Part shown: positions 1 to 64,000 of the stretch, one piece after another | How positions within the stretch are numbered: position 1 is the first letter of the stretch | How the letters are laid out: every line of letters starts with the position of its first letter | NCBI RefSeq assembly: GCF_046105845.1 | Contig: NZ_CP151004.1 | DNA from: Escherichia coli | GTDB taxonomy: Bacteria; Pseudomonadota; Gammaproteobacteria; Enterobacterales; Enterobacteriaceae | DNA: 64,000 nt | Strand: one strand, 5' to 3' | Made by a program: the position numbers and the translations under genes | Notes under the pieces: model-generated | What the model was told of the DNA's origin: nothing | Database searches by the model: none | What the model saw: only the letters and a program-made list of their open reading frames with translations

Positions 1-874
1 TATCTATTTCCCTGACGATTTTAATAGTAAAAAAAAGTATCCTGCCATTATCAGCGCCCATCCAATTGGAAGCTGCAAAGAACAGACATCGGGTAGTGTG
101 TATGGTGCCGCCCTGGCAAAAGCTGGCTTTATCGTCATTGCTTTTGATGCCAGTTTTCAGGGAAGCAGCGGTGGGGAACCGCGTTATCTGGAAGATCCAA
201 CAATGCGAGTAAAAGACTTCAGCATTGTCGTTGATTACCTTACCAGCTTACCTTACGTTGATGCCGGGCGTATTGGTGTACTGGGTATTTGTGGTGGAGG
301 TGGATATGCCATTAATGCCGCAATGACAGAACGTCGAATTAAAGCTATTGGTACTGTCACGGGTGCAAACTACGGGCGTCTTATGCGTGAGGGATTTACA
401 GCGTTTAATCCTATCGGAGCACTCGAAGCAATGGCGCAACAAAGAACAGACGAAGCTAACGGCGCAAAACTTCGCGTAGATGATTTACTCCCCTCTTCTC
501 CAGATGCAGCTCTTGAAGCGGGATTAACAGAAATAGACCTTTTTGAAGCCACAGAATATTATCGTTCGCCACGAGGCTGTGCACCTAATGGGGTAAATCG
601 TTCGCTATTCTCACATCAGACTGTTGCCGTGGGTTGGGATGCATTTCATCTTGCAGAAGTCCTGTTAACTCAACCAATAATGGTTGTGGTGGGCGATAGA
701 GTGGGCGCATTTGGTGCCTACCGTGACGGCTGCGAAATTATTGGCCGCGCTGCCTCAAAACATAAAGAGCTGGTCGTGGTTGAAGGTTATTCACATTACG
801 ACCTGTATGATAAGCCAGAACCTGTGAAACAGGCGCTCGATAAATTAATTCCTTTTTATAAAACACATTTGTAA
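1..874 (+). CDS. alpha/beta-fold hydrolase (dienelactone-hydrolase-like), 5' end outside window
   Basis: Frame is open from position 2 with no stop until 872-874, so the N-terminus lies upstream of the window. Paralogous by eye to the 385-aa protein at 19629..20786 (shared GICGGGG/GICGWGG core and C-terminal KELVVV.G..H.DLYD). Confidence 0.75.
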   Translation, partial: IYFPDDFNSKKKYPAIISAHPIGSCKEQTSGSVYGAALAKAGFIVIAFDASFQGSSGGEPRYLEDPTMRVKDFSIVVDYLTSLPYVDAGRIGVLGICGGGGYAINAAMTERRIKAIGTVTGANYGRLMREGFTAFNPIGALEAMAQQRTDEANGAKLRVDDLLPSSPDAALEAGLTEIDLFEATEYYRSPRGCAPNGVNRSLFSHQTVAVGWDAFHLAEVLLTQPIMVVVGDRVGAFGAYRDGCEIIGRAASKHKELVVVEGYSHYDLYDKPEPVKQALDKLIPFYKTHL

Positions 875-1118
875 TAATCTTACAGGGAGATTCCTTATCT
901 CCCTGACATTTATCCTTTATTGACTACACAACAATAATGAAATTACTCAAAAAGAAATTTCATTAAAGAAACAAAAAAGCAGTAACTCAATCATTAAGAT
1001 TATTAGAAACCCTTTGAAGGGATTATAAATAAAGCCAGAAATCTTGGTTCCAAAGCTGGCAACAACTAACCAGTTAAAACATACGCATCAAAATCAGATA
1101 AACATTTGAGGTATTGTT

Positions 1119-2261
1119 ATGACAAATAAACACCCATCATTGTTTTCTCCTTTTATGCTGACAGAAAAAATAAAGCTACGTAATCGTATCGTTATGGCTC
1201 CTATGACGACCTGGTCAGCGAATCCTGATGGAACCATCTCTGAGCAAGAACTCGAATTTTATAAACGCCGCTCACAAAATGTTGGTTTAGTAATAACAGG
1301 ATGCACCTATGTCACGCCAAGCGGCATTGGGTTTACTCATGAATTTGCCGCGTATGACGACCGTTTCATTAACAGCCTTGAAAAGTTAGCAGCTGCAGCC
1401 AAAAGTGGCGGTGCTCCGGCTATTTTGCAGATTTTCCACGCCGGTAATAAAGCCATCCCGGAGCTTGTGCCAAATAACGATGTTATTAGTGCCAGCGCAT
1501 CAAGCGTAAAATCTGGTGATTTTATGAAGAGAGTGGTACAAAGCAGGGAAATGACTGAAAACGAAATTCAGGAAACCATTAGAGCATTCGGAGATGTCAC
1601 AAAAAGGGCGATTAAAGCAGGTTTTGATGGCGTTGAACTTCATGGTGCGCACGGATTCCTTCTGCAGAATTTCTTCTCCCCTCTATTTAACCAGCGTAAT
1701 GACCGATGGGGAGGAGATCTTGAAGGACGTATGCGCTTCCCGCTGGCCGTATTACAGGAAGTAAAAAATGTAGTCTATGAATATGCGACAAAGCCCTTTG
1801 CTATCGGTTACAGAATATCTCCTGAAGAATCTGTAACAGGGGGGCTGCGGATAGAGGATACTTATAAACTCCTTGATCGACTCATTTCATCCGGTATTTC
1901 GTATATACATACCTCGCTGGTCAGTATTAACGATAGCTACCCTGTTGAGTCGCCAAATGGCCCCCGAACTATTGAATTGATTTTAAATCATATTGCAGGC
2001 AGAGTGCCGGTAATCGCTGCAGGTAAAATACGCACACCGTCTCAGGCTCAAGAAGCAATTTCCGCTGGCCTGCCACTTGTTGCGATCGGTAAAGGGCTGG
2101 TGATAAATCCAGAATGGGTGACTTTAGCTGAATCAGGTAGAGGCCATGAAATTCAAACAACCCTTAATCCACAACTTGTTCCTGAATTAACCATTCCGGA
2201 TAAACTATGGGATCAAATTCAGGCATCGAAAGGAACTGGCTGGTTTCCGTTAATGGATTAA
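1119..2261 (+). CDS. NADH:flavin oxidoreductase, Old Yellow Enzyme-like TIM-barrel family
   Basis: 380-aa ORF with OYE-like motifs (RIVMAPMTT near N-terminus, HGAHGFLLQNFFSP, RNDRWGG). Family call from motif recognition only. Confidence 0.75.
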   Translation: MTNKHPSLFSPFMLTEKIKLRNRIVMAPMTTWSANPDGTISEQELEFYKRRSQNVGLVITGCTYVTPSGIGFTHEFAAYDDRFINSLEKLAAAAKSGGAPAILQIFHAGNKAIPELVPNNDVISASASSVKSGDFMKRVVQSREMTENEIQETIRAFGDVTKRAIKAGFDGVELHGAHGFLLQNFFSPLFNQRNDRWGGDLEGRMRFPLAVLQEVKNVVYEYATKPFAIGYRISPEESVTGGLRIEDTYKLLDRLISSGISYIHTSLVSINDSYPVESPNGPRTIELILNHIAGRVPVIAAGKIRTPSQAQEAISAGLPLVAIGKGLVINPEWVTLAESGRGHEIQTTLNPQLVPELTIPDKLWDQIQASKGTGWFPLMD

Positions 2262-2733
2262 ATATCTATTACTCTCCCGAGAGTAAAACTATCAAATCAA
2301 TGAGTAACCGATACAGCCTCACAAATTCTTTCAGATAATTAACCCGTCACTGCGGCACGTTCTCTCGTAAGGCGTGCCTGCAGTGTAATCCAGTATGTAT
2401 CTGGCATAGTTGACGGTTTAATAGAACTCAATTCCTCTCCCAGGTCACCAACAACGATATCTTGTATAACACCCCAGGAGATACGACATTATGATGAGAT
2501 GAGGTATGCTCCTCAGCGCCAATCAACGCCAGGGCTGGGCCAGTTTTGAGATCAGACTCATTCCCGGACTGACTTCAGGCGACATATATCAATGACGTTG
2601 GGGCAATAAAAGATAGCCGATGTAATACATCTATTCAAATTTGTGATACATGTCAAAAAATTGGTTGACCAAACTCGTTATTTATATAAGGGCACTTACG
2701 AAGTGCACTCTTTTTTAAAGCGAGGAAGTACCA

Positions 2734-2835
2734 ATGAAAGAGAATAAAGTACAGCAAATCAGTCATAAACTGATTAATATCGTTGTTTTTATCGCAATTG
2801 TAGAATACGCCTATTTATTTCTCCATTTCTATTAA
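2734..2835 (+). CDS. ykgR: small hydrophobic protein YkgR (33 aa)
   Basis: ATG at 2734 to TAA at 2833-2835 gives MKENKVQQISHKLINIVVFIAIVEYAYLFLHFY, below the ORF-track length cutoff. Matches my recollection of K-12 YkgR and sits next to ykgM as in K-12. Confidence 0.6.
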   Translation: MKENKVQQISHKLINIVVFIAIVEYAYLFLHFY

Positions 2836-3157
2836 TAACGGCAGTAAACTGTTCACTTCAGTGATATTTAAAATATGCATCCTCTCCCTTTTTGTAAGTA
2901 ATTATTATATCCGTGGGAGAGGAATACACGCTGTCAGGTAATCAATCATACTGCGATAAATCATCGGCCAGTAAAGTGGAGATAACCTCCATTCTCGAAA
3001 AAGCGAAACTATCATCAATCACTCATCCAGGCGTTTATGGGAGCGTCGCCAACGGCTGCTAACAATGCCAGACTTCCCCGTTGGGGAAATTCCACATACC
3101 ACAAATAGTCACAGGGATTGGGTGTTGAAATGATCCGGATGAGCATGTATCTTTATG

Positions 3158-3175
3158 GTTATGTTATAACATAAC
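3158..3175. promoter_or_regulatory. Zur box (palindrome GTTATGTTATAACATAAC) upstream of ykgM
   Basis: Perfect AT-rich palindrome about 10 bp upstream of the ykgM start; ykgM-ykgO is a known Zur-repressed operon. Confidence 0.7.
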
Positions 3176-3186
3176 AGGTAAAAATG

Positions 3187-3450
3187 ATGAAACCCAATAT
3201 CCATCCTGAGTATCGTACTGTGGTGTTCCATGACACCAGTGTTGATGAGTACTTTAAAATCGGCTCGACTATCAAAACAGACCGTGAGATTGAGCTGGAT
3301 GGCGTAACGTATCCGTACGTGACAATTGATGTCTCTTCGAAATCGCACCCGTTCTATACAGGGAAGCTGAGAACAGTAGCATCAGAAGGAAATGTTGCAC
3401 GGTTCACCCAACGTTTTGGTCGTTTTGTTAGCACGAAAAAGGGGGCGTGA
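3187..3450 (+). CDS. ykgM: 50S ribosomal protein L31 type B (zinc-independent paralog)
   Basis: Translation [62 protein letters not shown]... is an L31 sequence lacking the Zn-ribbon cysteines. Second ATG (3187) chosen; the ORF track starts at 3184. Confidence 0.9.
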
Positions 3451-3590
3451 TGAAAGTCCTTAACTCTCTGCGTACCGCAAAAGAACGCCATCCAGACTGT
3501 CAGATTGTGAAGCGAAAAGGACGGCTATATGTGATTTGTAAATCTAATCCACGTTTTAAGGCCGTTCAGGGTCGTAAGAAAAAACGTTGA
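3450..3590 (+). CDS. ykgO: 50S ribosomal protein L36 type B paralog
   Basis: 46-aa [49 protein letters not shown] whose ATG overlaps the ykgM stop (GTGATG); not in the ORF track. Confidence 0.85.
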
Positions 3591-3996
3591 TTCAAAATTC
3601 GACGGATTAATGATATTTGTCTGATTAATAATCAGACCTGATTAATGTTGGTGTATTTATTACACCAGCATTAATTTTCTTGGGGATGTATCTTCCTGTT
3701 CATTTAAGGTCAACTGCCTGACGTTTCTCTCCGAATATTCCATTATATTAATGTTGACTTGTTAACCAGGTGCGCCCTGTATGCTGGCATCAACTCTCTT
3801 TTAGACTGAACACGCCACTCAGTTTCCTCCCTTTGCGACGCAGCCTGCATTTACACTCAAACGGTTAAGATGATAAATGTGGTAAATCTGTTGGTACTGA
3901 CATAAAAACGTTTACGTCACAGGAACGGCCTGATCCACCGGTAACCCCATCGCCGACGTTCGAGTGCCAGTTAGAGTAACGCGCACAGATGACTGA

Positions 3997-4221
3997 ATGC
4001 AGTGCCCTGGCAAAGAGGCCATCGTTCCTGTGACAACTGGCAGTCTTCGTTTAACTTCACTTAATTTGGCTCTTAGGGGGCTTACCGGACAGATGACGTA
4101 CTTACACCTGTTTAATTTTTCATCACTTATTGGGATGAACACCCATAACCATTTTGTGCGGCATGTTAATCCATTAAAACACCTTACTGATTGGCAAATC
4201 ATCTTTAATTATGACTCATGA
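3997..4221 (+). CDS. small hypothetical protein (occupies the position of K-12 ykgL)
   Basis: 74-aa ORF between ykgO and ecpR, called by position and size only. An antisense ORF overlaps it; weak call. Confidence 0.25.
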   Translation: MQCPGKEAIVPVTTGSLRLTSLNLALRGLTGQMTYLHLFNFSSLIGMNTHNHFVRHVNPLKHLTDWQIIFNYDS

Positions 4222-4604
4222 TAGTTTTATATTCTATTTCTTATCATTTAAACTTGTTTTTTTACTAGTCCATCACACAACACATTAAGACTATTCCTAA
4301 CACCTCAGGGCAAAGTTCCTGGCTAATATAAAATGCAAGTAAGAATTGAACGTTATATTGCCAATAACCTTATGAAACTGAATGTCTTTTTCTTCTTATC
4401 AAAAAAGCAATATTTTCATTTTTTGTAAATATTGACTTAACCATGGAATTCCTTTTCTGTTCACATATTGACACTCATCAGGAAAAAAACATAAATTTAA
4501 ACCTAATCGAAATAATTAAAACTTAATCTCGTTTAACCTATATTGATATGTGCTACGTATCTTATTTACTTCCGATTTACTAAAGAAACTGAATGTACCT
4601 GTAA

Positions 4605-5216
<612 letters not shown>

Positions 5217-5290
5217 ACTCCAGGCAAGTTAGTTTTAAAAAATGACTCACAGGGACATCACGTCCTCAATTCAACTCGGGAAGAAAAGCA

Positions 5291-5878
5291 ATGAAAAAAA
5301 AGGTTCTGGCAATAGCTCTGGTAACGGTGTTTACCGGTACAGGTGTGGCGCAGGCTGCTGACGTAACAGCTCAGGCTGTAGCGACCTGGTCAGCAACAGC
5401 CAAAAAAGACACCACCAGTAAGCTGGTTGTGACGCCACTCGGTAGCCTGGCGTTCCAGTATGCCGAAGGCATTAAAGGTTTTAACTCACAGAAAGGTCTA
5501 TTTGACGTAGCTATCGAGGGTGACTCAACGGCTACCGCCTTTAAACTGACCTCACGTCTTATCACCAACACCTTAACCCAGTTGGATACCTCAGGTTCCA
5601 CACTGAATGTGGGCGTGGATTATAACGGCGCGGCAGTCGAAAAAACTGGCGATACCGTGATGATCGATACCGCCAACGGCGTACTGGGCGGCAACCTTAG
5701 CCCACTGGCTAACGGTTACAATGCCAGCAATCGTACCACCGCACAGGATGGTTTCACTTTCTCCATCATCAGCGGCACCACCAATGGTACCACCGCAGTA
5801 ACCGATTACAGCACTCTACCGGAAGGCATCTGGAGCGGCGACGTTAGCGTACAGTTCGACGCTACCTGGACCAGTTAA
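5291..5878 (+). CDS. ecpA: E. coli common pilus major pilin subunit
   Basis: 195 aa with signal peptide [22 protein letters not shown] and a Thr/Gly-rich pilin-like mature region; position after ecpR. Confidence 0.9.
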
Positions 5879-5933
5879 TCTCTCTGATGTACCAGCAGGG
5901 GTCCCCCCTGCTTTATTCCTGGACGGAATTGTT

Positions 5934-6602
5934 ATGAAAAAGCACCTTCTGCCTCTCACTCTGCTGTTTTCCGGAATATCTCCGGCCCAGGCGCTGGATG
6001 TCGGCGATATATCATCGTTTATGAACAGTGACAGCAGCACGCTGAGCAAAACGATCAAAAACAGTACCGACAGTGGTCGCCTCATCAATATCCGTCTCGA
6101 ACGGCTCTCTTCACCGCTTGACGACGGGCAGGTTATCGCAATGGACAAGCCGGATGAGTTGCTACTCACTCCCGCCAGCTTGCTGCTACCCGCCCAAGCC
6201 AGCGAAGTGATCCGCTTCTTCTATAAGGGACCCGCAGATGAAAAAGAGCGCTACTACCGCATTGTCTGGTTTGATCAGGCCCTCAGTGATGCGCAGCGCG
6301 ATAATGCCAACCGAAGCGCTGTAGCCACTGCTTCCGCCCGCATCGGCACCATTCTGGTCGTCGCCCCTCGCCAGGCGAACTACCACTTTCAGTACGCCAA
6401 CGGCTCCCTGACAAATACAGGAAATGCGACGCTGCGGATCCTCGCCTACGGCCCCTGCCTGAAAGCCGTCAATGGTAAGGAGTGTAAAGAGAATTACTAC
6501 CTGATGCCGGGCAAGTCGCGTCGTTTTACCCGCGTGGACACTGCGGATAACAAAGGACGGGTTGCACTTTGGCAGGGTGATAAGTTCATTCCCGTGAAAT
6601 AG
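5934..6602 (+). CDS. ecpB: ECP periplasmic chaperone
   Basis: 222 aa, signal peptide; shares the ...[19 protein letters not shown]... block with EcpE at 10755..11465; operon position. Confidence 0.88.
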
Positions 6603-6627
6603 ATAGCTGTGCAGATGGATAACGACA

Positions 6628-9153
6628 ATGCCTTTACGACGGTTCTCCCCAGGACTGAAAGCCCAGTTTGCCTTCGGCATGGTCTTTTTGTTCGTTCAGC
6701 CCGATGCCAGCGCTGCTGACATAAGTGCGCAGCAAATAGGTGGGGTGATTATTCCGCAGGCCTTCAGTCAGGCGCTTCAGGACGGCATGAGCGTCCCGCT
6801 CTATATTCATCTCGCCGGTAGCCAGGGTCGCCAGGACGATCAGCGAATCGGCAGCGCTTTTATCTGGCTGGATGATGGACAGCTACGCATCCGGAAAATA
6901 CAGCTTGAAGAGAGTGAAGATAACGCCAGTGTCAGCGAACAAACTCGACAACAGCTGATGGCTCTGGCGAACGCCCCGTTCAATGAGGCCCTTACCATCA
7001 CACTGACTGACAACGCGCAGCTGGATCTCAGCTTGCGCCAACTGCTGCTGCAGCTGGTGGTCAAGCGCGAAGCGCTTGGCACCGTACTACGCTCACGTAG
7101 CGAAGACATCGGGCAGTCCAGTGTTAACACCCTCAGCAGTAATCTGAGCTATAACTTCGGCATCTATAACAACCAGTTGCGTAACGGCGGGAGCAACACC
7201 TCCAGCTATCTGTCGCTGAATAACGTTACTGCGCTGCGCGAACATCACGTGGTGCTCGACGGCTCACTGTACGGGATTGGTAGCGGTCAACAGGACAGTG
7301 AATTATATAAAGCGATGTATGAACGCGATTTTGCCGGTCACCGATTTGCCGGTGGAATGCTCGACACCTGGAACTTGCAGTCCTTAGGGCCGATGACCGC
7401 CATTTCAGCAGGGAAGATTTACGGCCTTTCCTGGGGAAACCAGGCCAGCTCCACCATCTTCGACAGCAGCCAGTCGGCCACGCCAGTGATCGCCTTTTTA
7501 CCGGCGGCGGGCGAAGTACATCTCACCCGTGATGGCAGGCTACTAAGCGTTCAGAACTTCACCATGGGCAATCATGAAGTGGATACCCGGGGTCTACCGT
7601 ACGGTATTTACGATGTGGAAGTTGAGGTCATCGTTAACGGTCGCGTGATCAGCAAACGCACTCAACGGGTCAATAAGCTGTTTAGCCGGGGGCGCGGCGT
7701 CGGTGCACCACTGGCGTGGCAGATATGGGGCGGTAGCTTTCATATGGATCGCTGGTCGGAAAACGGGAAAAAGACGCGACCAGCCAAAGAGAGTTGGCTG
7801 GCAGGTGCCTCGACCTCCGGCTCACTGAGTACGCTTAGCTGGGCGGCAACGGGATATGGATACGATAATCAGGCCGTGGGTGAAACCCGTCTGACGCTGC
7901 CGCTTGGGGGGGCGATCAACGTTAACCTGCAAAATATGCTGGCCAGTGACAGCTCATGGAGCAGCATCGGCAGCATCAGCGCCACTCTACCGGGAGGCTT
8001 TAGTTCGCTGTGGGTTAATCAGGAAAAAACCCGCATTGGCAATCAATTGCGACGTAGCGATGCCGACAACCGTGCTATCGGCGGCACACTCAACCTGAAC
8101 TCACTGTGGTCGAAGCTGGGTACGTTCAGCATCAGCTACAATGATGACCGCCGCTACAACAGCCATTATTACACGGCAGATTACTATCAAAGTGTCTACA
8201 GCGGTACCTTTGGTTCGCTTGGCCTGCGGGCCGGTATTCAGCGCTATAACAACGGCGACAGCAGCGCCAATACAGGGAAATATATCGCTCTCGATCTCTC
8301 GCTACCACTGGGCAACTGGTTTAGCGCAGGGATGACCCATCAAAACGGCTACACCATGGCAAACCTGTCAGCACGCAAACAGTTTGATGAAGGAACCATT
8401 CGCACTGTTGGTGCCAATCTGTCACGAGCCATCTCCGGCGATACCGGTGATGACAAAACCCTCAGCGGTGGGGCGTATGCACAGTTCGACGCTCGTTACG
8501 CCAGCGGAACGCTGAACGTCAATAGCGCGGCGGACGGCTACATCAATACCAACTTGACCGCCAATGGCAGCGTCGGCTGGCAGGGTAAAAACATCGCTGC
8601 CAGCGGGCGGACTGATGGCAACGCTGGGGTGATATTCAACACCGGGCTGGAGGACGACGGTCAGATCAGCGCCAAAATCAACGGGCGGATTTTCCCGCTT
8701 AACGGCAAGCGTAACTATCTCCCGCTCTCTCCCTATGGAAGATATGAGGTGGAGTTACAGAACAGCAAAAACTCACTCGACAGCTACGATATCGTCAGCG
8801 GCCGCAAAAGCCATCTGACTCTCTATCCAGGCAATGTCGCTGTCATTGAGCCAGAGGTGAAGCAGATGGTTACCGTCTCCGGTCGTATCCGTGCGGAAGA
8901 CGGCACACTGCTGGCTAACGCACGGATTAACAACCATATCGACCGAACCCGAACCGATGAAAACGGCGAGTTTGTCATGGATGTGGACAAGAAATACCCC
9001 ACTATCGATTTTCGCTACAGTGGCAATAAAACCTGCGAAGTGGCACTGGAACTCAACCAGGCGCGCGGTGCCGTCTGGGTCGGTGATGTGGTCTGCAGCG
9101 GCCTCTCATCGTGGGCGGCGGTGACGCAGACAGGAGAAGAGAATGAGAGTTAA
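6628..9153 (+). CDS. ecpC: ECP outer-membrane usher
   Basis: 841-aa ORF with signal peptide, usher-like size and composition, operon position. Confidence 0.9.
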
Positions 9154-10786
9154 CCTACTGATAGCGATGATAATCTTTGCGCTAATCTGGCCTGCAACCG
9201 CGCTCAGAGCGGCAGTGAGCAAAACAACCTGGGCGGATGCTCCGGCACGCGAGTTTGTGTTTGTCGAAAACAACTCAGACGACAACTTTTTCGTCACGCC
9301 TGGCGGGGCGCTGGATCCGCGCCTGACCGGTGCCAACCGCTGGACCGGTTTAAAATACAATGGTTCAGGAACCATCTATCAGCAAAGTCTCGGCTACATT
9401 GATAACGGTTACAACACCGGCCTTTATACCAACTGGAAGTTTGATATGTGGCTGGAAAATTCACCAGTTTCATCTCCTTTAACTGGCTTGCGCTGCATCA
9501 ACTGGTACGCCGGGTGTAATATGACCACCAGTCTTATCCTGCCGCAAACCACCGACGCCAGTGGATTTTATGGCGCGACGGTGACCAGCGGCGGCGCGAA
9601 GTGGATGCACGGCATGTTGTCAGACGCGTTTTACCAGTATCTGCAACAAATGCCCGTCGGCAGCAGCTTTACAATGACCATCAATGCCTGCCAGACCTCT
9701 GTGAACTATGACGCCAGCAGCGGCGCACGCTGTAAGGATCAGGCCTCCGGCAACTGGTATGTTCGCAACGTCACCCATACGAAAGCAGCAAATCTACGGT
9801 TGATAAATACCCACTCGCTGGCGGAGGTGTTTATCAACAGCGACGGAGTACCGACTCTGGGCGAAGGGAACGCCGACTGCCGGACGCAAACCATCGGCAG
9901 CCGTTCAGGATTAAGTTGTAAGATGGTTAACTATACCCTGCAAACAAACGGACTCAGCAACACCTCAATCCATATCTTCCCGGCGATCGCCAACTCGTCG
10001 TTAGCCTCGGCCGTCGGGGCGTACGATATGCAGTTCAGTCTGAATGGCAGTTCATGGAAACCGGTGAGCAATACTGCCTATTACTACACCTTCAACGAGA
10101 TGAAGAGCGCAGACTCGATCTATGTTTTCTTCTCGAGCAACTTCTTTAAGCAGATGGTGAACCTCGGGATCAGCGATATCAACACCAAAGATCTATTCAA
10201 CTTTCGCTTTCAGAACACCACATCACCGGAGTCTGGCTGGTATGAATTTTCTACCTCCAACACGCTGATTATCAAACCCCGTGATTTCAGCATCAGTATT
10301 ATCTCCGATGAATATACTCAGACACCGTCGCGGGAGGGATATGTTGGCAGCGGCGAGTCGGCACTCGATTTCGGCTATATCGTAACCACCAGCGGTAAAA
10401 CAGCTGCCGACGAAGTGCTGATCAAGGTGACCGGACCCGCGCAGGTGATTGGCGGGCGCTCCTATTGTGTCTTCAGCTCCGATGATGGTAAGGCGAAAGT
10501 ACCGTTCCCGGCGACGCTTTCCTTTATTACCCGCAGCGGAGCTACAAAAACCTACGATGCCGGGTGCGATGATAGCTGGCGGGATATGACCGATGCGCTG
10601 TGGCTGACCACACCGTGGACTGATATCTCTGGCGAAGTGGGGCAGATGGATAAGACCACAGTCAAATTTTCGATTCCAATGGATAACGCCATTTCGCTGC
10701 GTACGGTAGATGATAACGGCTGGTTTGGCGAAGTCAGCGCTTCAGGAGAGATTCATGTTCAGGCGACGTGGCGTAACATTAACTAA
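9143..10786 (+). CDS. ecpD: ECP tip adhesin/polymerised subunit
   Basis: 547 aa, signal peptide, 11-bp overlap with the ecpC stop; operon position. Confidence 0.88.
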
Positions 10787-11465
10787 GGCCCTGCTGACAG
10801 TGGTCTGTATGCTGGCGGCACCTTTGACACAGGCGATTTCGGTCGGCAATCTGACTTTTTCACTGCCGTCCGAGACTGACTTTGTCAGCAAACGTGTAGT
10901 GAATAACAACAAAAGCGCACGGATATACCGTATTGCCATCAGTGCTATTGATAGCCCGGGCAGCAGTGAATTGCGCACCCGACTGGTGGATGGTGAACTG
11001 CTTTTCGCCCCCCGCCAGCTGGCGTTGCAGGCTGGTGAGAGCGAGTATTTTAAATTTTACTATCATGGTCCACGGGATAACCGCGAGCGCTACTACCGGG
11101 TCTCATTTCGCGAGGTCCCCACTCGCAACCAGACAAGACGCAGCCCAACCGGCGGCGAGGTCAGCACGGAGCCGGTGGTGGTGATGGATACCATTCTGGT
11201 AGTACGACCTCGTCAGGTTCAGTTTAAATGGTCCTTCGACCAGGTGACAGGAACGGTAAGTAACACTGGCAACACATGGTTTAAGCTACTGATTAAGCCA
11301 GGATGTGATTCGACCGAAGAGGAAGGCGATGCCTGGTATCTACGTCCGGGAGACGTGGTTCATCAGCCTGAGTTACGTCAGCCGGGGAATCATTATCTGG
11401 TCTATAACGACAAATTCATTAAGATTAGCGATTCCTGTCCGGCTAAGCCCCCTTCGGCGGACTAA
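10755..11465 (+). CDS. ecpE: ECP second periplasmic chaperone
   Basis: Start set at the internal Met ([14 protein letters not shown]...), giving 236 aa with a signal peptide; paralog of EcpB. The ORF track extends to 10710. Confidence 0.85.
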
Positions 11466-11777
11466 GACTTATCCATCGGTCGAGGGAAGAATTCCACCTC
11501 AGAGCCCCAAAAATCGTTTAAATGATGTGGAAGCGATCGTCAATGTCACCTGTAATGATGGGCTTTCTCATATGCACACCATAGTGTTCAGGAGACACGG
11601 AAAGGTACCAGGCAGCCTGCTAACGAGTGGTTTATTCACGAATTAGTACGTAAAATCGGTAAAGGCTGGAAATCATTCAATACTCACACTATCGAAAGTT
11701 CCCCAGCCAACCGCGGTACGTTCTTACATACGATGTACCGCTGTTCTCTTTACGATTTATAGCTGTACTGGTGAATT

Positions 11778-12107
11778 ATGAGCAATCTGAATCCATGCAT
11801 GACGTGTGGTGCCTGTTGTGCATTTTTCCGCGTCTCTTTTTACTGGGCCGAAGCCGACGATGCTGGCGGTACCATTCCCGCCAGGCTCACTGAACAAATA
11901 TCCCCTTTTCACCGATGCATGAGCGGTACCAATCAGAAAAACCCCCGATGTATTGCCCTTGCAGGAACACCGGGCAAAAATGCCTGCTGCACGATATATA
12001 AAAATCGATCGTCCACGTGCAGAGAATTCGCCATGTCTGGTGAGAACGGAGTCGTCAATGAGGCTTGCAATCGTGCAAGAGCTAAATACGGGCTGACACC
12101 GTTATAA
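11778..12107 (+). CDS. ykgJ: YkgJ family Cys-rich (putative Zn/Fe-chelating) protein
   Basis: 109 aa with CxxC-rich N-terminus ([11 protein letters not shown]); conserved K-12 neighbourhood between ecpE and yagU. Confidence 0.85.
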
Positions 12108-12130
12108 ATATGCAATAATTAATTGCACTG

Positions 12131-12163
12131 CCCCGCCAGCTATAATCGCGGGGCTTCGTTTTT
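12131..12163 (+). terminator. rho-independent terminator after ykgJ
   Basis: GC stem CCCCGC...GCGGGG followed by a T-run (CTTCGTTTTT). Confidence 0.5.
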
Positions 12164-12317
12164 CAGGGATAACAAAACCCGAAACTTCTTCCATCTGCCA
12201 GCAACAATGCCTCTTCCTCTATAGTGTTCTCCGGATCTACAGCATCCTGAAGTAGCGCGATGTACTCATTGGCTATCTGCGTCAGAAAGTTAAAAACAAT
12301 GTTTTTAACCTATAAAA

Positions 12318-12342
12318 ATGGCGCTGTATTTGCGCCATTTTT
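12318..12342. terminator. bidirectional hairpin terminator between ykgJ and yagU
   Basis: AAAAATGGCGC-TGTATTT-GCGCCATTTTT: perfect stem flanked by an A-run and a T-run, immediately 3' of yagU (minus strand). Confidence 0.55.
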
Positions 12343-12355
12343 ATCATTCAATGCA

Positions 12356-12970
12356 TTATCTGTTTGAGCCTAAAGGGATCTCAGGGTCTGGCTCATGAGT
12401 AATTCTGTTTCGTAAATCTCTGCGAATAATTTCAATGGACCAGAACCAGACTAAATGTCCAAAAATTTCAGAAACATTCTCATACCACGGGAGATCAAAC
12501 AGAGGTGGCGTCAGTCCCATGAGAGGGAATGAAATCATATGAACAAAAAGTTGGGCTAAAGCACCTGCCAGTAAGCCCTGCCAGAGTTTAATTTTTGGAA
12601 ATACTTCAGCGACCACACAGTAACCAACGGCAAACACTATCGAAAAGATAATGTGCGTAACGCCAACCCAGTTAAAGACATGCCCGGCAAAGGTATAAAC
12701 AGCCGCATTGGGATCTGTCAGCCCTAGCCAGTCTCGAAGAAAAATATACGGAGGATTGAGAAAATTACGGGAGCAATCAATTTGCCCAGCAGCCCTGATT
12801 AATGATTCCGGGCCACACGCTGCATTAAACATATCCACCGGGCTACGTGGCGGCAATGGAACTTCAGCCCCCCACTTCACAAATGCGGAAACAACGCCAG
12901 CAATCAGCCCAATGAATGCAGCAAGACCATAACGTCTGCGGTTCGGTGGAGTTTGTTCAAATATATTCAT
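12356..12970 (-). CDS. yagU: inner membrane protein YagU (DUF1440 family)
   Basis: 204 aa with several hydrophobic helices; K-12 neighbourhood. Confidence 0.85.
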
Positions 12971-13376
12971 ATCTACCCTGCTTGTACCATTATGTTATAC
13001 ACCTCTTCAGGAGTATTCATAAAACAAGACAAATGTAAAGAACTGTATTGTTTTGTATAACAAAATAGTTTCCTAATCGCCAATGAATATAAGCACCATC
13101 ATTTCTCCCTATTTTTATGTTAGAAGTGACAAAGATTTGTAGGGTGATGCAGAGCTGACAATCACAGGTTTCCTTATCGGTTTTTGCATCGCACAACTAA
13201 AGCAATAAACGAGCTCCCGTCATCGGCGAATATGAATTAATTAGCCGGGCTCATAGCTGCATTCGCGTTTTAAGAATAATCCTCCTGCTCTCACCGACTA
13301 TGCTTAACATTTAAAAAAGCATCAGCACTCTCGCAACGCTCTCTTATTTTCCCCTTTAGAATACCGGAGGCCTGGT

Positions 13377-14066
13377 ATGAGCAACCAAGGCGAATACCCC
13401 GAAGATAATCGGGTTGGGAAGCACGAGCCGCACGATTTTAGTTTGACCCGTCGCGATCTGATTAAAGTCAGCGCCGCAACGGCGGCGACCGCCGTGGTTT
13501 ATCCTCATTCTACGCTTGCAGCAAGCGTTCCGGCAGCTACACCCGCGCCCGAGATAATGCCCCTGACACTTAAGGTGAACGGCAAAACCGAGCAGTTGGA
13601 CGTTGATACCCGAACCACGCTACTGGACGCTTTGCGTGAAAATCTGCATCTGATCGGTACCAAGAAAGGTTGCGATCACGGGCAGTGCGGAGCCTGTACC
13701 GTGCTGGTCAATGGTCGCAGGCTTAATGCCTGCCTGACGCTTGCAGTCATGCATCAGGGGGCCGAGATCACCACCATTGAAGGCCTGGGTTCACCAGAGA
13801 ATCTTCACCCCATGCAGGCGGCCTTTATCAAGCATGATGGCTTCCAGTGCGGCTACTGCACCTCCGGGCAAATTTGCTCATCAGTAGCGGTGCTAAAAGA
13901 GATTCAGGACGGCATTCCCAGTCACGTCACGGTCGATTTGGTTTCCCCTCCAGAAAGAACTGCCGATGAGATCCGTGAACGTATGAGCGGCAACATCTGT
14001 CGCTGTGGTGCATACGCTAACATCCTTGCCGCCATTGAAGATGCTGCGGGGGAGATAAAATCATGA
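13377..14066 (+). CDS. paoA: periplasmic aldehyde oxidoreductase, [2Fe-2S] subunit with Tat signal
   Basis: 229 aa; twin-arginine motif TRRDLIK; ferredoxin-type cysteine clusters ([24 protein letters not shown]). Confidence 0.9.
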
Positions 14067-15019
14067 AGGCGTTTACCTATGAACGAGTGAACACCCCGGC
14101 CGAGGCGGCACTTAGCGCTCAGCGCGTACCCGGCGCAAAATTTATCGCTGGCGGGACCAATCTGCTGGACCTGATGAAGCTGGAAATTGAAACGCCCACC
14201 CACCTTATCGATGTGAACGGCCTCGGGCTCGATAAGATTGAAGTGACCGACGCGGGTGGGCTGCGCATCGGCGCACTGGTACGGAACACCGACCTGGCGG
14301 CTCACGAGCGCGTGCGTCGTGATTACGCGGTACTCTCCCGCGCCCTGCTCGCTGGCGCGTCTGGTCAGTTACGTAATCAGGCAACCACCGCAGGTAATCT
14401 GCTCCAGCGCACGCGCTGCCCCTATTTTTACGACACCAATCAGCCCTGCAATAAGCGCCTGCCCGGGAGCGGCTGCGCGGCACTTGAAGGCTTTAGCCGT
14501 CAGCACGCGGTGGTAGGCGTAAGCGAAGCCTGCATTGCCACCCATCCGAGCGATATGGCGGTCGCAATGCGGTTGCTGGATGCGGTAGTGGAAACCATCA
14601 CGCCGGAGGGAAAGACTCGCAGTATCACACTGGCTGATTTTTATCACCCACCGGGGAAAACGCCGCACATTGAAACCGCCCTGCTTCCCGGTGAGCTTAT
14701 CGTTGCGGTGACGTTACCTCCGCCGCTCGGCGGAAAACATATCTACCGCAAGGTGCGCGATCGCGCCTCCTACGCCTTTGCTCTGGTGTCGGTCGCGGCG
14801 ATTATCCAGCCAGACGGCAGCGGGCGCGTCGCACTGGGCGGAGTAGCTCATAAGCCCTGGCGCATTGAGGCTGCGGATGCTCAGCTATCCCAGGGGGCGC
14901 AGGCCGTGTATGACGCGCTGTTCGCCAGCGCCCATCCCACCGCTGAAAACACCTTTAAACTCCTGTTGGCGAAGCGAACGCTTGCCTCCGTACTGGCTGA
15001 AGCGAGGGCACAGGCATGA
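14063..15019 (+). CDS. paoB: aldehyde oxidoreductase FAD-binding subunit
   Basis: 318 aa; start overlaps the paoA stop (ATGA coupling); CO-dehydrogenase flavoprotein-like. Confidence 0.9.
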
Positions 15020-17214
15020 AATTTGATAAACCCGCAGGGGAAAACCCGATCGATCAGCTGAAGGTTGTCGGTCGTCCCCATGACCGCATCGACGGACCGC
15101 TGAAAACTACTGGCACGGCACGCTACGCCTACGAATGGTATGAAGAAGCTCCCAACGCCGCCTATGGTTATATCGTCGGTTCCGCCATTGCCAAAGGATC
15201 CCTCACCGCCCTCGATACGGACGCCGCGCAAAAAGCGCCGGGCGTACTGGCTGTCATTACCGCCAGTAACGCCGGGGCACTCGGCAAAGGCGACAAAAAC
15301 ACCGCCAGGCTGTTAGGCGGCCCCACTATTGAGCACTATCATCAGGCCATTGCGCTGGTAGTGGCTGAGACCTTCGAACAGGCGCGAGCGGCGGCCTCGC
15401 TGGTGCAGGCGCACTATCGCCGTAATAAAGGAGCTTACTCCCTGGCGGACGAGAAACAGGCCGTCAGTCAGCCGCCGGAAGACACGCCCGATAAAAATGT
15501 TGGTGACTTTGACGGGGCTTTCACCTCCGCTGCGGTGAAGATTGATGCTACCTACACGACCCCGGACCAGAGCCATATGGCGATGGAGCCGCATGCCTCG
15601 ATGGCCGTCTGGGATGGAAATAAGCTTACTCTCTGGACCTCAAATCAGATGATTGACTGGTGCCGCACCGATCTGGCAAAAACGCTGAAAGTGCCCGTGG
15701 AGAATGTGCGTATTATCTCCCCGTATATCGGCGGAGGGTTTGGCGGCAAGCTGTTCCTGAGAAGCGATGCGCTGCTGGCGGCCCTCGCCGCCCGTGCGGT
15801 GAAACGTCCGGTTAAAGTGATGCTCCCCCGCCCCACTATTCCCAATAACACCACGCACCGCCCCGCCACCCTTCAGCACTTGCGTATCGGTACTGACCAG
15901 AGCGGGAAAATCACCGCTATCTCACATGAAAGCTGGTCCGGAAACCTGCCCGGCGGCACGCCGGAAACGGCGGTACAGCAAAGCGAATTACTCTACGCCG
16001 GAGTGAGTCGTCATACCGGCCTGCGGCTCGCCACGCTTGATTTGCCGGAAGGGAACGCCATGCGTGCGCCCGGCGAAGCCCCCGGTCTGATGGCGCTCGA
16101 AATCGCGATCGATGAACTGGCGGAAAAAGCGGGCATCGATCCCGTCGAGTTTCGCATCCTGAATGACACTCAGGTTGACCCCGCCGACCCGACGCGCCGC
16201 TTCTCTCGCCGTCAGCTTATCGAGTGCTTGCGCACCGGAGCGGATAAATTTGGCTGGAAGCAGCGCAACGCCACACCCGGACAGGTGCGCGACGGGGAGT
16301 GGCTAGTCGGCCACGGCGTCGCAGCGGGCTTTCGCAATAATCTGCTGGAAAAATCGGGTGCGCGGGTTCATCTCGAACAAAACGGCACCGTTACCGTGGA
16401 AACGGACATGACCGATATTGGCACTGGCAGCTACACCATTCTGGCCCAGACGGCAGCGGAAATGCTTGGCGTACCGCTGGAGCAGGTTGCGGTTCACCTC
16501 GGCGATTCCAGTTTCCCGGTTTCTGCGGGGTCTGGTGGACAATGGGGCGCGAATACCTCCACCTCCGGCGTTTACGCCGCCTGTGTGAAGCTTCGCGAAA
16601 TGATTGCCTCGGCAGTCGGGTTTGATCCTGAGCAGTCGCAGTTTGCCGACGGCAAGATTACCAACGGTACCCGAAGCGCCATGCTACATGAGGCCACCGC
16701 AGGCGGCAGACTGACAGCGGAAGAAAGCATTGAATTCGGAACACTGAGCAAGGAGTACCAGCAGTCGACCTTTGCCGGGCATTTTGTGGAGGTCGGCGTG
16801 CATAGCGCGACGGGAGAAGTTCGGGTCCGGCGTATGCTCGCTGTGTGTGCTGCAGGACGCATCCTGAATCCGAAAACTGCACGCAGCCAGGTCATTGGCG
16901 CAATGACTATGGGCATGGGCGCGGCACTGATGGAGGAGCTGGCGGTGGATAACCGTTTGGGCTACTTCGTTAATCACGATATGGCGGGGTATGAGGTTCC
17001 GGTCCATGCGGATATCCCAAAACAGGAGGTGATTTTCCTGGATGATACCGACCCCATATCCTCCCCGATGAAGGCCAAAGGTGTCGGTGAGCTGGGCCTG
17101 TGCGGCGTGAGCGCGGCTATCGCCAACGCGGTGTATAACGCCACCGGTATTCGGGTACGGGATTATCCCATCACTCTGGATAAGCTGCTCGATAAGCTGC
17201 CGGATGTGGTTTAA
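15016..17214 (+). CDS. paoC: aldehyde oxidoreductase molybdopterin-binding catalytic subunit
   Basis: 732 aa; xanthine-dehydrogenase-family large subunit; start overlaps the paoB stop. Confidence 0.9.
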
Positions 17215-17223
17215 GGAGGAACA

Positions 17224-18180
17224 ATGTCATACCCACTTTTTGACAAAGACGAGCACTGGCATAAGCCAGAGCAGGCGTTTCTCACCGATGACCACCAGGC
17301 CATTCTGCGCTTCGCCGTAGAGGCGCTAATGTCCGGTAAAGGAGCGGTGCTGGTGACGCTGGTGGAAATACGCGGCGGCGCGGCGCGCCCGCTCGGGGCG
17401 CAGATGGTGGTGCGCGAAGATGGCCGTTACTGCGGTTTTGTCTCTGGCGGCTGCGTGGAGGCCGCTGCCGCTTTTGAAGCGCTGGAGGTGATGGGCTCAG
17501 GCCGCGATCGCGAAGTTCGCTATGGCGAAGGTTCACCGTGGTTTGACATCGTTCTGCCCTGCGGCGGTGGGATCACGCTGACGCTCCATAAACTACGCTC
17601 GGCACAGCCTCTGCTCGCCGTGCTGAACCGCCTGGAACAGAGAAAACCGGCGGGTCTGCGCTACGATCCGCAAGCTCAATCGCTGGTGTGCCTGCCCACG
17701 CAAACCCGGACGGGCTGGAATCTCAATGGCTTTGAGGTGGGGTTCAGGCCATGCGTCAGGCTGATGATTTACGGACGTTCTCTTGAGGCGCAGGCAACCG
17801 CGAGTCTTGCAGCAGCCACAGGCTATGACAGCCATATCTTCGATCTTTTTCCGGCCTCAGCCAGCGCTCAGATCGATACCGATACGGCGGTCATTTTGCT
17901 GTGCCATGATCTCAACCGGGAGCTGCCAGTGTTGCAGGCCGCGCGAGAAGCAAAACCCTTTTATCTCGGCGCATTGGGCAGCTATCGAACCCACACGTTA
18001 CGTCTGCAAAAGCTCCACGAGCTGGGATGGTCCAGGGAGGAAACAACGCAAATCCGGGCACCCGTCGGGATATTCCCCAAAGCCCGGGATGCGCATACTC
18101 TGGCACTCTCCGTGCTGGCAGAAGTCGCCTCTGTACGTCTCCATCAGGAGGAGGATTCATGCCTGCCCCCGTCGTCCTGA
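17224..18180 (+). CDS. paoD: molybdenum cofactor insertion chaperone (XdhC family)
   Basis: 318 aa immediately after paoC; XdhC/CoxI-like. Confidence 0.85.
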   Translation: MSYPLFDKDEHWHKPEQAFLTDDHQAILRFAVEALMSGKGAVLVTLVEIRGGAARPLGAQMVVREDGRYCGFVSGGCVEAAAAFEALEVMGSGRDREVRYGEGSPWFDIVLPCGGGITLTLHKLRSAQPLLAVLNRLEQRKPAGLRYDPQAQSLVCLPTQTRTGWNLNGFEVGFRPCVRLMIYGRSLEAQATASLAAATGYDSHIFDLFPASASAQIDTDTAVILLCHDLNRELPVLQAAREAKPFYLGALGSYRTHTLRLQKLHELGWSREETTQIRAPVGIFPKARDAHTLALSVLAEVASVRLHQEEDSCLPPSS

Positions 18181-18245
18181 TCCTTGCGGCCGGGCGTGGA
18201 GAGCGCTTTCTCGCCTCCGGGGGAAATACCCATAAATTAAGAGAA
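18159..18245 (+). pseudogene. 5' stub of a MobA/MocA-like molybdenum-cofactor nucleotidyltransferase gene
   Basis: RBS AGGAGGAGG then ATG at 18159 overlapping the paoD stop. First ~27 aa (MPAPVVLILAAGRGERFLASGGNTHKL) fit the N-terminal NTP-transferase motif; the frame then runs into the convergent MFS gene with no further family signal. 3' boundary approximate. Confidence 0.4.
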
Positions 18246-18359
18246 AAATCTGCAGTAGTCGTTTTAGAAAATCACCTAAATCGTTTAAAAGAGCGCCCAA
18301 CCCATAGTGGGCGCTCATCGCCTTGTGTGACTTATTCAGCAACGCGCACCCTCGCCGGA

Positions 18360-19553
18360 CTAAAGCGCACCGGCCTTCTGGCGTGCGGTAACAAAGGTCA
18401 GTACGCCAGCGCAAAGGAGCAGCACGCTACTCATAGCAAACGTGCTCTGCCAGCCAAGGCGGTCAAATACGATGCCTCCTGCTGTTGATCCAAGGGCGAT
18501 GGCGAGCTGAATCACCGCGACCATGAGCCCGCCTCCGGCTTCGGCGTTGTCAGGCAACGTACGCGCAATCCATGTCCACCATCCGGTTGGCGCGGCGGTG
18601 GCCAGCATGCCCCAGAGTCCTAACAGCAGCGAGACCGTCCAGACGTGATGCCCGGTCAGCATCAGACCGATAGCAATGACGGCCATCAGTCCGGGTATGG
18701 CCATCAGCGTGGGGTAGAATTTTCTGTTGAGAAATGCCGAAACAACCAGCGTGCCAATAAAACCGGCCACGCCGATAATCAGCAAAATCAACGACAAGCC
18801 TAAGGAATTAACCCGTGTCACCGACTCCAGAAACGGGCGCACATAGGTGAATAGTGCAAACTGCCCCATGAAAAACAGGCAGCAGGCTATCATGCCGACC
18901 ACAACCATGCGGCGGCTAAATAAGCGGAATACCGCGCCACATGAAGTGTGGCTTTTATTCGCATCCATGCTTGGCAGGCTGATGCACTGCCAGATAAAGG
19001 CGACAACCGCGATGGGCACCAGGCACAAGAAAGCGCCTCGCCATCCGACCGTAGCCCCCAGATAGCTTCCCAGCGGTGCGGCCACGACCGTCGCCAGCGC
19101 ATTACCGGCGTTGAAAATTGCCAGCGCACGCGTGACCTGATGCTGCGGCACCAGACGAATCGCCGTTGCCGCTGACATCGACCAGAATCCGCCAATAGCC
19201 ACACCAATCATCGCACGACCGACCATATACATCAGATAACTGGAAGCCAGCGCAATAATAAGCCCCGATACGGCCATCAGAACCGTCATCCCCAGCAGCA
19301 GGAACTTACGATTCATCTTTCCAGCTAGCGTTGAAAGCGTCAGGCTGGTCAGAACCGCCAGCGCGCCGGAGATAGCAATCCCCTGCCCTGCCAGCCCCTC
19401 CGTCACGCCTAAATCGCGGGTAATCGGCGTGAGCAGGCTGACGGGCATAAATTCAGAAGCAATCAGCACAAACACGCACAGGGTCATGGCAAAAATACCG
19501 CCCCAGTATGCGCGCTGATGATGAGGTGATAGTGTTTGGCTTAGTGTCGACAT
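18360..19553 (-). CDS. MFS transporter (12-TM, sugar/drug efflux-like)
   Basis: 397 aa, highly hydrophobic with repeated TM helices; hairpin GAGCGCCCA...TGGGCGCTC lies just 3' of it at about 18290-18316. Confidence 0.8.
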   Translation of the reverse strand: MSTLSQTLSPHHQRAYWGGIFAMTLCVFVLIASEFMPVSLLTPITRDLGVTEGLAGQGIAISGALAVLTSLTLSTLAGKMNRKFLLLGMTVLMAVSGLIIALASSYLMYMVGRAMIGVAIGGFWSMSAATAIRLVPQHQVTRALAIFNAGNALATVVAAPLGSYLGATVGWRGAFLCLVPIAVVAFIWQCISLPSMDANKSHTSCGAVFRLFSRRMVVVGMIACCLFFMGQFALFTYVRPFLESVTRVNSLGLSLILLIIGVAGFIGTLVVSAFLNRKFYPTLMAIPGLMAVIAIGLMLTGHHVWTVSLLLGLWGMLATAAPTGWWTWIARTLPDNAEAGGGLMVAVIQLAIALGSTAGGIVFDRLGWQSTFAMSSVLLLCAGVLTFVTARQKAGAL

Positions 19554-19628
19554 AGTGAAATTTCACAAAGATCAGGATAAAAGCCACCAGCCTATGGCCG
19601 GTGGCTTTGCATCAATTCAGGAGAGGTT

Positions 19629-20786
19629 TTATTTCAGTTTGGTCTGGAAAAATTGTTCGAACTTCGCGAAAGGTATTTTTCCGGCCACGTTATCGTACAG
19701 GTCCACGTGATTTGCCCCTGGTACCACCACCAACTCTTTGTCTTTACTGCCAACCGCCTTGTAAGCATCTTCAGCAAAATAGCGTGAATGTGCTTTCTCA
19801 CCGGTCACAATCAGCGTCGGAATGGTGATTTCACTGGCGTAGCTCAACAGCGGCATATTCATAAATGACAGCGGCATCGTTGCCGTCCACGCCCCGGTAG
19901 AGTTAACGGAACGTTCGTGGAAGCCGCGCGGCATGCGATAGTAGTCAAAGAACTCTTTCAGTACCGGATGAGGATTTGCCGGCAGCGTTTCTGGCAGAAT
20001 GCGCTCGCCAGCACTGACCTTGCCGTTGCTATCGACATTAATATCATGACCACCGTGAGCGAACGTTCCGCTCTGCGCATCCTGCCAGCGCTGTTCATTC
20101 AGATATTGCAGAACGGCACGACGGTCGGCGGTAGAATAACGGTCTTTGCCATCCCCCACACCATGACCCATCGCCCGGCTCATGTCATACATCACGCTGG
20201 TAGCTACCGCTTTAACGCGGGTATCCATCGCCACGTCGTTCAGCGCCATGCCGCCCCAGCCACAAATACCGAGCAGCCCGATACGGTTGCGATCTACCTC
20301 TTTTTGCAGCCCTAAGAAATCCACCGCCGCGCTGAAATCTTCAGTGTTGATATCCGGTGAGGCGACGTTTCGCGGATAGCCGCCGCTTTCCCCGGTGTAA
20401 GAAGGATCGAACGCCAGGGTAACAAACCCTCGTTCCGCCAGCGTCTGCGCATACAGGCCGCTGGATTGCTCTTTCACCGCGCCAAATGGCCCACTGACCG
20501 CAATCGCCGCCAGCTTGCGATCGCCACGGTCTTTAGGCAGGTAAAGATCGCCCACTAAGGTGATGCCATATCGGTTCGGGAACGAGACTTTACGGTGATC
20601 GACTTTCTGGCTCTCGGCGAACGTTTTATCCCATTTATCTGTCATGGACACAGGGGCATTAGGATTGGTTGAATCAGCATAACTCATTGTCGTGACCCCA
20701 CTTAATGATGCGAAAAGCAGCATGGTCGGCATCGCGGTTTTTAGCGTTCGGGTGAAGGCTTTCATAAAAATCCCCATAAAAAACAA
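19629..20786 (-). CDS. secreted alpha/beta-fold hydrolase (dienelactone-hydrolase-like)
   Basis: 385 aa; signal peptide (MKAFTRTLKTAMPTMLLFASLSGVTTMSYA, so the true start may be the internal Met); paralog of the partial ORF at 1..874. Confidence 0.8.
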   Translation of the reverse strand: MFFMGIFMKAFTRTLKTAMPTMLLFASLSGVTTMSYADSTNPNAPVSMTDKWDKTFAESQKVDHRKVSFPNRYGITLVGDLYLPKDRGDRKLAAIAVSGPFGAVKEQSSGLYAQTLAERGFVTLAFDPSYTGESGGYPRNVASPDINTEDFSAAVDFLGLQKEVDRNRIGLLGICGWGGMALNDVAMDTRVKAVATSVMYDMSRAMGHGVGDGKDRYSTADRRAVLQYLNEQRWQDAQSGTFAHGGHDINVDSNGKVSAGERILPETLPANPHPVLKEFFDYYRMPRGFHERSVNSTGAWTATMPLSFMNMPLLSYASEITIPTLIVTGEKAHSRYFAEDAYKAVGSKDKELVVVPGANHVDLYDNVAGKIPFAKFEQFFQTKLK

Positions 20787-20951
20787 CAGAGAGATACAGG
20801 TTTCCGACGGACAACGCTGCGGTGCTTTACTTTGATGGGGTCATTATAGTGAGCAGAATTAGTGCTGATTAGGGGGCGATTAATGCTAAGATTAATACCA
20901 TATTGTTATAAATTAATGCGGAGATTGCCGGCATGAAGGGGGGATGTTTCA

Positions 20952-21836
20952 ATGGCGAAAAGGGAGAACTACAACGAGCTGTACCTGTTTATGCAGGTGG
21001 TGCGGGAAGGCAGCTTTACCGCAGCGGCTCAGCGGCTGGGTCTTGCTCAGTCAGGAGTCAGCCGTTCTGTTCGCGAGCTTGAAGAAAGGCTCGGCGTCCA
21101 GCTGCTAGTGCGCACCACGCGTAAACTGTCGCTGACACAAGCAGGCGAGCAGCTCTACCAGAAGACGGCATCTGGATTTGAAATGTTAGATCTTGGGCTT
21201 GCCACGCTGGCGCACTATCGAGAGACGCCCTCCGGCACGGTGCGTATCAATGCCAGCCAGCACGCGATTGATAAATGCCTGCTGCCAAAGCTGGCGGTAT
21301 TTAAACAGCGATATCCTGATATCCGGCTTGAACTGATAAATGAGAGCCGGTTCGTCGATATCATCGAGGAAAGATTCGATGCAGGTGTCCGCCTGGGGCC
21401 TGAAGTCGGCCAGGGTATGGTCGCGGTACGCATCACGCCCGATATGGAGATGGCAATTGTGGGGACTCCGGAACATTTTCGTCGCTATGGTTTTCCGCAA
21501 ACCCCGGCGGATTTAAAGGCGCATCCCTGTATCGCCTATCAGTTTGCCGACGGCAGCGTATACCAGTGGGAACTCAATCAGGATGATAAAAAAATCACTC
21601 ATCGCCCTGAAGGGCAATGGGCCTTATCCGACAGCTATATGGAAGCAGAAGCCGCCCGGCTGGGCCTCGGATTGGCCTATGTTCCTGTTGAACTGGTCGC
21701 GGATGATTTAGAACACGGTAAGCTTATCAGGGTGTTGCAGCGTTACAGCCTGCGAATGGAGGGATTGTTTCTCTATTACCCTCATCGCAACGTCTCCCCC
21801 GCCCTGCGGATGGTCATTGATACATTGAAAATCTGA
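20952..21836 (+). CDS. LysR-family transcriptional regulator
   Basis: 294 aa; N-terminal HTH (FTAAAQRLGLAQSGVSRSVRELEERLGVQLL) typical of LysR; divergent from the hydrolase/MFS pair. Confidence 0.85.
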   Translation: MAKRENYNELYLFMQVVREGSFTAAAQRLGLAQSGVSRSVRELEERLGVQLLVRTTRKLSLTQAGEQLYQKTASGFEMLDLGLATLAHYRETPSGTVRINASQHAIDKCLLPKLAVFKQRYPDIRLELINESRFVDIIEERFDAGVRLGPEVGQGMVAVRITPDMEMAIVGTPEHFRRYGFPQTPADLKAHPCIAYQFADGSVYQWELNQDDKKITHRPEGQWALSDSYMEAEAARLGLGLAYVPVELVADDLEHGKLIRVLQRYSLRMEGLFLYYPHRNVSPALRMVIDTLKI

Positions 21837-22058
21837 ACGTTAATAACGACCGACTCTTCACTGTGCAACATTGTGTCAGGTAGTCCCTCTGCGTTCAATT
21901 CCAGGGTCTGCTTTGAGCGAGAAAGAGGGGACTATCCAGCAATGGAGATCACCCAAAAGAAAAAACCACCTGGCTCCCTCGACAACCTTCATCCAGGCAT
22001 TTAGCCTCAATCAACATTTTTATATCTGTCAGGTTACTTCATGATGAAAACTGATCAT

Positions 22059-22305
22059 TATCGTTGTTTTTGTTGCAATAGTAGAATACGCGTATTTATT
22101 CCTCCATCTCTATTAATAACGGCAATAAACTGTTCACTTCACTGATATTTAAAATATGTATCCTTTTCAAGCTGTTCAGCGGCGTAAGAAAAAGTATTAA
22201 TTATGAATTCGACGATTTAACCATATCTGTCTGATTGGTAATCATCCGTGATTAATGTTGGTCTATTGATTACGCCAGCATTAACCGCTTAGGGATGTAT
22301 TCTTC
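22059..22305. repeat. degenerate second copy of the ykgR/ykgO flanks with ykgM and most of ykgO missing
   Basis: 22059..22153 aligns by eye with 2775..2873 (ykgR 3' half and downstream) and 22156..22305 with 3558..3705 (ykgO 3' end and downstream), with scattered substitutions; the ~680 bp carrying ykgM/ykgO is absent between the two blocks. Confidence 0.7.
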
Positions 22306-22607
22306 CTGTTGATATCCCCCCCTCGAAAAAGAGAGAAAATAAAACTGTGTCCAATATTACTCTACCACTCCAGACCGAAGCATCGGTGGGATTAGCAGGA
22401 CGACTGGTACAGAAGGATGGTATAGCGTCATTTGTCGGGCATTCCATTGCCATAATAATGACAATTTTGAATCAATAGACATGCTTCTTGATCATGTCTT
22501 AAAAATTAGACCATGAGCCTTACGAAGCATCATTTTTACTGACTGGTATTAACTTTGCTATCATATAAACTCTGTTCTTAAAAACGCGCCCAGAATTTAT
22601 ATGATTT

Positions 22608-22748
22608 TCATTGTTTTTCTGCCTGTAAAGAAATTTCTTTTTCAGTGCTGTCGATGGTTGAACCGACGGCAGTAATCGTTTTGGCGACGCTACTGAAGGA
22701 TATTAAAGACAGTGTAACCACAACAATTAAAGAATAGATAATATTCAT
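22608..22748 (-). CDS. small hydrophobic/secreted protein (46 aa)
   Basis: ATG at 22748 preceded by AGGAGA RBS; MNIIYSLIVVVTLSLISFSSVAKTITAVGSTIDSTEKEISLQAEKQ, an N-terminal hydrophobic helix then a polar tail. The ORF track gives a longer version from 22796. Confidence 0.4.
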   Translation of the reverse strand: MNIIYSLIVVVTLSLISFSSVAKTITAVGSTIDSTEKEISLQAEKQ

Positions 22749-22963
22749 GCTAATTCTCCTGACAATTGAGAGGATGAGTTTTATATACAAAGGCATTAAA
22801 TATGAGTCATGTTTACTCCCTGTGAAAATAATCTTACTGTAATTAAACCTTCATCTCCTTCGGAGTGAGCAATGCATAATATAATGCATCTTGCTATTCA
22901 AAACAGTGGATATAAATTTTCCTCGCGACCTATTTAATAAAACGTGAATATAAAAGTTAGTCT

Positions 22964-23515
22964 TCAGTTTGCAGATGCAGTAGGTCTGATGGTAATTTCG
23001 GTTGTATCAACTGTTTCGGGAGATTCAATAATATGCCTTACAGCACGGGCAATATCCGCGGGTTGAAGTGCAACAGAACGGTAGGCGTCCATTGACTTCA
23101 TGGTTTCCACATGGGTAATGGTTGAAGCCAGTTCACTTTCTACAACCCCAGGATTTACGCAGGTCACACGGATTTTCGAGCTTTCCTGCCGTAAGCCATC
23201 CGAAATAGCCCGTACTGCAAATTTTGATGCACAATAGACTGCGCCTGTGGGCACAACAGAAAGGACACCAATAGAACCAAGATTGATTATCTGACCGGAA
23301 CCCTGTGCTTCCATCACCGGAAGTACAGCGCCAATTCCCCAAAGTACGCCTTTGATATTCACGTCAATAGTGAGTTCCCATTCATCTTGTTTTCCTGCTG
23401 CAAGCGGTGAAAGCGGCATAACGCCCGCATTATTGATAAGAACATCAACTCGCCCCCAGCTATCCAGCGCTGCTTGCACGAAATCGGCCATGGACTGCCG
23501 GTCTGTGACATCCAA
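22964..23515 (-). pseudogene. short-chain dehydrogenase/reductase (SDR), N-terminally truncated
   Basis: 183-aa ORF has the SDR core (NNAG, catalytic Y...K in VYCASKFAV) but lacks the N-terminal TGxxxGxG NAD-binding segment; its 5' end abuts the integrase remnant. Confidence 0.7.
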
Positions 23516-23519
23516 CTTG

Positions 23520-23686
23520 CATTTTCAGAAATGGGAGGCTGGGAGTCTATCGAAATGGTTCGTCGATATGCTCACCTCGCGCCTAATCACCTTACCGAAC
23601 ACGCACGGCAAATAGACTCAGTCCTGAACCCATCGGTCCCAAATTTGTCCCAGTCAAAAAATAAGAAAGGTACTAATGATGTGTAA
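23520..23686 (+). pseudogene. tyrosine-recombinase (phage integrase) C-terminal remnant
   Basis: ...[28 protein letters not shown]... matches the conserved C-terminal tyrosine-recombinase block (catalytic Y in RYAHL) and ends 14 bp from the tRNA 3' end; no upstream integrase body. 5' boundary approximate. Confidence 0.6.
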
Positions 23687-23700
23687 CTTATTGATTTAAA

Positions 23701-23776
23701 TGGTGCCGATAATAGGAGTCGAACCTACGACCTTCGCATTACGAATGCGCTGCTCTACCAACTGAGCTATATCGGC
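23701..23776 (-). tRNA. thrW: tRNA-Thr (anticodon CGU)
   Basis: The reverse complement reads GCCGATATAGCTCAGTTGGTAGAGCAGCGCATTCGTAATGCGAAGGTCGTAGGTTCGACTCCTATTATCGGCACCA: cloverleaf, CGT anticodon, CCA end; next to proA as in K-12. Confidence 0.9.
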
Positions 23777-23890
23777 CCTGAAAGGACATGTTCACGAACG
23801 TGAATCACGGTGGACAAGGTTAAAACTAACCGGGCGATGCGTCAATGGCCTTGTGAATCAAATGGCTACTTTTGCATCACCCGGTTTTAT

Positions 23891-25144
23891 TTACGCACGA
23901 ATGGTGTAATCACCAATGCCGATCCACTTGTAAGTGGTCAGTGCTTCCAGCCCCATTGGGCCACGCGCGTGGAGTTTTTGTGTGCTTACCGCCACTTCCG
24001 CACCCAGACCAAACTGGCCGCCGTCGGTAAAACGCGTAGAGGCGTTAACGTAAACAGCGGACGAATCCACTTCGTTAACAAAACGCTGGGCGTTGCGCAT
24101 ATCGCGGGTCAGGATCGCATCGGAGTGTTGTGTGCCGTGTTCACGAATATGGGTGATGGCATCGTCAAGATCGCTGACGATTTTGACGTTCAAATCTAAT
24201 GACAGAAACTCATCGTCATACTCTTCCGCTTTCACAGCCACCACCTTCGCGGGGCCTGTCTGCAACTGCGCCAGCGCAGCTGCATCTGCGTGTAATGTCA
24301 CGCCGCTTTCCGCCATTTGTTTGCTTAATGCGGGCAGGAAGCTGTCGGCGATGTTTTTATTCACCAGCAACGTTTCAACCGTATTACATGTGCTCGGACG
24401 CTGGGTTTTCGCGTTGACGATTACTTTCAGGGCTTCAGCGATCTCTGCACTTTCATCAACATAAATATGGCATACGCCTATACCACCTGTGATCACCGGG
24501 ATCGTCGACTGTTCGCGGCACAGTTTATGCAGGCCAGCGCCACCACGCGGGATCAGCATGTCGATGTATTTATCCATACGCAGCATTTCACTGACCAGCA
24601 CACGGTCAGGATTATCAATCGCCTGCACGGCACCCGCCGGTAAGCCGCAGGATTTCAGGGCGTCCTGAATCACCGCCACCGTTGCAGCGTTAGTGCGACA
24701 CGTTTCTTTGCCGCCGCGCAGGATCACCGCGTTACCTGTTTTCAGGCACAGCGAAGCGACATCTACCGTCACGTTCGGGCGCGCTTCATAAATCACGCCA
24801 ATCACCCCCAGCGGCACGCGACGGCGCTCCAGACGCAGACCACTGTCCAGTACGCCGCCATCGATTACCTGCCCCACCGGATCGGCGAGATTACACACCT
24901 GACGCACATCGTCGGCGATGTCTTTCAGCCGTGCGGGCGTCAGTGCCAGACGGTCAAGCATCGCTTCGCTAAGGCCATTGGCACGCGCGTCAGCAACATC
25001 CTGGGCGTTAGCGTTGAGGATGATTTCGCTTTGTGCTTCCAGTTCATCGGCGATTTTTTCCAGCACACGATTTTTTTCGCGGCTGGAGAGTTGCGCTAAT
25101 TTATACGAGGCTTGCTTTGCGGCAATGCCCATTTGTTCCAGCAT
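23891..25144 (-). CDS. proA: gamma-glutamyl phosphate reductase
   Basis: 417 aa, aldehyde-dehydrogenase-like; conserved proBA operon. Confidence 0.9.
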
Positions 25145-25155
25145 CGGCCAGCTCC

Positions 25156-26259
25156 TTAACGGGTAATCATGTCATCACGGTGAACGGCAACCGGGCCATA
25201 TTCATATCCCAGTATTGCATCAATTTCTTGCGAGTGGTGTCCGGCAATGCGGCGTAATGCATCGCTGTTGTAACGACTGACGCCGTGGGCGATATCGCGA
25301 CCTTCGAGGTTGCAAATGCGGATGACTTCACCACGCGAGAAATTGCCAGTCACGCTTTTAATACCTTTCGGCAACAGGGAGCTGCCGCGTTCAAGAATGG
25401 CGGCGGTTGCCCCTTCATCTACCGTGATTTCACCCGCAGGTGGTGCACCGAAAATCCAGCGTTTGCGGTTTTCAAGCGGAGTCGCCTGGGCATGGAACAA
25501 CGTACCGACGGAGATGCCTTCCATCACATCACCAATAACGCCCGGCTTGCTGCCCGCGGCAATAATGGTGTCGATACCCGCACGGCAAGCCACGTCTGCG
25601 GCCTGCAATTTGGTACTCATGCCGCCAGTTCCGAGGCCTGAAACGCTGTCGCCAGCAATCGCGCGCAGTGCGTCATCAATGCCGTAAACATCTTTAATCA
25701 GTTCTGCCTGCGGATTGCTGCGCGGGTCAGCGGTATACAAACCTTTTTGATCGGTCAGCAGCAACAGTTTATCGGCACCCGCCAGAATCGCCGCCAGCGC
25801 AGAAAGATTGTCGTTATCGCCGACCTTAATCTCTGCAGTAGCGACAGCATCGTTCTCATTGATTACCGGAACGATATTGTTATCGAGCAACGCACGCAGG
25901 GTGTCGCGGGCGTTCAGGAAGCGTTCACGGTCTTCCATATCAGCACGGGTCAGCAGCATTTGCCCGACGTGAATGCCATAAATAGAAAACAGCTGTTCCC
26001 ACAGTTGAATCAGTCGACTCTGCCCTACCGCCGCCAGCAGTTGTTTCGAGGCGATAGTCGCTGGCAGTTCCGGGTAACCCAGGTGCTCACGTCCGGCGGC
26101 GATCGCGCCCGACGTCACAATAACAATCCGATGCCCGGCGGCATGTAACTGCGCGCACTGGCGAACAAGTTCAACGATATGGGCACGGTTCAGACGGCGC
26201 GATCCGCCTGTTAGCACACTGGTGCCGAGTTTTACCACCAGCGTCTGGCTGTCACTCAT
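25156..26259 (-). CDS. proB: glutamate 5-kinase
   Basis: Start set at [16 protein letters not shown] (367 aa); amino-acid kinase plus PUA domain. The ORF track extends upstream to 26346. Confidence 0.9.
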
Positions 26260-26546
26260 GATTCTCTGCCATTCAATTTTAGGAAAAATGATATCAAACG
26301 AACGTTTTAGCAGGACTGTCGTCGGTTGCCAACCATCTGCGAGCAAAGCATGGTGTTTTGTTGCGCGGGATCAGCAAGCGTAGCGGCAGTTGTTTACGCT
26401 TTTATTACAGATTTAATAAATTACCACATTTTAAGAATATTATTAATCTGTAATATATCTTTAACAATCTCAGGTTAAAAACTTTCCTGTTTTCAACGGG
26501 ACTCTCCCGCTGAATATTCGCGCGTTAATTAAAATCAGGAATGAAA

Positions 26547-27602
26547 ATGAAAAAGAGCACTCTGGCATTAGTGGTGATGGGCATTGTGGCATCTGCATCC
26601 GTACAGGCCGCAGAAATATATAACAAAGACGGTAATAAACTGGATGTCTATGGCAAAGTTAAAGCCATGCATTATATGAGTGATAATGACAGTAAAGATG
26701 GCGACCAGAGTTATATCCGTTTTGGTTTTAAAGGCGAAACACAAATTAACGATCAATTGACCGGTTATGGCCGTTGGGAAGCAGAGTTTGCCGGTAATAA
26801 AGCGGAGAGTGATACTGCACAGCAAAAAACGCGTCTCGCTTTTGCCGGGTTGAAATATAAAGATTTGGGTTCTTTCGATTATGGTCGTAACCTGGGCGCG
26901 CTGTATGACGTGGAAGCCTGGACCGATATGTTCCCGGAATTTGGTGGCGACTCCTCGGCGCAGACCGACAACTTTATGACCAAACGCGCCAGCGGTCTGG
27001 CGACGTATCGGAACACCGACTTCTTCGGCGTTATCGATGGCCTGAACTTAACCCTGCAATATCAAGGGAAAAACGAAAACCGCGACGTTAAAAAGCAAAA
27101 CGGCGATGGCTTCGGCACGTCATTGACATATGACTTCGGCGGCAGCGATTTCGCCATCAGTGGGGCCTATACCAACTCCGATCGCACCAACGAGCAGAAC
27201 CTGCAAAGCCGTGGCACAGGCAAGCGTGCAGAAGCATGGGCAACAGGTCTGAAATACGATGCCAATAATATTTATCTGGCAACTTTCTATTCTGAAACAC
27301 GCAAAATGACGCCAATAACTGGCGGCTTTGCCAATAAGACACAGAACTTTGAAGCGGTCGCTCAATACCAGTTTGACTTTGGTCTGCGTCCATCCCTGGG
27401 TTATGTCTTATCGAAAGGGAAAGATATTGAAGGTATCGGTGATGAAGATCTGGTCAATTATATCGACGTCGGTGCTACATATTATTTCAACAAAAATATG
27501 TCAGCGTTTGTTGATTATAAAATCAACCAACTGGATAGCGATAATAAGCTGAACATCAATAATGATGATATTGTCGCGGTTGGCATGACCTATCAGTTTT
27601 AA
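26547..27602 (+). CDS. phoE: outer membrane phosphoporin
   Basis: Signal peptide [21 protein letters not shown], porin-like beta-strand composition, C-terminal F (...GMTYQF). Confidence 0.9.
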
Positions 27603-27610
27603 TGGATATT

Positions 27611-27631
27611 GCCGGATGTGATGCATCCGGC
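27611..27631. terminator. hairpin between convergent phoE and crl
   Basis: GCCGGATG-TGATGC-ATCCGGC inverted repeat immediately after the phoE stop. Confidence 0.5.
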
Positions 27632-27640
27632 ACATTTCAC

Positions 27641-28099
<459 letters not shown>

Positions 28100-29344
28100 T
28101 TAACACAAACGTTTTTCGATCCAGTCGGTGATTTCCTGAAGACCTTTGTCAAAATTCCGATACACCGGGTTAAATGGGATCTCTAATAATTTACCGTCAG
28201 CAGATGATGAGGTGATTAAGCGTGAGTCCTCTTCCGGGCTGAACGGATCGTTCTTCCAGTAGCCTGATAACATTGGCGTTGGGCAACGACGTCCCAGCAA
28301 TCCTTGCACTTTTAATGAATAACGATTCAGCTCCACGCGTAACGCTTCGTCGGAAGCATCATGCATCCCCAAACGACTCGCCAGAACGTCAAGATACATT
28401 TCCGGCACCTGTTGCTGGCACTTAAAATCACTCAACAGGGTATGAACTACCGGACCAAGACAGGCAACCGCTTTCAGACGCGGCGATTCAAGGTATGCCA
28501 GACGTACGGCAACGTTAGCGCCGAAACGGAAACCAAAGGCCGCGACGCGAGTGTGATCTACCCACGGTACGTTAGGCAGCGCCTTTAAGACGTGCTGATG
28601 CAACAGGCTGGAGTCCTGGGTGAGCTTCCATTTTGAAGAAAAGCCCACCGACGGCATATCAATAGTCAGCATCGCAATGCCGCGCGGCGCAAAATAACGT
28701 TCATACAGGCTGTAATAGTCCGTCTGCATCGCATCCAGACCACCACACATTAATACTGTCGGGAACGGGCCATCACCTTTCGGCATATGCAAAAAGCCGG
28801 TGATGGGCGCACCGCCGGGTACGGTAAACTCCATCTGCCGCATCGTGCCCGGCAGACGCTGAGCGGCCTCTTCATAGGCGCGGTTTGACAAAGCCTGCGC
28901 TTGCTCGGCCAGGTCATCTCCTTTCAGATGAGGATAGGCGGCAATGTTGTACAACGTAGCCGCATGCAGCCAGTGACGACCACTGAGTTGCGGATCTTCT
29001 TCCGCACAGGCTTTTTGTTGCCACACCATCGCCTGGGTGGCCCACTCATAAATCCAGTTGCCACCACGGTAGCCAATCACCGTATCGTATAAATCATCGT
29101 CGGTACGTTCGGCATCGCTCATCACAATACGCGCCTGGACGTCGAGGATTTCACGTGGGTCAATGCCGCGCCAGATCCACATCAAACGGTTAATCATGCG
29201 ATACCAGTGAGGGATGGTTTTACCATCAAGGGCCGACTGCACAGGCGGTTGTGCGCCGTGATTAAAGCGGCGAACTAGCGTCGAGGTTTCAGGATGTTTA
29301 AAGCGGGGTTTGAACAGGGTTTCGCTCAGGTTTGCCTGTGTCAT
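28100..29344 (-). CDS. frsA: fermentation/respiration switch protein (alpha/beta hydrolase esterase)
   Basis: 414 aa; hydrolase-fold motifs; neighbourhood. Confidence 0.9.
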
Positions 29345-29435
29345 GGATGCAGCCTCCAGAATACTTACTGGAAACTATTGTAACCTGCCTGAAGTTAAAA
29401 AGAACAACGCCCGGCAGTGCCAGGCGTTGAAAAGA

Positions 29436-29894
29436 TTAGCGACCGGAGATTGGCGGGACGAATACGACGCCCATATCCCACGGTTGTTCGATCCAGGTAT
29501 CTTGCGGGATATCAACAACATAATCATCAACCAGCGGACGACCAGCCGGTTTTGCGAAGATGGTGACAAAGTGCGCTTTTGGATACATTTCACGAATCGC
29601 AACCGCAGTGCCACCGGTATCCACCAGGTCATCAATAACGATGAAGCCTTCGCCATCGCCTTCTGCGCGTTTTAGCACTTTAAGCTCGCGCTGGTTGTCG
29701 TGATCATAGCTGGAAATACAAACGGTATCGACATGACGAATACCCAGTTCACGCGCCAGTAACGCACCCGGTACCAGACCGCCACGGCTTACGGCAATAA
29801 TGCCTTTCCATTGTTCAGAAGGCATCAGTCGGCTTGCGAGTTTACGTGCATGGATCTGCAACATGTCCCAGGTGACGATGTATTTTTCGCTCAT
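29436..29894 (-). CDS. gpt: xanthine-guanine phosphoribosyltransferase
   Basis: 152 aa; PRPP-binding motif ([12 protein letters not shown]). Confidence 0.9.
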
Positions 29895-30154
29895 GTGAAG
29901 TGTCCCAGCCTGTTTATCTACGGCTTAAAAAGTGTTCGAGGGGAAAATAGGTTGCGCGAGATTATAGAGATCTGGCGCACTAAAAACCAGTATTTCACAT
30001 GAGTCCGCGTCTTTTTACGCACTGCCTCTCCCTGACGCGGGATAAAGTGGTATTCTCAAACATATCTCGCAAGCCTGTCTTGTGTTGACAACATTTTCTG
30101 CTAACCCTGTGACCTGCAATACTGTTTTGCGGGTGATCGACAAGGAGACTTAAC

Positions 30155-31612
30155 GTGTCTGAACTGTCTCAATTATCTCCACAGCCGCTGTGGGATATTT
30201 TTGCCAAAATCTGTTCTATTCCTCACCCGTCCTATCATGAAGAGCAACTCGCTGAATACATTGTTGGTTGGGCAAAAGAGAAAGGTTTCCATGTCGAACG
30301 CGATCAGGTAGGTAATATCCTGATTCGTAAACCTGCTACCGCAGGTATGGAAAATCGTAAACCAGTCGTCTTGCAGGCCCACCTCGATATGGTGCCGCAG
30401 AAAAATAACGACACCGTGCATGACTTCACTAAAGATCCTATCCAGCCTTATATTGATGGCGAATGGGTTAAAGCGCGCGGCACCACGCTGGGTGCGGATA
30501 ACGGCATTGGTATGGCGTCTGCGCTGGCGGTTCTGGCTGACGAAAACGTGGTTCACGGCCCGCTGGAAGTGCTGCTGACCATGACCGAAGAAGCCGGTAT
30601 GGATGGTGCTTTTGGCTTACAGAGCAACTGGTTGCAGGCTGATATTCTGATTAACACCGACTCCGAAGAGGAAGGTGAAATCTACATGGGTTGCGCGGGG
30701 GGTATCGACTTCACCTCCAACCTGCATTTAGATCGTGAAGCGGTTCCCGCTGGTTTTGAAACCTTCAAGTTAACCTTAAAAGGTCTAAAAGGCGGTCACT
30801 CCGGCGGTGAAATCCACGTTGGCCTGGGTAATGCCAACAAACTGCTGGTGCGCTTCCTGGCGGGTCATGCGGAAGAGCTGGACCTGCGCCTTATCGATTT
30901 CAACGGTGGCACACTGCGTAACGCCATCCCGCGTGAAGCCTTTGCGACCATTGCTGTCGCAGCTGATAAAGTCGACGCCCTGAAATCTCTGGTGAATACC
31001 TATCAGGAGATCCTGAAAAACGAGCTGGCAGAGAAAGAGAAAAATCTGGCCTTGTTGCTGGACTCTGTAGCGAACGATAAAGCTGCTCTGATTGCGAAAT
31101 CTCGCGATACCTTTATTCGTCTGCTGAACGCCACCCCGAACGGTGTGATCCGCAACTCCGACGTGGCAAAAGGTGTGGTCGAAACCTCCCTGAACGTCGG
31201 TGTGGTGACCATGACTGACAATAACGTAGAAATTCACTGCCTGATCCGTTCTCTGATCGACAGCGGTAAAGACTACGTGGTGAGCATGCTGGATTCGCTG
31301 GGTAAACTGGCTGGCGCGAAAACCGAAGCGAAAGGCGCGTATCCAGGCTGGCAGCCGGACGCTAATTCTCCGGTGATGCATCTGGTACGTGAAACTTATC
31401 AGCGCCTGTTCAACAAGACGCCGAACATCCAGATTATCCACGCGGGCCTGGAATGTGGTCTGTTTAAAAAACCGTATCCGGAAATGGACATGGTTTCTAT
31501 CGGGCCAACCATCACCGGTCCGCACTCTCCGGATGAGCAGGTTCATATCGAAAGCGTTGGTCATTACTGGACACTGCTGACTGAACTGCTGAAAGAAATT
31601 CCGGCGAAGTAA
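30155..31612 (+). CDS. pepD: cytosol non-specific dipeptidase (aminoacyl-histidine dipeptidase, M20 family)
   Basis: 485 aa from a GTG start; M20 peptidase motifs (HLDMVPQ, MTEEAGMDGA). Confidence 0.9.
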   Translation: MSELSQLSPQPLWDIFAKICSIPHPSYHEEQLAEYIVGWAKEKGFHVERDQVGNILIRKPATAGMENRKPVVLQAHLDMVPQKNNDTVHDFTKDPIQPYIDGEWVKARGTTLGADNGIGMASALAVLADENVVHGPLEVLLTMTEEAGMDGAFGLQSNWLQADILINTDSEEEGEIYMGCAGGIDFTSNLHLDREAVPAGFETFKLTLKGLKGGHSGGEIHVGLGNANKLLVRFLAGHAEELDLRLIDFNGGTLRNAIPREAFATIAVAADKVDALKSLVNTYQEILKNELAEKEKNLALLLDSVANDKAALIAKSRDTFIRLLNATPNGVIRNSDVAKGVVETSLNVGVVTMTDNNVEIHCLIRSLIDSGKDYVVSMLDSLGKLAGAKTEAKGAYPGWQPDANSPVMHLVRETYQRLFNKTPNIQIIHAGLECGLFKKPYPEMDMVSIGPTITGPHSPDEQVHIESVGHYWTLLTELLKEIPAK

Positions 31613-31668
31613 TTATTTGATTTGCTGCCGGATGGCGTTTAATCGCCTTCCGGCAGTTTCATCCTTCA

Positions 31669-32223
31669 TTATCCTTCGATAAAAGCCATCCCTGTAAATG
31701 TCCGTCGCGGGTTGCCACGTTCAATTTGATGATGGAACATTCGCCACTGCGATTTCAGCGCCGCGCTATTTTCCTGTTGCTGTTGTTCCAGCTTCCAGGC
31801 AATCAGCAATCGCGCCAGCCGCTTGTTAGCATGCCCAGAAACCAGTTTTTGCGCCCATGATGAGGCCGATACGGACTCGGACAAATCCACTGAATAGTGC
31901 CGCACCAACTTTCGCTTAATGCCCATGCGTTATCGCCATCCAGAGAAATCAGCGCCGAACGCAGCGTGTCAGAGTAGCGGCCCGTTTCTGTTTCCAGCAC
32001 CGTTACCGCGACGTCTTGCCGGGTAAAAACGGCCTGCGGAGAAGAACGCTGCGCCAATCGGGTAGCCGCGTCCGGGGTGTAAATCTGGCATCCCTACTAC
32101 GCGCTGCATGTTGGGTAAATTTGCCGTGGTGTGTAATTGTTGGATCGCTAAACTCTCGATCCACAGGTCATCAGATGCGATGGTAAATACCGCATAGGAT
32201 AAGGGACGAATATATTTGCCCAT
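31669..32223 (-). pseudogene. prfH: rtcB-like/prfH (release-factor homolog) remnants, frameshifted
   Basis: Three overlapping minus-strand ORFs in different frames: 31969..32223 (RtcB-like N-terminus, ...[14 protein letters not shown]...), 31803..32057 and 31669..31926 (release-factor-like pieces). Needs at least one frameshift to join and lacks most of rtcB. Confidence 0.6.
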
Positions 32224-32467
32224 GTATCATTCCATTTATACTCGTCATACTTCAAGTTGCATGTACTGCGACTCGAATTATTTAGAGTATATAAATATAA
32301 AAATCAGGAAATGGCAGACGAATCCAGGGCAAGAAAAAAGAATTAATCCTGGAAAGGTCTGCAAAGAGTCATTGATAAAGGATTTGTCATGATTTACCTC
32401 CTTGCAGTTTGTGGAATAAGAAAACGCGCACATACCAGGCGGGTGTTATTTTCATTGCAAGCTGAAT

Positions 32468-32920
32468 TTAATGTTGCGGTTTATATCGCATAGAAAAATT
32501 AGTAAACCACGCTCCCCTGCATTCAACGCGCTGCTGCTTAACTGTCTGAAAACCATAACGTTCAAAAAAGGGTTTTGCGGTTATGCTGGCGTCCACCGTA
32601 AGTTCGGATTCAGACTTAATCAAAGGTTTTAACAAAGCGCTGGCAACCCCACAGCGGGTGTATTCAGGGTCAACAAATAACATATCGATATAGTGTTCAA
32701 TGCGGGAAATAAAACCAACCGATTGTGCATTAATGATCGCAACCCACACTTGTGATTTCGCGAATTTCTCCTTCCAGCGAGATTCGTCAATCTGCGCCCA
32801 GGCGGCAATTTGCTGCGGAGAATAGTGCTGACTGGCAGTCATCGTAACCGCTCGAAGGAAAATAGCGCATAGTTGCTGAAAATCGCCAGGCTGATAGTTT
32901 CTTATTTGTATGTTATTCAT
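32468..32920 (-). CDS. yafP: GNAT-family N-acetyltransferase
   Basis: 150 aa; last gene of the dinB-yafN-yafO-yafP cluster. Confidence 0.85.
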   Translation of the reverse strand: MNNIQIRNYQPGDFQQLCAIFLRAVTMTASQHYSPQQIAAWAQIDESRWKEKFAKSQVWVAIINAQSVGFISRIEHYIDMLFVDPEYTRCGVASALLKPLIKSESELTVDASITAKPFFERYGFQTVKQQRVECRGAWFTNFSMRYKPQH

Positions 32921-32929
32921 AATATAAAT

Positions 32930-33328
32930 TCAAAAACGCATGCGAAACGCTTCTGCCATTTTTCCAATTTTATGCATTTGGTTGTTATCTCGAGCCAGTT
33001 TATGAGGTTCAGGCTTCAGAATGGCAATGAGCAACCATGCTTGCTCATCAAACGCACCCTGACAATATACCAAATGCGCTTCGTCATTCGTTCTGCTGAA
33101 TTGGCGCAACTGTGGCGGAAATGGATTATTCACATTTGCCAGATGAATATGAGCAACTCGCTCAAATTTGATTAATGGCCAGGTAAACGAGTCGTCGTAG
33201 AGTGCATCGCGACCAAATATATCTGGCAAAACACCGTCACGCTTATAGGAAATAAAATCCGCCGTTAACGCATCAAGTTCCTCTGCTGTAAGTTGCAGGC
33301 GAATAAGTTTTGTTTTGAATACCCGCAT
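32930..33328 (-). CDS. yafO: ribosome-dependent mRNA interferase toxin YafO
   Basis: 132 aa immediately downstream of yafN; overlapping stop/start architecture. Confidence 0.85.
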   Translation of the reverse strand: MRVFKTKLIRLQLTAEELDALTADFISYKRDGVLPDIFGRDALYDDSFTWPLIKFERVAHIHLANVNNPFPPQLRQFSRTNDEAHLVYCQGAFDEQAWLLIAILKPEPHKLARDNNQMHKIGKMAEAFRMRF

Positions 33329-33330
33329 CC

Positions 33331-33624
33331 TTATTCCTTAAAGTCATTGAAATCATCATCCGTCATATCATTAAGATATTGTTCAGCGCGGCGTGTAATT
33401 TCCTCTAATCTTGCAGCACTTGGACGGAAGCGCGCCTTTATGGGCTTTTTCTCCTCTTGTTCAGCAAGCATGTCCATTAACGCTTCGAATGCGCTGGCAC
33501 TTAAGAGATATCCTGCGGGGCGATTATTAGAAAGAACCGCAACCGGTTGATCAATAAAGTATTTAGCTGGGTTTTTACGTAACTCAGTAATATTGACCGA
33601 TTTTTCAGCGAGAATTCGATGCAT
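33331..33624 (-). CDS. yafN: antitoxin YafN (Phd/YefM-like)
   Basis: 97 aa, acidic C-terminus; between dinB and yafO. Confidence 0.85.
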   Translation of the reverse strand: MHRILAEKSVNITELRKNPAKYFIDQPVAVLSNNRPAGYLLSASAFEALMDMLAEQEEKKPIKARFRPSAARLEEITRRAEQYLNDMTDDDFNDFKE

Positions 33625-33675
33625 ACAGTGATCCCCTCATAATAATGCACACCAGAATAGACATAATAGTATACA

Positions 33676-34731
33676 TCATAATCCCAGCACCAGTTGTCTT
33701 TCCATTTGCGGGTCAAGTAACGTCACATGCAGCCCCACCAGACGCACACCGCGCCCGCCACGGCGTTCATCCCAGGTTTTACGCGCAGTGGCGATCAAGT
33801 CAGCTTTATTCAGCCGTGGCCAGACGTGCTCCTGAGTAGTTTGCTGAAAATCATCAAACTTTAATTTCACCCCCTGGCGAGCAATCAGTAAATCAGGTTT
33901 AACCTTTGCCAGGCGGCGTTCAAGTTCCGGGTACAGCCGCTCGATAATCGCTTCACATTCAGACCAGTGATGAATATCTTCCGCCATCGTGCGTTCCACG
34001 CCGACGGATTTTCGCAACCGTTCGCTGTTAACGTCGCGCTCGTCAATCCCCTGACTACGCTCCCACAAAATGCGGCCAAATTTGCCAAAACGTTTGAGCA
34101 GAGTCACCAGATCACACTTTTGCACATCACCGCAGGTCCGCAGCCCCATCGCTTCCAGTTTTGCCGCCGAAACTTTGCCGACGCCGGGAATTTTTGCCAG
34201 CGGTAAGGTTTGCAGAAATGCCGGAACTTCTGCCGGAGTAATCACAAACTGACCGTTGGGTTTATTCATGTCGGAAGCAATTTTGGCGAGAAACTTTACC
34301 GGCGCAACGCCCGCAGATGCCGTCAGTTGCAGCTCGTTAAAGATCGTCTGACGGATTTCCTGGGCGATGAGGGTCGCGGAGCCGTGGCAATGCACACTAT
34401 CGGTGACGTCGAGATAGGCTTCATCCAGTGATAACGGTTCAATGCGCGAGGTGAAGCGCGAGAAAATTTCGCGGATATGATTTGAGGCTTCTTTGTAGGC
34501 GTCAAAGCGCCCTGGAAGCAGCGTGAGATGTGGGCATAATTTGAGTGCCATCCCTGTCGGCATAGCGCTACGTACGCCAAATTTACGCGCGGGATAATTG
34601 GCGGTGCTGATCACCCCCCGACGTTCGCGGCTGCCGCCAATAGCAATAGGGATATCGCGCAGGGCGGGATTGTCGCGCATCTCCACCGCTGCGAAAAAGC
34701 AGTCCATATCCACATGAATGATTTTACGCAT
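33676..34731 (-). CDS. dinB: DNA polymerase IV (Y-family translesion polymerase)
   Basis: 351 aa starting [33 protein letters not shown]...: canonical Y-family N-terminus. Confidence 0.9.
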
Positions 34732-34745
34732 TGCTCACCTCTCAA

Positions 34746-34765
34746 CACTGGTAAAGTATACAGTG
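34746..34765. promoter_or_regulatory. LexA (SOS) box upstream of dinB
   Basis: CACTGGTAAAGTATACAGTG contains CTG-N10-CAG with an AT-rich core, 15-30 bp upstream of the dinB start. Confidence 0.7.
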
Positions 34766-34801
34766 ATTTCAGGGTTTGAGAAATGCGTAAAGATTCAGCA
34801 T

Positions 34802-35500
34802 CTAGCGCGTTCGCTGCGAATGCACCTGCTGCTTATCCAGCTTTTGCACCAGCGGCTGCACCACTTTATCCCCATGCTGACCAAAGTATTGATACAGCGT
34901 ATCGGACGCACTTTTGGTCAGCACCATAATCTCAATGCGTCGGTTGCCCGCGCTTTGCGGATTTTTCGCGTCCAGCAGCATCTGGTCCGCCATCGCGCTC
35001 ACCTGCATCACTTTATCTTCCGGCATTCCGGCCTCTTCCAGCACCCGACGAGCCGAAAGCGCGCGATCGCCCGAAAGGTTCCAGTTGTTGTAGATATTGT
35101 TTTTGTAGGCCATCGCATCGGTATGCCCGGTAATAATAATTTTGTTATCGAGCGAGTCGAACACTGGCGCGAGCTCCACCAGCAAAGTTTTAAAGAACGG
35201 CATAATCTGTGCGCTGCCGCGTTCAAACATATTGCGGTTCTGGTCATCTTTAATCAGCACGCGCAGTCCCTGGGGAACAATCTCCATCTCCAGATTCGCT
35301 TCCATATGTGCATCACGGGCAATGGTGTTGATACTGGTCGCCAGCTCGCCAAGCTCAGTAGCGGATTTCTTCTTCAGCAGCGCCGTTTTCTCATTGACGT
35401 CACGCGCTTTTTTCTCCGTCTCTTCCGGCACCGCCACGGTGGCAGGTTTTGGCGGATGAGACGGGCTGATTTTATTTAACGGCGACAACCCGCCGCCATT
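34802..35500 (-). pseudogene. lafU: lateral-flagellar MotB-like protein remnant (Flag-2 scar)
   Basis: C-terminal OmpA/MotB-like region (...IITGHTDAMAYKNNIYNNWNLSGDRALSARRVLEEAGMPEDKV...NRRIEIMVL...) with no N-terminal TM anchor; the 5' part of the annotated ORF is merely antisense to the lfhA fragment. 5' boundary approximate. Confidence 0.6.
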
Positions 35501-35539
35501 GAAAATCGACTGCCCGTGCAGCGCGGCGATAATGCTTTC

Positions 35540-37271
35540 ACGCTCGGATTTACTGACGCTGTTGACAATCAACTTTATCGTCGTCACCAAAGGGGCCGAG
35601 CGTATTTCCGAGGTTTCTGCCCGCTTTACCTTAGACGCGATGCCCGGTAAACAGATGGCGATTGACGCCGATCTTAACGCTGGGTTGATCAACCAGGCGC
35701 AGGCGCAAACCCGGCGTAAAGATGTTGCCAGCGAGGCCGATTTCTACGGCGCGATGGACGGGGCATCGAAGTTTGTGCGCGGGGACGCCATCGCCGGGAT
35801 GATGATTCTGGCGATCAACCTGATCGGCGGCGTCTGTATCGGCATCTTCAAATACAACCTGAGCGCCGACGCCGCCTTCCAGCAGTATGTGCTGATGACC
35901 ATCGGCGACGGGCTGGTGGCGCAGATCCCGTCCCTGCTGCTCTCCACCGCGGCGGCAATTATCGTCACCCGCGTCAGCGACAATGGCGATATCGCCCATG
36001 ACGTGCGCCACCAGCTGCTGGCAAGCCCGTCGGTGCTCTACACCGCCACCGGGATCATGTTTGTGCTGGCGGTGGTGCCGGGGATGCCGCATCTGCCATT
36101 TTTGCTGTTCAGCGCCCTGCTGGGTTTTACCGGCTGGCGGATGAGCAAACGCCCGCAGGCGGCGGAGGCGGAGGAGAAAAGCCTCGAAACGCTGACCCGC
36201 ACCATCACCGAAACCAGCGAGCAACAGGTCAGTTGGGAGACTATTCCGCTGATCGAACCCATCAGTTTAAGCCTCGGTTACAAACTGGTGGCGCTGGTCG
36301 ATAAAGCGCAGGGTAACCCACTCACCCAGCGTATTCGCGGCGTGCGGCAAGTGATATCCGACGGCAACGGCGTGCTGCTGCCGGAGATCCGTATTCGGGA
36401 AAACTTCCGCCTCAAGCCCAACCAGTACGCCATATTCATCAACGGCATTAAGGCCGATGAAGCGGATATTCCGGCGGATAAACTGATGGCCCTGCCCTCC
36501 AGCGAAACCTACGGCGAGATTGACGGCGTGCTGGGGAACGACCCGGCGTACGGGATGCCGGTCACCTGGATTCAGCCTGCGCAGAAAGCGAAGGCGCTGA
36601 ATATGGGGTATCAGGTGATCGACAGCGCCAGCGTGATTGCCACCCATGTGAACAAGATTGTCCGCAGCTATATTCCTGATTTGTTTAACTATGACGATAT
36701 TACTCAGCTGCATAACCGTTTGTCGTCGATGGCACCGCGACTGGCGGAAGATTTGAGCGCGGCGCTCAATTACAGCCAGTTGCTGAAAGTGTACCGGGCG
36801 CTACTGACTGAAGGCGTTTCCCTACGCGATATCGTCACCATCGCCACCGTGCTGGTCGCCAGTAGCACAGTGACCAAAGATCATATTCTGCTGGCAGCTG
36901 ATGTGCGCCTGGCGCTACGGCGCAGCATTACCCATCCGCTCGTTCGCAAGCAGGAGCTGACGGTGTATACGCTGAATAATGAGCTGGAAAATCTGCTGAC
37001 CAACGTGGTGAATCAGGCGCAACAGGCCGGCAAAGTGATGCTCGACAGCGTGCCGGTGGACCCGAATATGCTTAACCAGTTCCAGAGTACGATGCCACAG
37101 GTGAAGGAGCAGATGAAAGCGGCGGGGAAAGACCCGGTGCTGCTGGTGCCGCCGCAACTGCGTCCATTGCTGGCGCGCTATGCAAGGTTGTTTGCGCCGG
37201 GGCTGCATGTGCTGTCGTATAACGAAGTGCCGGATGAGCTGGAGTTGAAGATTATGGGGGCGCTGAGTTGA
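35540..37271 (+). pseudogene. lfhA: FlhA-family export-gate protein, N-terminally truncated (Flag-2 scar)
   Basis: Reading frame carries FlhA motifs (VVTKGAERISEVSARFTLDAMPGKQMAIDADLNAG) but starts inside the membrane domain with no proper N-terminus or RBS; overlaps the lafU remnant. 5' boundary approximate. Confidence 0.65.
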
Positions 37272-37307
37272 TGCCTTTTAAGAAACACAATACGATGACA
37301 TCAATTT

Positions 37308-37703
37308 ATGACGTCAGGGATTGATAAGATGATGAAAACGCGTTTATTAATATCTCAAGCATCGAACATTATCACCATTAAAGGTCAACCAGCCGCAGTG
37401 ACATTTGAAGCCGATATCAACGCATTTCGCGGCAAATTTCTCAATGTAAATGGTTATTGCGACTTTGTAGCGACAAGCATTGAGGCGTTATACCGGGAAG
37501 GTGAAAGTGCGCTGGATGAGTGGATGGCGGATTGTGAAGAGGACGGCATTGCCCCTTTTCGTGAAGAAGAGCAAAAACGCCTGACGCTTCGTGTTCCTCA
37601 TCACATCGATTCACGACTGACCATTGTCGCCAGACAACATTCCATTTCAAAAAATCAGCTCATTGTTGATGTATTAGAACGTGAGTTTTCATCCCAGATG
37701 TAA
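37308..37703 (+). CDS. HicB-like antitoxin-fold protein with C-terminal ribbon-helix-helix
   Basis: 131 aa; the C-terminus (KRLTLRVPHHIDSRLTIVARQHSISKNQLIVDVLEREF) looks like a CopG/Arc-type RHH; the N-terminal half resembles the HicB fold only loosely. Followed by a clear terminator. Confidence 0.45.
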   Translation: MTSGIDKMMKTRLLISQASNIITIKGQPAAVTFEADINAFRGKFLNVNGYCDFVATSIEALYREGESALDEWMADCEEDGIAPFREEEQKRLTLRVPHHIDSRLTIVARQHSISKNQLIVDVLEREFSSQM

Positions 37704-37708
37704 ACAGG

Positions 37709-37737
37709 TCGGATGCCGTGTGGCATCCGATTTTTTT
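37709..37737 (+). terminator. rho-independent terminator
   Basis: TCGGATGCC-GTGT-GGCATCCGA followed by TTTTTTT, 6 bp after the stop of the 131-aa gene. Confidence 0.6.
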
Positions 37738-37759
37738 CCTGATCGTCAGTATTCTCCGT

Positions 37760-38518
37760 TTACAAAATCGTCTCTTCCGTCAAAATCCTGCGCGCGCCTA
37801 AAAAATGATCCTGCCAGAAAGGCTCAGCTAACCGACTTACCCGAATGGTTTCCCCCGTGCGCGGCGACTCGATAAACTGACCGTCTCCCAGATACACGCC
37901 CATATGATCGGCTATCTCGCGGCTGTGGATATGGAAAAACAGCAAATCTCCCCGGCGCAGGTCGTTGTTCGCCACAATCGTTGCCCGATGGTAGTGATAC
38001 ATCTCATTAGCCGTACGCGGGAGCTTCGCCTCGAGGATCTTGTTGTAGGCATAAAAAACCAACCCGCTACAGTCGAAGCCTTGATCAGGCCGCGTGCCGC
38101 CCCAGACGTAAGGTTTGCCAAGCTGCTGCTCCAGGCGGTGAATCGCCACTTCGGTGATGTTGTGTAGATGGTCGCTGCTTAAGAAATGGTTGTTCTCCGC
38201 CAGCGCCTGCCAGCGTCTGTCACTCGCCTTGAGCGGCGCAGGAAACCATTCTGGATGCTGTTTTATCTGTTCGCGGTTGTGCTGGCGCAGCGCCTTTCTG
38301 CTTTCGGCATTGCCTTCCACAATGTAGCTGGCCTGCTTTTTCAGATGGGTTTGGTACTGTTTTAATAAACGCGCCCGGTTTTGCATCCGCTGGCGGGCGG
38401 CGTAGCTGAAAGAGATATGTGATGTGGTGGCGCTGGCGAGTAAAGGGAGCAAAACGCATAACGAAAACACGCCTGGATGCAGAAATCTGCCGTGAAAGAA
38501 CGAAGACATGAAGGACAT
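37760..38518 (-). CDS. yafL: NlpC/P60 (C40) family peptidase lipoprotein
   Basis: C-terminal NlpC/P60 signature (FDCSGLVFYAY ... HMGVYLG); N-terminal signal/lipoprotein-like region; start may be the second Met. Confidence 0.85.
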   Translation of the reverse strand: MSFMSSFFHGRFLHPGVFSLCVLLPLLASATTSHISFSYAARQRMQNRARLLKQYQTHLKKQASYIVEGNAESRKALRQHNREQIKQHPEWFPAPLKASDRRWQALAENNHFLSSDHLHNITEVAIHRLEQQLGKPYVWGGTRPDQGFDCSGLVFYAYNKILEAKLPRTANEMYHYHRATIVANNDLRRGDLLFFHIHSREIADHMGVYLGDGQFIESPRTGETIRVSRLAEPFWQDHFLGARRILTEETIL

Positions 38519-38809
38519 AAACTAGCTGAATGAAGGAGAGAATTTTAAAAGGTTGGGGGAGTAAACGGGATTATTAATTGCTTATTTGCATATTAGTTAC
38601 GAGGTTTCATAATCTTAGGAAATAAGTGATACATGCGCTTTTCGGACTAATGAAAACTGCCCCTGTGCTAAATTTGTAAACCCTGCGCCGACAGGCTTGC
38701 GTAAAACTCTTTTGGTGATAATGTGAGCCTTCCAAATCCAGACTATTCCGATTTGGGATCCATTTTGCCGTCCTGGCGTGTGTAACCGTTTTATCAAGGA
38801 ATAAGCAGT

Positions 38810-39550
38810 ATGCGTAAAATCGCATTAATTCTTGCGATGTTGTTGATCCCGTGCGTTTCGTTTGCCGGTTTGCTGGGCAGCAGTAGCTCAACCACGCCAG
38901 TGAGCAAAGAGTATAAGCAGCAGTTGATGGGATCCCCTGTCTACATCCAGATCTTCAAGGAAGAACGTACGCTCGATCTCTACGTCAAAATGGGCGAGCA
39001 ATATCAGCTGCTCGACAGTTATAAAATCTGTAAATATTCCGGCGGCTTAGGGCCAAAACAGCGTCAGGGCGATTTCAAAAGCCCGGAAGGGTTTTATAGC
39101 GTCCAGCGTAATCAGTTAAAACCAGACAGCCGTTACTACAAAGCAATTAATATTGGATTCCCCAATGCCTATGACCGTGCGCATGGTTATGAAGGGAAAT
39201 ACCTGATGATCCACGGCGATTGTGTTTCCATCGGCTGCTACGCGATGACCAATCAGGGTATTGATGAGATCTTCCAGTTCGTTACTGGTGCGCTGGTGTT
39301 TGGTCAGCCGAGCGTGCAAGTGAGTATTTACCCGTTCCGCATGACCGACGCCAATATGAAGCGCCATAAGTATTCCAACTTTAAGGACTTCTGGGAGCAA
39401 CTGAAACCGGGCTACGACTACTTTGAGCAAACCCGTAAGCCACCGACCGTTTCTGTGGTCAATGGCCGTTACGTGGTCAGCAAGCCGTTAAGCCACGAAG
39501 TTGTGCAACCACAGCTGGCATCAAACTACACGCTCCCCGAGGCAAAATAA
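38810..39550 (+). CDS. yafK: L,D-transpeptidase-fold periplasmic protein YafK
   Basis: 246 aa; signal peptide [19 protein letters not shown]; YkuD-like catalytic region ([14 protein letters not shown]). Confidence 0.85.
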
Positions 39551-40288
39551 GCGCCATTCGCCTGGCATAATCTTTTGCCAGGTTTCATTGCCCGTCAGCG
39601 GCTGTGTCGCAATCACCGTGACCACATCATTCGGTGTGGTCTGCGAGCTGAAGTCGATTTCCACATCCTGATCCAGCAACGTTGCCACGCCAAACGGCGC
39701 GCGGCGGGTGATCCAGTGTAAATTAGTCGAGCAATACGCCATTACATAGCGCCCGTCAGAAAGCAGCATGTTGAAAACGCCCTTCTGCCGCAGTTCATCC
39801 GCCAGTGAGGCGATATATTTAAACACTGCCGCCATGTTGCCCGGTGTGCGCGGGTAACGCTGCGTTAATTTATGCAGGAGCCAGCAGAAGGCTTTTTCGC
39901 TGTCGGTTTCACCGACCGGGCGGAAGTTGCCGGTTTCCAGTGATTTATAGCCCGTCAGTTGCCCATTATGGGCATAAGTCCAGTTACGCCCCCATAACTC
40001 GCGGGTAAACGGGTGAGTATTTTCCAGCGCCACCTCGCCCCGATTCGCCTGGCGAATATGAGCCACCACCGAACAGGATTTTATCGGGTAGTCCTGGACA
40101 AGTTTGGCGATGGGAGAATTAAAGCTGGGTTGCGGATCTTTAAATGTGCGACAGCCTTTACCTTCGTAAAAGGTAATGCCCCAGCCATCTTTATGTGGCC
40201 CGGTTCCACCACCACGCTGTACAAGCCCGGTGAAACTAAAGCAGATATCGGTAGGGACGTTGGCGCTCATCCCGAGCAATTCGCACAT
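39521..40288 (-). CDS. yafJ: class II glutamine amidotransferase
   Basis: Start at MCELLGMS... (Cys2 nucleophile typical of class II amidotransferases), 255 aa. Confidence 0.85.
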
Positions 40289-40403
40289 GGGTAACCTCCA
40301 CAACAGCGGGAGCGCATGGCCCCCGGCGAAGATTGATTAAAAAGTACAAAGGTTCAGGCTGTTACCCTCACCCCGGCCCTCTCCCTGAAAGGGAGAAAAG
40401 ACC

Positions 40404-40982
40404 TTACTTAACCATCTCTTTTTCAATCAACTGGATCAGGATATGGATCACTTTAATGTGAATCTCCTGAATGCGGTCGGCATAACCAAAGTGCGGTACG
40501 CGAATTTCGATATCCGCTGTGCCAGCCATTTTACCGCCGTCTTTACCGGTCAGGGTGATCACTTTCATCCCCTTCTCACGCGCCGCCGCGATCGCTTTGA
40601 TCACGTTTGCAGAGTTACCGGAGGTGGAGATCCCCAGCAGTACATCGCCTTCGCGACCTACCGCTTCAACGTAACGGGAGAAAATATCATTGAAACCAAA
40701 ATCGTTACCGACGCAGGAAATATGACTAACGTCAGAAATGGCAATCGCCGGATAGCCCGGACGGTTTTCACGGTAGCGACCGGTCAACTCTTCGGCAAAG
40801 TGCATGGCGTCGCAATGGGAGCCGCCGTTGCCGCAGGAAAGCACTTTACCACCGGCTTTAAAGCTGTCTGCTAACAGGACCGCCGCGCGCTGAATGGCGT
40901 GAATATTGGCGTCATCTTTTAAAAAGTTAGCCAGCGTTTCCGCCGCTTCGTTCAGTTCATTACGAATAAGATCCTGGTACAT
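40404..40982 (-). CDS. gmhA: D-sedoheptulose 7-phosphate isomerase
   Basis: 192 aa from [20 protein letters not shown]...; SIS-domain motifs. Confidence 0.9.
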
Positions 40983-41221
40983 GAGGATATCCTTCAGCAT
41001 AAATGTAATAGACAAAATGCAGTGTACCGGATACCGCCAAAAGCGAGAAGTACGGGCAGGTGCTATGACCAAGACTTTTTGACCTGAAGTGCGGATAAAA
41101 ACAGCAACAATGTGAGCTTTGTTGTAATTATATTGTAAACGTATTGCTAAATGTTTTTACATCCACTACAACCATATCATCACAAGTGGTCAGACCTCCT
41201 ACAAGTAAGGGGCTTTTCGTT

Positions 41222-43666
41222 ATGATGATTTTGAGTATTCTCGCTACGGTTGTCCTGCTCGGCGCGTTGTTCTATCACCGCGTGAGCTTATTTATCAGCA
41301 GTCTGATTTTGCTCGCCTGGACAGCCGCCCTCGGCGTTGCTGGTCTGTGGTCGGCGTGGGTACTGGTGCCTCTGGCCATTATCCTCGTGCCATTTAACTT
41401 TGCGCCTATGCGTAAGTCGATGATTTCCGCGCCGGTATTTCGCGGTTTCCGTAAGGTAATGCCGCCGATGTCGCGCACTGAGAAAGAAGCGATTGATGCG
41501 GGCACCACCTGGTGGGAGGGCGACTTGTTCCAGGGCAAGCCGGACTGGAAAAAGCTGCATAACTATCCGCAGCCGCGCCTGACCGCAGAAGAGCAAGCGT
41601 TTCTCGACGGCCCGGTAGAAGAAGCCTGCCGGATGGCGAATGATTTCCAGATTACTCATGAGATGGCTGATTTGCCGCCGGAGTTGTGGGCGTACCTTAA
41701 AGAGCATCGTTTCTTCGCGATGATCATCAAAAAAGAGTACGGCGGGCTGGAGTTCTCGGCTTATGCCCAATCTCGTGTGCTGCAAAAACTCTCCGGCGTG
41801 AGCGGGATCCTGGCAATTACCGTCGGCGTGCCGAACTCATTAGGCCCGGGCGAGCTACTGCAACATTACGGCACTGATGAGCAGAAAGATCACTATCTGC
41901 CACGTCTGGCGCGTGGTCAGGAGATCCCTTGCTTTGCACTGACCAGCCCGGAAGCGGGTTCCGATGCGGGCGCGATTCCGGACACCGGGATTGTCTGCAT
42001 GGGCGAATGGCAGGGCCAGCAGGTGCTGGGGATGCGTCTGACCTGGAACAAGCGTTACATTACGCTGGCACCGATTGCGACTGTGCTTGGCCTGGCATTT
42101 AAACTCTCCGACCCGGAAAAACTGCTGGGTGGCGCAGAAGATTTAGGTATTACCTGTGCGCTGATCCCGACTACCACGCCGGGCGTGGAAATTGGTCGTC
42201 GCCACTTCCCGCTGAACGTACCGTTCCAGAACGGACCGACGCGAGGTAAAGATGTGTTCGTGCCGATCGATTACATCATCGGCGGGCCGAAAATGGCCGG
42301 GCAAGGCTGGCGGATGCTGGTGGAGTGCCTCTCGGTAGGCCGCGGCATCACCCTGCCTTCCAACTCAACCGGCGGCGTGAAATCGGTAGCGCTGGCAACG
42401 GGTGCGTATGCGCACATCCGCCGTCAGTTCAAAATCTCTATTGGTAAGATGGAAGGGATTGAAGAGCCGCTGGCGCGTATTGCCGGAAACGCTTATGTAA
42501 TGGATGCTGCGGCATCGCTGATTACCTACGGCATTATGCTCGGTGAAAAACCTGCCGTGCTGTCGGCTATCGTTAAGTATCACTGTACCCACCGTGGGCA
42601 GCAGTCGATTATTGATGCGATGGATATCACTGGTGGCAAAGGCATTATGCTCGGGCAGAGCAACTTCCTGGCCCGTGCTTACCAGGGCGCACCGATTGCC
42701 ATCACCGTTGAAGGGGCTAACATTCTGACCCGCAGCATGATGATCTTCGGACAAGGAGCGATTCGTTGCCATCCGTACGTGCTGGAAGAGATGGAAGCGG
42801 CGAAGAACAATGACGTCAACGCGTTCGATAAACTCCTGTTTAAACATATCGGTCACGTCGGTAGCAACAAAGTTCGCAGCTTCTGGCTGGGCCTGACGCG
42901 CGGTTTAACCAGCAGCACGCCAACCGGCGATGCCACTAAACGCTACTATCAGCACCTGAACCGCCTGAGCGCCAACCTCGCCCTGCTTTCTGATGTCTCG
43001 ATGGCTGTGCTGGGCGGCAGCCTGAAACGTCGTGAGCGTATCTCGGCACGTCTGGGGGATATTTTAAGCCAGCTTTACCTCGCCTCTGCCGTTCTGAAGC
43101 GTTATGACGACGAAGGCCGTAATGAAGCCGACCTGCCGCTGGTGCACTGGGGCGTACAGGATGCGCTGTATCAGGCTGAACAGGCGATGGATGATTTACT
43201 GCAAAACTTCCCGAACCGCGTGGTTGCCGGGCTGCTGAATGTGGTGATCTTCCCGACCGGACGTCATTATCTGGCACCTTCTGACAAGCTGGATCATAAG
43301 GTGGCGAAGATTTTACAAGTGCCGAACGCCACCCGTTCACGTATTGGTCGCGGTCAGTACCTGACGCCGAGCGAGCATAACCCGGTTGGTTTACTGGAAG
43401 AGGCGCTGGTGGATGTGATTGCCGCCGACCCAATTCATCAGCGGATCTGTAAAGAGCTGGGTAAAAACCTGCCGTTTACCCGTCTGGATGAACTGGCGCA
43501 CAACGCGCTGGCGAAGGGGCTGATTGATAAAGATGAAGCCGCTATGCTGGTGAAAGCTGAAGAAAGCCGTCTGCGCAGTATTAACGTTGATGACTTTGAT
43601 CCGGAAGAGCTGGCGACGAAGCCGGTAAAGTTGCCGGAGAAAGTGCGGAAAGTTGAAGCCGCGTAA
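41222..43666 (+). CDS. fadE: acyl-CoA dehydrogenase
   Basis: 814 aa from [18 protein letters not shown]...; N-terminal membrane segment then acyl-CoA dehydrogenase domains. Confidence 0.9.
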
Positions 43667-43673
43667 TTGAATA

Positions 43674-43699
43674 ACGGAGCCGAAAGGCTCCGTTTCTTT
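43674..43699. terminator. terminator hairpin between convergent fadE and ivy
   Basis: ACGGAGCC-GAAA-GGCTCCGT followed by TTCTTTAT. Confidence 0.6.
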
Positions 43700-43708
43700 A
43701 TCCGCTAA

Positions 43709-44182
43709 TTATTTAAAATTAAAGCCATCCGGATGGTTTTCCAGGCTGCCGGTCAACGCCGCGAACAGCACCGTTTTACCATCAATCGAAAGCGCATCGT
43801 TCACATTCAACCAGGTGAGTTTCTCTTGCGACGTTTTCTCATCAATGGTCGAGAACAGCCCCGTCATCTGATTAGATTTCTCGGACCACATCACAGCGAT
43901 ACGTTGCGAGCCACAGTCATGCGGTTTGCACGCGCTCATCACCTGATACGTCTCATCTCCCAATGTCACGGTTTGTGCAGGGGTATAAGTCCCGCCTTTC
44001 ATCACCCAAGCAGGCAGCTTATGCCCTTGCACCATCTGATTAAACGCAGCTTTGGTGGTTTCGCCCTTTGCAAGGCTGCTAATGGTTAAATCATCCTGCG
44101 CCATTGCACTGGTGGCGATGACCAGAGCGGCGACTGTCGTTATTGCCTTAAACATCATTCCTCCCGAGCTTATCCTGCCCAT
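43709..44182 (-). CDS. ivy: inhibitor of vertebrate C-type lysozyme
   Basis: 157 aa, signal peptide, conserved CKPHDC loop. Confidence 0.9.
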   Translation of the reverse strand: MGRISSGGMMFKAITTVAALVIATSAMAQDDLTISSLAKGETTKAAFNQMVQGHKLPAWVMKGGTYTPAQTVTLGDETYQVMSACKPHDCGSQRIAVMWSEKSNQMTGLFSTIDEKTSQEKLTWLNVNDALSIDGKTVLFAALTGSLENHPDGFNFK

Positions 44183-44335
44183 GTTATTAACCTCCTAAAG
44201 CCTGGCGATAACACGATAATTTGCAAATCAGATATTTCCAATATCAGCATTTGTTATCAATTTATTCTGCGCTAAGGCAACTGCCTGATAAGGTGTTAGA
44301 GTTATAAAACCCTTCGCATAAAGGAGTTGTACACC

Positions 44336-45106
44336 GTGCCTGGTTTGAAGATTACGCTTTTACAGCAACCACTGGTGTGGATGGATGGTCCTGCCAACCT
44401 GCGTCATTTTGATCGTCAACTGGAAGGCATTACCGGGCGCGATGTGATCGTTCTACCGGAGATGTTTACCAGCGGCTTTGCCATGGAAGCGGCAGCTGCG
44501 TCGCTAGCACAAGATGACGTAGTGAACTGGATGACAGCCAAAGCGCAGCAGTGCAATGCGCTGATTGCAGGCAGTGTTGCATTACAAACGGAGTCTGGTT
44601 CGGTTAACCGCTTTTTGCTGGTTGAGCCGGGCGGCACGGTACATTTTTATGATAAGCGTCATCTGTTCCGCATGGCAGATGAGCATCTGCATTATAAAGC
44701 GGGCAATGCGCGAGTGATTGTGGAATGGCGCGGCTGGCGTATTTTGCCGCTGGTGTGCTACGACTTACGTTTTCCGGTGTGGTCGCGCAATCTCAACGAT
44801 TACGACCTCGCCCTGTACGTCGCCAACTGGCCTGCTCCGCGCTCTCTGCACTGGCAGGCATTGCTGACGGCCCGCGCGATTGAGAATCAAGCGTATGTGG
44901 CGGGATGCAATCGCGTCGGCAGCGATGGCAACGGCTGCCATTATCGCGGTGACAGCCGGGTGATTAATCCACAGGGCGAGATTATCGCCACCGCCGACGC
45001 GCATCAGGCAACGCGCATTGATGCGGAGCTGTCGATGGTGGCGTTGCGGGAGTATAGAGAAAAGTTTCCGGCATGGCGGGATGCGGATGAGTTTAGGTTG
45101 TGGTGA
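44336..45106 (+). CDS. yafV: omega-amidase (nitrilase-superfamily C-N hydrolase)
   Basis: Start set at GTG giving MPGLKITLLQQ... (256 aa); nitrilase-family E-K-C triad context (VCYDLRFP). Confidence 0.85.
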   Translation: MPGLKITLLQQPLVWMDGPANLRHFDRQLEGITGRDVIVLPEMFTSGFAMEAAAASLAQDDVVNWMTAKAQQCNALIAGSVALQTESGSVNRFLLVEPGGTVHFYDKRHLFRMADEHLHYKAGNARVIVEWRGWRILPLVCYDLRFPVWSRNLNDYDLALYVANWPAPRSLHWQALLTARAIENQAYVAGCNRVGSDGNGCHYRGDSRVINPQGEIIATADAHQATRIDAELSMVALREYREKFPAWRDADEFRLW

Positions 45107-45219
45107 GTGGGTGTTGTGTTTAGGGCCGGGGAGAGTCGGGGTATGACTACGAAAGCCCCTAACTTAAACACGATATTACGCCAGAAGTCACCATTTCCAA
45201 AACACAACGCCGTTGTACC

Positions 45220-45390
45220 GTGGGATATCTGCCCAACAGCAGCGACACGCCGGTGATCAAAATCAGCGCCAAATGGCTGAGAGAAGCGGGATTTGAGATC
45301 GGCACGGGCGTTACCGTGAAGATCCCGGAAGGTTGCCTGATCCTGCTTGCGGATAACAACGAAGTACAGGAACTGAGGAAGGAACTTTAT
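45220..45390 (+). pseudogene. SymE-like (AbrB-fold type I toxin family) gene fragment
   Basis: From a GTG start, ...TPVIKISAKWLREAGFEIGTGVTVKIPEGCLILLA... closely resembles the SymE core (KGQWLEAAGF.TGT.V.VKV.EGCIVL). The frame then continues for ~100 codons antisense to the convergent MucR-like gene, which I regard as non-coding read-through. 3' boundary approximate. Confidence 0.4.
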
Positions 45391-45758
45391 AAGGTTAAAC
45401 AGGCTGTCTTCAATATAGAACCGGAGCGATTACGCCAGTCAGGATCTGACTTTAGTTGCCTTCTCTTTATTCTCATCATGGCTATTTGTTCTGCGGGATC
45501 AAGCTTTCCCTTTGCTATTCTCGCCTTCATATATTCAATTTGTTTCTCCAGATATGAAATCCCTGCCAGTGCGATGTGCTTCGGTATGTTCCATTTTTCA
45601 CGATATTCGTCAGCGCGTATTCCATGCACAAACCAGATATGGCGCGGTAAAAAAATGAGCAACTTGCCACACTCCAGACAGGGTATTTTTTCCCGCTTAT
45701 GATATGCCAGAACCTCTTCACGCGTTTCGAATGGCCTGTTCCTCTCTTTTTTGTACAC
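45387..45758 (-). CDS. Ros/MucR-family zinc-finger transcriptional regulator
   Basis: 123 aa with the Ros/MucR signature IPCLECGKLLIFLPRHIWFVHGIRADEYREKWNIP (C-x2-C ... H-x4-H followed by EYREKW.LP). Confidence 0.7.
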   Translation of the reverse strand: MYKKERNRPFETREEVLAYHKREKIPCLECGKLLIFLPRHIWFVHGIRADEYREKWNIPKHIALAGISYLEKQIEYMKARIAKGKLDPAEQIAMMRIKRRQLKSDPDWRNRSGSILKTACLTL

Positions 45759-45822
45759 AAAGACTCCTTTTAAAAAATGGCAAGGTCACATATCCCTTAT
45801 TGGTACATAAATCCCCCGACGT

Positions 45823-47199
45823 TTACTGACTTTGTTCCACCTTCGTATCCAGTAAAATTACATAGCGATTCAGCAACTGATTTAACCGGGTATCTATCTG
45901 CGTCAACAGCGTCGGCGAAACCTCTCCGGTCTGTTTTTGCTCTTCCAGTTGCCGAAGCAGTTCTTCCAGCGGCGGCTCCTTTAACGACTGCCGGATGCCG
46001 TACACCGCCGTTTTTAGTTCCGAGCCGGTCAGATATCTCCCCTTACGCTCATCCAGTGCATCCAGCTGCGCCGACAGGCGCTGTAGCTGGCTTTGCGCCT
46101 GTGCGTAGCCATTCAATGCCTCAGCAGACATGGCGCTCAGCTCCCGCTGCTTACGCCACTGCGCGTTCAGCGCCCTGACCTGAGGATTATCCGGCCACAG
46201 GGCATCAAGCTGGCGTAGCTGGCGATATCCCTGCTCCAGCGGCCAGCGGGCAGGCAATTTGTTTAACTGCTCCAGCTGCATCTGACTTGCCGCAATTGTT
46301 CTGTCCTGAGCCAGCAGCGCCTTATCCTTTACATCCAGCTTTGCCAGTTCGCCGCTCTCCAGCGACTGCGGCAACGGCATGACAGACAGTTGTATTCGCT
46401 GGATTAGCGCGTCCGGCTGATTAAGCTGCGACCAGCCCCATAATCCTGTTCCGCCGAGACAGGCCATCACAACCATTCCGGCCATAAATATCGGCCATGC
46501 CCGCTGCCGGGAGATTTCAGGGGATGGCACGGATGGACTGGCATCCTTATCGTTTTGCTGAGCGGGTCTGGTTGCAAAAACCGGCTGTGGACTTTCTTCT
46601 GACTTTTTCGGTTGCTTCATTTCCTTGCGGGGTAATTCAGGGGGAGTGATAGTGGTTTCCGCTCCCTGTGGTGCCAGCCGCTCCAGACGTAGCGCCGCAT
46701 TACGAAACTGCCCGGCCAGCACATCCAGTTTCGTCATATGCCACAGTTCACACTGTTGCAGCGTGGTTTCGATGGCGGAAAGATGCTGTACACAACGGTA
46801 AATCTGCGGCAGATCCTGATACTGAATATCCAGCGTTCTCAGTGCCTGCTGCATTTTTTCTGTGACCCAGCTGAGCAGTGATATTCTGGAATGTACCTGT
46901 ACCGGCCAGAAGTCGGCCCATCGCTGGAGCAGTATGTCCAGTGAACCGAGTCCGTCTGCCATCCCTGCCAGCCCCTGCCGTCTGGTTATCGCCAGTACGT
47001 AACAGACCAGCGTCTGTAATTCCACGCCATTTTGCCGGAACAGCGCGAGGCTGAGTTTTTCCACCTGACGCCAGTCCACATCCGGTCGGGCCGGGTGAGT
47101 CAGTTTACTCATTTCAGCCTGCAGTTCACCGGATTCCTTATAAGTACAGGGATCGCCGCCCATGACGAACTGGCTGATAAAATTCGCGTTACTTGCCAT
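45823..47199 (-). CDS. TssA-family (ImpA_N domain) membrane-anchored T6SS accessory protein, TagA/VasL-like
   Basis: 458 aa; N-terminal ImpA_N-like region (GGDPCTYKESGELQAEMSKL...), one central TM helix (AWPIFMAGMVVMACLGGTGLWGW), Q/L-rich coiled-coil C-terminus; last gene of the T6SS block. Confidence 0.6.
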   Translation of the reverse strand: MASNANFISQFVMGGDPCTYKESGELQAEMSKLTHPARPDVDWRQVEKLSLALFRQNGVELQTLVCYVLAITRRQGLAGMADGLGSLDILLQRWADFWPVQVHSRISLLSWVTEKMQQALRTLDIQYQDLPQIYRCVQHLSAIETTLQQCELWHMTKLDVLAGQFRNAALRLERLAPQGAETTITPPELPRKEMKQPKKSEESPQPVFATRPAQQNDKDASPSVPSPEISRQRAWPIFMAGMVVMACLGGTGLWGWSQLNQPDALIQRIQLSVMPLPQSLESGELAKLDVKDKALLAQDRTIAASQMQLEQLNKLPARWPLEQGYRQLRQLDALWPDNPQVRALNAQWRKQRELSAMSAEALNGYAQAQSQLQRLSAQLDALDERKGRYLTGSELKTAVYGIRQSLKEPPLEELLRQLEEQKQTGEVSPTLLTQIDTRLNQLLNRYVILLDTKVEQSQ

Positions 47200-47627
47200 C
47201 AGTACGCCCGCTCCTGCTGTTTGAGATGACGCAGAACAATTCGTCCTTCCGGAGAAAATACGCCATCAAAGCGTATCCAGCCGGTATCGGGAAGCTGCGC
47301 GTGGATCAGGTAATTAAGATGCCCCGGACGGGGCTGGGGGAGTAACTCCACCTGTATCTGACTCAGGCGTGGTTCATAACGCAGCAGCGTTTCTTCAATC
47401 TGACGCATCAGGCCATGAATACCCGCAGCCATCCCCTGATGGATCAGACTGAGATCCGGCAGACCGTAATCCGGCAAATGCGCCAGCGTGCCTGCCCGAC
47501 AGTTGATAATGCGTTGCATATTGTCCATCACGGAAAGGATAAGCTGATCCCGCTCGCTGACCTGTTCCAGTGGTAACTCGCCGCTGAAACTGAACGTCAG
47601 CATTTCATATAAGGAAGGTGTCGACAT
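47199..47627 (-). CDS. tssE: T6SS baseplate protein TssE (gp25-like)
   Basis: 142 aa, size and position between tssJ and the TagA-like gene with a 1-nt overlap; family call by context. Confidence 0.7.
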   Translation of the reverse strand: MSTPSLYEMLTFSFSGELPLEQVSERDQLILSVMDNMQRIINCRAGTLAHLPDYGLPDLSLIHQGMAAGIHGLMRQIEETLLRYEPRLSQIQVELLPQPRPGHLNYLIHAQLPDTGWIRFDGVFSPEGRIVLRHLKQQERAY

Positions 47628-47630
47628 CGG

Positions 47631-48167
47631 TTATTTATCCTTGAGAGGCAGCAGTCGCAGGTCGCTTCTCATCAGTTCAATCGAGCGCGGCTTGTCGGCC
47701 TCCAGTTCGTCCCTTTTGATCACCAGACGCCAGCTGTCGCTTTTTTCATCAGGGTGATAAAACTGCCCGATAATGGCGACAAACTGCGTCTCTTTATCCA
47801 GCGGCTCATTCAGGGATGCCGTGCCTTCCGGTTTTACCCAGACGGTGTGTTTTGCCAGTACGTCCTTCTCCAGCGTCTTCTCTTCCTGCATAAACAGGGT
47901 GTCATAATCCGCCTTGTCAAAATCTTCGCGGGTTTTCAGTTGCCAGACATGCACCATCGTGGAAAGCGGCGTATCTTCCGCATCCGTATTCAGGGCACTT
48001 CGGGAGAAGAAATCGAGATGCAGTATTTTGATTTGCTTGTAGAAAACGGCTGAGGCCACGCTTTTCGATTCATCCACCACTTTCTGAATCAGCCCGCAGC
48101 CACTCAGAACAACCGTCAGCATCGCCATACAGAGCAGCGCCGGACGTTTAAAACGAATAGGAAACAT
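47631..48167 (-). CDS. tssJ: T6SS outer-membrane lipoprotein TssJ
   Basis: 178 aa; lipoprotein signal with lipobox LSGC (MFPIRFKRPALLCMAMLTVVLSGC). Confidence 0.7.
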   Translation of the reverse strand: MFPIRFKRPALLCMAMLTVVLSGCGLIQKVVDESKSVASAVFYKQIKILHLDFFSRSALNTDAEDTPLSTMVHVWQLKTREDFDKADYDTLFMQEEKTLEKDVLAKHTVWVKPEGTASLNEPLDKETQFVAIIGQFYHPDEKSDSWRLVIKRDELEADKPRSIELMRSDLRLLPLKDK

Positions 48168-49236
48168 GAGTCATACACTCCCTGTTACGAATGGATAAAG
48201 CGGGTATTAATCCCTGATAACGCCCCAGACTGACCGTCACTGTTCCGGTCGCGGGCGCGGCAAAGGAGGCGCGAAGGATGCCGGTACGGCTAATCTGTAC
48301 GCGCTGTTTTCCCAGCCGGGCAGCAGGCAACAGGCTGACGGGCAGTGTCAGTTGCAGACGGGCCTGACAGCGCCAGCCCAGATAAACGCGCAGCAGTACC
48401 AGCAAATCGCTGTGCAGCTGTCCGCCAGGCAGCCAGCCACGCGCTTCTGCGGCATCTTCGGTATACAGTTTCAGCAGCAACTGGCTGTTGACGTCGGTGC
48501 CGGTACGCCCCAGCAGCGTTCGCGTTTTCAGGCTGATGCGTGAATTTTTTGACAGACCCGCAGGGGCCGGGAGAATAACAGGCTGCGGATCATGAGGCAC
48601 CACCGTCGCTTTCGTCAGCGGGGCAAGCAGTCCCACCAGTGCCGTAACGCCTTCCGCCGTGCGCGTCGGCAGGCGCATCACGCTGAGCAGGGCCAGAAAA
48701 CGGGATACCGGCGTGGCGATATGGTTCTCGCTGCCGGGAATACCCAGCCCGATGAGTCCCAGCAGACAACGGGAAATGTCATCCACAGCACCTGCTTCAA
48801 ACGACGCCGGGTAGTTATATTTGCGCCAGATGCGGTAATACTGGGTGATAAAGCGGTGGTTAAAAATATCGAGAAACGCCATCACTGCGTCATGTCCGTC
48901 ATGACGCTGGGTAATGTAGTCCAGATAGGCGGTTGGCAGCGGCGAATCCACGCCGTACAGGCCGAAAAAGGTGGTGCGCACCGTGGGTGGTGCGTCGGGA
49001 TTGTCCACGTCACGTTCAACGTTCTTTAACTCGCTGACCGGAAAGCCCATTCCGGGATGGGGACGAAAGCGCACCGCATCGGCGGCGGGGCTGTCGGTAC
49101 TGCCCAGCGGCGCTTTCTGTTGGCTCTGTTCCAGCAACTGGCAAAAACGGTAAAAATTGATCCGCGCAATATCCGGGGCCAGCCGGTCGGTCAGCCCGGT
49201 ACGCGCTGGCTGTGATGCTCTGTCCATTGCAGGCAC
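48148..49236 (-). CDS. tssG: T6SS baseplate protein TssG
   Basis: 362 aa; N-terminal F.F.Q.LE-type motif (INFYRFCQLLEQ); follows tssF with overlap. Confidence 0.75.
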   Translation of the reverse strand: MPAMDRASQPARTGLTDRLAPDIARINFYRFCQLLEQSQQKAPLGSTDSPAADAVRFRPHPGMGFPVSELKNVERDVDNPDAPPTVRTTFFGLYGVDSPLPTAYLDYITQRHDGHDAVMAFLDIFNHRFITQYYRIWRKYNYPASFEAGAVDDISRCLLGLIGLGIPGSENHIATPVSRFLALLSVMRLPTRTAEGVTALVGLLAPLTKATVVPHDPQPVILPAPAGLSKNSRISLKTRTLLGRTGTDVNSQLLLKLYTEDAAEARGWLPGGQLHSDLLVLLRVYLGWRCQARLQLTLPVSLLPAARLGKQRVQISRTGILRASFAAPATGTVTVSLGRYQGLIPALSIRNRECMTHVSYSF

Positions 49237-50951
49237 TTTCCTGTGGGTTGCAGAATTAAGGTCAGTTGAGTGAATAAGTGGATATCGGCATACAGTGCGA
49301 AGAAGCGGTGCAGCAGTTCACCAAACAGTGTGATATCACCTTCTCCGGCAAAGCCGTTACTGTCCAGCGTTACCTGAATATCCACGCCACGCAGCAGAAA
49401 GCCTCTTTCAAAACGCTGTATCAGGCTGTGCTGAACGTCGACAATCGCCTCCAGACGACGGCGGTTCATCTCGCTTTCGGTCCAGTCGTACAACGCCAGC
49501 GTGCCGCGCACAATTTCGGCGTTATCCATCATCGATAAAAAGTTAGAACCAAGGTGGCTGAGCACCCGCCAGTGGAAGCGGTCACGCGCCGGGGGATAGC
49601 AGGGCTGCGTCGGGGCGCACAGGTTGCGCACCCGCAGGACGTTCTGTGAGGCGTGGACTGGCGTATCGAGTAGCGTGCTCTGTAAAGCTTTACGGGGAAG
49701 CTGCCCGTTAGTGCCGGTCAGACTTAAGGACAGAGTTTCATCCTCCAGCATCCGGTCAGAATCAAACGCATCGCCGCCCAGAATCAGCCAGGTATCATGC
49801 AGGCCGGAAGGGCCGCGCTTAACCCGCGTATGGTAATAACGTTCCGGCGCATCGTGGCGCAGCATCCCGCCCCGGTGACGAAAGCTGGAGAATGGCACAT
49901 ACGCCTGACTGCCGGTATGGCGCGAAGAAATAATGTTGTCGACGGAATAAATCTCGGTATGCCCGTCCTGAATTCGCATCGGGCGCAGCAGAAATTCGTT
50001 TTCCAGTGGCGAAAGGTGTAACGGATCGGCTTCCAGCGGGAACAGGTTGATAACCGGCACGCAGTGCAGGCGGAGATTGTCGGTATTAAACGGCAAATCA
50101 TGAGGCCAGCTTTCCGCCAGCACCACGTCAATCTCAAAGCCGGTTATCCCTTCCGGCCAGATGACGTTCTCCAGCCCGTTGAGTGCCACAAACATAAACT
50201 TCTCGCGGAAGGTGAAATACTCCAGCAGCAACTGGTAGCCGCTGAACGCCGACTCGCCTTTTGGCCAGAGCCTGTCATTATCCTCAAAGCCCAACGGGGA
50301 AAAGTGTGCGTCAAGCGTCCGGCGATCCTGCCCCGGCAGACGCAACCAGAACTGCTGCGTACCAAGCGTTAAAGCCCGGTGCAGCGCACAGGCCACCGGA
50401 CTGTCGGCATTGAGATAGAGCGGCAGGCGGGATAAATCGATCTGTGACCAGTCACCGACCAGCGGGCCGCATTCAAAGCGCAGACGAATAACCGAACGTC
50501 CGTCCGGTTCATATTGCAATGACACGTCCGGCAACGCCAGCGGATGCAGCGTGATATCCCGCGTGGCGCTGTAGAAACAGCGGGTTCTGCGCTCGCCAAC
50601 AGGGCGCGACAATACCTGAAAATCGCTCAGCGTTTCGCTCTGCTTCATCTGCCGGTGATCTGTCGACAGTTCAACCACGGAAAGTGACGGGATAGTTCGC
50701 AGGTAGTGAGGCCACAGCAGGCTGACCAGCCCTTCAGTCAGCTCCGGCAGATCGTCGTCCAGCTTCTCGCGCAGGCGGCCCATTAAAAAAGCAAAGCCTT
50801 CGAACAGGCGTTCCACATAGGGATCGCGTGCGCCGGGTTTATCAAGATTGAGCATCGCGGCGCGGTCGGGGTAAGCCTGCGCAAATTCTTTCCCCGCTTC
50901 ACGCAGGTAGCGCATTTCGGCTTCGTAGTAGCGTTGGGTTAAGTCGTCCAT
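49191..50951 (-). CDS. tssF: T6SS baseplate protein TssF
   Basis: About 590 aa; start placed at the ATG of MDDLTQRYYEAEMRYL (the ORF track begins at an upstream TTG, 50990); tssF-tssG pairing. Confidence 0.75.
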   Translation of the reverse strand: MDDLTQRYYEAEMRYLREAGKEFAQAYPDRAAMLNLDKPGARDPYVERLFEGFAFLMGRLREKLDDDLPELTEGLVSLLWPHYLRTIPSLSVVELSTDHRQMKQSETLSDFQVLSRPVGERRTRCFYSATRDITLHPLALPDVSLQYEPDGRSVIRLRFECGPLVGDWSQIDLSRLPLYLNADSPVACALHRALTLGTQQFWLRLPGQDRRTLDAHFSPLGFEDNDRLWPKGESAFSGYQLLLEYFTFREKFMFVALNGLENVIWPEGITGFEIDVVLAESWPHDLPFNTDNLRLHCVPVINLFPLEADPLHLSPLENEFLLRPMRIQDGHTEIYSVDNIISSRHTGSQAYVPFSSFRHRGGMLRHDAPERYYHTRVKRGPSGLHDTWLILGGDAFDSDRMLEDETLSLSLTGTNGQLPRKALQSTLLDTPVHASQNVLRVRNLCAPTQPCYPPARDRFHWRVLSHLGSNFLSMMDNAEIVRGTLALYDWTESEMNRRRLEAIVDVQHSLIQRFERGFLLRGVDIQVTLDSNGFAGEGDITLFGELLHRFFALYADIHLFTQLTLILQPTGKCLQWTEHHSQRVPG

Positions 50952-51026
50952 CGGAGGATTTATCTTTCCTTTTATTGAAATTAATACCAACGAGTAGTGA
51001 GATTAGAATTTTTTATTTTCAGAATC

Positions 51027-51431
51027 CTAAGGACATATAGATGGATCATTTATTTCAAAAGAAAAATCGGACTCCATACTAGATGAGGATTTTTTCAATA
51101 AAGAGGAGATATGATATCCAGATAAAGTTTTAGAATTGTTACCATCAGATATCAAAATACTAAGTTCAGAAACAATATTTACAGGGTTTTTATTAAAAAC
51201 ATCTGACTCTCTACCTGTGTAAATAAAGTATACAATTGGCTTCCGCTCTCCGATATCAAGATGAAAATTATCTCTTACTTTACCATCATAATGTGTTGAA
51301 TTATTGACCGTCGAAATGTTAATAGATACTTTGCATGTATTTACCATGACAATGGAACAAGAATAGAATGGTTGAGATAAACATCCAGCACACAGCGTAC
51401 ATAATAAAAAAAAGAATATTAATCTAGTCAT
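51027..51431 (-). CDS. lipoprotein-like secreted protein; candidate immunity protein for the upstream PAAR toxin
   Basis: 134 aa; N-terminal signal peptide with Cys cluster (MTRLIFFFLLCTLCAGC...); start overlaps the stop of the PAAR-HExxH gene by 8 nt; AT-rich. Confidence 0.4.
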   Translation of the reverse strand: MTRLIFFFLLCTLCAGCLSQPFYSCSIVMVNTCKVSINISTVNNSTHYDGKVRDNFHLDIGERKPIVYFIYTGRESDVFNKNPVNIVSELSILISDGNNSKTLSGYHISSLLKKSSSSMESDFSFEINDPSICP

Positions 51432-52863
51432 GAAATTTCACCCGAGATAACCATATCATTGCACATACATCGTTTTCGACAGCAACCGACCTTGCATATA
51501 GATCACTGGTGTATATATGCCCATTATAATATTTCATTAAATCTATCTCGCCAGTTCCTGGATAAACTGAATGAGGCAGTGCATATTGAGGTGGTACAAG
51601 ATTAGAGGTCCCTTTATGCTCCCATGAATACGTATTCCCACCGTAACTTTTTAATATCATATGACCAGTCTCATGGGCTACATCAAGTTTAAATTCTAAT
51701 CCAGCCTTAAAAACAGGATCCGCGCCTTTCTGATACCCACGGCCATATTCATAATACCCCCTATTGAAATAAATGTTCATACGTCCCATAAAAGCACTAG
51801 ACCTGACGCTTTCTAGATCTTGCTCCTCAATTAAATCAAAAGAATCCATGGCTGGATCAATATTTATTGATACAGAGATATTTACATTATATTTACCGTG
51901 CGGAGTAGTAATATTATTGCCAATTCCGGGATTCCTCATTCCATTTCGTGCCCAATAATACTCTATTCCATCCTTGGCAAGTTGCTTTAATTTTTCAAAC
52001 CCTACAGGTGCAATACGATCATCTTTATGACTCACACCATCATCTTCAAATTCTACTCGCCAACTGACATCAACTATTTTTTGATTCTTGTCTACTTTTA
52101 CATCAATCCAATCTTCCTCATTCGCAGAAGTTTTCAATGGATAATCAACTTTTATCATCATATCACCACATAAAGCAATCAGTCTTACGAGTAGTGATTT
52201 GCTTTTTAGCTTAGTTGTATCCAGTATGTCTTGATTACTGTAGCCATCCCATTGCCAGGCATGCTCTCCCTTATCAAAATATTTACCGGTCTGCTGTTCA
52301 CTATAAATCACTTCATTACCATCAAGCACTTCCAGAGAAAGCGCTTCAGCCTCATCGCCTTTATTTGTGATGGTAAAATCTATTTTTTCTGTATTCTTCG
52401 TACTACCACCGCTAATCATTTCTTTATAATCAGGTATATTCAATGGCGTCAGTATCTTATTACCTGATAATTTAATTCTGTAATCCAGTTTTACATCATC
52501 TGAGGATGAATCAGAACCAGAAGTCAGATCCTTTTTCGCCGACTGCGCATGTTGTTCCGCTTCACTTCCCCCGTCATCCGTCTCATACACATCATCCATC
52601 ATTGACGCAATAAATCGCGCCTTACACGGGCAACTGCTCTGACTGTCCAGCGATCCCGCCATCAGCCTGCCGTGAATATCCGTTTCCGGCACGCCGCCGA
52701 CGATAATAAACATCCCCGAATGTTTACCGCAGGTCACTCTGTCCATATCCCGCGCCTGCGGGATACCCATGATCGTATGGTCGTCCGCCCCTTCAATAAT
52801 TTTGCCGCCGCAGGTGGTCTTATCGCCCCTGACCAGAAAATAGCCTCTTCCCATCGTCATCAC
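51424..52863 (-). CDS. PAAR-domain protein with C-terminal HExxH (putative zinc metallopeptidase-like) toxin domain
   Basis: 479 aa. The N-terminal ~90 aa fit the PAAR pattern (RGDKTTCGGKIIEGADDHTIMGIPQARDMDRVTCGKHSGMFIIVGG); then an acidic/Ser-rich linker; the C-terminal region contains HETGH. Start overlaps the tssA stop. Confidence 0.65.
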   Translation of the reverse strand: MMTMGRGYFLVRGDKTTCGGKIIEGADDHTIMGIPQARDMDRVTCGKHSGMFIIVGGVPETDIHGRLMAGSLDSQSSCPCKARFIASMMDDVYETDDGGSEAEQHAQSAKKDLTSGSDSSSDDVKLDYRIKLSGNKILTPLNIPDYKEMISGGSTKNTEKIDFTITNKGDEAEALSLEVLDGNEVIYSEQQTGKYFDKGEHAWQWDGYSNQDILDTTKLKSKSLLVRLIALCGDMMIKVDYPLKTSANEEDWIDVKVDKNQKIVDVSWRVEFEDDGVSHKDDRIAPVGFEKLKQLAKDGIEYYWARNGMRNPGIGNNITTPHGKYNVNISVSINIDPAMDSFDLIEEQDLESVRSSAFMGRMNIYFNRGYYEYGRGYQKGADPVFKAGLEFKLDVAHETGHMILKSYGGNTYSWEHKGTSNLVPPQYALPHSVYPGTGEIDLMKYYNGHIYTSDLYARSVAVENDVCAMIWLSRVKFHD

Positions 52864-54497
52864 TCCTTATGCTGCGTATCACACAGTACCGCTGCCCGTA
52901 CCGGATCGATTGTCACCAGCGTTCCCAGCAGGATTTCCATTTTTCGGTTCAGCAGGGCTTTATCCGCATAGCGGTGCGCCCGCAGGCGCAGCAGTTTCAG
53001 TTGCCGGGCTTTTACCTCAAACAGCAGTTCCGGCTCCCACTGCGTCAGCGTTATTCCCTGTGCGGCGGTATCCAGTTCTTCCAGCAGCAGGAGTGCCATC
53101 TCGTTTTTACCGTACTGTTCCGCCACCCGCGCCATCAGCAGCCGCAATAACAGGCGCTGTCGTGCCGTGGTGATGCCCGGACGGGTCTGTATCCAGCCCA
53201 GCGCCGCTTCCACGCCCTGACTGTCTGCCATCTCCAGTGCTTCCGGCTCCAGCGCCAGTACGTCATTTGTGGCGTCGTCTGTCGGTACAGCGGCTTTCCC
53301 CGCAAGCCATGCGCCGTCTTCCCGCATCATGACCTGCTGCGCTATCCAGTTGCGCGTCACCTCATCGGCGAACGGTGTGCCGTCGTTCCATGCCAGATTT
53401 TCCAGCCCCGGCAGGCGTTCCAGCAGTAACGCCAAGTCCTGACGGATAACGGCTGTCCACCTGTCCCACGGTACGCCCGCCTTAGTCAGCGCCTGATGCA
53501 GATACCACTGAATGTCCAGCCAGAAATGGCTGACGCCGGTGCTGAACATCAGGTCGGCCTGCTCCAGCAGTTCCGTCCAGTTCTGCTGGGCATACAGCCG
53601 CTTAAGCTGATTGCGTGACTCGGTGCGCGGCGGGGCCAGCCGGGTTTTGCCGTCCACATCCGGCGGCAGTTCATGCACCGTGTCCCAGCGCAGGGTTTTC
53701 ATCAGCCGGTGCGCCGAAAGCCAGCCCTGCGGCTGTTCATTCAGATAACGGGCCAGCACTTTCGCCTGGTCGAGCAGGTCACGCCCGGAGGTGATGGTCT
53801 GTACCTGTGGCGCATCCACCGGGGATGACGGTGCAGGAACGCTGCTGCTGTTTTGCGGCACCACTGCGTTCATCCCTCCCGACTGCGCCAGACGCGATTC
53901 CAGCGCGTTAATCAGCGGCATCAGGGAGGGGGAATGCTGGTCTTCGGGCCATGCAGTGAAGGAAACCGTCAACTGACTGAGGGCAGCAACAATGTTCGCA
54001 AAATCCTCTTTTGCCACTTCCGGGTAGCGGGCAAGGCTGTCGAGCATCTTTTCCCCCGCCAGCCACTCCAGCGCCATTTTCCGGCTGGCCGGTCGCGAGG
54101 GCAGCAGTTGCGTACCGAAGCGTTCCACCAGTCCGGTCAGCAGCGCCAGTCCTTCCGCCAGTCCGCGCTCACCGTCGCGGTGCAGTCGCGCCCAGATGTA
54201 GTAAGTGGCGATGCGCACGTCTTTTGCCTGCGTCAGCAGCAGGGATTCGGCAAGCTGGCAGATGAGGTCCGTATCCGCGCCGGAAAGTTTGTTCATCTCG
54301 TCGCGGATACGCAGAAAATCGTCGTGGTAGCCGGGGTCTTCCCCGACCGGCGTATCTGTCGTCACCGGCAGCAGCCATGTCTGCCACAGTGCCGCCTGTG
54401 CTCGCGCCACATCCAGTGCATCCCGGTCGGCAAAACAGCTACGGGTCAGCTTTTGCAACAGTTCACTCATCGGCGTCTTCCCCGTATTCTTCCGCAT
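52860..54497 (-). CDS. tssA: T6SS protein TssA
   Basis: 545 aa; ImpA_N signature (PVGEDPGYHDDFLRIRDEMNKL); immediately downstream of tssM with overlap. Confidence 0.75.
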   Translation of the reverse strand: MRKNTGKTPMSELLQKLTRSCFADRDALDVARAQAALWQTWLLPVTTDTPVGEDPGYHDDFLRIRDEMNKLSGADTDLICQLAESLLLTQAKDVRIATYYIWARLHRDGERGLAEGLALLTGLVERFGTQLLPSRPASRKMALEWLAGEKMLDSLARYPEVAKEDFANIVAALSQLTVSFTAWPEDQHSPSLMPLINALESRLAQSGGMNAVVPQNSSSVPAPSSPVDAPQVQTITSGRDLLDQAKVLARYLNEQPQGWLSAHRLMKTLRWDTVHELPPDVDGKTRLAPPRTESRNQLKRLYAQQNWTELLEQADLMFSTGVSHFWLDIQWYLHQALTKAGVPWDRWTAVIRQDLALLLERLPGLENLAWNDGTPFADEVTRNWIAQQVMMREDGAWLAGKAAVPTDDATNDVLALEPEALEMADSQGVEAALGWIQTRPGITTARQRLLLRLLMARVAEQYGKNEMALLLLEELDTAAQGITLTQWEPELLFEVKARQLKLLRLRAHRYADKALLNRKMEILLGTLVTIDPVRAAVLCDTQHKE

Positions 54498-57400
54498 CCT
54501 TCATACTCCTGCCGGTCAGAAATACCTGTCCCGGCAGGCGGAAATTTTTCAGCTCCAGCAGCGCCATCGGCCCTTTGCCCTGTTCAACCCGCAGCAGGTA
54601 ATTCAGCGGCAGGCCGTCCTGCGCTTTCCACACCACTTTAAAGGTACTGCTGTCCACCGGTGTCACCTGCGCCTGTTCCAGCAGACGAATTAGGCTCCAG
54701 CTTCCCCGGTAATCCGCCAGTATACGTTCCATCGCCTGCGTGCTGGTCCAGCTCAGCGATGCGCCGGGTTGCCACTGTTCATCCGGCCAGTTAAAACGCT
54801 GCCAGCGTTCTTTCTGGTTGAAATACTCCAGTTCCTGCCCGTCAATCACCAGATGTGTTTTCATCACGTCTCGGGCCGGTTTTGCCCGCAGTTCAAAATG
54901 TATTCCGGCATCGCCGCTGGCAAAGGCGGTGTCAGCCACGTCACGCAGGCGGTTCAGGGCGCGAATAAAGTCCGGGTTGACCGTCAGCCCCTGCGTGTTC
55001 ATGGCGTCCGCCACCCAGTAGCGGCCTTCACGTTTCAGAACGCCGGAAAGGTTGGCGGCAATAAACTGGTTGATGCGCCCGTCATCGCGCAGATACTGCG
55101 CCAGCAGGGGGAGGGAAGCATCGTTCTGTGAGGCTTTGAACGGGTAGCGACCAGCGAAGTCCTGATTCCAGTGGCTGACAATCGCCCGCTGCCACTGGCG
55201 GTTCAGGCTGTCCGCCGCAGGCGTCAGCACCTGCCGCCACGACTGCTCCACCGGGCGGACGAACAGCGCCTGACCGAAGCCACTCCATTCCTCGCCCAGA
55301 CTGGCGGCGATTAACCGTCCGTAGTCGCGGGTGTCGGTGAGGTCAACGGTTTTGCCCTGCAAGACTGTCTGCGCCAGTTGTTGGGTCATCTCCTGTGGGT
55401 CGGGGGCGTTGGTCACCTGTTGCAGTTTGAGGCGCACGCGGGTGACGCGGGTCAGATACGTTTGCAGGCTGAGTTGCGTATCGCCACCACCGCCTCCGGC
55501 CTTATCGCCCAGCAAACGCAGCAGCGGCGCGAAGGTTTTATCCAGTGGCCCGACAGGCACGTCGTCTTCACGGGATTGCTGCGGCGTTTTCTCCTTGCCG
55601 TTAAACAGTTCCTGTGCCGATTTCGCCAGCGAGTCCGACAGGCCACGGTTTTCCCTGCCAGCCGCCGCCTGCCAGGCGAGGGTGTCCGTCAGCGCAATCA
55701 GCGGCGACTGACGGGCATCGGCCATCAGCGTCAGCTGGTCGAGAATGCCGGAGAGTGAGTCTTCCTTTTTCCAGCGAATGCTGTTGAGAAACGCCAGCCA
55801 GCTTCCGGCAAAGTCGGTAAAGTAGCGTGAGGTGAGACGGTTACGCAGCGTATCCGGCGAGATATCCGCAGAGGTATCCTGCTGGCGGTCGCTGAGTACC
55901 CAGTCGATTTCCTCGCGCCGCGCCGTCACCACCTGCTCGATGGCTTCCCTGACCTGTCCTTCCCACGCCTGACGGGTGAACATCCCCGGCACCGTCTGTT
56001 CCGTACTGAAAAGAGATTCGGTGAGCGTATCCCCGGTCATGTCCGCCAGCGTCATATCGGCGTAGTTGCGGGACACCTGTTGCAGTACGTTCTGGTAGAG
56101 GGTGTTTTCGGCATTGCGCACACCAATCTGGCGCAGCAGGATTTTACGCACCGCGCCGGTCAGTTCCGGTGGCGGCGAGGTTTTCCACTGCGGGTGTTCC
56201 GGCAGGTTCGCCATCCAGAAGGTCAGCAGTGACGGCAACACGCTCTGACGCACACCTTCCGGGATATTTTCATAGCGCAGGCCGTCCGCCATCAGCGTGG
56301 TACTGAAAAAGGCAGCGTCGGCCTTTTCCGGGCGGGAAGTCATCAGCAATGCCTTAAGCTGCTTATAGCGTTGTTCACCAGTGGCGGTACGCTGAGGACT
56401 GTTGGGCGGCAGCGCGACAAAGGCGTTCAGTTGCTGTTGCAGATGGTCAACGGCCACGTCGCGCACCAGCCGGTTTGCCGCCTGTGCATAGCCAGGAAAG
56501 GCGGCGGCGAGCAGTTGCTGGTTACGTTCAAGGCCAAAACGCTGATACCACGGCGCACCTTCGCGGATACGATATTGCAGGCGCTCCAGTTCGCCCTGCA
56601 GGGTATGCAGCGCCACCAGTTGTTCAGACAGCGGCAGCCGGGTATCAAGCGCTCGTGCAGTCTGGATGCTGGTTTCCTGAACAAGCGCGCGGTTGGCGAA
56701 GAAAGAGGTCGTCATTCCGGCCCCCCATATCGCCAGCATGCAGATGCCGCTTATCAGCGCGGCGCGTAGCCACGGAAAGCCCACTGTACGCCCCCGTGCG
56801 TTATCGCCGGTCACGCCCGCCCAGACCGGTGACGGCAGCCACGCATGAGGTGCGGCCTCCGGTACGGCGGTAAGCGGCGGGCTGAACATCAGACCGCGCA
56901 GGCGCAGGGAAGAGAATGCGCCGCCTGCCAGCAGCGGTTTCAGGACGGTCTGCCAGTGAGCGATACCCCGCTCTGCAAGGGTATGAGCCAGACGCAGCAG
57001 GAAATCATGGCGGTTATCGGTCAGCAGTTGCGACATGCCCTGTTCCGTCAGCGGCAGGGTTTGTGCTTCCAGCATTACAGCCAGTTGTTCCGGGGGACAG
57101 CGTTCCGGCAGCAGGCAGCCGACGCTTTGCAGAGGGCGTCCGGTCTGATAATCACCGTTGTCACAGACCTGCCACAAATAGAGTGGGGCCTGAAAACCGA
57201 GTCGCTTACTGCCGTTTATCAGTTCGCGCCAGCCTTTGTCGAGTTGCGCTGTCTGGCGGCTCTGTTCTTCTGTCAGCGCCCAGATGATGCCATCCAGCGG
57301 ACGGCTGCGACGCAGTTTTTTTAAGGCGGTCAGCAGTGTGACATCAGGCTCCGCTGATGGCCTGCCGCCATATATCAGCACCGTGTGGTCGCCCTCCAGC

Positions 57401-57852
57401 CAGTGTTGCCCGGTCAGCCCCGGCGCGATGGCTTCTGCCTGTTCAGGCTCGCCGGTCACCTGCAGCAGGCGGACTTTACGCCGCCAGAACGGACCGTAGC
57501 GGTCGCGCAGGAAGGCGGCGAGTTCCACCATTGCCGGATGACGGCTGTCGGCTTTCTTTGTCGTCACCGCCCGATAGTCATCCCCGGCGGCAAGCTGTCT
57601 GCGGAGTTCAAAGTTCTGTACGGCAGCGTGGCGGTTCAGCAGATGATAAACCCCCATGATAATCAAAAAGACCACGCCTGCGGCAATCACGCCCGCCATC
57701 CAGTACATCTGCTGCGGGCTGCCCGGCTCGACGCCCAGCAATGCCGGTTTACGGTGAATGAGCGTACAAAGTGCAACCACGACAGCCACGGTCATGACGA
57801 TTACTGGCCCTGAGAGCGAACGGGGCCGGAGACGGCTTAATCCCGGAACCAC
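54463..57852 (-). CDS. tssM: T6SS membrane-complex protein TssM (IcmF family)
   Basis: About 1130 aa from a GTG start at 57852-57850, 8 nt after an AGGAGG RBS and overlapping the upstream stop by 1 nt (alternative ATG at 57798; the ORF track extends to 58113). Two N-terminal TM helices, a third TM around residue 430, large C-terminal domain. No Walker A seen by eye. Confidence 0.8.
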   Translation of the reverse strand: MVPGLSRLRPRSLSGPVIVMTVAVVVALCTLIHRKPALLGVEPGSPQQMYWMAGVIAAGVVFLIIMGVYHLLNRHAAVQNFELRRQLAAGDDYRAVTTKKADSRHPAMVELAAFLRDRYGPFWRRKVRLLQVTGEPEQAEAIAPGLTGQHWLEGDHTVLIYGGRPSAEPDVTLLTALKKLRRSRPLDGIIWALTEEQSRQTAQLDKGWRELINGSKRLGFQAPLYLWQVCDNGDYQTGRPLQSVGCLLPERCPPEQLAVMLEAQTLPLTEQGMSQLLTDNRHDFLLRLAHTLAERGIAHWQTVLKPLLAGGAFSSLRLRGLMFSPPLTAVPEAAPHAWLPSPVWAGVTGDNARGRTVGFPWLRAALISGICMLAIWGAGMTTSFFANRALVQETSIQTARALDTRLPLSEQLVALHTLQGELERLQYRIREGAPWYQRFGLERNQQLLAAAFPGYAQAANRLVRDVAVDHLQQQLNAFVALPPNSPQRTATGEQRYKQLKALLMTSRPEKADAAFFSTTLMADGLRYENIPEGVRQSVLPSLLTFWMANLPEHPQWKTSPPPELTGAVRKILLRQIGVRNAENTLYQNVLQQVSRNYADMTLADMTGDTLTESLFSTEQTVPGMFTRQAWEGQVREAIEQVVTARREEIDWVLSDRQQDTSADISPDTLRNRLTSRYFTDFAGSWLAFLNSIRWKKEDSLSGILDQLTLMADARQSPLIALTDTLAWQAAAGRENRGLSDSLAKSAQELFNGKEKTPQQSREDDVPVGPLDKTFAPLLRLLGDKAGGGGGDTQLSLQTYLTRVTRVRLKLQQVTNAPDPQEMTQQLAQTVLQGKTVDLTDTRDYGRLIAASLGEEWSGFGQALFVRPVEQSWRQVLTPAADSLNRQWQRAIVSHWNQDFAGRYPFKASQNDASLPLLAQYLRDDGRINQFIAANLSGVLKREGRYWVADAMNTQGLTVNPDFIRALNRLRDVADTAFASGDAGIHFELRAKPARDVMKTHLVIDGQELEYFNQKERWQRFNWPDEQWQPGASLSWTSTQAMERILADYRGSWSLIRLLEQAQVTPVDSSTFKVVWKAQDGLPLNYLLRVEQGKGPMALLELKNFRLPGQVFLTGRSMKDAEEYGEDADE

Positions 57853-59066
57853 TATGATGCCTCCTGCGGTAAAACGAACGGCGACACCACGGTCGCCCAT
57901 GAATAATGTCCACCCTGAACGCCGCTGAGCGTCAGTTGGGGTTGTTGTAAATGCACTGACGCCAGCGCCGCAGCGGCGACGGACAGCCACGGCGCAGCCG
58001 GGCCGGAGCGCCCCAGAAAGGCATCCAGCTCGTACATCAGGGCTTCCTGAGCAAACGGCTGGTTCAGGCTTAACAACGCGGCACGCTGTTCCCTGTCCAG
58101 TTCGGCAGTCCACATGCCGGATATTGCATCTGGCTGCACCGGCATCCAGTCCAGCGCCTGTGCAATGCCTGACACCATCATCTCTGTATCAGTGATACGT
58201 TCAGGACGATGCAGCAGGGCCAGCGGCGTCAGCGCGGTTTGCGTCAACCGGTTTGCCAGCAACAGCGCGGTGGCGGATTCTGCCGTCCGTTCCGGGTTCT
58301 TCGGTTCAAGTCGTACGGAAATCACCAGCAGTACGGCCTTTTCCTGAATAAAGTTGTCCAGCCAGTCGTCCACGGCGGCCAGCCCCGGCTCCGGGGCAGA
58401 AAACAGACGGGCTTCCGGGAGTCCGGCTTTTTGCCATTCGTCCTGCCAGATAGCCATAACCGTTGACTCAGAAAGCGACGTACTGGTTTCTAAAAGCACG
58501 TTGATATGAAAATCATCGGGTAGCAGCGTCAGTTGCAGCCTGATATCGCTGAACAGACGGGAAAAAACTTCGGATAGACGTCCGGTAACCGGTTTATTGG
58601 TTAATACAGGGATGACACTGCGACGCACAGTATCTTCTCCGCGCAAATCAGCGTAAGTATTCAACACCTGCTGACGCGCCAGAAATGCTGTTGTAGTTTC
58701 TGCAACGGAATCACCATTCAGCGCGGTTTGTACGGAAAAACTGAGTATCTGCAACGCCCGTCGTCCCCGTCGCGTTTCCTGCAAAATCACCTCTTCCCGG
58801 CGCTTATTCCAGGCATCAGCCCGAATGTACTGCGTGATAAAAAACAGCCAGCGAACTGAAGCAACCAGCGACCAGATAAAGGCAGGCACACCACAGGCCA
58901 GCCCCCAGAAATACGGGCCGTTTTTTGCCAGTTCATCGCTGGCAAATAATGAAGTCAGGGCCACACCTGTGGACAGCATCAGTAATAAGGCTGACAGCCA
59001 TTTAATGCGGGCTGGCGGTGTGGGATAGGGTTCTGCGTCGGGAATGGCATGGAGTCGAACAGGCAT
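57852..59066 (-). CDS. inner-membrane protein of unknown function, translationally coupled to tssM
   Basis: 404 aa; two N-terminal TM helices (WLSALLLMLSTGVALTSLF; FWGLACGVPAFIWSLVASVRWLFFI) then a ~300-aa soluble domain with no motif I recognise; GC-rich like the core tss genes. Confidence 0.4.
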   Translation of the reverse strand: MPVRLHAIPDAEPYPTPPARIKWLSALLLMLSTGVALTSLFASDELAKNGPYFWGLACGVPAFIWSLVASVRWLFFITQYIRADAWNKRREEVILQETRRGRRALQILSFSVQTALNGDSVAETTTAFLARQQVLNTYADLRGEDTVRRSVIPVLTNKPVTGRLSEVFSRLFSDIRLQLTLLPDDFHINVLLETSTSLSESTVMAIWQDEWQKAGLPEARLFSAPEPGLAAVDDWLDNFIQEKAVLLVISVRLEPKNPERTAESATALLLANRLTQTALTPLALLHRPERITDTEMMVSGIAQALDWMPVQPDAISGMWTAELDREQRAALLSLNQPFAQEALMYELDAFLGRSGPAAPWLSVAAAALASVHLQQPQLTLSGVQGGHYSWATVVSPFVLPQEAS

Positions 59067-59126
59067 AAAAATAATCCGCTATTAAATTAGGTATATGATG
59101 TGGTTATATCCCGCTTTTCGATTAAA

Positions 59127-59504
59127 TTACTCTGATACATTTATGGTATATATTTTGCCAAACCGTCCTCTGCCACCACCACCTATGGAGAATCCTCCGA
59201 TTTCAATGACTATCGCCCCTTTTACAACAGGGATACCCTGAACAATAAGGCAACTATTTTGGTCTGGCTCAAAAACATCAATAGTCAAACCCGAATTCTC
59301 AGGCCTGAAATCTTTCAATGGAAAAAAAGGTACAGGCCCAACTCCTCCTGAAATCTCGATTTTTGCATAGTAACTCTGACCTAATTTTGCATCAGGCAAG
59401 GAGTCTGGGGAAACAGTAGTTTTTGGGATGATTAGCATATGTAAACATCCAGTTAGTGATATTGATAATGAACATATGAGTAAAAATTGAATTGTCTTTT
59501 TCAT
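59127..59504 (-). CDS. small lipoprotein; candidate immunity protein
   Basis: 125 aa; lipoprotein signal MKKTIQFLLICSLSISLTGC; ATGA start/stop overlap with the upstream gene; Gly-rich C-terminus; AT-rich. Confidence 0.45.
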   Translation of the reverse strand: MKKTIQFLLICSLSISLTGCLHMLIIPKTTVSPDSLPDAKLGQSYYAKIEISGGVGPVPFFPLKDFRPENSGLTIDVFEPDQNSCLIVQGIPVVKGAIVIEIGGFSIGGGGRGRFGKIYTINVSE

Positions 59505-60361
59505 GACTTGTTAGTGTCAATGTCAATATAAACCTGATTGGATCTAATGTTAAATTTATCTTCAAGTTTTTCACCCGACATATCAAGATTTAGCAGTAAT
59601 TTTTTAATTCCATCGTCGTTATTATCACCTAAGCATGAATTATCTGGTTCGAGGTGGCTATTATCTTTATTAAAGAAGCATATGTATTTCTGGCTCAATA
59701 GATTAAACATTTTTTTATAGATGCGCTGCCGAACAAGCCATTGTTCATTGACAAACGGATATTCAAGAGTACCTACCTTGTAACGCCGTAAGCCCGGCGG
59801 AAAAGCATATAAAGATTTATTCAAATAAATACTGACAACATACTTTTCCCCGGATTTAATCTCGAACCAGTTTCCAGAATCAGGATCGTCATCATAGCCA
59901 TTACAAAATGAACCCAGAAAATCCAGTCTTGAGTTATCAGTAATAATAAGAAAGTCTTGTTTACATGATGAGGTATATGCCATGTCTTGTTTATTTTTTT
60001 TAAAAAAAGTCAGAAAAATATCAGGAAGATAGAATGAATGGTGGCTTTTATTTTCAAATTCTATAGTCATTACAACTTCTTTTTTAGATTTTTGCTCTGC
60101 AAATAAACGGATAAACATGTTGATTTCAGACTGTAGCTTTTTATTTTCTTTATCATCCAATAAGTATCCTGGTGAGAGGAAAACATACTTCTCATCATCA
60201 CGTAATGGATAAAAAAAAGGTGAGTCAGTTACTATTCTGCTTTCCCCATAACCATAACCATACTTCTTAAAAACCAGTAAGTCATCGGCAATTGAATTAA
60301 GTGAAAACAGCAATAAGAAACAAAAAATTGCATAATTAATAAATTTACTAAATGTATGCAA
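59501..60361 (-). CDS. secreted protein of unknown function; candidate immunity protein
   Basis: Start placed at the TTG 7 nt after GAAGGAGG, giving the signal peptide MHTFSKFINYAIFCFLLLFSLNSIA; the ORF track's longer version starts at 60397. Very AT-rich. Confidence 0.45.
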   Translation of the reverse strand: MHTFSKFINYAIFCFLLLFSLNSIADDLLVFKKYGYGYGESRIVTDSPFFYPLRDDEKYVFLSPGYLLDDKENKKLQSEINMFIRLFAEQKSKKEVVMTIEFENKSHHSFYLPDIFLTFFKKNKQDMAYTSSCKQDFLIITDNSRLDFLGSFCNGYDDDPDSGNWFEIKSGEKYVVSIYLNKSLYAFPPGLRRYKVGTLEYPFVNEQWLVRQRIYKKMFNLLSQKYICFFNKDNSHLEPDNSCLGDNNDDGIKKLLLNLDMSGEKLEDKFNIRSNQVYIDIDTNKS

Positions 60362-60448
60362 AATAACCTCCTTCAATAAAAAATCAAAAAAAAACACAAG
60401 TTACATTTTACTCTAAATATAACTTGATTGATTAACAATTAAAGAAGA

Positions 60449-61252
60449 TTACTCGGGTGGTGGTGGGGGATTATTATCAACTATAATTTTTAAATCCTTA
60501 CTCATGTCCTCTTCCACAGATTTTTTTATATCTATTAAAATCTCTTCATTCAGAGCTATCTGAAAATATTTCTCAACATTATAAGCACTTCTGAAAACGG
60601 CCTGATTGTGTTGACTAACCATTGTTTTTGCAGCAGCCAAATGAGCATCACCACTCATAAATGCCGGTTTCCCTTGCGCATTCATATCATGTGTGCTCAT
60701 TCCACCACCAATACCACCTTTGCCGGTCCTACAAAAATGAGACATTTCATGACACAGCGTTGAAACCTGAGAATCAACACCACATAATGGTTTGTCCTTA
60801 AACTTTCCAGCTATAAAAATATGATAATCTTTATCAATAAATTCATTAACTCTGGCAGTGAAATTCCCACATACCGTATTATTAATATAATAGCAAGTTA
60901 ACACTCCATCCTTATCATATCTGAACATTTGATTATGAATTGTTTTAATCCTCTTGATACCATCCTGCATTATTAACAATGCAGTCTGTTTAGTTTCATC
61001 ATCATCTCCTATCAATTCATCACCTTTGGTGCCAAATATTTTATAAAACTCGCTTATCTCTTTTTCCTTCCCCCCCTTATTCCAACCCTCAAGAGAATGT
61101 TCGCGAATCTCAAGAACTTTTTCTTGGGCTTTGTGTGCTCGTAATATCATCTCTTTAAATTTATTAGTAATAACAACTTCAGCGACACAAATCTCTACAG
61201 TAGCTGGAGCTGGAGCTGGCTTGCCGTTTGATATTTTATTTCCCATATACAT
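60449..61252 (-). CDS. VgrG-adjacent protein with HExxH motif; candidate T6SS effector (putative metallopeptidase-like)
   Basis: 267 aa starting 6 nt after the vgrG stop (alternative ATG at 61246 has better RBS spacing). No signal peptide; contains CHEMSH followed by a Gly-rich segment; Pro-rich termini (PAPAPA, PPPPPE); AT-rich. Confidence 0.5.
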   Translation of the reverse strand: MYMGNKISNGKPAPAPATVEICVAEVVITNKFKEMILRAHKAQEKVLEIREHSLEGWNKGGKEKEISEFYKIFGTKGDELIGDDDETKQTALLIMQDGIKRIKTIHNQMFRYDKDGVLTCYYINNTVCGNFTARVNEFIDKDYHIFIAGKFKDKPLCGVDSQVSTLCHEMSHFCRTGKGGIGGGMSTHDMNAQGKPAFMSGDAHLAAAKTMVSQHNQAVFRSAYNVEKYFQIALNEEILIDIKKSVEEDMSKDLKIIVDNNPPPPPE

Positions 61253-61258
61253 TCCCTG

Positions 61259-63760
61259 CTAGTCGATCAGAACTTCAGGAAGTATTAATTCAACCTTTAT
61301 TTCCTGATCATTGTCTCTATTAAAGTTTTCTGTGTTTCCGTTATCATCAGTTACTCCCTCCTTTTGCGTCCCTTCAGCAAAGTATGCAATATATTTTGTG
61401 TTCGCATAAGGTATGCCATAATCATCCACAAAGTGAAACTGAAGGTTATATTCCCCGCTCTCAATCAACGGAAATGCCATTAGTTCCGGCGTCAGCTTCG
61501 CCTTCGGCTTACGACCGTAATATCCCGCCTTAACGTTATATTCTCCCGGCGTTCCAGCTTCTATCCCGCAGGCATCCAGCCGGATATAGCTGCCACCGCC
61601 GTTTAGGGTGATTTTCTTCTTCGCGGTGATCTTGATCTCATCTTCCGTACTGGTGATCACTATCGATTTCTGAGCCAACAGTTCCATCAGATCGTTCTGT
61701 GCCTGTACCGAGATCGCCCCCTTGTTGGCAAACAGCTTGATACCCGCTTTGCGCACAAACACGCTCAACGCCTGACCCACACCGATAAACATATTCTTCA
61801 CAACACCGATATCAGCGTGATTTCCTGCGTTCGCGATCAGGTTTTTCGATGCCGCCAGTTGCAGGTGCTCTCCGCTGGCGATCGCCACGCCTTTGGGTGC
61901 GCTTAGCAGGATCGCAGCCTGCGTCAGATCTTTTACACTCTGCTGCAACAGCGCTATCTGTGATGACAGATCTGCCGGATCGGCATTCGCCGTCTGCGCA
62001 TCAGTGGACAGCGACTTCATCTGTGACTGTGCGCCATCCAGTATTGCCATCGCCGGAGCCATTTCGCGCACCTGACCCTGCGCCTTGTCCTGCGCGTCGG
62101 CGCTGATAAAGATGCCTTTCTTTGCCCGCACCGCGCCCCACAGATCGGTACGCAGTTCAAAGCCTTCCCCGCGCTGCTGTTTCCCGGCGTCCACCAGATG
62201 ACCGAGGTTTAGCTGGCTCTTGCCGCCGTACTCGGTACTGACCTTGATATGCTCTTTGCCGCGCTCGTCATCCAGCCGGATTTTGTTGTTTGCCGGGGTG
62301 CGCAGCACGTTACGCTTGTAGTTCTGGATGGTCACATGGTCGGTGTGCGCCGAGTCGTGCTTTACCCCGGCGATATACGGTCGGTCCGGGTTGCCTTCCT
62401 CAAAGGCGATACTGACTTCCGTTCCCGCCAGCAGCGGCAGGTGCAGGCCGTAGGTGTCTCCCGCATACGGGCGCGACTGGCGCACCCACAGGCTTTCATA
62501 ACCCGGTTTCCACGTCTCGCGGTCAAAGTCGAGGTTGACCCGGTAGCGCCCGTCCTTGTCGATATGGGCATAGATATCGTTCTTCACCGTGCTGGTGACC
62601 CGCGCCGGGAGCGTTCCGGCCATGACCGGGCGGGGGATAAACGCCGGGCGGTAGCCGTAGCGTTCTGAGTACGGGATAGCGGTAAACGTCAGTTCATAGC
62701 TGCGGTCACGCGCCGCGCTGGCCGTCACGCCGGTAATCAGTACGCCCTTGCGGAACACCGCTGGCGCGTCGTCGCCCTGAACCCTGATTTCCAGCCCCGG
62801 CATCAGCAATGAACTGGTGCTCTGGCCTTTGAGAATGGCCTGTTCATTCAGGTAGCGTTCGTGGCGGATACGGGCATAAAACGCGCCGCTTTCCGCTGAT
62901 TCCTGGTCGCCTTTTTGCAGGAAGTTGTCGGCGTAGTGATAGGCTTCGCCGTAGGTGGTGTTATCGCCCCCGGTGGCGTCATGCTGCTCTGTCATCATCT
63001 CTGCTGTGGCGGTGCGGTAGTTGTAGTCCCGCGTGGTGACGCTTTTCTCCACCACGCTGTATGCCGTGTTCAGCCCCCATACGGCTTCCGTTTCACCATC
63101 AAACAGCCCTGAAGTATGGCGAAGCGGCAGCGTCAGTCCGCGCTCGTAGCCGCTCTGGTCGTCGTAAAACTCGACAACCTCAATTTTCAGCCGGGCGTCG
63201 GTGGCAAAGCGGAACCAGATACCCACTTCCGACAGCAGGCGTGAAATAAACGTCAGGTCGTCCTCACCGTACTGCATCACCTGTTCACGGGACGGGTATT
63301 CGCTTTTGAGGTTAAACACGAAGTCCTGACCGCGCATCTGATGCCGCTCGCGCAGGATTTTTTCGACGATTTGCGGCACCGTCAGATTCTGGTAGATGGC
63401 GTTCTGGCGGCTGCGGGCCAGCAGTGCCATACGGGGTTCAAGGCGCACTTCGTAACGGGCTTCATCCTGTGACGAGGAGAGATGTTTAAAGCCAGTAATG
63501 ACCCCGTACAGGGTGCGCAGGGGGGCCTGCACCGGCATTCCCTGTACGGGCGGTGCCGTCAGGCTGAATGCGCCGTCCTGCATCAGCACCGACTCCGGCT
63601 CGATGGCTTTATCGGTACTGGTAAACTTAATGTCGTAGCGGAAGGGGGCGCTGAGTTGCTCACTACCCGTAAAGGTCAGCACGTCCACCGGGCTTTTCAG
63701 GCTGCGAATTTTGAGCTTGTGGTGCGCGTGGTTAAAGTTTAGGGCAGGAATATTCATCAT
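61259..63760 (-). CDS. vgrG: T6SS spike protein VgrG with C-terminal extension
   Basis: 833 aa; gp27/gp5-like VgrG body, beta-helical region, then an extra ~100-aa C-terminal segment (...ELMAFPLIESGEYNLQFHFVDDYGIPYANTKYIAYFAEG...). Confidence 0.85.
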   Translation of the reverse strand: MMNIPALNFNHAHHKLKIRSLKSPVDVLTFTGSEQLSAPFRYDIKFTSTDKAIEPESVLMQDGAFSLTAPPVQGMPVQAPLRTLYGVITGFKHLSSSQDEARYEVRLEPRMALLARSRQNAIYQNLTVPQIVEKILRERHQMRGQDFVFNLKSEYPSREQVMQYGEDDLTFISRLLSEVGIWFRFATDARLKIEVVEFYDDQSGYERGLTLPLRHTSGLFDGETEAVWGLNTAYSVVEKSVTTRDYNYRTATAEMMTEQHDATGGDNTTYGEAYHYADNFLQKGDQESAESGAFYARIRHERYLNEQAILKGQSTSSLLMPGLEIRVQGDDAPAVFRKGVLITGVTASAARDRSYELTFTAIPYSERYGYRPAFIPRPVMAGTLPARVTSTVKNDIYAHIDKDGRYRVNLDFDRETWKPGYESLWVRQSRPYAGDTYGLHLPLLAGTEVSIAFEEGNPDRPYIAGVKHDSAHTDHVTIQNYKRNVLRTPANNKIRLDDERGKEHIKVSTEYGGKSQLNLGHLVDAGKQQRGEGFELRTDLWGAVRAKKGIFISADAQDKAQGQVREMAPAMAILDGAQSQMKSLSTDAQTANADPADLSSQIALLQQSVKDLTQAAILLSAPKGVAIASGEHLQLAASKNLIANAGNHADIGVVKNMFIGVGQALSVFVRKAGIKLFANKGAISVQAQNDLMELLAQKSIVITSTEDEIKITAKKKITLNGGGSYIRLDACGIEAGTPGEYNVKAGYYGRKPKAKLTPELMAFPLIESGEYNLQFHFVDDYGIPYANTKYIAYFAEGTQKEGVTDDNGNTENFNRDNDQEIKVELILPEVLID

Positions 63761-63804
63761 TATTTTCCTGTATAGATAGAAATATTTTCGTCATTAAAAA
63801 TAAA

Positions 63805-64000
63805 TCAACAATGAAACTCAATGAACTCTCGCCATTGTGGTGTCGCATTATTTTTCACTAAGAAATCGTTTCTTTCATCAGGTGATAGACTGTGCCAGAA
63901 CGGAGACCAAATACTCTCCCACCAGAACTCAACTTCTCCTTGTAAGCTACCGAAAGTATCGGGTTCCAACTCAGGAAAAACATCCCATGGCACAGGTTCT
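63805..64000 (-). CDS. hypothetical Trp-rich protein, probably 5'-truncated by the window end
   Basis: Minus-strand frame is open to the window edge; C-terminal sequence ...FWWESIWSPFWHSLSPDERNDFLVKNNATPQWREFIEFHC; no recognisable family. Confidence 0.3.
   Translation of the reverse strand, partial: EPVPWDVFPELEPDTFGSLQGEVEFWWESIWSPFWHSLSPDERNDFLVKNNATPQWREFIEFHC

Follow-up and report, generated by a model that had tools for sequence, protein, structure and literature searches.

A TTR-like domain at the C-terminus of an Escherichia coli VgrG as the likely adaptor for a downstream aspzincin-type metallopeptidase

In the EAEC VgrG1 spike of the Sci-1 T6SS, the C-terminal TTR domain binds the phospholipase Tle1 (PDB 6SJL and 6SK0), which also contacts the beta-helix and the base of the spike, and in AIEC the TTR domain of VgrG binds Tle3 directly (PMC9860674). 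For the VgrG subclass with DUF2345 followed by TTR ('COG4532'), such a C-terminal extension is the standard architecture and no add-on (PMC9860674). A zinc metallopeptidase cargo is known from the E. coli PAR module (VgrG^PAR, DUF2345^PAR, M35^PAR and immunity; Commun Biol 2023), where M35^PAR is toxic, the gene downstream neutralises it, and a C-terminal fragment of VgrG, unlike the N-terminal part, co-precipitates it (PMC10673891). The authors of that study attributed the binding of M35^PAR and its bridging to VgrG^PAR to DUF2345^PAR, and reported a correlation between clusters of DUF2345 and the toxin families encoded downstream (PMC10673891). In P. aeruginosa VgrG2b, DUF2345 and TTR are followed by a fused HExxH metallopeptidase, and the same work gave evidence of recombination at the TTR, through which vgrG genes swap their 3' ends (Wood et al. 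2019, PMC6899460).

The locus analyzed here lies in a 64,000-nucleotide stretch of E. coli DNA, called the window below. It has the cargo family, immunity family, TTR class, gene order and T6SS-1 cluster in common with PAR, of which it represents a diverged subtype: the cargo is extended at its C-terminus by 35 residues that end in PPPPPE, an extra lipoprotein gene is present, and vgrG is intact, whereas the PAR VgrG is split by an internal stop. With VgrG2b it shares a spike with DUF2345 and TTR and a zinc metallopeptidase, which in VgrG2b acts in the periplasm and has a small exported immunity protein. However, the VgrG2b protease is of the DUF4157 type and covalently fused after the TTR, whereas the window protease is a separate cargo with the aspzincin fold; true fusions of an aspzincin toxin to VgrG do occur elsewhere (P0073). 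In EAEC VgrG1-Tle1 and AIEC VgrG-Tle3 the cargo is a Tle lipase, whereas here we infer binding of a zinc metallopeptidase. We propose that residues 770-833 of the window VgrG are a TTR adaptor carried in an exchanged cassette, which most likely binds the downstream aspzincin cargo and decides which cargo is loaded.

The VgrG spike and its C-terminal extension

The 833-aa protein is clearly a VgrG (TssI) with a gp27-like and gp5-like (OB) core. It matches the curated models TIGR01646 (E=6.5e-135; 450.8 bits versus a cut-off of 121.8) and TIGR03361 (244.9 bits versus a cut-off of 186.35), its residues 8-481 are nearly identical to E. coli CFT073 c3393 (PDB 2P5Z), and EAEC VgrG1 (6SJL) aligns with it over the full length. 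Pfam assigned Phage_GPD to residues 34-349, Phage_base_V to 400-466, T6SS_Vgr to 487-588 and DUF2345 to 606-746. The coordinates of all features are collected in Table 1.

Table 1. Features of the spike and of the downstream genes (window coordinates).
Feature	Position	Strand	Details
vgrG spike, T6SS-1 type cluster	61259..63760	minus	ORF including stop, 833 aa; TIGR01646, 2P5Z and 6SJL alignments
DUF2345 beta-helical extension	61523..61945	minus	aa 606-746; constant part of the spike; PF10106 E=2.6e-48
Linker	61454..61522	minus	aa 747-769, ...GEYNVKAGYYGRKPKAKLTPELMAFPLIESG; GC/recombination breakpoint at its 3' end, ~61470
TTR-like adaptor with short tail	61262..61453	minus	aa 770-~826, five predicted beta-strands; tail aa ~827-833 LPEVLID
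Cargo effector, aspzincin/M35-fold zinc metallopeptidase	60449..61252	minus	267 aa; probable true start ATG 61246 (265 aa)
Cargo N-terminal strand motif	61169..61189	minus	aa 22-28 CVAEVVI, then TNKF; proposed TTR-binding element
Cargo catalytic motif H168-E169-x-x-H172	60737..60751	minus	invariant in all family members
Residue D189 of the cargo, putative third zinc ligand	60686..60688	minus	invariant in all family members
298-aa protein, probable periplasmic immunity protein	59501..60397	minus	N-terminal hydrophobic signal-like segment
125-aa predicted lipoprotein	59127..59504	minus	LTGC lipobox; last gene of the low-GC cassette; GC 0.384

The original prediction had placed an extension of about 100 residues behind the beta-helical region of this VgrG. 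The extension is real but shorter, with 87 residues following the end of DUF2345 at residue 746, which comprise a 23-aa linker (747-769) and a 64-aa domain with its tail (770-833); the peptide YNLQFHFVDDYGIPYANTKYIAYFAEG is located at residues 771-797. The C-terminal 113 residues alone match EAEC VgrG1 (PDB 6SJL residues 732-831, E=3.5e-7), so the extension is not a chance tail, and the alignment identifies it as a homologue of the EAEC VgrG1 TTR adaptor, with only ~34% sequence identity between the two TTRs. In the AF2 model the TTR forms five strands with pLDDT of 66-88 and the tail LPEVLID falls below 50. Homologues of the same TTR class were found across at least seven Enterobacterales genera and on metagenomic contigs at 32-87% identity, a range that slightly overlaps with that for other classes, which reaches 37%.

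These results bear on the simplest alternative, in which the extension is a functionless tail, either disordered or vestigial. Neither Pfam nor NCBIfam has a model that covers residues 747-833, and AF2 gave low confidence to the linker and to the seven terminal residues, as this reading would have it. However, the domain between them is predicted to be folded rather than disordered, as the original claim for the extension requires, and it is homologous to a solved domain and retained across the genera mentioned above; we regard a tail with no role as extremely improbable. The tail that follows the last strand (LPEVLID here, QNIDMILGGVHE elsewhere) does not cleanly track the cargo subfamily, and P0003-5, the nearest relatives of the cargo, come with the other type of tail.

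With DUF2345 and a homologous TTR both present, the window VgrG fits, by its sequence, the DUF2345+TTR ('COG4532') internal-adaptor type exemplified by EAEC VgrG1. The earlier framing as an 'evolved' VgrG has to be given up: as a specialised VgrG with a fused toxin the protein was rejected, since neither a toxin domain nor a catalytic motif is present in the 64-aa TTR-like fold and the toxin is encoded by a separate ORF.

The predicted metallopeptidase and its cassette

The ORF of the cargo begins with an ATG 6 nt downstream of the vgrG stop, and the probable true start lies 12 nt downstream. That the neighbouring cargo is not of the lipase type was correctly anticipated. The HExxH motif at residues 168-172 and the segment that follows it align with GfMEP and AsaP1, the fold matches of the cargo are aspzincins, and Pfam gave a weak Aspzincin_M35 match only, with no DUF4157. 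Together with the putative downstream Asp ligand, the modelled fold assigns the cargo to the aspzincin/M35 type, with predicted peptidase activity. An assignment to the C-terminal (DUF4157) metallopeptidase of VgrG2b was rejected, as the PDB sequence search with the cargo returned no VgrG2b match and the fold matches were aspzincins. Compared with the aspzincins of MEROPS M35 (GfMEP 1G12, deuterolysin 1EB6, AsaP1 2X3A), the window cargo has no secretion signal or propeptide and instead carries an N-terminal putative TTR-docking motif and a long helix, and the canonical GTxDxxYG is degenerate (GGMSTHDM).

The aspzincin toxin family is small: a threshold of E<1e-10 gave ~34 clusters in a set of 1.84 billion representative proteins. 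A word-indexed homologue search with the cargo found five close relatives only, and the same search with the 90-aa VgrG C-terminus returned short E. coli fragments with no gene context; the wider homologue set used below came from an exhaustive HMM search and a genome scan. The window module is present in 5 of 5426 complete E. coli genomes, and E. coli MP1 has exactly this module. Nothing was found in the literature on T6SS and aspzincins or on effectors of E. coli MP1. When the cargo, the lipoprotein, the PAAR protein and the 298-aa and 404-aa proteins were scanned with NCBIfam and PADLOC, no informative match was returned.

The link to PAR runs through E. coli 536, whose cargo orthologue (E=5e-29 to the window cargo) is 99.2% identical to M35^PAR; the window cargo itself is 32% identical to M35^PAR, and the window TTR is 63% identical to the TTR of the 536/PAR module. 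The 298-aa protein, for which no Pfam or NCBIfam family was found, matches a 310-aa protein of E. coli 536 (E=8e-24) and shares 28% identity with the protein that neutralises M35^PAR in the PAR module (PMC10673891). In 12 loci a homologue of it comes after the cargo homologue. On these alignments the toxin and immunity genes of the window are homologues of the M35^PAR pair in the same order after vgrG, and by analogy the 298-aa protein is probably a periplasmic immunity protein. The 125-aa lipoprotein, which is also present in E. coli R12 and has 32-34% identical counterparts in a Citrobacter locus (L005), is possibly an orphan or a second immunity gene.

The base composition changes within vgrG, as GC is 0.582 in the VgrG core, 0.536 in the linker and 0.359 in both the TTR and the cargo gene. 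At about the same place, close to the TTR start (window position 61470), the DNA similarity to vgrG#1 of E. coli 536 (95%) stops. At the protein level, each 50-aa block of residues 451-750 shows 98-100% identity to both VgrGs of E. coli 536, whereas in the last block of the protein the identity falls to 18% for the one with a different cargo and to 45% for the one with a diverged aspzincin cargo. Thus VgrGs that are nearly identical up to residue 750 have unrelated TTRs where the cargo differs. Judged by this breakpoint, the TTR is part of the cargo cassette and not of the spike, and the cassette appears to be a low-GC, horizontally exchanged unit in the order TTR, aspzincin toxin, immunity gene and lipoprotein gene. 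The ORF list and the NCBIfam scan revealed no adaptor gene of the DUF4123, DUF1795 or DUF2169 type in it.

Proposed cargo selection by the TTR domain

The TTR class of the window precedes aspzincin homologues in 17 other modules. It was found directly upstream of the cargo homologue in 10 of the 13 genome loci and in L012, where the cargo gene is frameshifted, and also upstream in 4/4 metagenome homologues, in the second E. coli 536 module and in both PAR modules; an immunity homologue is usually the next gene after the cargo in these loci. The class occurs on two unrelated backbones, the DUF2345-type VgrGs and VgrGs only ~20% identical to them, in which a DUF2345-less backbone with Gp5_trimer_C and an acidic disordered linker carries the same TTR together with an aspzincin cargo. 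The co-variation with effectors was therefore positive in both directions: a different cargo goes with an unrelated TTR, and an aspzincin cargo goes with the same TTR class on unrelated backbones. In Mantel tests the TTR correlated with the cargo (r=0.48, p=8e-4, 14 pairs) and with the N-terminal 45 residues of the cargo (r=0.54, p=2e-4). In a 10-locus subset the TTR-cargo correlation was r=0.51 (p=0.001), whereas neither TTR versus backbone (r=0.12) nor cargo versus backbone (r=0.19) was significant.

Adjacent genes correlate through linkage alone, so the Mantel correlations speak for co-inheritance and not for contact. This leads to a second alternative, in which TTR and toxin merely travel together with a break at the linker, the TTR serves a cargo-independent role (binding of a target surface, PAAR or baseplate) and the cargo is loaded in another way. 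Such a role would be in keeping with the TTR-like and CnaB-like folds common in adhesins and carbohydrate-binding modules, and the coupling is not always tight, as the vgrG-cargo gap is 185-620 nt for the closest cargo homologues. However, the boundary is the same on two unrelated backbones with different linkers, which argues for selection that holds TTR and cargo together. In EAEC and AIEC the homologous TTRs are known to bind the respective cargo directly (PMC9860674), and the lack of an adaptor gene in the cassette also speaks against loading by another route. We consider mere co-inheritance very unlikely, also in view of the cargo N-terminus.

A conserved motif, with the pattern C..E..(V/I)(T/S)(N/D).F, is present near the N-terminus of the cargo only in the TTR-associated family members. 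It is missing from the aspzincin toxins that use other routes, namely those fused to VgrG (P0073, L015), fused to PAAR (L013) or encoded next to a DUF4123-like gene (L014, a putative adaptor called by eye, not scanned). We modelled the TTR and the cargo with AF2 as a single-chain TTR-(GGGGS)6-cargo fusion, using a shallow paired alignment of 15 pairs, with the cargo alone as a control, and the interface was read from DSSP differences, pTM and aligned lengths. In the fusion model (pTM 0.74) cargo residues 22-28 and 7-10 form strands, with pLDDT of only 54-78 for the N-terminal strand. In contrast, in the cargo-alone model residues 1-29 have no secondary structure, residues 1-23 are below pLDDT 50 and the motif segment is coil (pLDDT <50-61); the strand thus appears only when the TTR is present. 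The linker part of the construct (residues 757-769, 13 residues) is below 50 for its first 12 residues. TTR-like and CnaB structures align with the model over 75-83 residues at 2.2-2.8 A, with Foldseek alignments of 122-131 columns. Since VgrG contributes only ~57 ordered residues to the 75-83 aligned, cargo strands have to lie within the sandwich in the model. These models suggest that the N-terminal strands of the cargo complete the TTR sandwich.

A third alternative follows the proposal made for PAR, that the DUF2345 beta-helix docks and discriminates the cargo, which would leave the TTR as an accessory or passive cap. Besides the reported binding by DUF2345^PAR and the correspondence between DUF2345 clusters and toxin families, the contact of EAEC Tle1 with the needle favours it. 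However, according to our sequence comparison the 250-aa fragment used in the PAR pull-down comprises DUF2345, the linker and a TTR of the same class, so that the PAR experiment cannot tell DUF2345 from TTR. In addition, the near-identity of the DUF2345 region to that of 536 VgrG#1, whose cargo is unrelated, means that DUF2345 cannot discriminate between these two cargos. The pairing of this TTR with aspzincin cargo on VgrGs that have no DUF2345 at all, and the failure of TTR identity to track backbone identity, point in the same direction, and we think it unlikely that DUF2345 is the selecting element.

Selection by the TTR, in contrast, is supported by the EAEC homology, the predicted fold, the co-variation and the PAR binding data, and the docking and specificity role first suggested for the extension is thus supported. 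According to the mechanism we propose, the flexible linker of ~23 residues would tether the TTR to the end of the DUF2345 beta-helix, and each of the three TTRs in the VgrG trimer would capture one copy of the aspzincin cargo. The contact would be beta-strand complementation, with the conserved cargo strands (~aa 22-28) filling an incomplete TTR sandwich, and the TTR rather than the gp27/gp5/DUF2345 spike would select the cargo. The loaded spike would be fired by the T6SS-1 machine, and the protease would act in the periplasm of the target cell, with the signal-peptide-bearing 298-aa protein protecting sister cells. We infer the physical binding in the window, and the complementation geometry, periplasmic action and immunity are put forward by analogy with EAEC VgrG1-Tle1, AIEC VgrG-Tle3 and M35^PAR. 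As the EAEC cargo touches the beta-helix and the base of the spike too, the window TTR may not suffice for loading.

Earlier work had described both TTR adaptors and an M35 cargo of E. coli, the docking principle is established, and the general model is unchanged; the window extends it to a rare module. The comparison provides a natural experiment, in which near-identical spikes within one species differ in their 64-residue TTR tails, and each tail goes with its own toxin cassette. It refines the published claim in which DUF2345 is the adaptor that discriminates the E. coli M35 toxin, and points to the TTR. The arguments are evenly balanced on a stronger version, in which the 64-aa TTR alone is a portable 'plug' that specifies aspzincin cargo, has moved between two unrelated VgrG scaffolds and consists of an incomplete sandwich completed by two cargo N-terminal strands. 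If this is true, the published account, in which M35 is loaded by DUF2345, needs revision, a swap of ~64 codons would re-target any spike, and the short N-terminal motif of the cargo could serve in the prediction or engineering of loading.

VgrG, its C-terminal unit and the neighbouring cargo

By its sequence, the 833-aa product is unambiguously a VgrG (450.8 bits against a TIGR01646 cut-off of 121.8). Residues 8-481 are nearly identical to E. coli CFT073 c3393 (PDB 2P5Z), and residues 13-825 were aligned end to end with residues 19-831 of EAEC VgrG1 (PDB 6SJL). The original prediction was of an extension of about 100 residues past the beta-helical region; it is present, with a length of 87 residues after DUF2345, and the Pfam scan placed no domain on aa 747-833. 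The last 113 residues alone found residues 732-831 of EAEC VgrG1, which form its transthyretin-like (TTR) adaptor (E=3.5e-7), and because of this homology the extension does not appear to be disordered, the outcome named beforehand as contrary to docking.

C-terminal TTR adaptors are an established feature of VgrGs. The TTR of EAEC VgrG1 binds the lipase Tle1 in a cryo-EM structure; in AIEC VgrG the TTR (768-824) comes after an unstructured linker (750-767), and a model places it on the N-terminal loop of Tle3 (PMC9860674). C-terminal TTR adaptors were also described for P. aeruginosa VgrG2b and VgrG4b, with recombination noted at the TTR (PMC6899460), and large-scale surveys presume the TTR C-termini of VgrGs to be cargo binders (PMC11148199).

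The adjacent 267-aa protein, proposed as the docked cargo, carries the expected HExxH at aa 168-172; its true start is probably the second ATG (window 61246), which lies 12 nt beyond the vgrG stop. It matched Pfam Aspzincin_M35 (E=0.057) and PDB 1G12 (E=4e-4) weakly, with AsaP1 also matched, and the predicted structure (Foldseek, E=4.5e-6) settles these weak matches in favour of an aspzincin fold. Residues H168, E169, H172 and D189 are invariant throughout the cargo family, which is small: among 1.84 billion representatives, its profile matched 132 proteins at E<1e-3, of which 34 reached E<1e-10. The C-terminal extension of the cargo, made of a helix, a short strand and NNPPPPPE, is shared by P0001-P0005 (the window subfamily), is partly represented by a related stretch in P0014, P0018 and P0022, and is missing from the 536/PAR-type cargo. 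As its strand persists in both AF2 models, it is predicted to pack against the cargo itself.

Features of the window (nucleotide positions) and of related loci
Feature	Position	Strand	Remarks
vgrG ORF	61259..63760	-	833 aa; peptide quoted in the original prediction is aa 771-797
Phage_GPD	VgrG aa 34-349		Pfam
Phage_base_V	VgrG aa 400-466		Pfam
T6SS_Vgr	VgrG aa 487-588		Pfam
DUF2345	VgrG aa 606-746		Pfam
Linker	VgrG aa 747-769		23 aa
C-terminal unit (TTR)	VgrG aa 770-833; 61262..61453	-	64 aa
Cargo ORF	60449..61252	-	267 aa; starts 6 nt after vgrG stop
Cargo C-terminal extension	cargo aa 233-267; 60449..60556	-	35 aa
298-aa ORF	59501..60397	-	signal-like N-terminus; next ORF after cargo
125-aa lipoprotein	59127..59504	-	last gene of low-GC cassette
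62-aa ORF	63805..63993	-	
479-aa PAAR protein	51424..52863	-	PAAR at aa 13-70; ~136-aa ORF adjoins downstream
Two lipoproteins, Citrobacter werkmanii T6SS island	L005 1494-1901, 2000-2404		
Eleventh locus, Superficieibacter electus	L012 640-1530		cargo gene frameshifted
AT-rich spacers, vgrG to cargo	L018 266-885; L019 468-652; L021 836-1025		185-620 nt
VgrG C-terminus fusion of aspzincin	P0073; Enterobacter L015 3-1262		P0073, 909 aa
PAAR fusion of aspzincin	Chimaeribacter L013 4234-5219		frameshifted in assembly
Aspzincin beside putative DUF4123-like adaptor	Parasulfuritortus L014 1446-5486		betaproteobacterium; adaptor judged by eye
Tandem vgrG modules, E. coli PAR	L023 15770-24429		both aspzincin-class TTR, then aspzincin cargo (246 aa, 262 aa)

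The cluster runs tssK, tssL, an OmpA-family gene, hcp, tssH, vgrG, the variable region, a 404-aa gene, tssM, tssA and a PAAR gene, a syntenic arrangement shared by E. coli R12 and PAR which identifies it as a T6SS-1 type cluster; the paoABCD genes, 98.9% identical to those of complete genomes, mark the window as E. coli. The 62-aa ORF matches the C-terminus of a 205-aa protein in E. coli 536 (...PWDVFPELEPDTFGSLQGE.EFWWESIWSPFWHSLSPDERNDFLVKNNATPQWREFIEFHC) which stands after vgrG#1 and its 296-aa glycine-zipper cargo, so that a second vgrG-cargo-immunity module probably lies upstream, interrupted at the window end. The 479-aa PAAR protein, which shares 72% identity with the one encoded by E. 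coli PAR, has a C-terminal part of low GC (0.31-0.37) with HETGH and is a second HExxH candidate toxin of the cluster; Pfam recognised only its PAAR motif, and NCBIfam and PADLOC scans gave no matches.

The cassette boundary

E. coli 536 holds two tandem vgrG genes. Compared with vgrG#1, whose cargo (the glycine-zipper protein plus the 205-aa protein) is unrelated to that of the window, the DNA is 95% similar as far as window 61470, where the similarity ends at the first TTR codons. Similarity to vgrG#2, which precedes a 262-aa aspzincin homologue, runs on at lower identity to 61318. An alignment with VgrGs of other downstream cargo had been suggested as a check on the docking claim, and its result favours the claim: over aa 451-750, which take in the whole of DUF2345, each 50-aa block matches both 536 VgrGs at 98-100% identity, and the last block is 45% identical to #2 and 18% to #1. 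Because of this near-identity DUF2345 cannot distinguish the window and 536 cargos, and judging by these alignments it cannot be what discriminates them.

GC content falls from 0.582 over the VgrG core to 0.536 over the linker and 0.359 over the TTR. The cargo gene has the same value (0.359), the 298-aa gene 0.314 and the lipoprotein gene 0.384, before a return to 0.56 in the next gene. The GC profile, the DNA breakpoint and the protein identity (window and E. coli 536) show that the TTR is part of the cargo cassette and not of the spike.

NCBIfam, PADLOC and Pfam scans assigned the 298-aa protein, the probable immunity protein, to no known family; its homologue comes after the cargo homologue in most related loci, usually as the next gene in the scanned loci described below. 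The C. werkmanii lipoproteins, 32-34% identical to the 125-aa lipoprotein, lie in a different module, downstream of another TTR fragment and adjacent to a 467-aa protein; these lipoproteins may be immunity or orphan immunity genes.

Co-inheritance of TTR and cargo

The cargo-family profile was scanned over one genome per species and gave 13 loci (in Buttiauxella, Rahnella, Citrobacter, Phytobacter, Trabulsiella, Superficieibacter, Escherichia sp. and others). In 10 of them a vgrG ending (~65-70 residues) in a TTR of the window class, [EKQ]Y.[LI].F.F.D..G.PY....YIA.F.DG.Q..G.TD..G.TE.F, is immediately followed by an intact cargo homologue. The eleventh, from S. electus, has kept its TTR-bearing vgrG end and its immunity homologue whole while frameshifts break the cargo gene, as if the toxin were decaying and its immunity retained. 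The same order was found for all four of the closest metagenomic cargo homologues and in both modules of E. coli PAR. The class sits on two unrelated backbones, ~20% identical: a DUF2345 type (window, 536, Rahnella, Phytobacter) and one with a Gly/Asp/Glu-rich disordered tether before the TTR, for which Pfam found Phage_GPD, Phage_base_V and Gp5_trimer_C, and no DUF2345, in the Buttiauxella VgrG.

Over 14 independent pairs the identities of TTR and cargo were correlated (Mantel r=0.48, p=8e-4), most strongly for the first 45 residues of the cargo (r=0.54, p=2e-4). For the 10 loci with backbone sequence, TTR correlated with cargo (r=0.51, p=0.001), and the values of TTR (r=0.12) and cargo (r=0.19) against backbone were not significant. 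Backbone, TTR and cargo identities were 100%, 63% and 32% for the window and 536 #2, 97%, ~33% and 37% for Phytobacter (L009) and a metagenome (L016), and 18%, 70% and 44% for Buttiauxella (L003) and Phytobacter L009. TTR identity within the class is 32-87% (median 48%), against medians of 27-30% to the TTRs of 536 VgrG#1, EAEC VgrG1 and a second Phytobacter VgrG. The correlations demonstrate co-inheritance of TTR and cargo, and alone do not prove contact.

In L018, L019 and L021, the closest relatives of the cargo (51-58% identical), an AT-rich spacer separates the vgrG and cargo genes, which overlap or lie 6 nt apart in the other loci; these relatives have the 'QHIDMIEGGV' type of TTR tail, and the window VgrG has the 'LPEVLID' type.

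Proposed docking of the cargo on the TTR

Near the N-terminus, the members of the cargo family have in common the motif C..E..(V/I)(T/S)(N/D).F (aa 22-32 in the window cargo); aspzincin toxins coupled to the T6SS in other ways (P0073, L013, L014, L015) lack this strand motif. We modelled the TTR (13+64 aa), a 30-residue Gly/Ser linker and the cargo as a single chain, on a concatenated alignment of 15 pairs (pLDDT 78, pTM 0.74); beta-strands formed at cargo aa 22-28 and 7-10, with a moderate pLDDT of 54-78. In the model of the cargo alone (pLDDT 85.5, pTM 0.83), residues 1-23 had a pLDDT below 50 and no secondary structure was assigned ahead of the first helix at aa 30. On the simplest reading of the fused model, the cargo strands would complete the TTR sandwich, resembling the strand sharing of AIEC VgrG with Tle3.

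At least four delivery routes occur for the same aspzincin domain (presumed TTR docking, VgrG C-terminus fusion, PAAR fusion, and a place beside a putative DUF4123-like adaptor), and a helical segment, '...L.RW...D...F...FG', is common to all four.

Published experiments exist for a direct relative of the window module, that of E. coli PAR: M35^PAR proved toxic, the gene downstream of it neutralised it, and 'DUF2345^PAR', unlike VgrG^PAR alone, co-precipitated with it (PMC10673891). The 536 protein and M35^PAR share 99.2% identity, the window cargo and M35^PAR 32%, and the 298-aa protein and the PAR immunity protein 28%. An internal stop splits PAR vgrG#2, a pseudogene, into 560-aa and 250-aa products; the latter contains DUF2345, the linker and a class TTR, and therefore the published 'DUF2345^PAR' includes a TTR domain. 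The experiment thus supports, by analogy, the VgrG C-terminal region as docking site and cannot separate DUF2345 from the TTR; the sequence comparisons point to the TTR as the docking element. The proposal that the extension docks the adjacent cargo gains support from TTR homology, the cassette boundary, co-occurrence on two backbones and the PAR co-precipitation.

Both the docking principle and the toxin family were already described. The window module is a rare, diverged subtype, with the 35-aa cargo extension and the additional lipoprotein gene, carried by no more than five of the complete E. coli genomes (R12, MP1, LI60C3, SCU-111, FDAARGOS_1373; ~96% identity). We regard it as an evenly balanced proposition that the 64-aa TTR alone acts, through strand complementation and independently of DUF2345, as a portable specificity plug.
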